Positions 1 through 64,000 of a stretch of DNA of 64,000 nt are shown piece after piece. The notes below the pieces were generated by a model. It ran no database searches. It was given only the letters and a program-made list of their open reading frames with translations, and was not told the DNA's origin. The position numbers were made by a program, and so were the translations under genes. The stretch is from Malacoraja senta (lineage: Eukaryota): NCBI GenBank assembly GCA_038087875.1, contig CM075988.1:9426001-9490000 (forward strand), read 5' to 3'. The number at the start of each line of letters is the position of its first letter. The first letter of the stretch is position 1.

Positions 1-427
1 AAGTGTTTTGGAAGTTGTGGCATGGAAAACTGGCATGAAAGTTAAGAGTTCATGTGTTCCAGGGCAATTTGATGAATTGGATCTGAAAGGGACTTGGTGA
101 AGGATGGCAGATGAGAGCCAGGAGCAGAGTTTAATCTTGCAAACTTACTCAGAAACAAGAATTTGAACTAAACCAAGTCAAGAGTTTGTTTTAAGAAAAG
201 CTCCTGATAGTGTAGGTCCTATGTGAGGCATGGTATGTGTAAGAAGGAACTGCAGATGCTGATTTAAACTGAAGATAGACACAAAAAGCTGGACAATTCT
301 TCTTTGTGGGTTATGATTTTGAAGTAATTTGGAAAGCAGCTTCCTTATAGCTTGTCATGTCAAATAATGACCTAATATGTGTTCTTGTGATGTGGGCTAT
401 ATAAAGTCTCTGCATATTCAAACACTA

Positions 428-722
428 GGGGGCGGCACAGTGGCGCAGCAGGAGAGTTGCTGCCTTACAGCGCCAGAAACCCAGGTTCGATCCTGACTAC
501 AGGCACTCTCTGTCTGGAGTTAGTACATTCTCCCTGTGATCACATGGGTTTTCTCTGGGTGCTACGTTTTCCTCCCACACTCCGAAGACGTACAGGTTTG
601 TAGATTAATTGGTTTCTGTAAAATTGTCCCTAGTGTGTAGGGTAGTGCTAGTGTATGAGGTGATCACTGGTTAGCATGGACTCAGTGGGCCGAAGGGCCT
701 ATTTCCACATTGTATCTCTGAA
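428..722 (+). mobile_element. tRNA-derived SINE (HE1/V-SINE-like)
   Basis: A-box (GTGGCGCAGC) and B-box (GGTTCGATCC) head, central GGTTTTC..TTCCTCCCACA core, and GGGCCGAAGGGCCT tail shared with about 12 other copies in the window. Confidence 0.85.
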
Positions 723-1299
723 GTCGAAAGCCTAAAGAGTTAAAGGGATAAGCTCCTATGAAATATTCAGATTTAAAATACATTGCAAATTAACTTCGTC
801 CCTTGAGGAACTCTGCACCTTGAGGTTTTCCCTCATACATTATGGTTAGTTTAGTTATTATGAATAAGAAGTGATTTGCATCAAATCACTTGGACAAGGT
901 TTGTTGTTAATTGTGATTTATGATGAAGCGTTACAAAAAGCATTGGGACACAATATGAATTTGCTCGGATTAAACTAAAAATATTCATTAATCTATAGTA
1001 AATTGTTAAGGACCCTTCCTCATTAATTTTGCTCACTTCATACATAAAGAAGGCATTTTACAAATCAGATTACTGATATGGTATCTATTCAGACACACAA
1101 ACCATTAAGTGCATTGATCCTAAGTTTTGTTTTGGAAGACAATGTATTGACGGCGAGTCTGAGCTGTCAATACTGAAAAGATCCAGTATTCAGTCCCCGC
1201 ACTGCAATGGAATTTTTGATCCCATTGTGAGCGGCAGTAAGGAGCCTTCAGCGATGGAGGTAAAAATATTACTTTTCACTTCAGATCGTAATAAATAAC

Positions 1300-1660
1300 G
1301 TGTAACTGTGTGTGTGTCAATGTGTGCGTGTATGTGCGTTTGCGTGTATGTGCACGTATGTGTGCTTATATGTTAGTGTGCGTAAGTGTATGTATATGTG
1401 TGTGCATATGTGTGTGTGTATATGTGAGTGTGCGTATATGAGTGTGTGGGTTCATGTGTGCATATGTGTGTGTGTGTGTGTGTTTATGAAAATGGATGTG
1501 TGGATATGCATGGATGTGCACCTGTGTTGGTGCGCAGAAGTGGACACCGACCGGGGAGTGCAGGGATGTGCATGCTGGATAGATGTGAGACCATTTGTGT
1601 ACTGTATGCGTGTGTTTTGGTGTGGTGATGTTGCCTGGACAGTGCATGCACTCTTTGATG
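1300..1660. repeat. Degenerate TG-rich low-complexity tract (resumes at 2325-2390 and 3717-3930)
   Basis: (TG)n/(TGTA)n composition; source of the spurious Cys/Val ORFs. Confidence 0.85.
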
Positions 1661-2320
1661 TTCACAAGTTCACAAGTTATAGGAGTAGAATTAAGCTATT
1701 CGACCCATCGAGTCTACTCCACCATTCATTCATGGCTGATCTCTGCCTCCTAATTCCATTTTCCTGCCTTCTCCCCATAACCCTTGACACCCGTTCTAAT
1801 CAAAAATTTGTCTATCTCTGCCTTAAAAAATATCCAATGACTTGGGCTCCACATCACTCTGTGGCAATGAGTTCCACAGATTAACTACCATTCTGAAAAA
1901 AGAAGTCCCTCCTCACCTCCTAAAAGAGCACCCTTTAATTCCGAGGCTATGACCTATGGTCCTAGACTCTACCACCAGTGGAAACATCCTTTCCACACCC
2001 ACTCTATCTGTGCCTTTCATTATTTTGTAAGTTTCAATGAGGTCCCCCCTCAACCTTCTAAACTTCAGAGTAGAGGCCCAATGCTATCAAACGCACATTC
2101 AATGTTAACCCACTCTTTCCTGGAACCATTCTTGTAAGCCTCCTCTGGACCCTCTCCAGAGGTAGCACATCCTTCCTCAGATATGGGGCCCAAACTTACT
2201 CACAGTACTGCAAATGCAGCCTGACCAGTGCCGTATAGAGCCTCAGCATTATGTCTCTGTTTTTGTATTCCAGTCCCCTTGATATAATGCGAGCATTGAA
2301 TTTGCCTTCCTGCCGATTCG
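1661..2320 (-). mobile_element. CR1/HER1-like LINE 3' fragment
   Basis: Reverse complement of the LINE 3' end seen on + at 35690-36040 (GAGTAGA..GATGGG..GAATGGCCTAATTCTACTCCTAT, short-repeat tail). Confidence 0.75.
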
Positions 2321-2390
2321 ACGTGTGCATGGCTTTATGTAGATAGTGCAAGTATGGCTTTTGTATGCAAGGATCTGTATGTTGTGCTTA

Positions 2391-3443
2391 GACATTTTCG
2401 AGTGGCGGGGCAAACATTTCCTGGTTCTCGTTGACTCCTACTCCAGCTGGTTTGTGGTCGACCGGCTGCATTCCATGACCTCTTCGGCCGTCATCGACAG
2501 GTTGTACCCTCATTTTGGCACTTTTGGCCCCCCGGCAAGCCTGCAGTCGGACAATGGCAGCCAGTTCACGAGCTCCGAGTTTAAAGCGTTCGCTTCCAGA
2601 TGGAACTTCCGCCATTTCACCAGCAGCCCGGAGTACCCGCAAAGCAACGGTTTGGCTGAGCGCGCAGTCCGCAGTGCTAAGCACCTGTTGGAACAGTGTG
2701 GTGGCATTAACTCCGACTTCCATCTGGCCCTCCTCAACCTTCGGAACATTTTCCGCGACTCTGCCATGGGTTCACCTGCTCAGCGGCTCATGTCTCGCGC
2801 TACCAGACTCCCGCTCCCTGTGGCCCAGCGCTCCATCATACCCTCCATCCTCCCACCTGCGGCGGTTCAGAAACGCATTGCCTTCAGGCACGACGTCCAG
2901 CAGCTTTCCCATGACAGGTCCTGCCACCCGCTGCCGCGCCTCTTCCCCGGTCAAGTTGTCCGTATGCAGACCACTCCCGGTCACTCCAAGCTCGCTACTG
3001 TCGTCGGCTCTGCGGGGTCGCCCAGGTCCTATTTCGTCGACCACGCTGGAGCCATTTACCGACGGTCCCGCCAGCACCTTCGGCTCGTCAACGAGCCGCG
3101 TCCTCCTGCCGCGGATCCCTTTGCTCCCCCACTGCCTGTTTCGCGTCAGGGCGTTGCTCTGCCCGTCCTTCCTGACATGCAACGTTCTGCTCCTCCTCCG
3201 CCCCTTCCGTTCCATCCCACTCCGACTAGTCCTCGCTCGCCTGCCCGCACTCTTCCCGGTCCCGACCTCGCATCCCCTCCGGGTTCGGTGCCACGGTATC
3301 TTCCGTCTCCTCCCGTTTCTCCCTTTCAGGTTCGTCTTTCCCCGCCGGTGCCTCTTCCTCCTGCAGGGAGGGTGGATGGCGAGACGCGAACCCGGGCGGG
3401 ACGTCTTGTCAAACCGCCTGACCGCTATGGCGATTTTGTTTAA
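2391..3443 (+). pseudogene. pol: Gypsy integrase fragment (DDE core and Pro-rich C-terminus)
   Basis: ORF 2346..3443; the first ~15 codons are host flank; homologous to 15904-16944. Confidence 0.88.
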
Positions 3444-3512
3444 CTATCCTAGCGCATGAGCCGTGGTCGCCATGTCACCATTGTATTTGCCTGTCGTTTC
3501 GAATAGGAAAGA

Positions 3513-3716
3513 TGTAGATGAGATATGCATGTGCCTTTAACAGAGTGACCTCATACCTACTAACCACTCCCCATATCACAAGTATATCTATAACCTCCCC
3601 ACCCACAGATCGCTCTCTAGTTCCTGTGACAGACCACGTACAGCTAGTGCTATGTGTAATGCTCCAGTATGAATAAAGATAGTAAAGTAACGACGACTCG
3701 TTATGAATCCTTTACA
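3513..3716 (+). repeat. Gypsy LTR, 204 bp
   Basis: TGTAGA...TTTACA with AATAAA; homologous to 14357-14560 and 17014-17217. Confidence 0.92.
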
Positions 3717-4639
3717 GATATTAGAGTGGCAGTGGGTGTATGCAGCTGCAAGCATGTTCATCTGTGAGTATATGAACTGTTGTATGGATCCATTGTGGAT
3801 GTGTGTCTGTGTTTGTGTCCCTTTGTGTGTGGCCTTGTATGTGTCTGAGGTTAGTGTAGAAATTAGTGTGGGTTATGGATGCATGTGGCTACACATATGT
3901 GCATGCATGCAAATTGCCAACATATGTGTATAGGACTTGGAAAAATAAACAAATGCAATTTTCTGAACAAGGGTGACTCCAAGTAAAAGCTTCAATCAAT
4001 ATATATATTTACAGATGAAAAATCAGGCCTCTGTGAAGCATTACGAATCTCATTTACTGAAATGGTTTTGCTCAATAGTTCTGCAGAAAGATTTTCCTCA
4101 TCTCAAAGACCTTGATGTCTGATTCAGGAATTTTATTGCAGTGCTTCAAAATGCTGAGGCATGATTCATGAACATAAAAGTTCCCAAGTGAAGTGGACCA
4201 ATTTGTGAAGCCGTGAAGATAGATTCCAATGCTGCCGATCGCAGTTAGAGGCAGGGAATGCTCTTTTCATTTACTCTCAAGGACAATTGGAGGTAACATT
4301 AAATGCTGGCTAGGTCGTCATTTATTGTTCATCACTATTTGCCTTGAGAACTGGTGGTGAACTGTCATCATGACTTTTGCTGTCCTGGTCAGAAGACTCC
4401 CACAATGTTGATAGGCATGGAGTGTCAGGGTTTAGAAAGAGCGGTGAGAAAAACATTTGTAAATATATTTTCAAATGAGGGTGGTGTGCTTCTTGGAGAT
4501 GGAGCTACAGGTACTGTTATTGTCATGTGACAGGTACTGACCTGAAACGCCATCAGTCCGTTTCCCTCCAAAGATACTTCCTGACCCATTAGGTTCCTCC
4601 AGCACCTTGTTGAGTATGCTTTTAGGAAGAATTTTGCCA

Positions 4640-5270
4640 TTCACGAGGATGTTGCCAGGACTTGAGGGCCTTAGTTATAGGGGAAAGATGGACAGGCTAG
4701 ACTTTATTCCTTGGAGTGCAGGAGGCTGAGGATTGATCTCAGAGAGATCATTTAAATGACACTTGGAGCAGATACATGGATAGGAACGGTTTGGAGGGAA
4801 ATGGGCCAAACACTTGTTTATGGGACTAGTTTAGATGGGGCATTTTGGTTGGCATGGGTGAGTTGGGCTGAAGGGCCTATTTCCTTTGGGATGCATCACA
4901 GCTTGTTATGGCCACTGGTCTGACCAAGATCACAAGAAATTGACTCAATGACTCAAGAACTTTAATACCGTTGTCTTGGTGGGATATTGGTAAAGTTGCA
5001 GATAACACAAACATTGGTGAATTTGTGAATATTGTGGAACGCCTTCAAAGAGATCAGTTGGAAATATGGCAGATAAATGGCAGGTAAGGTCTGGATAAAT
5101 GTGAGTTGTTTCGCTTTGGAAGATCAAATGCAAGAGGAAAGTATACAGTAAATTACAGGACGTTGAGAAATATGAATTATATAGAGGTCTTGGGATGAAT
5201 ATTGCTCCCCAAAGGTATCAATGCAATTAGATGAGTTGGCAAAGAGGGCGGATGGACTACCTGCCTTCAT
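4640..5270 (+). mobile_element. Degenerate CR1-like LINE fragments
   Basis: Similarity to other CR1 3' pieces in the window (GGATGTTGCCAGGACTTGAGGG, GGGCTGAAGGGCCT). Confidence 0.55.
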
Positions 5271-5679
5271 CGGGCCGATGGCTGTCATTATGAAAGCAGT
5301 TATAGATTTTTTACTGTCTATGCATTGGCCTGTTCATATTTTTTTGAAGGAGGTCCATATTTAAAAACTGCTTCCTTGGAATCCAAGTTCCTTTACTAAT
5401 AGTATTCAAACTGTGGGGAAAACGGTCTTAAATATAGTCAGGGGTGGGATCACAAAGCTCCACTTCTTGACATAAGAAGTTAGACTTGAAATTAGCATAT
5501 TTTAGCATAAACATCACCCTCTCTCCACCTTGTCCCAAAATGACTGCAATGAGCTAATTGAAACCATCAAACTCATATATCATGTTGTTTAAGAAGGAAC
5601 TGCAGATGCTGGAAAATCGAAGGTACACAAAAATGCTGGAGAAACTCAGCTGGTGCAGCAGCATCTATGGAGCAAAGGA

Positions 5680-5720
5680 AATAGGCAACGTTTCGGGCCG
5701 AAACCCTTCTTCAGACTGAT
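5680..5720 (-). ncRNA. Putative minimal type I hammerhead ribozyme core in the Penelope pLTR
   Basis: Minus strand 5714-5687 is identical to the core at 21967-21994. Confidence 0.65.
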
Positions 5721-5817
5721 AGGGGATGGGGGGGGGGGGGCGGGAGAAGAAAGGAAAAAGGAGGAGGTGGAGCCCGAGGGCTGAGGGAGAGATAGGAAGG
5801 GGAGGAAACAGCAGGGG

Positions 5818-6324
5818 CTAACAAAATTGGGAGAATTCAACGTTCATGCCCCCAGGATGCAGACTCCCCAAGGATGCAGACTCCCCATATGAGGTGCTGT
5901 TCCTCCAATTTCTGGTATTGCTCACTCTGGCCATGGAGGAGACCCAGGACAGAGAGGTCGGATACGGAATGGGAGGGGAGTTGAAGTGCTGAGCCACCGG
6001 AAGGTCAGGTTGGTTATTGCGGACCGAGCGGAGGTGTTCGGCGAAACGATCGCCAAGCCTCCGCTTGGTCTCACCGATGTAGATCAGCTGACATCTAGAG
6101 CAGCGGATGCAATAGATGAGGTTGGAGGAGATGCAGGTGAACCTCTGTCGCACCTGGAACGACTGCTTGGGTCCTTGAATGGAGTCGAGGGGGGAGGTAA
6201 AGCGACAAGTGTAGCATCTCTTGCGGTTGCAAGGGAAAGTGCCCGGGGAAGGGGGTAGTACGGGAGGGAAGGGAAGAATTGACAAGGAGTTACGGAGGGA
6301 GTAGTCTTTGTGGAAGGCTGACAT
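5818..6324 (-). pseudogene. Penelope GIY-YIG endonuclease with CxxxxCxxC linker
   Basis: CNRKRCYTC...NLIYCIRCSRCQLIYIGETKRRLGDRFAEH. Confidence 0.9.
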
Positions 6325-6388
6325 GGGTGGAGATGGAAGATGTGGCGAGTGGTGGGGTCACGTTGGAGGTGGCGAAACTGACGGAGGA

Positions 6389-7258
6389 TTACTTGTTGTA
6401 TGTGACGGCTGGTGGGGGAAAGGTGAGGACTAGGGGGACTCTGCCCTTGTTGCGAGTGGGGGGATGGGGAGAGAGAGCAGTGTTGCGGGGTATGGAAGAG
6501 CCTGGGAACCTGGTGCGAGCCTCATCTATGGTGGAGGAGGGGAACCCCACGTTCCCTGAAGAATGAGGACATTTCAGATGCCCTGGTGTAGTACGCCTCA
6601 TCCTGGGAGCAGATGCGGCATAGACTGAGGAATTGGGAGTAGGGGATGGAGTCCTTACAGGAAGCAGGGTGGGAAGAATTGTAGTCCAGACAGCCATGGG
6701 AGTCAGTAGGTTTATAGTGAATGTCGGTCAGAAGTCTATCACCTGCGATGGAGATAGTGAGGTCAAGGAATGGTAGGGAGGTGTCGGAAATGGTCCAGGT
6801 GTATTTGAGTGCCGGATGGAAGTTGGTGGTGAAGTGGATGAAGTCAGTCAGTTGTGTGTGGGTGCAGGAGGTGGCACCAAAGCAGTCATCGTTGTTGCGG
6901 TAGAGGTCGGGGATGGGGTCCTGGTACGTAGCGAACAAGGATTGTTCGATGTACCCGACAAAGAGGCAGGCATAGCTGGGGCCCATGCGTGTGCCCATAG
7001 CTATGCCTTGTATTTGGAGGATATGGGAGGAGTTAAACAAGAAGTTATGAGGGTGAGGACCAACTCCACTAGGCGGAGGAGAGTATCAGTGGCCCGGGTA
7101 TAGGTTGCTTCTCTGGTCAAGGAAGAACCGGAGGGCTTTGAGACCATCCTGGTGGGGGATGGAGGTGTAGAGTGACTGGACGTCCATGGTGAAGATGAGG
7201 GGGTGAGGGCCTAGAGAATGGAATGCGCGGAGATGACGGAGAGTGTCTGAGGTCTTGA
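6389..7258 (-). pseudogene. Penelope reverse transcriptase (frameshifted)
   Basis: TMDVQSLYTSI, QGIAMGTRMGPSYA, degenerate RYxDD (RNNDDCFG), LPFLDL, YKPTDSH. Confidence 0.88.
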
Positions 7259-8120
7259 ACATAGGTAGAATGTTCAAAGCCTCCGGTTCTTTGAACATTC
7301 TAGCCCCTGCTGTCTCCTCCCCTTCCTATCATTCCCTCAGCCCTCGGGCTCCTCCTCCTCCTTTTTCCTTTCTTCTCCCCGCCCCCCCCCTCCCACCCCC
7401 CACACCCTATCAGTCTGAAGAAGGGTTTCATCCCGAAACGTTGACTATTTCCTTCATTCCATAGATGCTGCTGCACCCGCTGAGTTTCTCCAGCATTTTT
7501 GTGTAAACATATATCAGGCAGGTTTCAACTAATGTAGAGTAGATGAGGTTTAAGGGAACTGAATACAGATCAGACTTTACAAGTGAATGACAACAGTTAA
7601 GTGGGCTGAATGGCCTACTGTCAATATTGCCAAGTCAGTAGGCCCCTCTCGGTCATGACTGACCATGGGTGATGCATCCTGGTCGGATGCAAGCCTGAGC
7701 GATGTCATATGGAGGACAGGCTGTTGCCCATGCAGCACGTCCCCCCTCTCCACGTCGCTGATCGATCCAAAGGAATAGCAGGGCCATTACAGTTTGGCAC
7801 CAACGCCGACGCAGGAGCTGCCAGAGTGAGGTTGTAGACAACGACGAACTGCCTTAGGGGCTCTGACCGGATTTTCCTGAGGTTTACTCCTGGAGCCTTT
7901 TCCATGACTTGATAAGGCCACAAGGCAGTGGAGATTTTACTTCGGAGTCACGTGAGTGACTACGTGAAGAAGCCCGTCAGTGCGCCTGCGCGTCATTACG
8001 TCAGACGCCTTGACGCAAACGGACGTGAGGAGCAGTGCTCCTCGAGTGGTTGTAGTTTTTCAACTACAAGGTAAGTAAAAACTTTTTTACAGGTTTTCCA
8101 GGTCCGTTTACTGTGGGTCT

Positions 8121-9250
8121 ATGGCGATTTTTTCCACAGACGCCATGGGAAAAAACGGACAGGGGGAAGAGGCGAGCGACATAGCCGACAGAAGTCGGGA
8201 AAGTCGGGAGTCCGCGGTTAGAGACCAACCGCCTCTAAACCCCGGTACAGTCGCCAGCGGTGAGCATAGCGACTGTGGACCTGGGGCTGGTGAAAACACA
8301 GTCAGTGCCTGTCGGGCAAAAGACAAAGTTTAAATCCCAACGGAGGGAGTCCCAGGCAATGAAGAAGCTCCAGGGCCAGATACTGCTTTAGAGCGTATTG
8401 TCCAAATAGAAAGCCTTTTACACAGGCTGTTGGAGCAACGTTCACTCAGTGAGGAGTGTTCTGAAAGCCAAGCTGCTGGAACAGCTCAAACAGCTCCTGG
8501 TACAGGGCTAGATACTGCTTTCGAGCGTATTGCCCAAATAGAAACCTTTTTTCATAGGTTGTTGGAGCAAAAGTTCACTCAGGAAGGAGTGTACTGTAAT
8601 CCAAGCTGCAGGAGCAGCTTAACAGCACATGGCTCAGGCTGATGGAATGCACCCTCAGGAATGAGGAGCGTGCTACGGGTCATGAGATTTCAGACCCCGA
8701 CTCTGACGGTGAGGCTGTACAAGGCGATGAAAGGCAGCTGCCAGATGTTCCAACCCTGGTAGTAGGATTCGCTGCCCCGTCAGGGTCAGGAGAGCCATTA
8801 GGAAGAACTGGCCTCCTTAATAAATTACTTGGTTTACCATTAGCTGGAACAGCATGAAATGGATGAGACTGCAAGAGTATCTGGAATCAGTTGCAGAGAA
8901 TATTAAAGCTGCTGGGTTCTGGAATAACTGCTTTTACCAGAATAGCAGGTAACAACCAAAAGATGACGAAGTTGCATCAGCAAGCACTGGGGTTGCTATG
9001 CAGCACCCACTTCGAGAAGTGCTATACGGTCTACTATGAATCCGAAATTCGCAGCACTCTGCAAACCAAGTAATATACAAATTACCCAACTTACTCTTTG
9101 GAGAGATCTCGGGAGACGTATTAAAGAGTTGGAAGATGAAGCGAAAACAGGATTGATGAAGACATCAATGGTTGTGAAGTCTGTAAAGAGGAAGTATCCT
9201 TTCAGACGTCATACGGATCCTGGACCAAGTCGCTCATCAACGCAGGGACG
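8121..9250 (+). pseudogene. DIRS gag-like ORF1 remnants
   Basis: Chain of broken ORFs between left ITR and RT; call is mainly positional. Confidence 0.5.
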
Positions 9251-9329
9251 TAGTTGGCGGCCTGCAGCGGGAGCAAGAACCAGTGGGCGTGCTTCCGGGA
9301 GAACCCAGGAATCTCAGGGTACTGAAATG

Positions 9330-10790
9330 ACTCAAGAGGTAGGTGGACCTGGTTCTCATGGGAACATACTAACTGGATTAAGTCCAAAAGTTGGAGGCAG
9401 GTTACATTTCTTCTATAATAATTGGAAGAAAATTACTTCAGATGTGGTAATCCTGAATAATATACAAGGATTTCGAATTGAATTCAATCCAAATTATGAT
9501 TTGCCTGTTCAGCATGTTCCTAGCCGAACTCTGCACTTTGTACAAAAAGAAGTGATGGAGGTTCAGGTTGCAATTGAAACCCTATATAAAAAAGGGGTTA
9601 TTGAAAAATCAGTCTACCAAAGTCACCAATTTGTGTCAAAAATATTCCCTCGATCAAAAAAGGATGGAGGATGTAGGATTCTTGTAGATTTGATAAATCT
9701 GAATCCTTTTGTGCAATTTAGACATTTTAAAATGGAAACATTTGTGACTGCCAAACAGCTTATTTCAGAAGCATGTTATATGGCAACTATAGACTTGAAA
9801 GATGCATATTATTCAGTGTCTGTTCATTCAGAAGATAGGAAGTATCTTAAATTTAAATGGATGAACCAGTTGTGGCAGTTCAAAGCTCTGCCTAATGGGT
9901 TAATATCTGCACTCAGAATATTCACAAAAATTGTTAAAACCAATTCTGGGCTTGCTGAGTAGCCAGGGGCATGTACTAATGGCATATTTGGATGATGTCT
10001 TGATTATAGGAAAGACAAAACAGTCAACAGAAGTATCTGTTGCAGTTGTGAAATCAACTTTTGAAAAGTTGGGGTTTCTAATTCATCCACAGAAATCTAG
10101 GTTAACACCATGTACCTCTATTAATTATTTGGGGTTCACAATTGATTCAGTCCAAATGAATATCACTTTGCCCAGGGAAAAGGGTGGATTTGATTAAAGA
10201 TTGCAGTAATCTCCTAAACGAGCAAAAACCTTCAATTAGACAGGTGGCTCGTGTACTGGGAAAATTAGTAACAGCATTCCCAGCAGTCCAATTTGGACCA
10301 TTACATTATCAACAGCTGCAGAGACTTAAAGAACAGGCACCGAGAATGCATGTTGGTCATTTTGATAGAACCATGCAACTAACAACAAATGCTGTTCTGG
10401 TCTGCAGTAGTGGATTCTACATGTCTCAAGCAGTTCCAGCAAAGTGCTGATTGAACAACCTTCCATGATATTACAAACTGATGCCAGTGCACCAGGATGG
10501 GGTGCAACTGACTTAACGTCTAGCTGAGGAGGCAGATGGAATCAGGAAGAGTCATTGTTACTGCAGACATGGGGAATTAACTATTTGGAGCTTCTAGGAT
10601 GTTTCTATGGGCTCCAAGCTTATTGTTCTAACACAACTAATAAGCATGTTCAAGTTCAAATTGATAACACAACAGTAGTTGTTTATATTAATGATATGGA
10701 ATTAAGTCGGTGTCTTGTGACAAAATGGTTAATCAACTTTGGGCTTGGTGTATTGAAAAGAACATTTGGATTTCAGCTATCTATCTACCA
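9330..10790 (+). pseudogene. DIRS reverse transcriptase and RNase H (frameshifted)
   Basis: VGGRL, KKDGGCR, HFKMET, IDLKDAY, LPNGL, AYLDD; RNase H QTDASAPGWGA, INYLELL, QIDNTTVV. Confidence 0.92.
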
Positions 10791-10849
10791 GGTAGAATGA
10801 ACGATAGCAGACACCAAGTCACGAAAAGTTCCATGATAATAAAGAATGG

Positions 10850-11230
10850 ATGTTGAATCAAGAGGTATTCAATGATATAGTCATCAGATTTGGAATGACC
10901 GACATCGACTTGAATCATCAGCTATCGAGATATGTCTCATGGAAACCAGATCCAGGAGCAGAGGCGATTGATGCTTTCTCGCTACATTGGGGTGGTATGT
11001 TTTCATATATATTTCCACCTTTCTGCCTCATAAGCCAATGTTTGCTTAAAATCAGGCAAGATGCTGCTTCAAGGGTATTGGTAGTACCAGATTGGCCTAC
11101 ACAGCCATGGTATCCGTTGATATTAGAATTAACAACACAAATGTTGATGAAAGTCCCAAAAAAGAGTAATTTATTGCTGCTCCCTGTACAGGGGAACAAC
11201 ATCCATTATATGATCGTTTGGATTTGTTGA
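10850..11230 (+). pseudogene. DIRS Dam-like adenine methyltransferase domain
   Basis: DAFSLHW..YIFPPFCLI..VVPDWPTQPWYP, characteristic of the DIRS MT domain. Confidence 0.8.
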
Positions 11231-11249
11231 TTTGCAGGTTTTAAGAATG

Positions 11250-12210
11250 CCTTTTCTGGGACGAGGACTGTCTGAGCATACTGTGGACATGCTTACGGCA
11301 GCCTGGAGGAAGAGCACTCAAAAACAGTACCTTTCTTATATTAAGAAATGGGAAAAGTTCTGGGTACAAAAGAATGTGCAATAAAGTACTGCAGATATTT
11401 CAAATGTTTAGAATTTCTGTCAAAACTTTATTATGATGAAGGTCTGAGTTATAGTGTAATTAATTCAGCCAGAGTGCATTGTCCTCATATTTGGTTCTGG
11501 ATTCAGAAAGAAACTCAATTGGGTCACACCCAATTGTTTCCAGACTAATGAAAGGAATCTTTAATTCCAAACCCACCGAAACCTAGGTACAGTGATAATC
11601 TGGGATGTAAGTGTGGTACTGAAACTACTTCGTGATGGTTATCAAGTGTGTCTTTACCTTTGGTCAAGCTCAGTATGAAAGTATTCATGTTTATGGCATG
11701 AGTGACAGCACAACGAGTGCAAACACTTGGAAAATTACAAATAGATAGTATGGAAGTAACTGAAGACAAAGTTACATTCTATATCTATGACCTAATAAAG
11801 CAAATTAGGCCAGGTGTGACAGGATTTAAAATTATGCTGGCACCATATCCAAATGATCCATGTCTTTGTATTAAGACATATTTATTACAATACATTGAGG
11901 TCACAAAGAATTTGAGAATACGGAAACTGGGTTTTTGATCACACACAAGAAACCACACAAGAGAGTTTCAATACAGACTATTTCCAGATGGATAAAAGAA
12001 GTCTTAACAGCTGCTGGTATTAACATTTATGTTTTTACGTCTCACTCGACTAGGGCAGCAGAAATGTCGGCGGCCAGGGCAAAAGACGGGCCCGTCGACC
12101 ATATCCTCGCAGCCGCCGGGTGGTCCAATGAGTTGATGTTTCAACATTTTTACCATCGGCCTATTGTTAATGCGGGGTTGTTTGCAGAAACTATTTTAAG
12201 TTCTGTGTAA
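11250..12210 (+). pseudogene. DIRS tyrosine recombinase (frameshifted)
   Basis: TAQRVQTL, LCI, QTISRWIK, HSTR, AAGWS..FQHFYHR with catalytic R, HxxR and Y. Confidence 0.9.
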
Positions 12211-13365
12211 ATTCCTCTGGTTTAAAGGGGATCTGATTCATTTCATTCTTGAAATGAATTACTGCATTTGTGGTACAAATGTTATTATGAATGCATGATT
12301 GATTATTCTCGTTCCGAGTCAATCTATGCAGTGAGAAGCCGGGATTGATCCACGGCATGAAATCACAAAGCTTTAAAATCTTCACGTAGTCACTCACGTG
12401 ACTCCGAAGTAAAATAGTAAGATTAAACGAGAACTTACCTAAGTTTGAAGTTTGATCTTTATTTTATGAGGAGTTACGTAGGTGATTACGTGCCCACCAC
12501 GACCCTACCCTCTATCATAAAGGTCAGATGGAAGTTCTTGTCTTACTCATTTTAGTATGAGACTATATTACTTCGGTTGTTGTTTTTTGTGATTTCACAC
12601 CGCTGCTTTGAAGATTGACGCGCAGGCGCACTGACGGGCTTCTTCACGTAATCACCTACGTAACTCCTCATAAAATAAAGATCAAACTTCAAACTTAGGT
12701 AAGTTCTCGTTTAATCTTACTATTTTAAATCAGAGTTTTCCCTCTCCTAGAAGGACTGACTTCCCAGGCTGACGAGCCCCATCTGCACGAGACTCGTGGG
12801 GGCGGGAGCATCTACCTTACCGTGCAGGTCTATAGCACGTGCCCATTGCCCAAATTGCCACTGCCATGTCACTGGAAAGGAAAATGAAAGATAATGGAAT
12901 TATGGCAAGAGTCACGACATTAAATATTGGCATCTTGTAACTAATGACGTTCAAGCCACCTGCGATCACTGAACTACAAGGATTGAATATGAACATTTAT
13001 TTGATGCGGTGGAAAATAAAACATACCCATTGCTTTGGTGGTGACTTTATTGCAGTCTTGTGATACAGTTTTCCTTCTGGTATCTGATTACACATTCAGT
13101 TATTCAATCATTAGTAATGCAATAATGCATTCAATTTAAAGATGCAGTATTTACCATGGTCAAGAGTTATCAATCATTAGATTAGCATTTAATTTTAAGT
13201 GGAGATCTGATAGATGTTTGATCAAGCTCTCCAATTTTCCAGTAATCTCTTTTACTTTGTTGCTAAACACTTCTGGTATCTTGGCGATAGCTTTGCGAGA
13301 GGAGAGCTACAAGACTTTAGTCAATTAAGTATGGTATTGCTGAAACCCAACAATTAAAACAGGCC

Positions 13366-13590
13366 GAAGATAGACACAAAATGCTGGAGTAACTCAGCGG
13401 GACAGGCAGCATCTCTGGAGAGAAGTAATGGGTGATGTTTCCGGTCAAGACCCTTTTCAGACTGACGAAGAGTCTCAACCCGAAACGTCACCCATTCCTT
13501 CTCTCTAGAGATGCTGTCTGTCCCGCTGAGTCACTCCTGCATTTTGTGTCTATCTTTGGTTTAAACCAGCATCTGCAGTTCCTTCCTACA
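13366..13590. mobile_element. Short palindromic Penelope pLTR-derived insertion with hammerhead-like cores
   Basis: Two inverted pLTR halves centred near 13462; perfect 15-bp direct repeat CAATTAAAACAGGCC at 13351-13365 and 13591-13605. Confidence 0.85.
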
Positions 13591-13989
13591 CAATTAAAAC
13601 AGGCCACCTTCTTGGTACTAATGACTAGTTTGATTCTCATTGCTTGCTTCGGAAAGGGCTCTCCTGAGATGAATGGGAAAAATGCATGAAATATTAGTTA
13701 TTAGCTGTATTTTATGATCAATCACCTATCTACAATTTCCTGAGTTTTAGATCAGAGATTTACTCTAACCTAAAAGCAGAGATTAGCTCTAAACTCTACA
13801 GAAGATTATCAGAACTAATCAAGTAAAAGAGACGTTCTCTAACCATACAGACTGATGAATGCAGTCGTGATGTTGACAGGGTCACGTTTTCTTTGAGTGA
13901 AACGAGAGAGGCCTTTTAAACAGGAGATTGGAAGTCCAAATTTATTTTGAAAGGAAGTGTATCATTTCCCCAACATAATACCCCATTAC

Positions 13990-14690
13990 AGGAAGGATGC
14001 GGAGGATGTGGAGTGGGTGCAGAAGTGTTTTTACCAGATTGCTGCCTGAAATAGAGATTATTACTTATAAGGAAACGTTGGACAAAATTAGATTGATTTA
14101 TCTGGCATGTTGGAAGCTGAGGGTAGACCAAATAAAAGCATATACAATTATGAGAAGCATGAGACAGTCAGAATCTTTCTCCCAGTGTGGTAATGCCAAG
14201 GACAAGAGGGCATAGCTTTAAAGTGAGAGAGACAAAGTTAAAAGGAGATGTGCAGGGCAGGTTTTTTTTCACAGAGCATGGTGGGTGCTAGAAGGTACCG
14301 CCAGAGGTGTTGGTGGAGATACAGATGATAATGGTATTTAAGAAGCTTTTGGATAGTGTAGATCATATATGCATGTGCCTTTAATATAGTGACCTCATCA
14401 CTACTAACCACTCCCCATATCACAAGTATAACTACAACCTCCCCACCCACAGATCGCTCTCTAGTTCCTGTGACAGACCACGTACAGCTAGTGCAATATG
14501 TAATGCTCCAGTATGAATAAAGATAGTAAAGTAACGATGTGTCGTTAGAGCATCTTTACAGATAGGCACATGGATATGCGGGGAATAGAGGGACATGGAT
14601 CACGTGAAGGCCAGAGGAGTATAACTTGGCATCATGCTCAGCACAGACATTTTGGGCCAAAGGGCCTGTTCTTGTACTGTACTGTACAAT
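13990..14690 (+). mobile_element. Degenerate CR1-like LINE 3' fragment (target of the Gypsy LTR)
   Basis: Typical CR1 3' sequence continuing across the LTR at GGATAG|GCACATGG. Confidence 0.7.
14357..14560 (+). repeat. Gypsy LTR in solo-LTR configuration
   Basis: TG...CA, 204 bp, flanked by 5-bp TSD GATAG (14352-14356 and 14561-14565). Confidence 0.92.
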
Positions 14691-14731
14691 GACCTAATAC
14701 CCAATCAGAGCTTAACTTGATTGGTAAGAAT

Positions 14732-16944
14732 CAAGTTCGCGTCCCGGAGGTCACCTATGTTGGACATGTATTCACCGCCGAGGGGCTGAAACCCGACCCG
14801 CAAAAAACGGCTGCCATTTCCGGATGCCTTCTCCTACTGATGTGGCAGGCCTACAACGCTTCCTGGCATGGTGAACTATCTGGGGAGTTCATCCCCGACC
14901 TCAGCGAGCTCAGCGCTCCCCTGAGGGATTTGATAAAAAAGGACACGTCCTGGGTTTGGTTCCCCCACCACCGAAAGCCTTCGACATCCTTAAATCCAAG
15001 CTAATCAGTACCCCACACTCAAGTTTTTTTGATCTGCAGCGTCCCATTGTCCTCACCTGCGACGCCTCTCAGTTCGGACTCGGTGCCGCCTGTCTCCACC
15101 TCCATGACGGCCTACAGCTGCCTGTCTCCTTCGCATCCCGCACCATGACCGCCACCGAACAGCACTACGCGCAGATCGAGAAGGAGCTACTGGCCGTGGT
15201 GTTTGCCTGCTTCAAATTCAAAGACTACGTCCTGGGCAACACTTTCACCATTGAAACTGACCACCAGCCGCTTGTCACCATTCTCAACAAATCGATCCAT
15301 GTTGCCTCATCGCGCCTGCAGCGCATGATGCTGCAGCTCCAGCGCTTCACTTTCAACGTGGTTTATCGTAAGGGCAAGGACATGTTCGTGGCCGACACGT
15401 TGTCTCGCGCCCCGCTAACGTCCACCGTTCGCCACCCCTATGAGATGTCTGATCTGATGGTGCTCCAGGTGAACATCGTCCCTTCACAGCAGATGAAGTC
15501 CCTGGTTGAACACACTGCCAATGACCCTGCCCTGCAACAGCTTTCTGCCGTCATCCAGCGGGGCTGGCCCGACCGTCGTTCCGCGTTGCCGGCTGGCGCC
15601 GTGCCCTACTTCCTGGTCCGTGACGAGCTCGTACTACACGACGGCGTGGTGGTGAAGGGTCACAAGGTGGTCGTGCCTGCTGCGCTGCACGACCACTATT
15701 TTCAGGTCGCTCACCGCGGACATCCTGGGGCCGAAGCCACCGTGTCTCACGCCCAGAGCCAGTTCTATTGGCCTGGTATGGCCCAATACATCCGGGAGTG
15801 GGTCTCCTCGTGTTCTACCTGCTACAGTCTCGCCCCCCACCAGCAGCGTCAGCCGCTTCTGCAGCAGCCTGCCCCCGAACTGCCCTGGATGGCGGTTGCC
15901 GTCGACATTTTCGAGTGGCGGGGCAAACACTTCCTGGTTGTCGTTGGCTCCTACTCCAACTGGTTCGAGGTCGACCGGCTGCACTCCCTAACCTCTTCGG
16001 CCGTCATCGACAAGTTAGGCCATCATTTTTGCACTTTTGGCCACCCGGCAAGCCTGCAGTCGGACAATGGCAGCCAGTTCACGAGCTCCGAGTTTAAAGC
16101 TTTCGCTTGCCACCATTTCACCAGCAGCCCGGAGTACCCGCAAAGCAACGGTCTGGCCGAGCGCGCCGTCCGCAGTGCAAAGAACTTGCTGGAACAATGT
16201 CGTTTGTCCAACTCCGATTTCTATCTGGCCCTCCTCAACCTCCGCAACATCTCCCGCGACTCCGCCATGGGTTCCCCTGCTCAGCGGCTCATGTCTCGCG
16301 CTACCAGACTCCCGCTCCCTGTGACCCAGTGATCCCTCATACCGTCTGTCCTCACGCCTGCTGCTGTTCAGAAACGCATTGCCTTCAGGCACGATGTCCA
16401 GAAGCATTCCCATGACAGGTCCTGCCACCCACTGCCGCGCCTTTTCCCCGGTCAAGTTGTCCGCATGCAGACCTCTTCCGGTCACTCCAAGCTCGCTACC
16501 ATCATCGGCTCTGCGGGGTCGCCCAGGTCTTATCTCGTCGACCATGCGGGAACCATTTACCGACGGTCCCGCCAGCACCTTCGGCTCGTCAACGAGCCGC
16601 GGCCGCCTGCCGCGGACCCCTTTGCTCCCCCACTGCAGTTTCCACGTCCGGGCGATGCTCTGCCCGTCCTTCCTAACATGCAACGGTCTACACCACCTCA
16701 ACTCCTTCAGTCCCACCTTACTCCGTCTAGTCCTCCCTCGCCTGCCCGCGCTCTGCCCGCCCCTGATCCCGCATCACCTCCGGTTCTGGTGCCGCGGTCT
16801 TCTCCGTCTCCTCCCGTTTCCCCCTTTTCGGTTCGTCTGTCCCCATCGGTGCCTCTTCTTCCTGCCGAAAGGGAGGATGGCGAGATGCGAACCCGGTCGG
16901 GACGTGTTGTCAAACCGCCTGTCCGCTATGGCGATTTTGTGTAA
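14732..16944 (+). pseudogene. pol: Gypsy pol fragment (frameshifts; stop at 16330-16332)
   Basis: ORFs 14717..15004, 14956..16332 and 16465..16944. Confidence 0.9.
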
Positions 16945-17217
16945 CCGTCCTAGCGCATGAGCCGTGGTCGCCCTGTCACCATTGTATTTGCCTGTCGTTT
17001 CTAAGGGGAATGATGCAGATGAGATATGCGTGTGCCTTTAATATAGTGACCTCATCACTACTAACCACTCCCCATATCACAAGTATAACTACAACCTCCC
17101 TGCCCACAGATCGCTCTCTAGTTCCTGTGACAGACCACGTACAGCTAGTGCAATATGTAATGCTCCAGTATGAATAAAGATAGTAAAGTAACGATGTGTC
17201 GTTAGAGCATCTTTACA
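14732..17217 (+). mobile_element. 5'-truncated Gypsy element: RT C-terminus, RNase H, integrase, PPT, LTR (17014-17217)
   Basis: YVGHVFTAEGLKPDP, LTCDASQFGLGA, YAQIEKELLA, ETDHQPL, HHCC (AHRGH..CSTC), DDE core; same family as 2391-3716. Confidence 0.93.
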
Positions 17218-17786
17218 GATAGGCACATGGATATGCGGGGAACAGAGGGACATGGATCACGTGAAGGCAGAGGAGTATAACTTGGCATCATGCTCAGCAC
17301 AGACATTTTGGGCCAAAGGGCCTGTTCTTGTACTGTACTGTACAATGACCTAATACCCAATCAGAGCTTAACTTGATTGGTAAGAATGACCCCTTTGGGA
17401 GTAGTAGGTTTGGCATTTCAAGTTGGAGATTGTGCTGCATCAGGTTTGCAACCTGAACTAACACCCATGGTCTAGGTCTTCCCATGCTGACCATCTGAAT
17501 GTAAAGGTCTGATCCTATTGCCCCACTCTACCCTGGAGTCTGGAGGCAGGATCTAAAAATAACAGTGGCTGTTGCAGTTTAATGCAGTACGGCCCCCAAT
17601 GTCCTCAGACAGAATGCAATCCCATGGCAGAACTTTGTCTGTCATCAAATTTCTTCATGAATTTAAAGACATAAAGTGCTGGAGTAACTCAATCATATCT
17701 CCATGCCCTAGCATGAATTGATTGACCTTGAAGCTTGTGCAGTGTACATTTATAAAACAGATTCCTGGCATGAGGGGATGGTACCC

Positions 17787-18571
17787 GGACGTGGCTTCGA
17801 AGGACGAGATGCCGAAGCGAAGAAGTGGAAGCCAAATAACCGAACGGAAACGACGCCGAAAAGCCAAATAACTGAAAGGGCGGATCGCCGAAAAGCTCCC
17901 TCACCGGGTACCCCCGAGGCCGGAGATCAGTGATCGCTCAGCCTCCCCACTTTCAAAAACGTTCCGCGGCCCCTGACTCATATCACTGAACCGACTCAGG
18001 GAGCTAAGATATTCTTTATAAAAAGTCTTTTTTTTTCCGACTTGTTTCTCGATTCACACCCACAAGGACCACTGGCCTTCAAGATGTATGGTAGTGTATT
18101 TAAATGTATTGTGGTAGTTACAATATAATTGTTACAGTTGGTGTAAATATCTATGGAACCGTTGGATTATTAATTTGTTAAATCAACCGAAAGTTCCAAT
18201 CACACGGGTTTTTAGTTTATATTCAGGAAAGTCCCAAAGCAGCAAAGGAAAATAAAAAATGACCCCCACCCTCCCGTCTCCCCCGGCCAGTGATGTGATG
18301 GACGTGGGGTTCTGGACCAATTGCTGACAAGTCCCGCCCCCCAGTGACGTCATGTCCGTTATTTGGGTTTTCGGCGATGCGTCATTCAGTTAGTTGGGCT
18401 TTTCGGCGATCCGCCCTTTCGGTGAGTTGGCTTTTCGGCGTGGTTTCCGTTCGGTGAGTTGGCTTTTCGGCGATCCGCCCATTCGGTTATTTGGCTTTTT
18501 GGCGTCGTTTCTGTTCGGTTATTTGGCTTCCACTTCTTCGCTTCGGCATCTCGTCCTTCGACACCATGCCC
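17787..18571. mobile_element. Non-autonomous foldback-type DNA element with long TIRs built of 32-bp subrepeats
   Basis: 17787-17896 is the reverse complement of ~18463-18571; GGCTTTTCGGCG-containing units repeat every 32 bp at 18360-18530. Confidence 0.7.
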
Positions 18572-18656
18572 ACACATGTGAGGGGAGTATGCTATGAGAA
18601 ATTAGGCATGGGTCTCAAATGATTCTTACCAATTCCTACAGATTCATCACAGAGAA

Positions 18657-18985
18657 CATCTTATCTGGATGACATGAATAGGCAACGTTTTAGGTTGAGG
18701 TCCATCTTCACACTGATTGTGGTTGGTAGTGGGAGAGGGGAAAGCTGGAAGAGAGGTGAGGGTAGGCCAAAGATTGGCAAGTGGTAAGTGGATACAGGTG
18801 AGGAGGCTTTCCCTGCCTCCACACCCCTTCCAGCTTTCTCCCCCACCACCGCAATCAATCTGAAGAAGGGTCCTGACCTAAAATGTCACCTAACCATTTT
18901 TCTCCAGAGATGCTACCTGACTCAGAGTTAATCCTGCACTTTGTGTCTTTTTCTATTAAACCAGTACCTGCAGTTCCTTGTTTCT
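18657..18985. mobile_element. Penelope pLTR-derived inverted pair (degenerate)
   Basis: Minus and plus copies of the CTGAAGAAGGG..GAAA.GTC motif with the pLTR tail CTGCAGTTCCT. Confidence 0.7.
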
Positions 18986-19144
18986 CTATTGGGATGTGTC
19001 ACATGTTGCTATGGCAACGCCTCTGACCATAAATACAAGAAATTGCAGAGAGCTGTGAATGCGGTAAAGTCCATCATGCAAACCAACCTTCTCCCCTCAT
19101 CCACACTGTCTATACTTCACACTGCCTTAGTAAAGCAGACAACA

Positions 19145-19420
19145 CTGTGCCTCACGGCACCAGAAACCCATGTTCGATCCTGACCACGGGTGCTGTCTGT
19201 GTGGAATATGCATATTCTCCCTGTGATCACGTGGGTTTCCTCTGGGTTCTCTGGTTTCCCCCCACATCTAAACATGCAGATTGTAAGTTGATGGGTCCTC
19301 TGTAAATTCCCCCTGTTGTGCAGGGAGTGGAGGCGAAAGTGAAACAACATAAAACTAGTGTGAATGGGCGATCCATGGACTTCAAGGCCGAGGGGTCCGT
19401 TTCCATGCTGTACCTTTGAA
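19145..19420 (+). mobile_element. HE1-like SINE nested in a LINE 3' fragment (~18990-19590)
   Basis: B-box GTTCGATCC, core and tail as in the other copies. Confidence 0.75.
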
Positions 19421-20086
19421 TTAATAATCGACTACTCACACTCCAGTCATTAATAGATTCTGCAGTTTGTTTATTTTCTCTTTTGCATGACCTGGTGCAA
19501 TTCCTGTTTGATATGATTAACCTGGATAGCATACAAAACCAAGTATTTCACTATATCTCCGTGCATATGATAATGATAAACCAATACGACTGCCTGAATG
19601 ATGGAAACATCTTATTCTATCTTCATGGGAACTGAGACTTGCATCATATTTACTTTGCAACAAATGCTTAATTTAGGACTTAGCCTGTGAATATTTCGAC
19701 AAAGTTGGGTATTTGCTGTCACCTTGACTCCACTGCCAGGCTGCTAATGATAGGTTGTTGCAGATCAGAAATTCTTATCCTCTCTATTTCTCCACGACAG
19801 AATTCTAACTCCCCGATTATTTCCTGGTCTGAAGCAAAGAACACTTGTCTTTCTGCATGTCTCGGAATGCCTGACTGCTCTGAACATCTCTAACCATTGA
19901 ATAAATCAAGTGTCGTATCTCATTCCTTTCTTGAAATGAAGACAGGCACAAATCTGTTTGCATGTGATTCACAGTGATTCCTCGTGAGTGTAGTTGAAAC
20001 ATCATAACCTCCCCTTTCCTTTAACACATACTGACTGCCTAGCTGTATGCTTCAGCCTCTAGTGCTTTTCTGTGTTATTTTTTAAT

Positions 20087-20362
20087 TTAGTTCAGTTTCG
20101 TTTAGAGATACAGCACGGAAACAGGTTCTTCGGCCCACCGAGTCCGCACCGACCAGCAATCTCCCCCGTACAATTTTTACTGAAGCCAATTATCCTACAA
20201 ACCTGTACATCTTTGGAGTGTGGGAGGAAACTGGAGCACCCAGAGAAAACCCACACGGTCACAGGGAGAACGTACAAATTCCGCACAGACAGCACCCGTG
20301 GTCAGGATTGAACCCGGATTCTCTGGCGCTGTAAGGCAGCTATTTTACCGTTGCGCCATGGC
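20087..20362 (-). mobile_element. HE1-like SINE
   Basis: Reverse complement of the 428-722 family with a (CTAAA)n-like tail. Confidence 0.85.
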
Positions 20363-21311
20363 TCAGCCCCTTTTGCCGTGTTTTTAATTTTTCAAATTAG
20401 TTTCATTGACTTTCTGAATGGTGACATAAACTGCAGTGTCACAGATTTGTGTAATTAATTTGAATTCTGAAATGAAAATGAAAGGATAATAAATCATGTG
20501 ACAACACAAAAATTGTTAAATGACCTGCTGGAAAATTAAATATTCCCAATTAACAATGGGTGATGAGACAGATTACCGAGAAAGAGCAAAGAATGCATAA
20601 AACTATTCTTCTGCTTATAATATTATTGTGAAAGATAGGTTTGACTGTTCATTTACCGCACGAGAAACCCATCTGATTCCTTTGGTCACTGTTTCTTGAT
20701 ACAAAATTGATTAAAGTTACACTTGGACAAAATGTTGTATCTAAACTCCAACACTGGATGTAGCAGGTTATTTTATCCTACAGATCGCAGTCACGTACTC
20801 AGCTCTCCCAAAGGGCCACACGTCATTCTCTTCAGGAGGCCCATCACTTGAAATTACTCACCATTCAGCGGATTGTAATCAGCCACAGGTTTGCTGCAGT
20901 TTGACTGGCAACACACTGGAGCATCACCAAACCAGTTCGGCCTCGAGAATCCTCCAGGGCAATTGTCAGTCAAAATATAACACCACATGGCAGAAAGCTT
21001 TGTATCCTGAGGGTCTCGAATGGTTTAGTGTCCTCATCAAAATGCCACGTTTTTCAATAAGAGTGTACACTTGCACTTCATCCAATTCCTGTTCAATCTA
21101 CCCCCTTTTGTGCTTTTTATTCCCCCTTAGGGAATTACGATGCATCAAGTCATCGGAGGTCTGAATTTGAGAATCCATTCAGTTCCAGCTTAACCTTTCA
21201 AGCAAGGGAAAATAATTGTGGGCCCTGCAAACACACAGCACAACTCACTCTCTCAAAGTTTTCCTATAACACACACACAAAATGCAAGTCAAATGCACAA
21301 TGCAAAATGCA

Positions 21312-21615
21312 AGGGCTGCACGGTAGAGTTGCTGCCTTGCAGCGGTTCCAGCGCCGAGTTCGATCATGACTACGGGTGCTGTCTGAACGGTGTTTGTACG
21401 TTCTCCCTGTGACTGGGGTGGGTTTACACTGAGATCTTCTGTTTCCTCCCACACTCCAAAGGTGTACAGGTATGTCAGTTAATTGGCTGGGTATGAGTGT
21501 AAAATTGTCCCAAATGTGTGCAGGACAGTGTTAATGTGCAGGGATCGCTGGTCGGCGTGGACTAGGTGGCCCGAAGGGCTTGTTTCTGCCCTGTATCTCT
21601 AAACTGAACTATACT
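21312..21615 (+). mobile_element. HE1-like SINE
   Basis: GGTAGAGTTGCTGCCTT head, B-box, core and tail. Confidence 0.82.
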
Positions 21616-21639
21616 AAAAGTCTTATTCTCAAGTCCGCA

Positions 21640-22200
21640 ATAACCAACTCGGTCCGCAATAACCAACTTGACCTCCCAGTGGCTCAGCACTTCAACTCCC
21701 CCTCCCATTCCGTATCTGACCTCTCCGTCCTGTGTCTCCTCCATGGCCACAGCGAGCAACACCGTAAATTGGAGCAAATGCACCTCATATTCCGCTTGGG
21801 CAGTCTACATCCTGGGAGCTTGAACATTGAATTCTCCCAATTCTGCTAGCCCTTGCTGTCCCCTCCCCTTCATCAGCCCTCTGGTTGTCTCCTCCCCTCC
21901 CCCAGCCCTCGGGCTCCTCCTCCGCCTTTTTCCTTTTTTCCTTTCTTCTCCCCACCCCCTATCAGTCTGAAGAAGGGTTTCGGCCCGAAACGTTGCCTAT
22001 TTCCTTCGCTCCATAAATGCTGCTGCACCCGCTGAGTTTCTCCAGCATTTTTGTGTACCAGTCTTATTCTCAAGATGGGTTCCAACCTGCAACATCACCT
22101 ATTCATTTTCTCCGGAGATGCTGCCTGCCTCGCTGCATTACTCCAGCACTTTGTGTCTACCTTCGGTTTAAACCAGCATCTGCAGTTCCTTCCTCCACAG
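21640..22200 (+). mobile_element. Penelope 3' fragment (GIY-YIG C-terminus and pLTR) followed by a second pLTR piece
   Basis: VRNNQLDLPVAQHFNS..RKLEQMHLIFRLGSLHPGSLNIEFS; homologous to 5620-6030. Confidence 0.88.
21960..22000 (+). ncRNA. Putative minimal type I hammerhead ribozyme core in the Penelope pLTR
   Basis: CTGAAGA-AGGG(TTTCGG)CCC-GAAA-CGTT at 21967-21994, i.e. CUGANGA / helix II / GAAA / palindromic ACGT / UH. Confidence 0.65.
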
Positions 22201-22649
22201 TCATATTCAATATATATTTACTGATAAATATTTACTGATAAATAACTTCCATGGGGTCAGAATGTTGCTGCTTTCAGAGAGGATCATGTGAGATATTGTG
22301 TTTGGTTAAAGGTTTCAGCTCCTGTGCTACAGTGTCTGATTTTGGCTCGGTGTAGTTCAACTATATTAATGGGATTCAACTGCAATGGGCCAAGCTAATG
22401 TTCATTCTGATGCACTGGGTAAGCTCACAATGAACAGCACCTTGTATGACATATAGAAATATTCCACAGCTCACCTCAGCACTTGCTTATCATTCCCTCC
22501 TGTCACAGAAACTGATTGGCACATTTTATTTTCCAACAAACGGGTAAAATACATTTTAATGTATTTTGCACGGAACCAGAATGAAGAGATAGAATACTCA
22601 CCCAGTGAAAAAAATGGTGAAATGGCAAACATATAATCGCCTCATTATA

Positions 22650-23575
22650 TTTAGTATAGTTTAGATATACAGCGTGGAAACAGGCCCTTCTACCCACTGG
22701 GTCCACGCTGACCAACGATTATCCGTACCCATGTCCCGGGGAACCACGCACATGGCGGAAGTGTCCCGGGGAGCCGTGCGGGCCCGATCCTCCGAAAAAC
22801 CGCGTCACTGACCAGAACGCGCCCCGGTAGGCCCGACTTGCCCCACAGGCTTCCCAGGGACTGCGGTGAAGTCAGGCGGCAAAGCCTGTCTGGGACGAAG
22901 GAGCCTCAGCGGCGTCGATTGGAGTCTCAGCGGTGGCAGCAGGTGCCTCGACGGCAGAGTGAGCCTCGATGGCAACATGAGCCTCGACGGCAACATGAGC
23001 CTCAGTGGCAGCAGGGACCTCGGCGACAATAGGAGCCTCGGCGGTGGTGGGGCCTCGGCGGCAACAGGAGCCTCAGTGGCGGCAGGAACCTCGGCGGCGG
23101 TGGGGCCTTGTGATTGACCCATGATCAGCGGTCGATGAGTGTGAGGGGGAGGGGAAGGGGAAGGCAATTGGGAACCGACGTGGGGGTACTGCAGTGAAGA
23201 ACAATGGATGACCTGGTGTGGTGCAGTGGATGGGGCACTCTAGTTTAGAATCCTCTGCCCAGGGAATAAGTCTGTGATTGTTTGTTTGTTAATTTGTTCC
23301 GGTGAAGGCGCTGTGCACACGGCAGCCAGACAACAGTCGCTTGTCTTTTTCTTTTTGTTTTCAACTTTAATTTAATTTTTAATTTCAACTTTTCATGTAC
23401 CTTGTTGTTTATTGTGACTGTTGACAACCAATTTCCCACCGGGGATGAATAAACTTTTATCGTATCGTATCGTTCACCAGATCTATGTTATCCCGGTTTT
23501 GCATCCTACATACTAGGGACAACTTACAGAAGCCAATTTACCTATAAACCTGCACATCTTTATGAGTGTGGAATG
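22650..23575 (-). mobile_element. HE1-like SINE (22650-22730 and 23474-23575) interrupted by a GC-rich non-autonomous retroelement (22731-23473, +)
   Basis: SINE halves rejoin; the insert has ~18-21-bp GAGCCTCG.CGGCA repeats and an AATAAA-(TATCG)n tail. Confidence 0.65.
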
Positions 23576-23892
23576 TCACTAGTCCCACTTTCCCAAGTTA
23601 GGCCCTTTATCCCTCTCAACCTTTCCTATCCATGTACCCGTCCAAATGCCTTTATGGGGTAACGTCACTATCTGTGTAAGGAAATAGTACTTTCCAATGT
23701 GTGAACATTGAAAAATGGCCAGAAGACAAGCAGGCAAATCTGATAAACTACTATAGTCCTGGGATTTCTGTGCTATCCTTTTCAATAGGGCTGGTGAATG
23801 GATCTCCCTGGCTGCTTGTATCTCATGCCAGTGTTTTTCAGTGGGTTGGTCACTTGGCCTTGAGTCAGAGGTTCAAATCCACCTCCAGACTG

Positions 23893-24740
23893 TTGACATG
23901 GGTGGCGCGACCCACGTCGCAACGGCCTCTGCAGTCCGTCTGTCTTTTTTATTTTTTTTGTTTTGTTTGAGTTTCGTTTATAGTGTTTTTTTTAATTGGG
24001 TATGTGTGGGGGGCGAGGTGGTGGGGGAAAATTTTAAAATCTTTTTCCTGCACAGGAGGCCAGACCTTTCTCTGTCAGGTCGCCGTTGTCGTTGGGGCCT
24101 AGCACCGTGGAGCGGCCTCCAACCGGAACGACCTGGGGCTCCAGTTGCAGAGCCGGCGGACTTACTCACCATCGCGGAGCTGGCCGAGTTCGGAACGGGA
24201 GGAGCTGTGGTGGCACGCTGCTGCGGCCCGACCCCGGAGATTCGGAGGCTCCAGCCGCCGGCCCGGTGGACGGTGACATCGGGAGCTTGCGGGTCCCTGG
24301 TGGGTGACTGCTTTTCGGGGCTCCCGCAACGGCAACTTCTCCCGCCCGAGTTGCAGGGTTGAGGATGACCTGGAGCGGGGCCTTACATCGCCCGGCGCAG
24401 CTTTACTGCCCGCGGGACTTGCTAGCGCTACCGGGGGCTCCAACATCAAGACCCGGAGCGTGGCCTTGCATCGCCCGGCGCGTCTTTAATGGCCGCGGGA
24501 CATATTTACCATCGCCCCGCCGGGGGCTTTGACTTTGACATCGGGAGGAGAATGGGGAGTGCAGGGGAGAGATAAGACTTTGCCTTCCATCACAGTGAGG
24601 AGGAGATTCACTGTGATGGATGTTTGTGTAAATTGTGTTGTGTCTTGGTTCTTTTTACTTGTTTGTATGACTGCAGAAACCAAATTTCGTTTGAACGTAG
24701 GTTCAAATGACAACAAATAAATTGTATCATATCACATCAT
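23893..24740 (+). mobile_element. GC-rich non-autonomous LINE-dependent element (same family as 63394-64000)
   Basis: Shared TGCCTTCCATCAC.GTGAGGA..CACTGTG.TGGATGTTT block and ATGACAA..AATAAA short-repeat tail. Confidence 0.6.
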
Positions 24741-24749
24741 AGAGTCATA

Positions 24750-25030
24750 GTTTCAGTTTCAGTTTAGTTTATTGTCACGTGTACCGAGGTACAGTGAAAA
24801 ACCTTTGTTGTGTGCCATCCAGTCAGCAGAAAGACAATACATGATTACAATCGAGCCATTACGGTGTGTAGATACATGATAGGGGAATTACGTTTGGTGC
24901 AAGGTAAAGCCAGTAAAGTCCGATCAAGGATAGTCCGAGGGTCACCGAAGAGGTAGATGGTAGTTCAGCACTGCTCTCTGGTTGTGGTAGGATGTGGTTG
25001 CCTGATAACAGCTGGAAAGAAATTGTTGTC
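24750..25030 (-). mobile_element. LINE 3' end fragment (possibly Rex/Babar-like); second copy at 25999-26312
   Basis: Near-identical copies with (CTAAA)n tail and GTGACAATAAA signal on the minus strand. Confidence 0.6.
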
Positions 25031-27149
25031 GAAGAATGCAATGCAGAAGTCATCTATTTCCATCCCATTCCCCCATCCACAACATTCCTCTTTACTCACA
25101 TTAGGTCTATTGTTCTCTATGCCTTGCAGTGCAGCGAGTAGCAAGTAAATTATCTAGCTTAAGAAGGGAATCATGAGAGAAGGGAATAAAATAACTTGAA
25201 TTCATCCTGTGCCTGTAATGGCATCAAGATGTACGGATGCACTTTGCAGCCAAATAAGTACTTGGAAATAGTCCATATAGAATTGGAATAATGGATAGAG
25301 CACCTTGGCATTGTAATATAGACTCATTTCCCCTCTCCTTGCTGATTACCTTCCTCCTCCACAGATAGGAAGGTAACAATTATATGTGTGGCAGTTGCTC
25401 CATTTTTCTTTCAGCTGTTATGGAATACAAATGACAAAAAAGTTCAAACTGGGAATTCAGCTCAATTTAATGACCCTGGCTCCAGTGAGGAGTGAGTGAT
25501 GTTGAGCACAGTGAGAACAGGAGCAGATTATCAATTGCTGCAAGGTGGGAAAACCTTTCAATTCATTCCCTGCTGTACTTCAATGAGTACATTAGAGGTA
25601 AGAAGCAGTTTACTGCGTATTAATGATGTTACCCGCATGTTCAGAGCTGGATAGGGACACATTCAAATGCATGATTTATTTCGAAGACCAGTGCAAGTTC
25701 AGTGACTGGATCATAAAGGGTGATATTTGTATAAATCAAAGGAACAGTCTGTCTCTTTCATGATCTGGACTCGAGACAGGTCGCTTTTATCCCAAGACTC
25801 TGTGGAAATTCTTGTTTAGAATCTGATAGGATTCTATTACAGTCAGTCAGGAAATTATGCTGCAATAATTTCTACAGCTCATAAATCATTGAGAATAGAC
25901 TCAAACAGATAACCCGGAGGCTGCTTAGCCGTTGCGGGCTCGGTGAAAGAGTGATCTAATCAGCCCAATTTCACAACAATCTTCACAATATTTCAGAATT
26001 TAGTTTAGTTTAGTTTAGTTTATTGTCACGTGGACTGAGGTACAGTGAAAAGCTTTTGTTGAGTGCTGATCAGTCAGCAGAAAGACTACATGATTCCAAT
26101 TGAGCCATTTACAGTGTGTAGATACTTGATCAGCAAATAACGTTTAGTGCAGGGTAAAACCAGCAAAGCCCGATCAAGGATAGTCCGAGGGGCACCATTG
26201 AGGTAGATAGTAGTTCGGGACTGCTCTCTGGTTGTGATAGGATGGGTTCAGTTGCCCGATAACAGCTGGGAAGAAACTGTCCCTGAATGTGAAGGTGTGC
26301 GTTTTCACACTTCAGTATTTCGGAATGGTATTTATTTTAGAAAATTATTGATGAATCTGAATCCCATCCTCTCCAGCAGTAGATAACACCTCAAGAATAA
26401 TCATAGTGAAATAACTTTATTTACCCCTATTTCATTTGTGATTTATCTTAATCTTTTCTCCAATGACACCACCATTGTTTGACAAATTATGGGTAATGAT
26501 GACCCTTGACTCTTGACTCTTGACTCCTGACTCTTAACCCTACTGATAATGAAAACATTTCTTATTTCTCAAAACATTAATTCATAATTTTGAATATCAC
26601 TATCAAGTCTACCCTTAACCTTCTCAGTGCTAAAACCCATCCCAGTTTCCGTAGTCTCCATCCAAAAATGATCCGCATTTCTCATGATCTACCTTTTTAA
26701 CCCTCTTCTAATGGACTTGGAATTCTTTCTGCTGTGTAACTTTCAGAACAATGCACCAAATTAGATCGATCAGAATTTTAATGAATAGTTTTTTGTCCTG
26801 AAAAATATCTAGTTAAAAATCATTTTGGCATCAGAAAGTCCAGAATCTATATACTGGCAGCCAAGAAAATATTAATCAAAGAATCTAAGAGGAATAGAAA
26901 TGATTCAATCATAATGTTAACATTTTAATTTTTCGTTGAAATAAGTCCAGAATCGACTTCCGGTGGCGCCATGTTGGACTGAGCAGGCGTAGCATTTTAG
27001 CTCCGTGCCCATAATCGGCGTATTTTCGCTTTAAAATTTGATTTGGAAGTCGGGACCGTGTGTAAAAACTTACCAGAGCTGCTTGTCGCGGTGCTGATGA
27101 CGTCATCAGGAATCGCCGCGAAAATAACGGAGGTTTAAGCTATTTTTAA

Positions 27150-28216
27150 ATGAAAAGAACGACTCCCTGTCAGAGCCCTCAGAGATCTGTCTCCAAGCAA
27201 CTTCTGAAAAAACAGTCACCACCTGAAAAAATTCAAGAACCTGAAGAAGTAACTGCTGAACTTCAAGAACTTGAAGAAGTAACTGCTGAACTAGCCCTGA
27301 AAATGACTACAAGATCAATGGCTGAAATGGCTGAAAAAGTTTTAAAGGACAAAGAGATGGAGGAAATTAAGACATCGGTGAGTGACTTAAAAAATGAACT
27401 TTTGGCATGTAATAAATGTATGATGGAGAGCATGATGAAGAACATGAACATTGGGAATCAGAAAGTAATTGATTCAATCGGTAATATAAATAAACGAATA
27501 GAGGATGTTCATGGTGAATTATCTTTGAAAATTGATAAGGTGGAAAAAGACTGTACTAGTAAGTTGGATGTGGTCCACCAAACTGTTACAACATGTTGTA
27601 CTACCATGAAAGATATGGAAATAGCAATGTTACAAATGTCTGAAGAAATGCAGAAAATCAAGAAGAATTATGAAGATGTCGTGGGTCAGCTGGCTAAAAT
27701 GTCAGATAAATGCCTTGATTTGGAAGCAAGGTCAAGACGGCAGAATTTAAGAATAGTTGGAGTGACAGAAGGAGAGGAGGGGAATGATCCCCGAGAGTAG
27801 ACTGCCAACTTACTTAAAAATATACTCGACCTGCCAACTAAACCGAAAATAGAAGTGGCACACCGGGTGAAACGACCAAAATCAAGGGCACAAACAAAAG
27901 GAGCTGACAGATCATTGTGAAATTTCGGGACATTTCAGCTTTGGAAGAGGCCATGAGAAAAATACAATATGGAAAGATTATGAAGTTTGGGACGGACACT
28001 ATCAGACTTTTTAGAGACTATCCTTATGAAATTGCTAAAAAACGAGAAGCGTTTAAAAATATACAACAGATCTTGAAAGGGCACAGGGACATCAGATATG
28101 GAATAATTTATCCAGCTAAGATGATCATTACTTATAATGGTACCGAACGCAAATTTACTGATCCAGAAGCTGCTTACAAATACGCTCAAGACATCGTAAA
28201 AGAAATAGAGGCTTAA
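27150..28216 (+). pseudogene. L1 ORF1p (coiled coil, RRM, CTD), disrupted
   Basis: DLEARSRRQNLRIVGVTEG, IRLFRDY, YGIIYPAKMII; stop at 27798-27800. Confidence 0.92.
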
Positions 28217-29285
28217 GTAAAACATCACATCCTCAAGACAAGGTTTTTATTCTACAGACAACGGCTGAGGGAAGGTCGATAGAAATAACTTTTTAAATTA
28301 AAAAAAAAGGATTAAGATGGCGCAGCTTCTCCATGTGCGGCTGTCTAGACTCTCTTATCTCCTCAAGGACAAATTCGGCTTCAACATGAGCGAAAGATGG
28401 AATAACAAGGGTGTGGCTGATTGAACAACCTAACGAAGATGGATGGAAAAAAAATTCCTGAATGAAAGACTGTTAAAATTTTATCCCTACACTAATTCCA
28501 TACTAACACAAAAACTACTGAACTAATATAGTAATAGTAATTAAAGTTATTGAAATTAACACACTAACAGTAATAGTAATTGATTTAAAATTGAATTGTT
28601 TAATTGATAAAATGTAATAATTCATTATAAGGATTGACCCCCCCCCCCCGGGTAGGGGAGGAGGGGGGCTAAATATAAGTAAATAGATTTACAACAGACT
28701 AACAAATTAATTTAGAAATTATGATAAGCTGTAGTCCAAATTTTGTGTGGAAGGAGGTGAGGAGATTCAGAATCTTGGCAAATAGCCAGGTGCCTGAATC
28801 GGGTTAACCCCTTCCAACCAAAGGCAGATTAGTATGGAAGAGGAAGAAAATGTAATAATTGTTAACATAAGTAAATGGTAGATAAGTTTGGAGATTAGAG
28901 AAGATTTATTTAGATATAAAGATATGGTAGATACGGTAAGGCTGACACATGAAATTTGGCTTTGAATGGGTCCCAACTCTCTTTTGTAAGATTATTCAAG
29001 GGGACGGAGCTAAATGTAGATTAACAACTACGGAAGTCATTAATTGTGTAACTACCACCATTAGGTGGATAATTGGTCACAGTGTCGTCATTTTTAGACA
29101 CTGTAACATCACTTTTTTGATTTTTTTTAAATGTCACAATAATGTACACTTTTTTGTTTCTTTACTTAAGGACAATTTTGAGAGGGATGTAATAACTGAA
29201 TTTAATATTGCAAATGCTCGCCCAACAGCCAGAGACCTAAGGTATTGCTTGCACCACATGTTTAAAAGGTATTAAATAATTCAAA

Positions 29286-32200
29286 ATGCAAGATGATAAA
29301 CAAAATAAATTTGGAGGAATCACATTCTGCAGTTGGAATATTAGGGGTGCTAATGAACCAATTAAAAGGGGTAAGATTTTTGCACAATTGAAGTCACTCA
29401 ATACGGACATAATATTCCTACAAAAAACTCACTTGAAACTGCAAGCTCAAGCCAGATTGAAGGCAAACTGGATAGGCCAAACATACCAATCTTCATATAT
29501 TTCCAAAGCTAGAGGCACAGCAATCATTATTCGAAAAGGTATACCATTTAAATCGAAGAATATCATGACAGATAAGGAAGGGAGATACCTTATAGTTACC
29601 GGAGAGATTCATGCTACCCCAATTACCTTGGTAAATATTTATGCACCTAATTTTGATAATCCTCAATTTTTAAATAAAATTTTGAATATAATTAGAGTTC
29701 AATTATCAAAATGTGATAATTGGGGGAGATTTTAACTGTGTTTTAGATCCATATTTGGATAAATCTTCACAACAGAGTAGGGGCAACACAAAATCTAAAA
29801 CCAGGGAAATCTTAAATACTTACATAAAAAAAACAAATATACCAGATGTTTGGAGGATCGCTAACCCTGTCGGAAGGGAATACTCATTTTATTCAATGGT
29901 ACACAAAACTTATTCACGTATCGACTATTTCCTAGTGGATACAAAATTAATTCCCTATACAATGAATCCAAAATATCATAATAGTATAATTTCTGATCAC
30001 TCCCCGTTAACTTTTTTTTTTAAATTAGAAGGAATGCCTTCTAATAAATCGTTTTGGAGGTTTAATCCTCAAATCTTAAATGACCCACAAGGGGAAATAT
30101 ATTTAAAACAACAGATGGAACTTTTTTTAAAGAATAATGACACCCCAGATACCTCACCAGTTCTAATATGGGAATCATTCAAAGCAGTTATTAGAGTATC
30201 TATAATCTCATACCAAGCTTTTTAAAATAAAAGAAATAAGAAAGAACAAAGGCAGTTAGAAGAACGAATTAGAGAATTGGAATTAGATAATGCTAAAGAG
30301 CCTACTATAGACAAACATAATAAAATAACAATAATGAAATTTAAATTAAACAAAATATTATCAGCAAATGTTATTAGATTATTTCAAATCACAAAACAGG
30401 AAAATTTTGAATTTGGGGATAAACCACACAAGCTTCTGGCTCGACAACTGAAAAAACGGGAAAAGGACCACACGATTTTAAAGATTAAATCAGATAAAGG
30501 GGAATTGTTAACACTACCTAAGGATATTAATAAAAGATTCACTCAATTTTATCAAAATTTATATACATCTAAAGCGGTAGCAGATAGTACCAAAGTTAGA
30601 GAGTTCCTGGATAATTGTAATCTCCCAAAACTCAATGTGAGTGAACAAGAGGAATTAGGTGCACGTCTCAACTAAGGAAATAGAAGAAACAATAAATACA
30701 TTAAAGAATGGAAAAACTCCAGGACCAGATGGTTTTAGTAATGAATTTTATAAAAGATTTTACGAGATAATTACACCACGACTACATAACTGTATACATA
30801 TGCTTTTAAACAACATACACTTCCAGAAACATTGGCGGAGTCAACGATTACACTTATACCTAAAAAAGGTAAAGGTTTAGAAGATCCGGGTTCTTATAGA
30901 GCTATTGCGCTGTTAAATACAGATCAAAAAATATTAGCGAAAACATTAGCTAGAAGGCTAAGTAACTATGTCAGTAAATTCATAAATCCGGATCAAACAG
31001 GGTTTATACCCAAGAGATATTCAAGTAATAACCTGAGACATCTGTTTAATATAATGCACTCACATAAAACCGAAGAGCAAGACTTATCAATTATTTCACT
31101 GGATGCAGAAAAAGCATTTGATCAAGTGGAATGTGATTATATGGTTAAAGTATTGCAAAAATTTCAAGTGGGAGAAAATTTTATAGCTTGGGTAAAATTA
31201 TTATATGATAGGCCTACGGCCAGAATATTAACTAATAATATTTTGTCCTCGAAATATCAGTTATCAAGGGGAAATAGACAGGGGTGTTCATTATCACCTC
31301 TGCTATTTGCTCTTGTAATAGAACCGTTAGCGGAAAGTATTAGGATACATCCGAATATTCATGGGTACAATACAAAATATTCAAATAATAAGATATCTTT
31401 ATATGCAGGTGATGTACTACTATATATTACAAAATCACAAACTAGTATACCAAATATATTAAATTTAATTGAGGAATTTGGATCCTTTTCAGGATATAGA
31501 ATAAATTGGAATAAAAGTGAAATTATGATGATTAAACCTCAAGAATCGACACACCTGTTAAAATTCCCTTTTAAAATCGCTTCAGAAAAATTTAAATATT
31601 TGGGAATTGAAATTACTAGAAAATATAAATCTCTATTTAATGCAAACTATATGCCCTTACTCAATAAACTAAACACACTGATTAAATTCTGGAAAACCCT
31701 CCTGATGTCTCTTATAGGCCGAATAAATGCTATAAAAATGATCTTTTTACCACAAATTTTATATCTATTCCAGTCAATAAAATATACTTACCCAAAAATT
31801 AAAAAAAAAAATTTGGATGCTGATATTACAAATTTTATATGGGTCTATAAATCCCACAGAATCCAAAGAAAACATTGTGTAAACCTAAGGAATTTGGTGG
31901 ATTATCACTCCCCAATTTTTTATATTATTATTGGGCCACAAATGTCAAAAATATGATTCACCTGTTGGACAATTCGGCCCAACGGGTGAATTGGATAGTA
32001 ATGGAGAGAGAGGACTGTTCCCCTTTTAACATAGGAGCGATCCTTCTCTCACCAACAAAAATAAAGAATACAATATATAGTAAAAATCCAATTATTCATA
32101 GTACAATTAGAATTTGGAAACAAATAAAATTAACGTTAAAATTAAGAAATCTATCACTTCTTTCACCTATAATGAATAACCCTTTGTTTAAACCTTCTAT

Positions 32201-33071
32201 GATGGATAGAGCTTTTATAAATTGGGAAAGAGTAGGAATTAAAACGTTTGGAGATATGTATGATAATGGACGTTTTTTAACATTTCACCAATTACAACTT
32301 AAATACAACTTGAATAGTAATCAATATTTCAAATATTTTCAACTACGTGACTATTTGAAAAAGTATACACGAGAATATCAAAATATGTCTCCTGACCTAT
32401 TAGATGGGATAATGAATATATAAGCGGAATCAGCTAATTTAATATCATACCTATATAATTCCATTTTAAATATAGAAATTCCATCATCGGACGGGATTAG
32501 AAGAGAATGGGAACAGGAACTAGCTATAAAAATCTCAAAAGAGAGTTGGGATAAACATCTATTATATGTGCATACATGTTCGATTAACGTAAGACATACT
32601 CTGATTCAATTTAAAATTTTACATAGATTATATTATTCAAAAGCTAAATTAAGTAAATTTGATCCAAATACCTCTGCTAACTGTGATAAATCCCTAGTCC
32701 AAGAATCAACTATAGCACATTCTTTTGTTTTTTGTATAAAAATTCAAATATTTTGGAATGACATTTTTGAAATTTTCACCAAATTATTTGAAATAAAACT
32801 GAAACCGAATGCAGAACTGATTATTTTTGGAACAATAGAAGCAAGTTTGGAGCTGACTGCGTTTCAAAGGAGTTTTCTTAGTTATGGCTTAATAACGGCA
32901 AAAAAACTGATACTGAAATTTTGGAAAAAAGCTCATACGCCAACAATAAAAATGTGGACTTCTAATATGTCGGAATTGTTACATCTAGAAGATATGAGAT
33001 TCCTCCTAGCAGATAAACAAGACCAATTCCAAAAGATTTGGTCTCCATATATCGACTTATTACAAACATAG
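29286..33071 (+). pseudogene. L1 ORF2p (APE endonuclease, RT, C-terminal domain), multiple frameshifts
   Basis: SWNIRG, NIYAPN, GGDFN, YSRIDY, SDH; KTPGPDGF, SYRAIALLN, LDAEKAFD, RQGCSLSP, YAGD (mutated YADD). Confidence 0.95.
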
Positions 33072-33569
33072 GGTGCAACAAAATGATGATAATAAATGGT
33101 TTTAGGATCTGGCGAGGGGTAAAGATAAGAAGTAGGTACATCCCTTTCATATTGTCCTATCTTATTTTCTTTTTTCTCTTTTTTTCTTTTCTTCTTTAAC
33201 TACTTCTTGTGGTTTAGGTTCACATGTGTGTTCCTGGACCACTTTTTCATTCACTCACTGACTGTCTTTGCTAGCTCTTTCTATCCTTTTTTTCTATTTA
33301 AGTTGAAAAACAGAAGTGGTACAAGAACTGTATAAATTTACGTTATTGCAGATTACTGTAATGTAAAATACTTCTAATAAAAAAAGGAAAAAAAAAAAAA
33401 AAAAAAAAAAAAGAAAGTCCAGAATCTATATACTGGCAGCCAAGAAAATATCAATCAAAGAATCTATGAGGAATCAATCATAATGTTAACATTTTAATTG
33501 TTCGTTGAAATAATTTTGCTTATCCCACTATCATTTCCCCTCCCCTCTTCAATCAATTGAAGATTTAAC

Positions 33570-33875
33570 TGTGGCATGGTGGCGCAGTGGTAGAGTTGCT
33601 GCCTTACAGCACCAGAGACCCAGATTTGATCCTGCCTACGGGTGCTGTCGGTACAGAGTTTGTACATTTTCCCCATGACCGTTGGTCTTCTCCACAATCT
33701 CTGGTTTTCTACCACACTCCAAAGATGTACAGATTTGTAGGTTATGTTGGCTTGGTATAATTGTAAAAATTGTAAAAAAAACTGTGTAGGATAGTGTGCG
33801 GGGATCGCTGGTCAGCGTGGACTCGGTGGGTCGAAGGGCCTACTTCCATGCTGTATTTCAAAACTCTAAACTCTA
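33570..33875 (+). mobile_element. HE1-like SINE
   Basis: GTGGCGCAGTGGTAGAGTTGCTGCC head, core and tail. Confidence 0.85.
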
Positions 33876-34879
33876 ATTGCATTATTTATTCTATTTAATC
33901 TAACATTGAAGGAATAAAATCACTCGACTCATTTTATGTGATGGCATATTTATGTGAAGATATTGGAACTGCACTGCCAATATTAGCATTCAGTGTCTGT
34001 ATGCTAATGGCTGTACAACTAAATTTTACAGGCATTGATCCAGTCAATTAATTTTATTCAATGTCCCAAAACATTACTATTTGTTCTTATTTTCTTTTGT
34101 GTAAGACTGTATAGATTATTTTTGCGAGAAAATGTAAGAATTCCCATTAGCATGAGAACTGCAAGGGCAATCCCAAGACCATAGCAAAGGAACAAGAATC
34201 CTCCATAGGTTACAATCTCCCTTTCAACACAAGCCACTTTAAACATTGTACAATATTGCAGAATTTTAATGAAGTCATATTAGCATCAGGAAGCCCCGAA
34301 CCATACTGGCAGCCAGGAAAGTTTCAGTCATAGAATATATGGGGAATAGGAATGATTCAATTATAATCGGTGCTTAAACTCAAATTTCTTGTTGAATGAA
34401 AATTTTACTCCAAAATCAAGTCCTTCGCCATTTCGTAACAATGACCATTTTATGACTGAAGTATCCCATACCTGACATTCTCATGACAACACATTGATAT
34501 CCCTGGTGGCAATTGACTTGAATACGAGTGATCTTTCACTTCAGGGATATTTTTGTCAAATGTCTTTTCTTTTTTGAAGCTTATGCGGAAAATTATTGGC
34601 AGAAATTACTTTCATCCAAATCTTTAGGTTGCTCTCTTAACATTGTTGTTGGCCTTATCTCTGACACCTCAGACATGCACAGTTACCCAGCTGGATTGGA
34701 CTGCATTCATCTGCTCTGCCTAGTTTTAGATAATCAGTTCCGTGACTTCTGTCTCTCCTCCTGTATTGTTATCTCTGCATCTCTCTAAATATCTATCATT
34801 GGGCTCCCCTGTTCCTCATTGACAGGCTATCTGTCAGAGATATTGTCCATAAATACAATGTCAAACTCCATATGTTTAC

Positions 34880-35042
34880 TGGTGTAGGCAAGAACTGCAG
34901 ATGCTGGTTTAAATCGAAGATAGACACACAATTCTGGAGTAGACACAAACTGCTAGCGTCTCGCCCTGAAATGTCACCCATTCCTTCTCTCCAGAGATGC
35001 TGTCTGTCCCGCTAAGTTACTCCAGCATTTTGTGTCTATCTT
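34880..35042. mobile_element. Short palindromic Penelope pLTR-derived insertion
   Basis: Inverted pLTR halves; flanks TCCATATGTTTAC / TCCATATATTTAC resemble a TSD. Confidence 0.7.
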
Positions 35043-35149
35043 CCATATATTTACAGATGATTCACATCTCTACTGTACTAATATATTCTTGACCCCCTTC
35101 TTCCCCACCTCACCCCACCAACTTCTCTGACTCAACTGAGCTGAGCAAT

Positions 35150-35490
35150 TCTCTGATACTGCTAGCAGTGAAAAGGCTGTCTTAGATCCACGCAAAATCT
35201 CTTACATCTCACCTTAACCCACGCCCTCTGGTCTGAGACATCTCTGCTATGCGCTGAAGGTTTTTTACCATACACACTATCTATGTCTCTTATAAATGTA
35301 TATAATTCTATCAGGTTCCCCCTTAGCCTCCTTTGCTCCAAGTATAAAAAAACAGCCCATCCAGTCTCTCCTCATAAATGAATCATTACATCCAAGGCAC
35401 ATCATTGTGAATCTCCTCGGCACCTTCTTCTGTGCAATTGTATCCAACCAGAGTATGGTGACCACAACAGCAGCAATATAGAAGTGAGGC
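35150..35490 (-). mobile_element. Degenerate CR1-like LINE fragment
   Basis: Similar to 1900-2250. Confidence 0.55.
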
Positions 35491-35689
35491 AACATCTTCA
35501 TTGTATCGTCCATCACCCATCCAGAACACAGTGGAGTTTCTCCTGGGCTCTTGTTAATCCTCCTGGTCCCATTCATCCATCTCAGTGTTAGACTTCACAG
35601 ATCCAGGGGCGTTCATTGGAGCAAGACATCAGGGGACAAAAAGACAATTAGTTTAGTTGAATATTTCCCTTCCAGAGGGGGGACCTCTT

Positions 35690-36040
35690 TGGAACTTAGT
35701 GAATAGTGAAAGCCCTGGATAGAGTGGATGTGCCGAGTATGTTTCGACTAGTGGGAGAGTCAAGGAACAGAGGGCACAGCCTCAAAATAAAAGGATGTAC
35801 CATCAGAAAAGAGATGATGAGGATTTTCTTTAGTCAGAGGGTGGTGAATCTGCGGCTGTGGAGGCCAAGCCATGGGAAATTGGCAGATACTTGATTAGTA
35901 AGGATGTAGTTATGGGGAGAAGGCAGTAGAGGATGGTATGCGGTTGAGAGGAAAAGATAGATCTGCCATGATTGAATGGCAGAGTAGATCCGATGGGCTG
36001 AATGGCCTAATTCTACTCCTATGACATGAACATAAACTTA
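35690..36040 (+). mobile_element. CR1/HER1-like LINE 3' fragment
   Basis: Encodes ESRNRGHSLKI..FFSQRVVNL (CR1 ORF2 C-terminus) plus the 3' tail. Confidence 0.8.
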
Positions 36041-36460
36041 TATCCACAACATGCTTAACCCCCCTCGGCTTGTTAGGCACATTGATATTTCCAAACAGAA
36101 GAGCCGATGTTCAAACGTTCAGATTGAGGTAAACTAGGCTGGAAATAGCTGGGATCATTCTGCCCGCTCTAATTCTTAGCACACCAGGGTGTACTTTGGC
36201 CACTCATGAGATATTGTCCATTCCTTTGCAGGTGAAAAGTGATGCTGGAAATAGCATTTTGTGAGCGATTAGCTTGTTGAGCTGCCTCACAAAATAAATG
36301 TGTAGTGTCACTCACGTTGAGAAAACCCCCAGATGCATGTAGGCTTTTCCATCTGCCTCTGGAGCATAGATATTAATTTCAATAAAGAACATCTGTTCCC
36401 ATTATCTGAATATTTTTGACAAATGTTTGACCATATAGATTGGAATAGATAGGGTAGGTG

Positions 36461-37474
36461 TGTCGGGGTTTAGTTCCCTTTGCTCCACTCCGGGCCCAAC
36501 TGCCCGAGTGATTCTCTCCCTTGTCGGTGGGTCAAATGGCCACCACTCCACTCGAGCGGTTCCCAAGAGAGAATACATAAAATGGGTTCCCCTGGGTTCT
36601 AGACCTCGGAATTATGGTGGGATATGATAAAAGGTTGACTTGACCAGAGCGTGCTGATGAGAGAAAACAGAAACTAAGACGGACTCAAAGCAAGTCTAAA
36701 ATTTACAGGCTTTATTGAACAAATGAGAAATCGAATCTCACCAACTCTACATAATACGTGACTAAACTTATGCTTTAAACTAAGACTATGGAAAGAAAAT
36801 TATCGGGCATGTCGTAAAAACTTACTTTACACAATTTTAATTACAAATGCACCCCCTTTCCCCTTCTTCTCTCAACCTCTATCCTATTTCGGGAACTTCA
36901 CCAGGTCGTCTGGGGTACTTACAGCTAGATCGATGCAGGATCACGAGTCGTCCAACAGAGCAGAAAAAGAGAGCGAGCTCTTGCTTGCCTATCCCTTTTA
37001 TACCCGAGTTTCTCCCTTGAAACCTCCCAGGTGGTCCTCTGGACAAAAGGGTCTTTCGATGATTCCCAGTTTCGATCTGGCATGAACAATAGGCTTCCGA
37101 TGATAATGGGTTTGCTGATGTCACGATGCATCAGCTTAATCGTTATCCCATCACCTGGATGGGCTCCCATTGTCCTGATGGATGGGCCATTTACGATGGT
37201 GATTGTCTTGCTGCTGGGCGATTTACCCCCGTCTGCTGGGCTCGGTACCTTCCTTTGTCTTTCCAAGATAATCTCGTTATCTCCGTCCCGGCCTTTCCTG
37301 TTCTCACCATTCGCATAGTCATGTGGCTGCCCAGGCCCACAGACAGGTTTTAAACTTGTTCTTCTGTGATCCCTTGGGGGTTTTCCTTTTGCAGCCAGCA
37401 TGTCTGTTTTAAAATGTCCAGTTCCTTATCCCCGAGTTCTTCCATAATTTGAGGATTTTCCCCAATAACTTACA
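36461..37474 (-). repeat. ERV 3' LTR (1014 bp)
   Basis: Colinear with 44969-45982; about 24 substitutions by manual count and no indels seen. Confidence 0.96.
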
Positions 37475-37823
37475 GGCTTGCACGGACCGTATCGATTGAC
37501 AAAGTTAGTGGGCTACTCCTCCAGCCTCAAGAGCTGTAAACACCCCTGTCGAGATGGTGAAATTATGTACCCCGAAAGACCCCATAATTGCTAAACTAGA
37601 CCCTTGAAGCACATTAACTTACACTATACACCTTTTACTTTAAATCAATCCCACAAACCACACAGTACCATCATGACCGTTCACCGAAAATGCAGGGAAC
37701 ACAACATATGTACTAAAACCATTGCAATAGAGTACAGACATTTTACAGTGCCAAGGTGTCGTTACAGCTGCGTCGGGCGGCTCGATTTACCAGCTGTTGT
37801 AATTTGGTCATCCTCCTTCCCCT

Positions 37824-39005
37824 TTAAAATTTGCAATTAATACATAGCAAATACACCACAATTATCATCTGGCAGATGATCAGAACATGGGACACGATGC
37901 GGACCCATACTGGAACTACGATCCAGGACTCCAGGTCCCACCAACTTGGAGACTTGATTTCTTCGATCTCCCTGGCGATATCCAGTGTCTTTTGTTCCAG
38001 GGAGAAGAAGTGTTTGTGCGACAACTCGACCGCCGCCAGCAACTCTTTTAAATTTTCCTTTACTGGGGGAATATCATACCCGAAATGGGCCACGTAGTTA
38101 GATAAGTCCGTTACATTGTCTCGTACCAAGAGGTGAACCAAAGAAGGTTCCGGGATGGGTAATATTCGCTGCTGTGCCACATGGACTTCTGCCCTGGGTT
38201 TAAAACAGAAGCTGCTGTGTGGTATCGGGCACCACAGCTGTGATCCGTGCTGATACCGCTGGGCACTTGTGGTGACACAGTATGTCCCACTGCCTATATA
38301 CGCCACCTGTGGAGGGACATGGTCTGCCGCCATCGCCTCCTTGGTACAGTTTATAGGCTGTGCCCCAACAGTCCTGAACCCACACTGAGGCCTAGCCTTG
38401 GCGCCCATGTGCTCCCCGGCTCCGACAACCCAAAAGGTCAATGCCTGTCACAGCTTGCTCCCTCACTATGACATAAGGCAGGAACTTCCTGTAGCGAATA
38501 TACACCCCCCCACGAACAACTCCCACGTTCTCCACTCGGTACAGAGGAGCTGGTCGTGCCGAGGTTCCCATCACCGGGATTCTTACGACCACTCCCATTA
38601 TGGTGTGATTGGACTTTCCACAATCCACTGGTACCGGGTAGGCCTCGGAGGCCACACGAAGCTGACAAGGACTCAAAGTGCTGTTATAAGGGTGTAGCGC
38701 TGCTAGGTGCTGGTTGCTTATCCAGGAGGGGACCTGACCTTGCCTCAGGTCTTCCAGGTTGCTCCTCCCCTCCCCCAACAACCACGCACCATACAGCCCA
38801 CACACCTCATTCTGTGCAGCCTGATCGGACGCATTCCGGTCCTCTTTAATCAAAGCGTTTATCGTTTTTGCATGTGTCTCCAATTGTGCTATGATTTCTT
38901 TTAGATGTAGAGTCATTGCCACCTCTTCGTGCAGCCCCGATCCTACCACCGCATTTTCCTCCCCCAGAACCACGTTGCCATCATCCATACGGCGGGGCTA
39001 CCCAT
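37824..39005 (-). pseudogene. env: env-like class I fusion glycoprotein (F-type), internally deleted and frameshifted
   Basis: Heptad repeat LHLKEIIAQLETHAKTINALIK, Cys-rich beta region, second heptad LKELLAAVEL..LEQKTLDIAREIEEI, WW plus TM segment (VPVWVRIVSHVLIICQMIIVVYLLCI); located after IN. Confidence 0.8.
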
Positions 39006-39326
39006 CTGGAAAACAAAGCAAAACACCTCCTTTCCTCCACATCGCTGTCCGCATCCCTGCACTCCATCACACCCATGGAAGAGTGGCCATCCGGCCGACG
39101 GTAGTGGCTACCGTCCTAATAATGGCATTCGGGGTTTTGCCTTTGTCTGTTGTGATCTACTTTTCCACAACCCATCCCTTCGATGCAGCCGACGTTCCCG
39201 TACTGTCCGTCCCTGTACTCCCCTGTATCTATACAAAACCCTATATCTTATTACCAAACGCTAACTACATCTACTCACACACAAACCAATGCTATATACA
39301 ACGCCACCCGTCTCCGGGTGGCCAAC

Positions 39327-41095
39327 TCATAACTGGTCCCCGTCACGCTGGGGCCACCCCTCTGGTGGGCCCACCCGTGCAGGCCAGAACTCCTCCTGTC
39401 GAGGGGCCTGACTGCCCCTCACCTCCCTTTGCACTACGGGGTTTCGAGATACCCCTACGTTCCCTGTGGAGACTGGGCTCCCTCCAGCCGCACTCCGTAG
39501 TGCCCTGTTTCGGCCACTCTCCCTCCCGGCCCTCCTGTGGCCGGCCCTAGCCCTAGGTTTAATTAGGGATGGGGACCACCTTACTGGGGGTTTAGTGACC
39601 CTGTTACTCCTACATCTGACCGGGGGTTCCCACACCAGAGGTGATACCTCCATCTCCTCTGCTTCTGCTAGTTCTGCCTCTCTTAGGCAGTCTATGGTAC
39701 CTGCCTGCGGAGGGCTGGTATCAGCATCCTTCCCCGCTGCTTCCAGTCCTCGCCCTGGGACACAGCAGGCTACTTCAGGCTGACTACCTGTGGGCTCGCC
39801 TGGCTCCCCTACGGTTTCCACATCAACCCGGGTCTGTTCTTGATCCTGTTCCCTGACATGTACCCCTTTCTTACTTTTCCCTGCCCTTGTGGGGTCAATC
39901 AATTTACACTGGTTGATGTGGAACCATTTGACTCTACGGGGAAGCTGAATGACATACACCATGGGACTGGCCTTGTCCACTATGTTGTATGGGCCAGCAT
40001 ACAAGGGTTCGAACACCCCTCCCCAGCATATCTCCTGACCATTACCTGGTCCCCCACTGCCCACTCGCAATGCCTATGAGGCTCCAGCAGTAGCTTGTTT
40101 CTTTGGTGCTGGGCCCCCATGTTTCTGGCTGCCTGCCAGTGAACCTGCCTAAGTTGTTCAAATAGCCTCTTGGCGAACTTGTCCCGGTTCACTTCCCTGA
40201 GCTGTCCCTCTGTTAGGGCTGGGACCATAACGTGCATGGACGTTCTCATGACCCGGCCCGTCATAAGCTCATGGGGAGAATACCCCGTACTCCTGGACTG
40301 GCTGGCCCGAATCCCCATAAGGACCAGGGGTAAAACCTCCACCCACAGGTTGGGTGAGTCCCCTGTTTCCTTCCTTATCCTTTCCTTTATTGTCCGGTTC
40401 AACCGGTCTACCAGACTTGAGGACTGGGGGTGGTAGGCCACATGCCACTTGGCCTTGATGCCCAGTATTCTAAGGGTGGACTGCATGACCTGTCCCGTGA
40501 AATGGCTCCCCTGATCTGACTCCACGATCTGTGGGAATCCCCACCTGGTGAACACCTCCCTAACCAGGATTTTTGCTGTACCCATAGCGGTGGCTGCTCT
40601 GCAAGGGAAGGCCTTTGAGAACACATCCACAAGGAGTAAGCAGTACTTGTAACCCCCTTGAGCGGTTGGAAGGGGTCCGATGTAGTCGATTTGAATCGAC
40701 TGCCATGGCCCCTCCACCCTCTTGATGTGTCCCATAGAAACCTTCCTTTTCTGGGGGTCTGGGATGTTTGCTGCGCAAACCAGACAGCTTGCGCAAAAGT
40801 CGCGAACGTCTCCCCTGAGCCCTGGCCACCATCCTGCCATCTCTACTCGCTGCCATGTGGTCTCTGGCCCGGGGTGACCTGCCCCTGGACACTCATGGGC
40901 TAGTTTTAAAAATTCCCTTCTGTACAGGGAAGGCACTACCCACTTATCTCCCTTGAATAACATGCCTTCCTTTACTGACATGTCTTTACCCCGATATGGT
41001 CCCTCTATCTTCTCCTGCCTGCAAATGGCTGCTGAGGCAGCCTTTAAAATGGGGTCTTGTGCCTGGACCATGGTCAGGTCCGGGGCCAAAACCAC
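39327..41095 (-). pseudogene. pol: ERV integrase (HHCC, DDE, GPY/F C-terminus)
   Basis: AHECPGAGHPG..CASCLVC, IQIDYIGPLP, ESDQGSHF, YHPQSSSLVDRLN, FEPLYAGPY. Confidence 0.93.
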
Positions 41096-41117
41096 TCCCG
41101 CACTCCCCTTTTCTCGA

Positions 41118-41240
41118 GGCTTAATGTATGTGGGAGTTTAAGGGCTAGGGCTATCTCCGCCTCGGGGTCCCAGATCCCACAGCCCGTGAGCCTTATGCCC
41201 TCGGACACGATACTGGACCCTTCCACGTATATTTCCCAAC
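41118..41240 (-). pseudogene. pol: N-terminal remnant of a second (retroviral-type) RNase H
   Basis: WEIYVEGSS..GIRLTGCGI..LKLPHTLS resembles YxDGS..GxG; breaks off just before the expected AQxAEL helix. Confidence 0.7.
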
Positions 41241-41367
41241 CCGTGGGATGTAACCCTGCTCTAAGCCCAAAGTCCACCTCCCATACCTCTTCCACCGAGC
41301 AATGGTGTGGCTCCCCTGGGTACACGAAATTGGCTGCGAGCTTGGGCTCACATAGCCTCTCAACCCG

Positions 41368-41790
41368 TCAGGCCATTTGGGAAAGGAGAAGGGTCCAGCG
41401 AGTGATCCTCGCACTGCTAACGGTCCCATCCTTAATCCGACCGTCCAGCAGCATCTGGGTTGGGGTATGGTGGGTCAGGAGGGTGATGGGGGACATTCTT
41501 ATGAAGACCTGTACCCTCTTCACAGCCCAGTATGTGGCTAGCAGGTGCCGCTCACAGTTTGAATAGGACCTTTCTACCTCTGTGAGGACTCTGGAGGAAT
41601 ACACCACTGGCCTTAACTTGCCATGCCGTTCCTGGAGGAGCACTGCGCCCAGGCCATCGCTGCCTGCGGCTACCTCCAGGAAAAATTCCTCCCTGTAGTC
41701 GATGGCTCCCAGAGCTGGGGCCTTTTGCAGGTCCCGCTTCAAATGAACGAATGCCGACTCGCACTGCTCATCCCACTCCCACTCTACCAC
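41368..41790 (-). pseudogene. pol: Degenerate Ty3/gypsy-type RNase H (tether/connection domain)
   Basis: FFLEVAAGSDGLGAVL, PVVYSSRVLT..ERSYSNCERHLLA, LLTHHTP, ARITRWTLLL; catalytic acidic residues replaced. Confidence 0.85.
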
Positions 41791-42560
41791 TTTGCATAGA
41801 AGCCGGTGCAGAGGTGCTGCGGTCGCGGCATAGTCCTCTATAAAGTCTCGGCAGTAGCCCGTGACTCCCAGAAATGACCTTACCCCCCCACGTCCGTTGG
41901 GACTGGGAGTTCCTGCACTGCCTGCCTTCTTGCGGTATCGATACCCCTTTCTCCGGCCCTAAGGGTCAGTCCCAAGAACTTTATCTCTTGTAACCCTATC
42001 TGTGCCTTCTTGGGATTTACTTTTAAACCGCTCTTACAGAGCAGCTCCAGCAGTTCGTTTACTGGGGGCCCATGTTCCTCACTGGTGTCCGTGAATAGCA
42101 AAATATCATCCACATACTGGACGACCTTGTGGGGCTTACTGAATTCCTTTAAATATTCCGCCATACATTGGTGGAAAATGCTGGGGCTATTGTGGAACCC
42201 TTGGGGAAGACAGTTCCACGTGTACTGCTGCCCCTTGAATGTGAAAGCAAATTTGTACTGGTCTTCCTTCCTGACCGGGATAGACCAGAAACCGCTGGAA
42301 TTTCCCTTAATAAGTCTGCTACGTCTGCCACAGTTGGTGCGCAAGCCGGAATGTTCTTATTCAGGACCCTATAATCTACCGTGGCCCTCCATGAATTGTC
42401 TGGCTTCCGTACGGGCCAGAGCGGTGAGTTCACGTGGGTGGCTATGGGCCTCACAACGCCTTGCTTAACCAGTGAACTCAGGGCGACTTCTAAGTCAGCC
42501 TCTGCTTCTCGGGGAAAACTATACTGTTTCTGCGGTCAGGACATGGGATCCCCGTCTATC
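41791..42560 (-). pseudogene. pol: ERV reverse transcriptase (frameshifted, small deletion near motif A)
   Basis: NSPLWPVRKPDNSWRATVDYRVLN, KFAFTF, LPQGFHNSP, QYVDDILL, KFLG. Confidence 0.94.
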
Positions 42561-42699
42561 CTGACCTCTGTTCCTGTGACCCTTCCACAGTCGTGCTTGT
42601 GAGTAGCGAATGCGGCCAAATTTCGCTTAACATGGCCTCGATACTCTGTCGGGGTCTGCCTCACTAGGGCCTCTACATCGTACCCCTCTCTGGTCTTCA

Positions 42700-43157
42700 C
42701 GACACACAGAGCCCCTCTCTCTGGTGCCCTCTCGATCACCATTACCTCCTTCTCTCTCTCAGCCCCTTCTCCTGCTATGCCCCACAAACAGTGGTTCCTC
42801 AGGTCCTGGTGGGCCACTATAAAGTCGGCGCCTAGTATCCCCTTTCCCTCCTGCTCCCAACTCATCAGGATGCACTTCCACTGTGCCTGGAGTGCTCCTG
42901 GAGTGCTCCTAATCGAATGGACAAGGGAATGGACAGAGAAAAACCCCGTCTTCTCGTTTCCCGTAAATCCGACAAGACTATAGGGCACCCCACTAGATAG
43001 AGGGGATGTACGGGGATTGTCCGTGGACAATGGTACTGGAAGCACCTGTGTCCAGCAGGTAACTCCCGACCACATCCTGCACCTCCATCTTGACCCAGGG
43101 TCTCCCACATGGGCCATACTCTAACGGGCATAGGAATGTGGGCTGTTTCGCTGGCAG
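42700..43157 (-). pseudogene. pro: ERV aspartic protease (frameshifted)
   Basis: Minus strand CTG CTG GAC ACA GGT GCT TCC = LLDTGAS near 43040-43058; ILGADF downstream. Confidence 0.85.
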
Positions 43158-44966
43158 TCATAAAGGTGCCGGAGGTGCGGATACGGGCGCGCCCTGGCCT
43201 GTTGCCATGGCTACCTGTCTGGACCCTCCAGCCTTGGACTGCAAATAGGCCAATAGATCTTTTACATCTATTGTTACCGGCACGGCCGCTCCCTCCTCCG
43301 GGGCTGGGTCGGCTGTTACCGGGGTCCTATCCTCCACTGCTCTACTTGGGTTTCTGCACTCCCTCTTGTAGTGCCCGGGCTTCCCACACCCGTAGCACAC
43401 CGGCCTCATCTTGGAAGAGGTCCGGCTGCCTTCCTGTTTCCACTCCCTCCTTTTGGGGGGTGCCGGTACTATATTGTGCACCTTGCCCTTAAAGGGCTTC
43501 TCCTCACTTCTCTCCCCATTGCGATACGCAAGGGTGAGCTCCTTTATTACCTCCGCCTCGTTAAGGTTTGGGTCCGCTGGGTCGAACCAGTGCTCGGCCT
43601 TTGCCCTAACTCGCGGGAGGCAATTCGCTACCAGAGTCTTCAGCCAGTGGGCTGTTCTCTCATCTAAATTCCGCCTATCTAAAGGTGTCCCACACGCTCC
43701 CTCATACACTGCCCACAGTCTGTCTGCGAACATGTCCGGGGACTCAGCTACCTGCTGCTTCGTCTCCCCCACCCTGGCGAAAGGACTACCCTGATTCAAC
43801 CCCATGGCCTCCAGAACCTACCCATGTTTCAGGTCTTCCCCCTTCCCTGGAGGTCACCGCCTTGCATAGGTAGGAATCTAGGGTCATCAGTAGTAGCTTT
43901 ACCCGTTCTACCTCATCGCAATCGTTTATGTCGGCTGCCTGCTGCACCTCCATAAAATGCAATGACGGGTCTCCCGCCCTGGTTAACCTGGGAACGTGAG
44001 CCACCATCCCCCATGGGGAATGATGATATCACTCTCTATGGGCCCCCGATGGGCCCCCTATCTGCCTGCCATACCGGGGGACCATATTTCCTTTGTCGTA
44101 CCGGGCACATCTGCCCTACCCGGGGCTGTTGCCCCATTACCCCCTGCTCTCCCACCATGATCGGTAACCCCACCACCTCGTGGTGTGCTACACATGGCGC
44201 AGACGCCGCTAACTGAGGGTGCTCTCCCGCCCCTCCTTGGGCCTGTCCCTCCCCGGACAACCCGAGCCACACCTGCCGACCCGGACCTATTCCCCGTGCC
44301 TCAGGAGGCAGTCTATTCCCCTTTGCCCCTGTGGAATCATCTGCTGAGGGAAGCCCTCTGCCCCCGGGGGACCCCCCTAGTCCTACCAGGTGAACCCGTC
44401 CCCTAGTCTTGGACAGAGTCTCCTCCAGCTGCGCAACGCTTGCCTGGCAAGGCCCGTAATCACAATACCCTAACTCGCTACGGGCCACCCTGTATGCTGC
44501 TTGGATATCTTGGAACTTTCCCTCCAGCTCCCTGTATCTCTGTGTACTCTGAGCCAGGAGTTCCTGGGCATTCCGTTCCCTCTCCTTTGCCTCTACCGCC
44601 TGGCATTGGAGGAATTCCTGGGCATTTCTGTGGGACTCCCTAGCCTGCAAGATACACTGCCTGGCTTCACTGAGTTCCTCACATAGCCCTTCCCCTTCTC
44701 TAGCGCTTTCCTCAGCGCTGGCTCTAGCTTTTCTCAGTTGCTCTTCTAGACTCTCTACCTGTCTCTCTATTTTGGCTACCTGCTGTGATAGGCACGCTAG
44801 CCAAACTGTGCTGCTGTGCTGTCAAAAGTGGTACCACCCATTGTTTGGTGAGATTGATCTTTTTAAACAGATAAGAGGAGATTCTCTCCTCCATCTTGCT
44901 ACGTTCTCTCACCCCCTCTGGCAAGTCACATATCCCAAACCACCGAGGTCCTGCCGCGGTCGCCAT
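43158..44966 (-). pseudogene. gag: ERV gag (N-terminal coiled coil, capsid, single CCHC knuckle), frameshifted
   Basis: KQQVAESPDMFADRL (MHR-like), CYGCGKPGHYKREC, coiled-coil ORF 44036..44650. Confidence 0.85.
44948..44965 (-). promoter_or_regulatory. Primer binding site (tRNA-Ser-like)
   Basis: TGGCGACCGCGGCAGGA begins 3 nt after the terminal CA of the 5' LTR; TGGCG...GGCAGGA resembles the complement of a tRNA-Ser 3' end. Confidence 0.7.
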
Positions 44967-44968
44967 TC

Positions 44969-45982
44969 TGTTGGGGTTTAGTTCCCTTTGTTCCACTCCG
45001 GGCCCAACTGCCCGAGTGATTCTCTCCCTTGTCGGTGGGTCAAACGGCCACCACTCCACTCGAGCGGTTCCCAAGAGAGAATACAAAAAAGGGGTTCCCC
45101 TGGGTTCTAGACTTCGGAATTATGGTGGGATATGATAAAAGGTTGACTTGACCAGAGCGTGCTGATGAGAGAAAACAGAAACCAAGACGGACTCAAAGCA
45201 AGTCTAAAATTTACAGGCTTTATTGAACAAATGAGAAATCGAATCTCACCAACTCTACATAATACGTGACTAAACTTATGCTTTAAACTAAGACTATGGA
45301 AAGAAAATTATCGGGCATGTCGTAAAAACTTACGTTATACAATTTTAATTACAAATGCACCCCCTTTCCCCTTCTTCTCTCAACCTCTATCCTATTTCGG
45401 GAACTTCACCAGGTCGTCTGGGGTACTTACAGCTAGATCGATGCAGGGTCAGGAGTCGTCCAACAGAGCAGAAAAAGAGAGCGAGCTCTTGCGTGCCTGT
45501 CCCTTTTATACCTGAGTTTCTCCCTTGAAACCTCCCAGGTGGTCCTCTGGACAAAAGGGTCTTTCGATGATTCCCAGTTTCGATCTGGCATGAACATTAG
45601 GCTTCCGATGATAATGGGTTTGCTGATGTCACGATGCATCAGCTTAATCGTTATCCCATCACCTGGATGGGCTCCCATTGTCCTGATGGATGGGCCATTT
45701 ACGATGGTGATTGTCTTGCTGCTGGGCTATTTACCCCCGTCTGGTGGGCTCGGTACCTTCCTTTGTCTTTCCAAGATAATCTCGTTATATCCGTCCCGGC
45801 TATTCCTGTTCTCACCATTCGCATAGTCATGTGGCTGCCCAGGCCCACAGACAGGTTTTAAACTTGTTCTTCTGTGATCCCTTGGGGGTTTTCCTTTTGC
45901 AGCCAGCATGTCCGTTTTAAAATGTCCAGGTCCTTATCCCCGAGTTCTTCCATAATTCGAGGATTTGCCCCAATAACTTACA
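44969..45982 (-). repeat. ERV 5' LTR (1014 bp) with TATA box (~45504-45510) and AATAAA (~45219-45224)
   Basis: Minus strand TGTAAG...CCAACA; GGTATAAAAGGG lies upstream of AATAAA. Confidence 0.96.
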
Positions 45983-46310
45983 GGTGCACAGAGTGTTTTA
46001 CCCAGGGTGGGGGAATCACAAACCAAAGGTCATTGGTATAAGGTGAGTGGAGAAAGAGGGGCAACTTTTTCCACACAGAAGGTGGTGGGTATATGGAACG
46101 AGCTGCCACATGGTATAGTTGAGGCAGGTAGTAAACAACATTTAAAGGACATTTGGATAGGTATACGGGTAGGAAAGGTTTAGCGGAATATGGGCCTAAT
46201 GCAGGCAGGTGAGACTAGTGTAGACTAGTTGGCATCTCAGTTGGCATGGGCAAGTTGGGCCGAAGGTCCAGATTCCATGAAGTATTATTCTATGACTCTG
46301 TCTATAACTC
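45983..46310 (+). mobile_element. CR1-like LINE 3' fragment continuing from ~36438-36460 (ERV target)
   Basis: Rejoined flank reads GGAATAGATAGGGTAGGTGCACAGAGT, a typical CR1 3' sequence. Confidence 0.8.
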
Positions 46311-46319
46311 TAAATCAAA

Positions 46320-46515
46320 TATAGACGCAAAATGCTGGAGTAACTCAGCAGGACAGGCAGCATCTCTGGAGACACCAGTCTGAAGTCTGAAGAAGGGTCT
46401 CAACCCGAAATGTCACCCATTCCTTCTCTCCAGGGATGCTGCCTGTCCCGCTGAGATACTCCAGCATTTGGTGTCTATTTTCAGTTTAAACCAGCTGCAG
46501 TTCCTTCCTCACACC
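46320..46515. mobile_element. Short palindromic Penelope pLTR-derived insertion
   Basis: Inverted halves; CTGAAGAAGGGTCTCAACCCGAAATGTC core; flanks AAATCAAATAT / AAATGAAATAT. Confidence 0.75.
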
Positions 46516-47269
46516 CCAAATGAAATATTCAACCATCGCGTAATTTCCGAGCACACATTTTGAGGATGGGTTTGGACAAAATTAATAGCCGTGCCAAAGA
46601 GTGTAACGGCTGAACACCTTCAAGAGAATCCCATTCGATGTAGAGTCATTCCCATCTCGTTAATGTTCCTCCTCAATCACTGAGATATATCTGAACAAAG
46701 TTTGTGTGGCTGGTTCCAATTGTTGCTTTTCCTAAAACAATTCTCAAAAACTATCACGGCACATCCAGAAATGTAACTGAAACCATGTCAAAATTAATAA
46801 CATCATAAAACACTTAAAAAGACAAATTGCTCATTTTCTCTTACTTGAAGCCTGAGAGAAAGTCCATTATTATTTTTTTTGTTCTTGGCTGACTATGTTG
46901 TTTAAACCATAGATTTAGAACTGATGTATTTAATGTTCCCATTAACATCACATAAATACATGATCATAACAATAAAGGATTGAAACCTGTAGCCAATATA
47001 TCTCATTAATGAGAATGTGCTTAAATATCATCCATCTTGTGGAAGAGGGTGAATGGTTTGGGAAAAGCATAAAATTCAAAAATGAATGGCATCTATACAC
47101 TTTTACAAGAGACTTACTGAACTGCTGTATGCTTCCAGAACACCTTGCGGACATGCACCTGGACACATCTCATCATTAATTTAAGGCAATTTTAGCATAA
47201 TCAAGAACCTCTTGTCTTCAGGCAACTATATGCCCATTTTTGGAGCGACCCTCTAACTGCGTAGTAGGT

Positions 47270-48970
47270 TGCTCCAGATGTTCAAGGTACATGGAATCCA
47301 AGGTGAGTTAGCTAATTGGATCCAAATGTAGAAACAATGAATTGCAGATGCTAGTTTGTACTGAAAGTGGACACAAAGTGCTGGAGTTTCTCAGAGGGTC
47401 AGGCAGCATCTCTGGAGAAAAAGCATGGGTGACGTTTCGGGTCAGGTCCCTTCTTTAGACTGAAAGTAGGGTTGGGGGAGGAATGGAGGGGAGGTGAAGA
47501 TCTAGAGGCGAAATAAGACCAGGTCCAATCAGGGCTGGCCACAAATAACCTCAGGCAGGGTGGTGCCTGGTAGGTCCATTGTTGGCTAGGGAAGGTGCGA
47601 CCTCAAGAGAAACAATGTGTAGAACTATGGAACTGGTAAAACGACTAGGGTGGAGGAAGGGGGCAAGAAGGCGATGAGAGATCCAAAACTGGTTTGGTAA
47701 TAGGAGGCAGAAGGTAAGTGCAGTAAAATGGTTTAGGTCCTGCAACCTTTGTTGGTTGTATTCTCAACAACGTAGAAGTGTTTGCAGGAGCTACGTTCGA
47801 TAAGTTTGTGGAATGCACAAATGTTGGTTTCGCTGTGGATAGTGAGGAAGGTTGTCCAAGGGTTCAGCATGACCTATGTCAGTGGAAAGGATGCACAGGT
47901 CATTGGCAAATGGAATTTATTCTTGGCAAATGTGAGATCATGCATTTTGATAATAGTGATAGGACATATAGTGTAAATGGCATGGTACTAAGGATGAACA
48001 TTTGAGGTTCAAGTCCATGGTTCCCCAAGAGTGGCAGCAGGTAGGTAGGACGGTGAAAAAAGCAAATGGCATGCTTGCCTTCATGGGTTGGAAATAGAAT
48101 ATAAACGTTCGTACATTATACTGCATCTTTACAAAACATTGGTTAGACTGCAGTTGGATATTGTGTGCATTTCACATTCAACACTAATGGGCGGCACAGT
48201 GGCGCAGCAGTAGAGTTGCTGCCTTGCAGGGCCAGAGACCTGGGTTCAATCCTGACAATGGGTGCTGTCTGTACGGAGTTTGTACATTTTCCCTCTGACA
48301 ACCTGGGTATTCTCCGGGTGCTCTGGTTTCCCCCACATTCGGTTTTTGTATGTTAATTGGCTTCTGTAAAAATTGTCCCGAATATGTAGGTTAGAACTAA
48401 TGTACAGGTGATTGACGGTTGGAGTGGACTCGATGGGCTGAAGGGCCTGATTCCACGCTGTATCTCAAAACTAAACTGTAGGAAGAATATGGATGCACTG
48501 AGATGCAGAGAAGATTTACCCAAATGTTGCCTGAATTGGAGAACCTTAGTTAGGAGGAAAGAGAATCTGGATGGGTAGGTTTGTTTTTCCTGGAGTGAAG
48601 GGAGCTAAGAGGTGACCTGGTAGAGATATATAAGGTTAATAGAAGCATAAATAGGGTAGAGAGTCATCACTATTTGCTCCCATATTTGGGTTTCAGAAAG
48701 AGGCCATAGATTTAAGGAGTTTCAAAAAAAAGTTGAAGGAAATGTATTTTACACAGAAAATTATTAATTTCTGGAATTCGCTGCTGGAGGAGATGGTGAC
48801 GTCAAATATGATCACTACATTTAAGACATATTTCAACAGGCACATAAATAGGCAAGTGATAGAAGGGTACAAACTAGTGCTGGCAATTGGAATGCGTGCA
48901 GATAGGCAAAAAGGTTGGCATTAATATGGCGTGCCAAATGGCCTGCTTCTACGTTGAATGACTCAGTGAT
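47270..48970 (+). mobile_element. Old CR1 LINE fragment with nested Penelope piece (~47328-47720, -) and HE1-like SINE (48188-48478, +)
   Basis: WQMEF..KCEIMHF and FTQKIINFWNSL CR1 ORF2 motifs; nested repeats match the other copies. Confidence 0.7.
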
Positions 48971-49571
48971 TATTTTAGTACCAGCATAATGGTTCCAGGG
49001 CTGCCAACTCTCATGCTTTTAGCGTGAGAATCACGCCTTGGGGCAAATTCTCACGCCCTCATGCTCATGACTGAGTTCTCACGCTGAGTTCAGTCCCTGC
49101 ACAGTTTGTCCCTTTGCGCCGCGTGCCAGGGATCTGCACGGTCTGGGGAAGCGCGTCGGTTGCCGGCTGTGAGTGACGTCGCGTCTCTTCTCTCTTGGTT
49201 GGTGTGCAGCCGCCGGGTGTCAGCAGCTCTATGTGCCGGCTGTGAGCGCTGCGCTGCCGGCCGCCGCTGCAGCCTCGCTCCCTCCCTCCTGCCCTTCAAC
49301 TCACACGGCAGCGCCAGAGCCGCCAAACCACGCTACACCGTGCCCGCCAGACTCCCCATTGGGCGGCCGGGGAGAGAGAGGGAGGGGGGAGAGAGAGAAA
49401 GAGAGAGAGGGAAAGAAAAAAAGGAGGGATGGAGGCAAAGCGAGACAAGGGGAGGGAATGTAGAAAGGGGATGAAGGAAGGAAAGGAGAGAGTGGAGAAA
49501 GAGGGAGGGGGAGGAAAGAGGGAAGGATGGGGGCTGGAGGGAGGAAGGGCTGGATGGAGGGGGAAGAAAAG

Positions 49572-50452
49572 GTGTGTGTGTGTGTGTGTGTGTCTGTCTC
49601 CCTGTGTGTGTCTCCTTGTGTGTGTATGTGTGCCTCCCTGTGTGTGTGTGTCTCCCTGTGTATGTGTGTCTCCCTGTGTGTGCGTGTCTCCCTGTGTGTG
49701 TGTGTCTGTGTGTCTCCCTGTGTGTGTGTCTCCCTGTGTGTGTGTGTGTGTGCGTGTCTGTGTGTCTCCCTGTATGTGTGTCTCCCTGTGTGTGTGTGTG
49801 TGTGTGCGTGTCTCCCTGTGTGTGTGTGCGTGTCTGTGTGTCTCCCTGTTTGTGTGTCTCGCTGTGTGTGTGTCTCCCCGTGTTTGTTGTTTGTCTCCCT
49901 GTGTGTGTGTGCTTGTCTGTGTGTCTCCCTGCTTGTGTGTCTCCCTGTGTGTGTGTGCTTGTCTGTGTGTCTCCCTGTTTGTGTGTCTCCCTGTGTGTGT
50001 GTGCTTGTCTGTGTGTCTCCCTGTTTGTGTGTCTCCCTGTGTGTGTGTGCTTGTCTGTGTGTCTCCCTGTTTGTGTGTCTCCCTGTGTGTGTGTCTCCCC
50101 GTGTTTGTTGTTTGTCTCCCTGTGTGTGTGTGCTTGTCTGTGTGTCTCCCTGCTTGTGTGTCTCCCTGTGTGTGTGTGCTTGTCTGTGTGTCTCCCTGTT
50201 TGTGTGTCTCCCTGTGTGTGTGTGCTTGTCTGTGTGTCTCCCTGTTTGTGTGTCTCCCTGTGTGTGTGTCTCCCCGTGTTTGTTGTTTGTCTCCCTGTGT
50301 GTGTGTGCGTGTCTGTGTGTCTCCCTGTGTATGTGTGTCTCTGTGTGTGTGTGTGTGTCTCCCCGTGTGTGTGTCTGTCTGTCTCCCTGTGTGTGTGTGT
50401 GTCTGTCTCCCTGTGTGTGTCTTCCTTTGTGTATGTTTCTCCCTGTGTGTCT
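49572..50452. repeat. (TG)nTCTCCC compound minisatellite with higher-order structure
   Basis: Repeating TGTGTCTCCC units, 46-bp subunits and 175/221-bp blocks. Confidence 0.92.
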
Positions 50453-51018
50453 GTTGTCACATCCTGGCCTTAGACAGGATCTGCCAACTCTCATGCTTTG
50501 AGCGTGAGAGTCACGAATTTCAGCCAATGCTGACGCTGATGACAGAATTCTCACGCTGTCTTCAGTCCCTGCACAGTTTGTCTCTTTTGCGCCACATCAC
50601 AGCGATCTGTGCAGTCTGGGGAAGCGCGTCAGTTGCCGGCTATGAGTGACGTCGCATCTCTTCTCTTCTCTTCTTTATTGGTTGGATGTGCAGCCGCCGA
50701 CAACATGAAGCAGCCGGAGATAGAACTAACCAGGTGAATTGGTTGTAAAACATGGGGGGGGGACCACAATGAGGCCAAACATCTAGGACAGGATTCAGTA
50801 ACCTACGGCACATGGGCCGAATCCGGCCCGTAACCCGAAAAACCGCGGGGGGTTTTTCAATTCGTTTTCACGGGGTCGGGGCAGGCAAGCCGACCTGAGA
50901 ACTGCAGCCAGTCCCTGGGACGCGAGCTGATCTGCGAACGGCAGCCAGTCCCTGGGCACGCAGAATGCCAACTTGATCATTATGGACAAATTGGGCCAGC
51001 CATGTACATGTTGTATAA

Positions 51019-52829
51019 AAGTTCTGTCTCACTGTGCGAGTTGACCCACGAGTGACCCCGAGTGAAAGACTCGTGGTTGCGTACAATACTACAAGTTTAT
51101 GATCCAGAGTTTAACCGAGTTCCCACGGGTATGTCTAAGTTTCCCGTTTACTTCTCATTTCTGCGATGTTCCAAGTTCGTCTCCCGAGTTACCAAGTTCC
51201 TCTCCCGTTAATCTTGAGGCAACAATGTATATCGAAGTGTTGAAAAATCATCACATGTTAAAAAAAAATGATGTCATGCCAGCCAAAGAACGTAGAGACT
51301 ATTGTGTTTGCTGCATGTGTTCTGCACAACCTGATCCGTATCAGAGGTGCAGCTTCAGGATCAGCAACAGCCATGCAGGACGGTGACTTAGTGGACAGTC
51401 AAACAGGGAGAATAACACTAGGTGCGTGGAGGAGTGGTACAAACGACGAGACTTTGGTGCCACTGCAGTGTTTTCGAGGTACGGGGACCAACAGTGCAAA
51501 AGAGCAGAGAGACCATCTCTGCTCCTACTATAATTCAGAATTGGGCAGTGTGCCGTGGCAGGACAGCTTATTTTGAGCGGCTGCCGACCACAGGTACATC
51601 ACTGCATGAGGAGAGCCCACATGCAGAAAAATCCAGTTAATTTCATGTTTAGTTTAAATCCTGCTGACTTTTCATTGTTTAACTTTAAGTGTGGATTTTA
51701 TTTTTTATTGTGGTGTAAAAGTAATTTCATTGCATCTGTCTTTCCTTTAAAACGTGGTTATCATTCATCTGCTTACCTGATTGTAGATCTCAAAACTTGT
51801 CATTTAGCGCATTGCATTGTATCTTTTATTGCCTGAATTTAGACTAGTGCATTTCTCAGCTGAATTAGTATATAGTGAAAATACTTGTATTTGTGGTTCA
51901 TTTGTTGATTTTCATGTATGAGAAGCCCTTTTCAGACAGTGGTGTTTGCTGTAGTGCTACGTTTCTCAATATGCGCAAAAAAGCGTTTTTTATATTGAAC
52001 AAGAATAAAGACTTTGTTTCACATTCAAGACATTTGTTTCACATAAGACTTTGTCTTATTTTCTGATCTACTAAGAGGTGACAATTTTAAACATTTAAAA
52101 AGCACAGCATATGAGGCAGCTGAGTCCTTAAATCTCACAAATGATTGTGAGAATCAAGATGTGAATATATTTTGCCTTCCTCTATTTTGTGTTTTATGAT
52201 GAAAGGAATATTACATTCAAGTCATGAGACTTTGTAGTGATATTAAAATGAACACTTCCAGACATCAATTTGATCTTGATAGCAAAGAACTCTCTTTTAT
52301 TGTGCAATGAAGTAAACAAACAGTGAGAATCAAACGGTCCAGCAAAAAGCTTTTCAACACAACACAACACAACACAAATTTATATATAAACTTCAAGCAA
52401 TTTTTTCTTTTCAACCCACTCTGTCACCTTAATAATAACTTGCTTAACTTTGTTAAGCAGAATTTGTCTTTAAAAAGTCTAAGTAACTGATATTTCTGTC
52501 CCTGATTATTGTTTCTAAAAAGAGTTCCCACGGTAGAATCACGAGTCACAAAGTTAAACGCACGGGCCACTACGTTCTTACAACGAGTTTAAATGTTTCA
52601 ATTTTTAACCACAAGAGTACATTTTACTCGTGGAAAAGTTCAAACGTGTTTGAACTTTTGCAAGAGTTAACAAGTTTCACGTGTACCTCCCGTTAGCACC
52701 AAGAGTCGCTAAGTTGCGTCCACGAGTTCAGACGTTTCCGCTACGTTAATTGTACGTGATTACCACGAGTTAAATTTGTTTTAAACTCGGGGTCACTCGT
52801 GGGTCAACTCGCACAGTGAGACAGACCTT
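51019..52829 (+). mobile_element. Internally deleted PIF/Harbinger DNA transposon
   Basis: ~45-bp TIRs (CTGTCTCACTGTGCGAGTTGACCCACGAGTGACCCCGAGT), TAA TSD at 51016-51018 and 52830-52832, transposase remnant. Confidence 0.88.
51268..51576 (+). pseudogene. Harbinger DDE transposase C-terminal fragment
   Basis: IVFAACVLHNLIR...AKEQRDHLCSYYNSELGSVPWQ. Confidence 0.82.
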
Positions 52830-53257
52830 TAACTCTGACTATGCAGATCTGAGTGGGCTTAGAATGACCATTTAAGCAAAATTTCCCTCACTTTCCCCCA
52901 TTTTGATTCTTGAGATTAATATCCCTTTGCTCTGTTAACAGCGTTAAAGTACTTATGAGGTAGAGTCAGGAAAGGGAATGTGTTATTTTCTTTTAGTTTG
53001 CTTTAATATTTTAGTTGATTTTTTGTTGACTGCCATAATTTCTGAAATGGTCTTAATGTAACTTAACTGTTATAAAGCAGTAATAAGTGATTTTTGTCCA
53101 AACAATTGGAACTTGCATAAAATGTTTGCATTATTTGCAGGGCTGCCAACTCTCACGCATTGATCATGAGACTCACGCATTTCACAAAATTCTCATGCTC
53201 TCATGCTGATCACAAAATTATATAATGAGAATAGGACCTGTTTTGCTTAACAAATAG

Positions 53258-53960
53258 TGTAGGAAGGAATTGCAGATGCTGGTTTAAACTGAAGATAGAC
53301 ACTAAAAACTAGAAAAACTCAGCAGGACAGGCAGCATCTCTGGAGAGAAAGAATGGGTGATGTTTCGAGTCGACACCTTCAGACTTAAGAGGTTGAAAAC
53401 CAGCCATAAAACACAATGACGACATGTGTGTTATCCAACTAAGGGCAGAAATCAGAATCATGTGTTCATCTTTATTCACGTGACACCATAATAAATATAT
53501 TACAGAAAAAATAATTGAATGGGGTGGCACGGTGGCGCAGTGGTAGAGTTGCTGCCTTACTACCACAAGGGTTTTCTCTGGATATTCCGGTTTCTCCCAT
53601 ATCCGAAAGAAGTGCAGGTTTGTAGGTTAATTGGCTTCTGTAAATTGTCCCTGGCGTGATGGATGGAATTGGTGTATGATAGATTGCTGGTCGGTGTGGA
53701 TTTTGTGGGCGGAAGGGCCTGTTTCCATATATATTTTTACATATATATCTTAATTTTATTGAACCATATATGATTGAATATGTGGCATTGTTTTCGTCTT
53801 GTTTCTATATTCAAAGGGTAAGGTTGAAACCGTCTGAAGAAGGGTTTCGGCCCGAAATGTTGCCTATTTCCTTCGCTCCATAGATTCTGCCACACCCGCT
53901 GAGTTTCTCCAGCAATTTTGTCTACCTTCGATTCTCCAGCATCTGTAGTTCCTTCTTGAA
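53258..53960. mobile_element. Cluster: Penelope pLTR (53258-53390, -), HE1-like SINE (53520-53730, +), Penelope pLTR (53832-53960, +)
   Basis: Each piece matches other copies in the window. Confidence 0.75.
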
Positions 53961-54531
53961 CAAGGTTGATTGATTTATTTGTGCAGAACAGTGATGGAAG
54001 TCCGACTTTTGCTTTGTTTCTCTGAGTTTTTCTCTATATATATACGTAACAGCATGGATATAATCTGATTTCCATATATGAATACAGTCATTCATGTGCT
54101 GCACCTGTTGATCAGAGCCTGGATCTGTGGAATGTAATTAGGAATGTAATTTAGCCTAACCTTATTCATACCTAATCCAATTTAAAGCATAAATGTTGCA
54201 TTCAAATGCAAGTTAAAAGACTCGCTACAGTATGCACCAGATTGCACAATTTCAAGCTGAAAAATGCAAAAGCTCCCTACAGTGGGAGTGGGAACACCCC
54301 CCTTCCACACCCTCCCCCCCCCTCCCACACCCTCCCCCCCCCCGGTCGCTACGCTCCCTCGCAATTTCTCACTCTCAACTCTCACCCAATGTTGGCAGCC
54401 CTGTGGTTCATCCATTATGCAACACGAAGTCCCAATATTACAGGAATAAATTATGATCCACCAGATATATGGAGAATTGTGAGTGTGTTATTGTAACCAT
54501 ACGATTGTGTGTGCGCACGTGAATGCACACA

Positions 54532-54730
54532 TAGAGTCATAGAGTCATATAGCATGGAAACAGGTCCTTCAGCCCAACTTGCACACACTGACCAACATGT
54601 CCCAACTACACCAGTCCCACCTGCCTGTGTTTAACCCATATACCTCTAAACCTATCCTATCCATGTACCTGTTTTAATATTTCTTAAACGTTGCACCTAA
54701 CTGCCTCACCTACCTCCTCTGGCAGCATGT
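54532..54730 (-). mobile_element. CR1-like LINE 3' fragment
   Basis: Reverse complement of the 46110-46300-type tail. Confidence 0.75.
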
Positions 54731-55699
54731 GTATCTATGTACCTATGACTCTATGTCTGTGAGTGTGTTTGCAGGTGGTTCTAGAAGTATATAATGCATC
54801 ATTATACCAAGAAAAGGGACGGGCCGGTGGGTTAAGACTCACAGACTCACAGAGTATCACCTGGTTTAGCAGAGAATTGCCAGTACAGTAGGAAATATTG
54901 AGACCCAATCGGACTATTTATGTAGAAGGACAAACAACTTGAGTGGTTTGCAAGGACTGTACATTTAAAACATTAACTCAATATCCTATCATTTTGTCAT
55001 CTATAGGTTGTAGGTTGCTACACTTATGCACACAGTAAGGAATTTAATATGGCAGCAAATCACATTCAGAAGGTCAGTTAACATGTCTACTTATTATTAA
55101 GCAACTGTCAATACATTATCAGTAATTTCATACTAGGTCCTACGTTGCACAAATGAAAGCATAAACAAACATTTAAAGATCGCAGTGTACAACTGATGTA
55201 ACCGTCTCCAGTGAAGTAATTTAAGTCATCATATGCACATTAAATATTAAACAGAGGAAATTATTCTCCAGCCAATCCTGCCGAAGACATCAATAGATGA
55301 ATACTTTGGGGATTCAGTGTCTACATAAAACTGTGATTGATCAACTCATGTGATAATAAATATGCTTCTGTCAGATTTATATCAGAATGGTATAATATTA
55401 ATGGGGTAGGAGATGTATGAAGATTAGCAATGGTACATGCAACATACTGTGATATTTTAAATGTGAATATATTGCACTCAGCAAGGAGTTGCGGAGTGTG
55501 CATCTTTACCAGGTTTTTTAAATGATTAACACTATGCATAGCTTCCAGTAAAGTATAGTGAAATAGTCATGTAACTCCTCCATAAGTTTCTTTGTTCAAA
55601 CTGCAGTTAAAAATCTTATGACACATTCATGGGATTCAGGATAATATTTGCAAACAATTACATAGAATATACAATGCAAGAGGTCATTCAGCTCATCTT

Positions 55700-56017
55700 A
55701 GTTTAGTTTAGTTTAGTTTAGTTTAGTTTAGAGATACAGCACCGACAAGTCCGCGCTGACCAACAATCCCGGCACACTAACATTATCCTATTTACACTAG
55801 GAATAATTTATTAATATACCAAGCCAATTTGCCTACAATCCTGTATATCTTTGGATTGTGGGAAGAAACCGGAGCTACCTGGGGCCTGGACAATACCCAC
55901 GCAGATCACGGGGAGAACGTACAAACTCCGTACAGGCAAGCACCCATAGTGAGGATCGAACCCGGATCTCTGGCGCTGTAAGCGAGCAAATCTACCACTG
56001 TGCCACTGTGTCACCGC
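55700..56017 (-). mobile_element. HE1-like SINE with (CTAAA)n tail
   Basis: (TTTAG)6 tail on +, A/B boxes at 55950-56010 on -. Confidence 0.82.
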
Positions 56018-56069
56018 CATCTGGTTTCTCTAAGATTCCTTATGCTCACCACTCAGTCCAACGTTTAAT

Positions 56070-56340
56070 TTAGAGGGCATAGCATTTAATTTAGAAGGGA
56101 AAGTTTGAAGGAGATGTGTGGGGCACGTTTGGTACAAAGAGAGTGGTAAGTGCCTGGAAGCCACAGCCAGTTGGTAGTAGTAGAAGCAGATGCAATAGGA
56201 GTATTTAAGACGATTTTGAATGGGCGCATGGATATGTAGGGTATGGCAAAGGAGATAAACCTGACGTCATGTTTGGCGAAGACATTGGGGCTGAAGGGAC
56301 AGTTCCTGTGCTGTACTGTTGTATATTCTATGTTCTAATA
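56070..56340 (+). mobile_element. CR1-like LINE 3' fragment
   Basis: Homologous to 14205-14350 plus 14561-14690. Confidence 0.65.
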
Positions 56341-56904
56341 CCTCATAGCCTGACCTCGTTCATGATTCTCCTATTCTGCAGAATAGTATCAAATGACTCA
56401 TGAGCAAATGGCCACTACATCGAATGCATTGCATTGCTGCCTACTTCAAAAAATTATTTCAAAAAATTACTTCAAAAAATTGAAAAGAACTTCAGCATCC
56501 TGTGATCTTTATCATCCAGGGCTGTCATGAGTTCTGTTTCTTTCTGGATCATCTTAAAGTCAAGGTCAAGATGATGACTGTCTCTCTAGGCTTCCTGAAT
56601 GCATTAAGTAACAAAACAGTCATGGATTATGTTGCCCAATCTCGCTCTAAATCATTTATGGTTGTGATTTGTTTGATTGAAGGTTCCCTTTGAAATTAGA
56701 TCCCTCTTCTCACAAGACTCCTTTTCAGTGCCTTTTAGTCGAGTGACAGAAAATGAATGTCTTGATGTTGCCAAGCCCAACCTTTGGCTTCAGTTGCCAC
56801 GTCCATGTCTAGAGGTTGTCATGAACCGATTTAAAATATCCATTCACTTTAAAAAGAGTAAATTCTGCATGATTAAGCTACACTTCATATCTAAGATCAT
56901 GAAG

Positions 56905-57195
56905 TGGATGGCACAGTGGTGCAGTGGTAAAGATGCCGCCTTACAGTGCCAGAGACCTGGCTACGAACCTCACTGCCGTTGCTGTCTGTGCGGAGTTTAT
57001 ACGTTCTCTCTGAGACCATGTGAGTTTTCTCTGGGTGTTCCACTTTCCTCCCACATTCCAAAGACCTGGCTTCTGTAACTTGTCCCTAGTGTGCAGGATG
57101 CAAAAGTTGGATAACATAGTGTACGGGCGATCAATGGTCGGTGAGGACTCGGTGGACCGAAGGGCCCATTTCCACATTGTATCCCTAAATTAAAT
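56905..57195 (+). mobile_element. HE1-like SINE
   Basis: Head, core and tail motifs. Confidence 0.8.
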
Positions 57196-57349
57196 GAAAT
57201 AAAAGCAGACCACATACCTTTGCTCTATTCAGGCAGTTTAGCAACCTGTTCAGCCTACTCACAAACTCAAACTTTGTGTACACAGGAAATTTAGATGCCT
57301 GTATGAGATTATTGATTTGTTTTAAAGTAGAGCGAAAGAAAAAATTAAT

Positions 57350-57605
57350 CATTTATATTGATCCTTTCAGAACCCCAGGACTTAATAAAGCAGTTCACAG
57401 CAGGTTGAAGTACCCCTGAAGTGTAATCATTGTTGTAATATTAAGAAACACAGCAGCTAAATTGTCCTCAGCAAGGTCATCGGAACAGAAATAAGTAATA
57501 TGTTTTGCTGGCATTGATTGAAGCATAGACAATGGCAAGGACACTGACAAAGAAATCCAAGTGTTATTTTTACGGATTATGGTTAGGAACTGTTTAATCC
57601 TGTGG
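57350..57605 (-). mobile_element. Ancient Deu-domain SINE remnant (SacSINE1/AmnSINE1-like)
   Basis: ATTTATAT..CCTTTCA..CAGGAC..AAAGC..TTCACAGC..GAAGTAC..TGAAGTGTA.TCA.TGTTGTAAT..AGAAAC..GCAGC..AATT resembles the recalled DeuSINE consensus. Confidence 0.5.
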
Positions 57606-57614
57606 AGAGGAAGA

Positions 57615-58405
57615 CAAATAGATACAAAATGCTGGAGTAACTCAGCATCTCTGAGGCAGCATCTCTGACAGAAGGAATGGGTGATGTTTCGGATCCAGAC
57701 ACTTCTTCAGACTGAGCATCAGGGGAGAATAAGTTACAGAGATAAGGAAGTGTAAGAAATCAAAAGCGATCAATATTAAGGAAATTGTAGAATAGACCAT
57801 TGTTAGCTAGGAGAAGGTGACAACAAAGTAGACAGAGATAAAATGTAATCAGGAGGACAGTCAGACTGGTCGGAGAACTGGGAAGGGGGAGGGATGGAGA
57901 GAGACGAAAGCAAGGGTTACTTAAAGTTAGAGAAGTCAAAATCATACCGCTGGGATGCAAGCTGCCCAAGCAAAATGTGAGATGTTGTTTCTCCAATTTG
58001 CACTTGGCCTCACTTTGACAATGGAGGAGGCCCAGGACAGAAAGGTCAGTTTGGGAATGGAGGGGGTATTAAAGTGTTTAGCAACCGGGAGATCAAGTAG
58101 GTTTAGGCCAAGGGTTCCCAACCTGGGGTAAATTTACCACCAGGGGGTACATTTTGCCAACCCAGGGGGTAAATTTGTTGATTCTGGATTTGTACATATT
58201 TTTTCTCATTGAATGTGTGTTTGGTTCTGGTATACCGATATCTGTTCATCACTAGTTGGCCATAAATAAGTGAAATAACATTGTTATGTGCTATTAAAGT
58301 TGCCAAGGGTAAACGGGAAGAAAAAGGTTAGGAACCCCTAGTTTAGATGGTCTGAGCGGAGGTGTTCAGCAAAACGATCGCCAAGCCTGCACTTGGTCTC
58401 GGTGA
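57615..58405 (-). mobile_element. Penelope 3' fragment interrupted by a hAT MITE
   Basis: EKQHLTFCLGSLHPSGM matches the GIY-YIG C-terminus; the sequence resumes after 58340. Confidence 0.8.
58109..58340. mobile_element. hAT (Charlie-like) MITE, 232 bp
   Basis: TIRs CAAGGGTTCCCAACCT / AGGTTAGGAACCCCTA; imperfect 8-bp TSD GTTTAGGC / GTTTAGAT. Confidence 0.75.
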
Positions 58406-58469
58406 AATGGTTAATGTAAAAGACCATATCTCACTCAGCAGGATGCACTGATGTTAGGTTGGATTATAT

Positions 58470-59113
58470 GTTTAGAGTTTAGAGATACAGCATGAGAACA
58501 GGTCCTTCAGTCCACCGAGTCACGCGACCATCAATCATATGTACACCAGTTCCATGTTATAAGGTCATAAGTGATAGGAGTAGAATTTGGCCATTCACCC
58601 CATTAAGTCTACTCCGCTATCCAATCATGGCTGATCTATCTCTACCTCCTAACCCAATTCTCCTGCCTTCTCCCCATAACCTCTTACATCTGTACTAATC
58701 AAGAATCTATCTATCTCTGCCTTAAATATATAATTGACTGGCCTCAACAGCCTTCTGTGGCAAATAATTCCACAGATTCACCACCCTCTGACAAAAATTC
58801 TCCTTCCTAAATGAATGTCCTTTAATTCTGAGGCTATGACCTCAAGTCCTGGACTGTCCCACTAGTGGAAACACCCCTTTGCATCCCACTGTTATCCCAC
58901 CTTTGCATCTTACACCATAGGGGCAATTTACCATAGCCAAGTAACCCACAAACCTGCACGTCTGTGGAATGTGGGAGGAAACCAGAGCACCCAGGAGAGA
59001 CCCATGCGGTCACAGGGAAAACCTAAGAACTCTGCACAGACAGCACCCATATTCAGGATCAAACCCGGTTCTCTGGGGCTGTGAGGCAGCAGCTCTACCG
59101 CTGCGCCGCTGTG
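58470..59113 (-). mobile_element. HE1-like SINE interrupted by a CR1 3' fragment (~58560-58890, -)
   Basis: SINE halves rejoin at TGTTAT; the insert matches 1670-2000. Confidence 0.75.
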
Positions 59114-60414
59114 CTGACCTATGATGAAAGCTCTGGTAACTTGAACACATGATTATTAGACTCGGCATTTGGAATGCCACCATTGATCAGTAATGGGCAA
59201 AGGAGGAAGTACAGAGGTGAGGGAGGCAGAGGGAAGTGGTGGCGTGAAGAAAAGAGACAAAAGGATAGCAAGTGCAAAGAAAAAATAAGGAATCAGCAGG
59301 AATATAAGACAACTTGAGACAAAGTGTGAAAATTAAACTGTCGGGAGCAAATAAAGGGAGCAGATAGAGGAGCGAAAGGAATTAATAAATAAGATTCTAA
59401 AAGATTAATATGTATTAACTATTTTCAAAACTAATTAAAAATATTTACATTTCATTATAATTGAGTTTGGTCTTCAGTATTATAATTGAATTTGATTGCA
59501 AATGATTGCATTAATGATGAATTCCTGATAATACTTCAAATGAATGGATTTTTAATTATCTTATGTCCTTTTTTGGTTGTGAATATCAATTAGTTATTAC
59601 TAATAAATTCTAATGTGGTGATAGGCACCCGGTAGTTCGTCTTTTTGGGTTGGTTCTGAGTAACTGAGCTGTATTTACACCTTTAATTAATTTACTCAGC
59701 AGGGAAAGAGCTACAATTGCAAAATATGAAGGTCAAAACCCATGCTGGCTCTCACCACCATAATTCCTTGTTCAATTGTTGAGCAGTCCTCATTTCAGAG
59801 GCCTGAAAACAACCTTTGCAATGGAATGTCTCTCTTAATACGTCCGCACATTAATTTTATTTTCCCAAAGAAAAAAGTAATGATTTTTAGTGATTTCTAG
59901 TGATTTCATCCAGTAACTAAATGTTTTCATTCTGTAATCTATCTAAGACCTATGTTACCACTAAGGTTTAATTTTGATACGTGAACATGTACGTTTATGT
60001 ACTGGTTCAAAACACATGGTCTAGTAGTGAGCAGCAGTGGTCTCTGCTTCCAAGAAGCGTGTGAGAATCCCTGCAGGAAACATCTCGAAAAATACCACCC
60101 ACACTCTCTCCACAAAGTTCTCCACATTCACTGGAACGGTAACGTATGATACGATATGATAGGACTTTATTTATCCCAGGAAGGAAATTGATCTGCCAAC
60201 AGTCATACAACACAAAATACATGATACATATAAGCAAACTAATGTCAGTGAACTCTCCCAGGCCAACATCCCCAGCATGCAGGTTCTGTCATGTGAACTT
60301 TCACTTGTTATTTTACCTGCATCTGTCGAACTATATATGTTTTCACCAAATGTTATGCTCAGATGAGGAAGTAAAGTGGAAATTTACTAGCTTTTGTTTT
60401 TCCGCCTGTGTTTG

Positions 60415-60545
60415 TCTGAAGAAGGGTCCCAACCTGAAACATCGGCAATCCATTCCATCTACAGACACCACCTGACCCACTGGGTTACTCCAGCACTTTG
60501 TGTTATATTCAAGATTCCAGCACTTGTAGTTCCGAGTGTCTCTGG
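60415..60545 (+). mobile_element. Penelope pLTR fragment with degenerate hammerhead core
   Basis: GTCTGAAGAAGGGTCCCAACCTGAAACATC..TTACTCCAGCACTTTGTG. Confidence 0.65.
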
Positions 60546-60754
60546 TATTCAACCACCAGATTCTCATGCCAAGGAGTGATTCATGACTCCCCACTCTGCA
60601 TTTCTGCTGCAAAACACTAACCTCTGACTTCATCTTTGAAACCCATTTAGCATATCTAAAACGGGCTCATTAACATTTCAGTTAAAGAGGAAGTGCTTGC
60701 AGCATGTGCTTCTTACTAGTGACAATAAGAATTGAGAATTAGTGCAATGTATAA

Positions 60755-61094
60755 TAGCCCTGTCCCACGGTGCGAGTCCACCCACGAGTGAAAGAAAAAA
60801 TCAAACTCGTGGTTTTCTACGAGATTCCAAATTTATGTTCATGAGTTTAAACGAGTTCCCACGTTAAAAGTATCAACATTTTCCTTCAAGAGTATATTTG
60901 ACTCGTGGAAATCTTTGAACATGTTGAACATTGTTCACGTTTCCCGAGTACCTGCCGTTAGCGTTACGAGTCGCTAAGTTACGTCCACGAGCTCCGACAT
61001 TCCCGCTATGTTCATTCTATGTGATTACTACGAGTTTGATTTGTTTTTAACTCGGGATAACTCGTGGGTGGACTCGCACCGTGGGACAGGGGTT
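60755..61094. mobile_element. PIF/Harbinger (Tourist-like) MITE, 340 bp
   Basis: TIRs CCCTGTCCCACGGTGCGAGTCCACCCACGAGT; TAA TSD at 60752-60754 and 61095-61097. Confidence 0.88.
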
Positions 61095-61415
61095 TAAGCA
61101 TAACAACATGGACAGAGGCCATTTGGCCCATCAGCACTATGCTAGCTCTCTGGGAAGCAATCCTATCAGCCTCATTCTCCCTCTCCTTATGCCTTTGTGT
61201 CGCTGCAGTTTATTCTGTCTCATCGTCTTCCCTTTGTTACTTTGTACCATTAATTTACATTGAGGGTAGGCAATTTACCATCACCAGCAAACTTGGCAGC
61301 AGACACTTGCTAAGCCATACAGCTTGCGTTTATTTCTGTGGACATTTTTGTTAATAGCTTTGGACTCTTATGGCCGTAACATACAAACCACCTGGGGAAC
61401 TACAATGGGAACTAA

Positions 61416-61692
61416 GGGGATGCACAGTAGCACAGTGGTAGGGTTGCTGCCTTACAGCGCCAGAGACCCGGGCTCGATCCTGACCATGGGTGCTATCTGT
61501 GTGTAGTTACCTCCAGGTGCTCTGGTGTCCGCCTACATTCCAAAGACATACAGGTTTGTAAGTTAATTGCCATCTGTAAACTGTCTCTATTGTGTAGGAT
61601 ACTGCTAGTGCACGGGATGATCGGTTATCGTTGCGGACTCGGTGAGCTGAAGGGCATGTTTGCACGCTCTATCACTAAAGTCTAAAGTCTAT
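61416..61692 (+). mobile_element. HE1-like SINE
   Basis: Head, partial core and (CTAAAGT)n tail. Confidence 0.8.
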
Positions 61693-61929
61693 CCAGGACA
61701 GTGTGCCCCACCGCTGTCCCCTCCCCCACCCCAACCACACTCTTCCCTCACAAAGCCATAGCAATGGAGAGAGAGGGAGGTTGAAGAAGGAGGGTGAGTG
61801 TGAGAGAAAAAAATGGCGATGAGATACAGGGTGCTAAAGCAAGGACTCTTCAAATTCCATGCTTGGATTCTGAGCTAGGTGCCTTTGGTTTTCTGCTGAC
61901 TTTCTGCCCACTGACTTCAAGGCCTTCCA

Positions 61930-62370
61930 CTTCTCACTTGCTTCCTTTTGCTTCCCCAAGCCTGTGTCCATATTCCACTTCCCCTGATCTCTGCCTTACC
62001 TTGTCCTCTCCCCACCGCTGTTCCACAAATGTCCCTCTGCTCCACTTCCTCTGACCCAATCCCTCTTCTGCCCACCTTCTCCCCCTTCCACATCCACTCC
62101 ATCCCTGCTTTGTCACCCTGTTTTCTTACATTTAACTTTCCACTTTCTCCCCTTTTCCTCCTGCTCTCCTTTCATCCACACTAGTCATCACTCCGCACCG
62201 ACCCCTCTTACCTTCCCTCTACTCAACAACTCCCTCTCCATCTGTATTCCCATCCCTCCTCAACTCACCCCCACAGCTTCCCACTTCCTCCATTCTGTTT
62301 ACTCTTCCTCTCTTGAGGCCTCACCCTTCCAACCACTACTCCATCATTTGCTGTCCTTCACTCTCAAAGA
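61930..62370. repeat. Pyrimidine (CT)-rich low-complexity tract
   Basis: Strong C/T strand bias. Confidence 0.6.
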
Positions 62371-62651
62371 CAAAGCATTATTTTTTGCACTATTCATAAA
62401 TATTATTTTTCCATTATTGTTTTACAGTGTAATTAAAACCATAATTAACACAAGCTTTTTATGATCTTCATCTTTCCAATCACTTAATAGCCCAGTTATA
62501 ATATTGTGATGTTAATAATGTTGATAATACTTTGTTACATTATGTTTATAATGTTATAATATTAATGTACATAATAAAATTAATTCGCTGACATTTCTCA
62601 GCAAATAAACAAGTTTAAGTTCTGTATTTTTTATATCAAAACAACAGACTA

Positions 62652-63162
62652 GAGCAGCATGGTGGCGCAGCGGTAGAGTTAGTGCCTTCCAGAGCCAGAG
62701 ACCCAGGTCTGATCCTGACCATGGGTCCCTTCTGTATGGAATTTGTACGTTCTCCCTGAGATCCGCGTGGGTTTTCGCCAGGTGCTCCGGTTTCCTCCCA
62801 CAATCCAAAGATATATAGAACGGTAGGATATATGGCTTCAGTAAAATTGTAAATTGTACCTAGTGTGTAGAATTGTGCTAGTGTATGGGGATTACTGGTC
62901 GACGTGGACTCGGTGGGCCAAAGGGAGTTACATTACTAAACTAAATCTAACTGAGAGAGTTAGATTCAGCTCTTAAGGCTAAAGGAATCAAGGGATATGG
63001 GGAAAAAGCAGGACCGGGGTACTGATTTTGGATGATCATCCCTGATCATATTGAATGGTGATGCTGGCTCGAAGGGCCGAATGGCCTAATCCTGCACCTA
63101 TATTCTATGCTTCTATGTTTCTATGTTACCACGCTGTATCTCTAAAGTCTAAAAGTCTAAAG
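62652..63162 (+). mobile_element. HE1-like SINE with a CR1 3' tail (~62952-63126) inserted near its end
   Basis: SINE head and core, then CR1 tail with (TTCTATG)n, then the SINE tail CCACGCTGTATCTCTAAAGTCT. Confidence 0.72.
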
Positions 63163-63393
63163 ATTCACAAGCCTTACAGCTTGTCTATGTTGGATTCAAA
63201 AAGGCAGTGAGTGTTAATGAACGGAGGGAAATAACATGATGAGGCAATTGCATAAGTTCCTTGATAGTGATGAATTTGGCAAATATCTGCCTTACAGACA
63301 CTGCCTCCAACTAAATCCGTCTTATTGTTAAAGAGAAAGGCCCAAGTGTTTCTGATATTTGCATCCACTGAACAAACCAACAACCTTTACCTC

Positions 63394-64000
63394 AAGTTTG
63401 CGTTTATTGTCACTTGCACCAATTAAGGTGCAGTGATATTTGAGTTACCATACAGCCATACTGAAAAACAAAAATACACACAGCACATAAAATAAAGTTT
63501 AACATAAACATCCACCACAGTGGAATTAACATTCCTCACCGTGATGGAAGGCAATAAAGTCCGTTCATCTTTTTCCTTGGTTCACACTTGGTCGGGGCTG
63601 AACCGTCCGCAGTTGCCGCTGCCGACGTTCCGCTGTTCAAGCCCGCTCGTCGGGATGATCGAAACTCCGACGTTGGGATGGATTGGAACACTCCGCGGCA
63701 TGGAGTCCCGAGTCGGCCTCTTCTTACCGGAGACCGCTGCTTCATGGTGTTAAAGTCCACAGCCCCGCGGTCAGAGCTCCTTCACTGGCGATCCTCCGCA
63801 ATGGATCCCAGGCTCCGTGATGGTAAGTCTGCGCTGTGCCCGTGGCTTGCAGCTCCGGGCCGGACTCCAGGAAAGGCCGCACCACTCCACGTTGTTAGGC
63901 AACGGGGGGGGGGGGGGGGGGGGGAGATGCGACACGGAGGAAAATCGCATCTCCGTCGAGGTAAGTGACTGGAAAAAGGAATGGAATAGCGACAACGTTT
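63394..64000 (-). mobile_element. GC-rich non-autonomous LINE-dependent element (runs off the window end)
   Basis: GTGACAATAAA tail and hairpin block shared with 24575-24720. Confidence 0.6.

Follow-up and report, generated by a model that had tools for sequence, protein, structure and literature searches.

Positions 41118-41790 of the window, by which we mean the whole 64,000-nt stretch of Malacoraja senta DNA analysed here, very probably hold the middle of the pol gene of a decayed endogenous retrovirus (ERV) from within the canonical Retroviridae, with the snakehead retrovirus (SnRV)-like group (class III, clade Huo) as its most likely home. The element has the features of Retroviridae: a provirus layout, a tether followed by a second RNase H, and a reverse transcriptase (RT) that falls among those of vertebrate ERVs. 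The SnRV-like label is most likely given the RT identity counted by eye, the layout of Gag, an Arg primer site of the kind attributed to SnRV, and the hosts of the nearest relatives.

The element spans 36461-45982 on the minus strand and is a 9.5-kb LTR-gag-pro-pol-env-LTR provirus with a primer site and a target duplication (Table 1). The LTR pair is 24 substitutions apart (K2P 0.024), giving an age of about 5.5 million years if the mammalian rate applies, or about 55 million years with the tenfold slower rate assumed for sharks in PMC4422223. No second copy of the element was found within the 64-kb window, and no RNA run is among the sequencing runs listed as containing it. The window copy is dead, and its stop, deletion and frameshifts are later damage. 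From its position ahead of the capsid we infer that the open reading frame (ORF) encoding a long coiled coil is gag; it gave no match when compared with the coelacanth relative P0248, and the capsid and zinc knuckle piece is 29% identical to the same protein (E 3e-07).

Table 1. Features of the provirus, with positions in the window.
Feature	Position	Strand	Details
5' LTR	44969..45982	-	1,014 bp, TG...CA ends
Primer binding site	44948..44965	-	18 nt, 3 nt from LTR; perfect complement of tRNA-Arg 3' end
gag N-terminal part (inferred), long coiled coil, broken from remaining gag	44036..44821	-	weak coiled-coil-type Pfam matches below cut-off (residues 9-111)
gag capsid C-terminal part and single CCHC zinc knuckle	43158..43817	-	zf-CCHC E 6.5e-05, above cut-off
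Protease remnant and reverse transcriptase	41883..43088	-	LPQGFHNSP, YVDD; RVT_1 E 1.6e-29; frameshifts and stop
Tether (connection), gypsy-type RNase H fold	41377..41700	-	Ala, His, His at three catalytic positions
Linker, tether to RNase H	41239..41370	-	in-frame stop 41370-41368
Second RNase H, retroviral-type, first three strands	41119..41238	-	remainder deleted at 41119-41121
Integrase: H2C2 zinc domain, rve core, SH3-like C-terminal piece	39900..41118	-	frameshift near 40070
env remnant	37824..39200	-	stops, frameshift near 38410, hydrophobic C-terminal stretch
3' LTR	36461..37474	-	1,014 bp
Target-site duplication	45983-45986 and 36457-36460		GGTG, 4 bp

Two parts of the provirus carry open frames beyond this layout. 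In the integrase the Integrase_H2C2 (E 2.5e-15) and rve (E 6.3e-11) domains are followed by an SH3_Tf2-1 match below the cut-off (E 7.6e-05), and after this SH3-like piece comes a long low-complexity tail, acidic and then basic (39330-39900, minus strand), within an ORF at 39327-40073 in which Pfam matches stop at residue 55 with none further. The extension may represent either the tail of the integrase or an accessory ORF. Within the LTRs, too, there are open frames of 129-166 codons, at 36925-37425 and 45437-45826, on both strands and partly kept in both LTRs; 3' accessory ORFs are present in SnRV.

The first of the two RNase H domains scores far above the Pfam cut-offs (RT_RNaseH_2, E 3.6e-25; RT_RNaseH, E 2.7e-22), and together with the motif alignment this agrees with the claim of an earlier, sequence-only reading that it is a gypsy RNase H in which three catalytic positions are non-acidic. 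The three motifs share one minus-strand frame, with EVAAG at 41676-41662, CERHLLA at 41556-41536 and LTHHTP at 41478-41461. In a fold predicted from 20 aligned sequences the domain runs beta-beta-beta-alpha-beta-alpha-beta, the RNase H-like order, with a pLDDT of 77-91, and the best match of the predicted fold of the window piece is murine leukemia virus (MuLV) RT (E 4.9e-14), followed by Ty3 and foamy RT. A gypsy-type element elsewhere in the window serves as an internal control and keeps its D/E/D motifs, with CDAS, EKELLA and TDHQP. The element family makes a clear teaching case, as the tether is still easily recognised as a gypsy RNase H.

That the tether is ancestral and not the product of decay after insertion is borne out by the relatives. 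Protein P0002, with 75% identity over 257 aa and an open frame, carries the same three non-acidic residues and combines RT_RNaseH with a whole RNase_H (E 2.4e-18), and P0003, at 39% identity, has the same layout and non-acidic residues (RNase_H E 2.4e-19). Since domain 1 is non-acidic in these relatives as well, the tether is a family trait. Fixed non-catalytic residues in other copies had been predicted, and P0002 and P0003 agree with this, as do four of four sequencing runs from four coded organisms (4 of the 20 runs containing the region were used), in which the differences listed include no change at the three tether codons. The constant loss is that of the first site; the second or third tether site is still acidic in some relatives. 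P0002 itself has a non-canonical catalytic Glu in its second RNase H and a non-canonical first zinc-binding His in its integrase, so it too is a decaying copy.

The start of the second domain is marked by WEIYVEGSS (41238-41212) and TGCGI (41187-41173), in the same minus-strand frame as the tether motifs, and the spacing of about 130 bp given in the sequence-only reading holds when counted from the end of domain 1 (41371). Profile searches gave a clear Pfam RNase H for domain 1 but nothing for the other segment: the 77-97 aa piece with the domain-2 start, taken alone, had no RNase H match in Pfam or PDB. The RNase H similarity expected of the peptide at 41118-41240 is therefore absent when it stands alone and present when it is read in frame with domain 1, in a collinear alignment to XMRV/MuLV RT (E 3e-17) that begins in the thumb, crosses the connection and reaches the first RNase H strand. 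The piece corresponds to residues 584-666 of P0002, whose Pfam RNase_H domain lies at 628-770, and the collinearity and this mapping both support the opening of a second, retroviral-type RNase H at this place. Structure prediction of both segments was in line with this, giving the RNase H fold for domain 1 and, at low confidence, three further strands at the start of domain 2, and the motifs predicted for an intact second domain (YVDGS..AQxAEL..TDS) are present in P0003.

The truncation of this second RNase H by a deletion is likewise upheld by P0002 and the sequencing runs. On the integrase side, similarity to P0002 picks up again at residue 792 and in a different frame, a loss of about 125 codons; coming from either side, contigs of all four runs part from the window at 41119-41122. 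The window copy also departs from the canonical residue at the first catalytic position of domain 2; because all four runs differ from the window both at this codon and at the linker stop, both are damage of the window copy.

We then looked at how the two domains occur together among 254 aligned search matches. The first catalytic site is Asp in 207 of these, and none of the 207 has a second RNase H downstream, while none of the 17 matches in which a second RNase H was detected has Asp there; the remaining 30 have neither Asp nor a detected second domain and are short, divergent or decayed. As the matches are interrelated, the split of 17 and 207 reflects one or a few events and not 224 independent ones. 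P0002 aligns as one stretch (184-774) to XMRV/MuLV RT (E 5e-67) and to foamy RT, compared with an alignment to Ty3 RT that extends only to residue 602. The nearest named relatives of the element come from frogs, coelacanth and bowfin. Several ERV Pol proteins (P0072, P0089, P0090 and P0246-P0248) are labelled 'NYNRIN-like' or 'Gypsy retrotransposon integrase-like protein 1' in the database, which masks their retroviral nature.

In an RT tree of 42 rows the window and its family fall in a 26-row vertebrate ERV group (support 96/98) with opossum, bird and turtle proteins, apart from a Loki-type clade of five database proteins with Loki signatures (95/99) and from gypsy as a third group (100/98). 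Several rows of this first tree were short or long-branched, and a 19-row set was picked to drop those; in an AU test on the 19 rows, joining the family with the Loki-type rows and joining it with gypsy were both rejected (p 0.008 each). The references in these trees are database proteins rather than the type SnRV, foamy, or published Loki or Odin sequences; the Loki-type rows were named by motif match to the available part of the supplement of PMC7947760, and for the remaining ERV rows the labels come from the host and from the Pfam domains present. Branches within the ERV group are mostly without resolution in both trees. The window RT is 33-38% identical to the Loki-type rows, compared with 51-56% to its own family, and is 41% identical to that of P0251, which has an MLV-type integrase C domain. 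Viral contigs scanned with the RT piece gave 13 pattern matches, of which none was confirmed.

Placement within the ERV group relies on comparison with named retroviruses. Counted by eye over 42 RT residues (window 42293-42168) in six printed rows that we picked ourselves, SnRV had the highest identity (30), ahead of WDSV (25), Loki-Lca (24), HERV-L (23), SFV (20) and MuLV (17). A tether followed by an RNase H is common to SnRV, SnRV-like ERVs and the element, and SnRV differs in that the element is endogenous and broken. The SnRV primer site is probably of the tRNA-Arg type, for which a literature search returned no source. At 18 metagenome loci with the primer-site pattern of the element, 13 were a tRNA-Arg gene, one was an unassigned tRNA and four had none. 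According to the available part of PMC2717909, SnRV Gag combines a coiled coil at its N terminus with one zinc finger, as in the element. SnRV-like ERVs are present in the elephant shark (CmiERV lineage I), where CmiERV-1 measures about 9.56 kb (PMC4422223), close to the 9.5 kb of the element; its primer site differs from the tRNA-Arg site found here, and the elephant-shark element is therefore not of the same family. The available text of PMC4977317 reports SnRV-like ERVs from the hosts of the nearest named relatives and describes them as the major class in coelacanth, and that of PMC6001957 states that clade Huo infects all major vertebrate lineages.

These comparisons bear on three other readings of the region. 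An early candidate, suggested by the dual RNase H, the env and the coiled-coil ORF, was a lokiretrovirus or an Odin-like element, the first in cartilaginous fish and near the transition from retrotransposons to retroviruses. It is consistent with the putative F-like env, with relatives that carry 'NYNRIN-like' names, and with the position of the coiled-coil ORF before the capsid, Loki having an smc-like gene; as far as the available part of PMC7947760 shows, three chondrichthyan genomes contained no lokiretroviruses. Like the element, Loki and Odin have a dual RNase H with a non-acidic first tether site, and Loki has an F-like env (PMC7947760 and PMC9040795, in the parts available). A dual RNase H is common to all retroviruses, however, and so is not diagnostic of Loki. 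The RT and tether signatures differ: in the accessible supplement of PMC7947760, RCPFG appears in at least 76 places and CEKALL in at least 18, and CERHLL, HHTP, PQGFHNS and CAPTVA are absent among the Loki proteins listed there. Odin also differs in having no env, whereas the element has an env remnant. With the low RT identity to the Loki-type rows, their separate RT clade and the AU test added to these signatures, we dropped this candidate and consider it very unlikely.

An ordinary gypsy element, with one RNase H that has decayed since insertion and a 'second domain' that is a chance resemblance, deserves next to no credence. The copy is indeed damaged at many places, domain 2 alone is without a match, and Ty3 Gag-Pol gives the top PDB score for the whole of P0002, by a small margin and in two stretches. 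Domain 1 also shares its fold and Pfam families with Ty3/gypsy. In Ty3/gypsy, however, the first site stays Asp and a second RNase H is missing (207 of 207 matches), unlike in the element, which has an env and groups with ERVs. The open-frame relatives, the unchanged tether codons in the four runs, the intact gypsy motifs elsewhere in the window and the AU test together refute this reading. A canonical retrovirus outside the SnRV-like group, whether epsilon-like, on a class III branch of its own or from an unnamed lineage, strikes us as improbable, with somewhat more in its favour: the ERV-group backbone lacks resolution, WDSV came second by eye (25 of 42), and P0251 has an MLV-type integrase C domain together with its 41% RT identity. 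Against it, SnRV was clearly first by eye (30 of 42 residues, in the picked rows), Gag has a coiled coil and a single zinc finger, and the primer site is of the Arg type attributed to SnRV.

While the ancestor still replicated, the first of the two folds would have served as a non-catalytic connection holding the RNA/DNA hybrid in position, and the second domain, of RNase H1 type, would have cleaved the RNA strand in the course of reverse transcription, by analogy with MuLV and foamy virus. This putative division of labour is drawn from the solved retroviral RTs. In MuLV/XMRV and foamy RT (PDB 4mh8, 4hkq, 7ksf and 7o0g) the polymerase, connection and RNase H are collinear, as in the element, and the folded piece is 28-30% identical to MuLV and 17-20% to foamy RT. 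One difference is that MuLV retains an acidic first tether site in the XMRV/MuLV alignment and the element family does not.

The sequence-only reading went further and took the pair of domains for an intermediate state between LTR retrotransposons and retroviruses. This we do not accept, given that the element bears an env, its RT lies within vertebrate ERVs and the layout is universal in retroviruses. The tether with a second RNase H is here the finished retroviral state, collinear with MuLV, and the dead-plus-new pair was correctly seen and is already explained. The tether-plus-RNase H layout was reportedly set out by Malik and Eickbush in 2001 (as cited in PMC7947760) and has been a textbook mark of retroviral pol since. 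According to the available parts of PMC7947760 and PMC12440569 every retrovirus pairs a tether with a new RNase H, and the true intermediate in print is Odin, with a dual RNase H and no env (PMC9040795, available part). The tether finding itself thus adds little, the layout being long known and SnRV-like ERVs already reported from one cartilaginous fish.

The envelope may hold more that is new. The env remnant is 79% and 62% identical to protein P0294 of the sawshark Pristiophorus japonicus, a relationship that points to a cartilaginous fish as the host. Neither the env piece nor P0294 had a significant match in Pfam or PDB sequence searches, and the window env piece itself had no usable match in the ESM Atlas. 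For P0294, the ESM Atlas features placed paramyxovirus F (PF00523) and baculovirus F clusters first (0.92, 201 of 256 features shared), with the best family matches agreeing in 10 of 10 and a structure match to a baculovirus-F cluster at TM 0.58, under the tool's naming bar. Because shuffled proteins reach 0.9 in 4-10 of 100 control cases, the F-type assignment of P0294 is a good lead and not proof. The single-sequence fold of P0294 has a pLDDT of 34.6, and by eye the window env follows the pattern of the Loki Env rows at low identity. A second sawshark gene model, P0295 ('Niban 1-like'), has the family env as its first 250 residues (78% to the window) and is a chimeric annotation or an exonised env.

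F-type Env has been described for Loki (PMC7947760) and, by structure, for foamy virus (PMC11468914), in the available parts of these papers. According to the available portion of the preprint of PMC13524379, canonical vertebrate retroviruses generally have a retroviral class I Env, with vertebrate ERVs deferred to later work. Our literature search found no paper linking SnRV Env to F; it mostly left out subscription journals, so such a link may be in print. We tentatively suggest, at rather less than even confidence, that a lineage of SnRV-related canonical retroviruses in cartilaginous fishes has a short paramyxovirus-F-type (subclass Ib) Env, resembling that of Loki and, in structure, that of foamy viruses; as far as our literature search shows, this pairing with an SnRV-related pol is unreported. 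If true, F-type Env would occur in three deep branches near the root of retroviruses, which would speak for a common ancestor that already had one, with replacement following in the other orthoretroviruses. An F-type Env on an SnRV-like pol would bear on whether env had independent or shared origins, and the Loki and Odin papers (PMC7947760, PMC9040795), in their available parts, leave open an independent env gain by canonical retroviruses and Loki.

Other repeats surround the provirus. The gypsy-type element used above as internal control lies at about 14200-17300 on the plus strand, with 255-bp repeats at 14357 and 17014 and a related piece at 2400-3800. At 29692-33071 (plus strand) lies a LINE, presumably L2/CR1, in which parts of the endonuclease and RT survive, and a short transposase-like piece at 51066-51576 (plus strand) is presumably Harbinger. 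Numerous SINE-like repeats are dispersed in the window, and a long (TG)-rich array occupies 49.5-50.5 kb.
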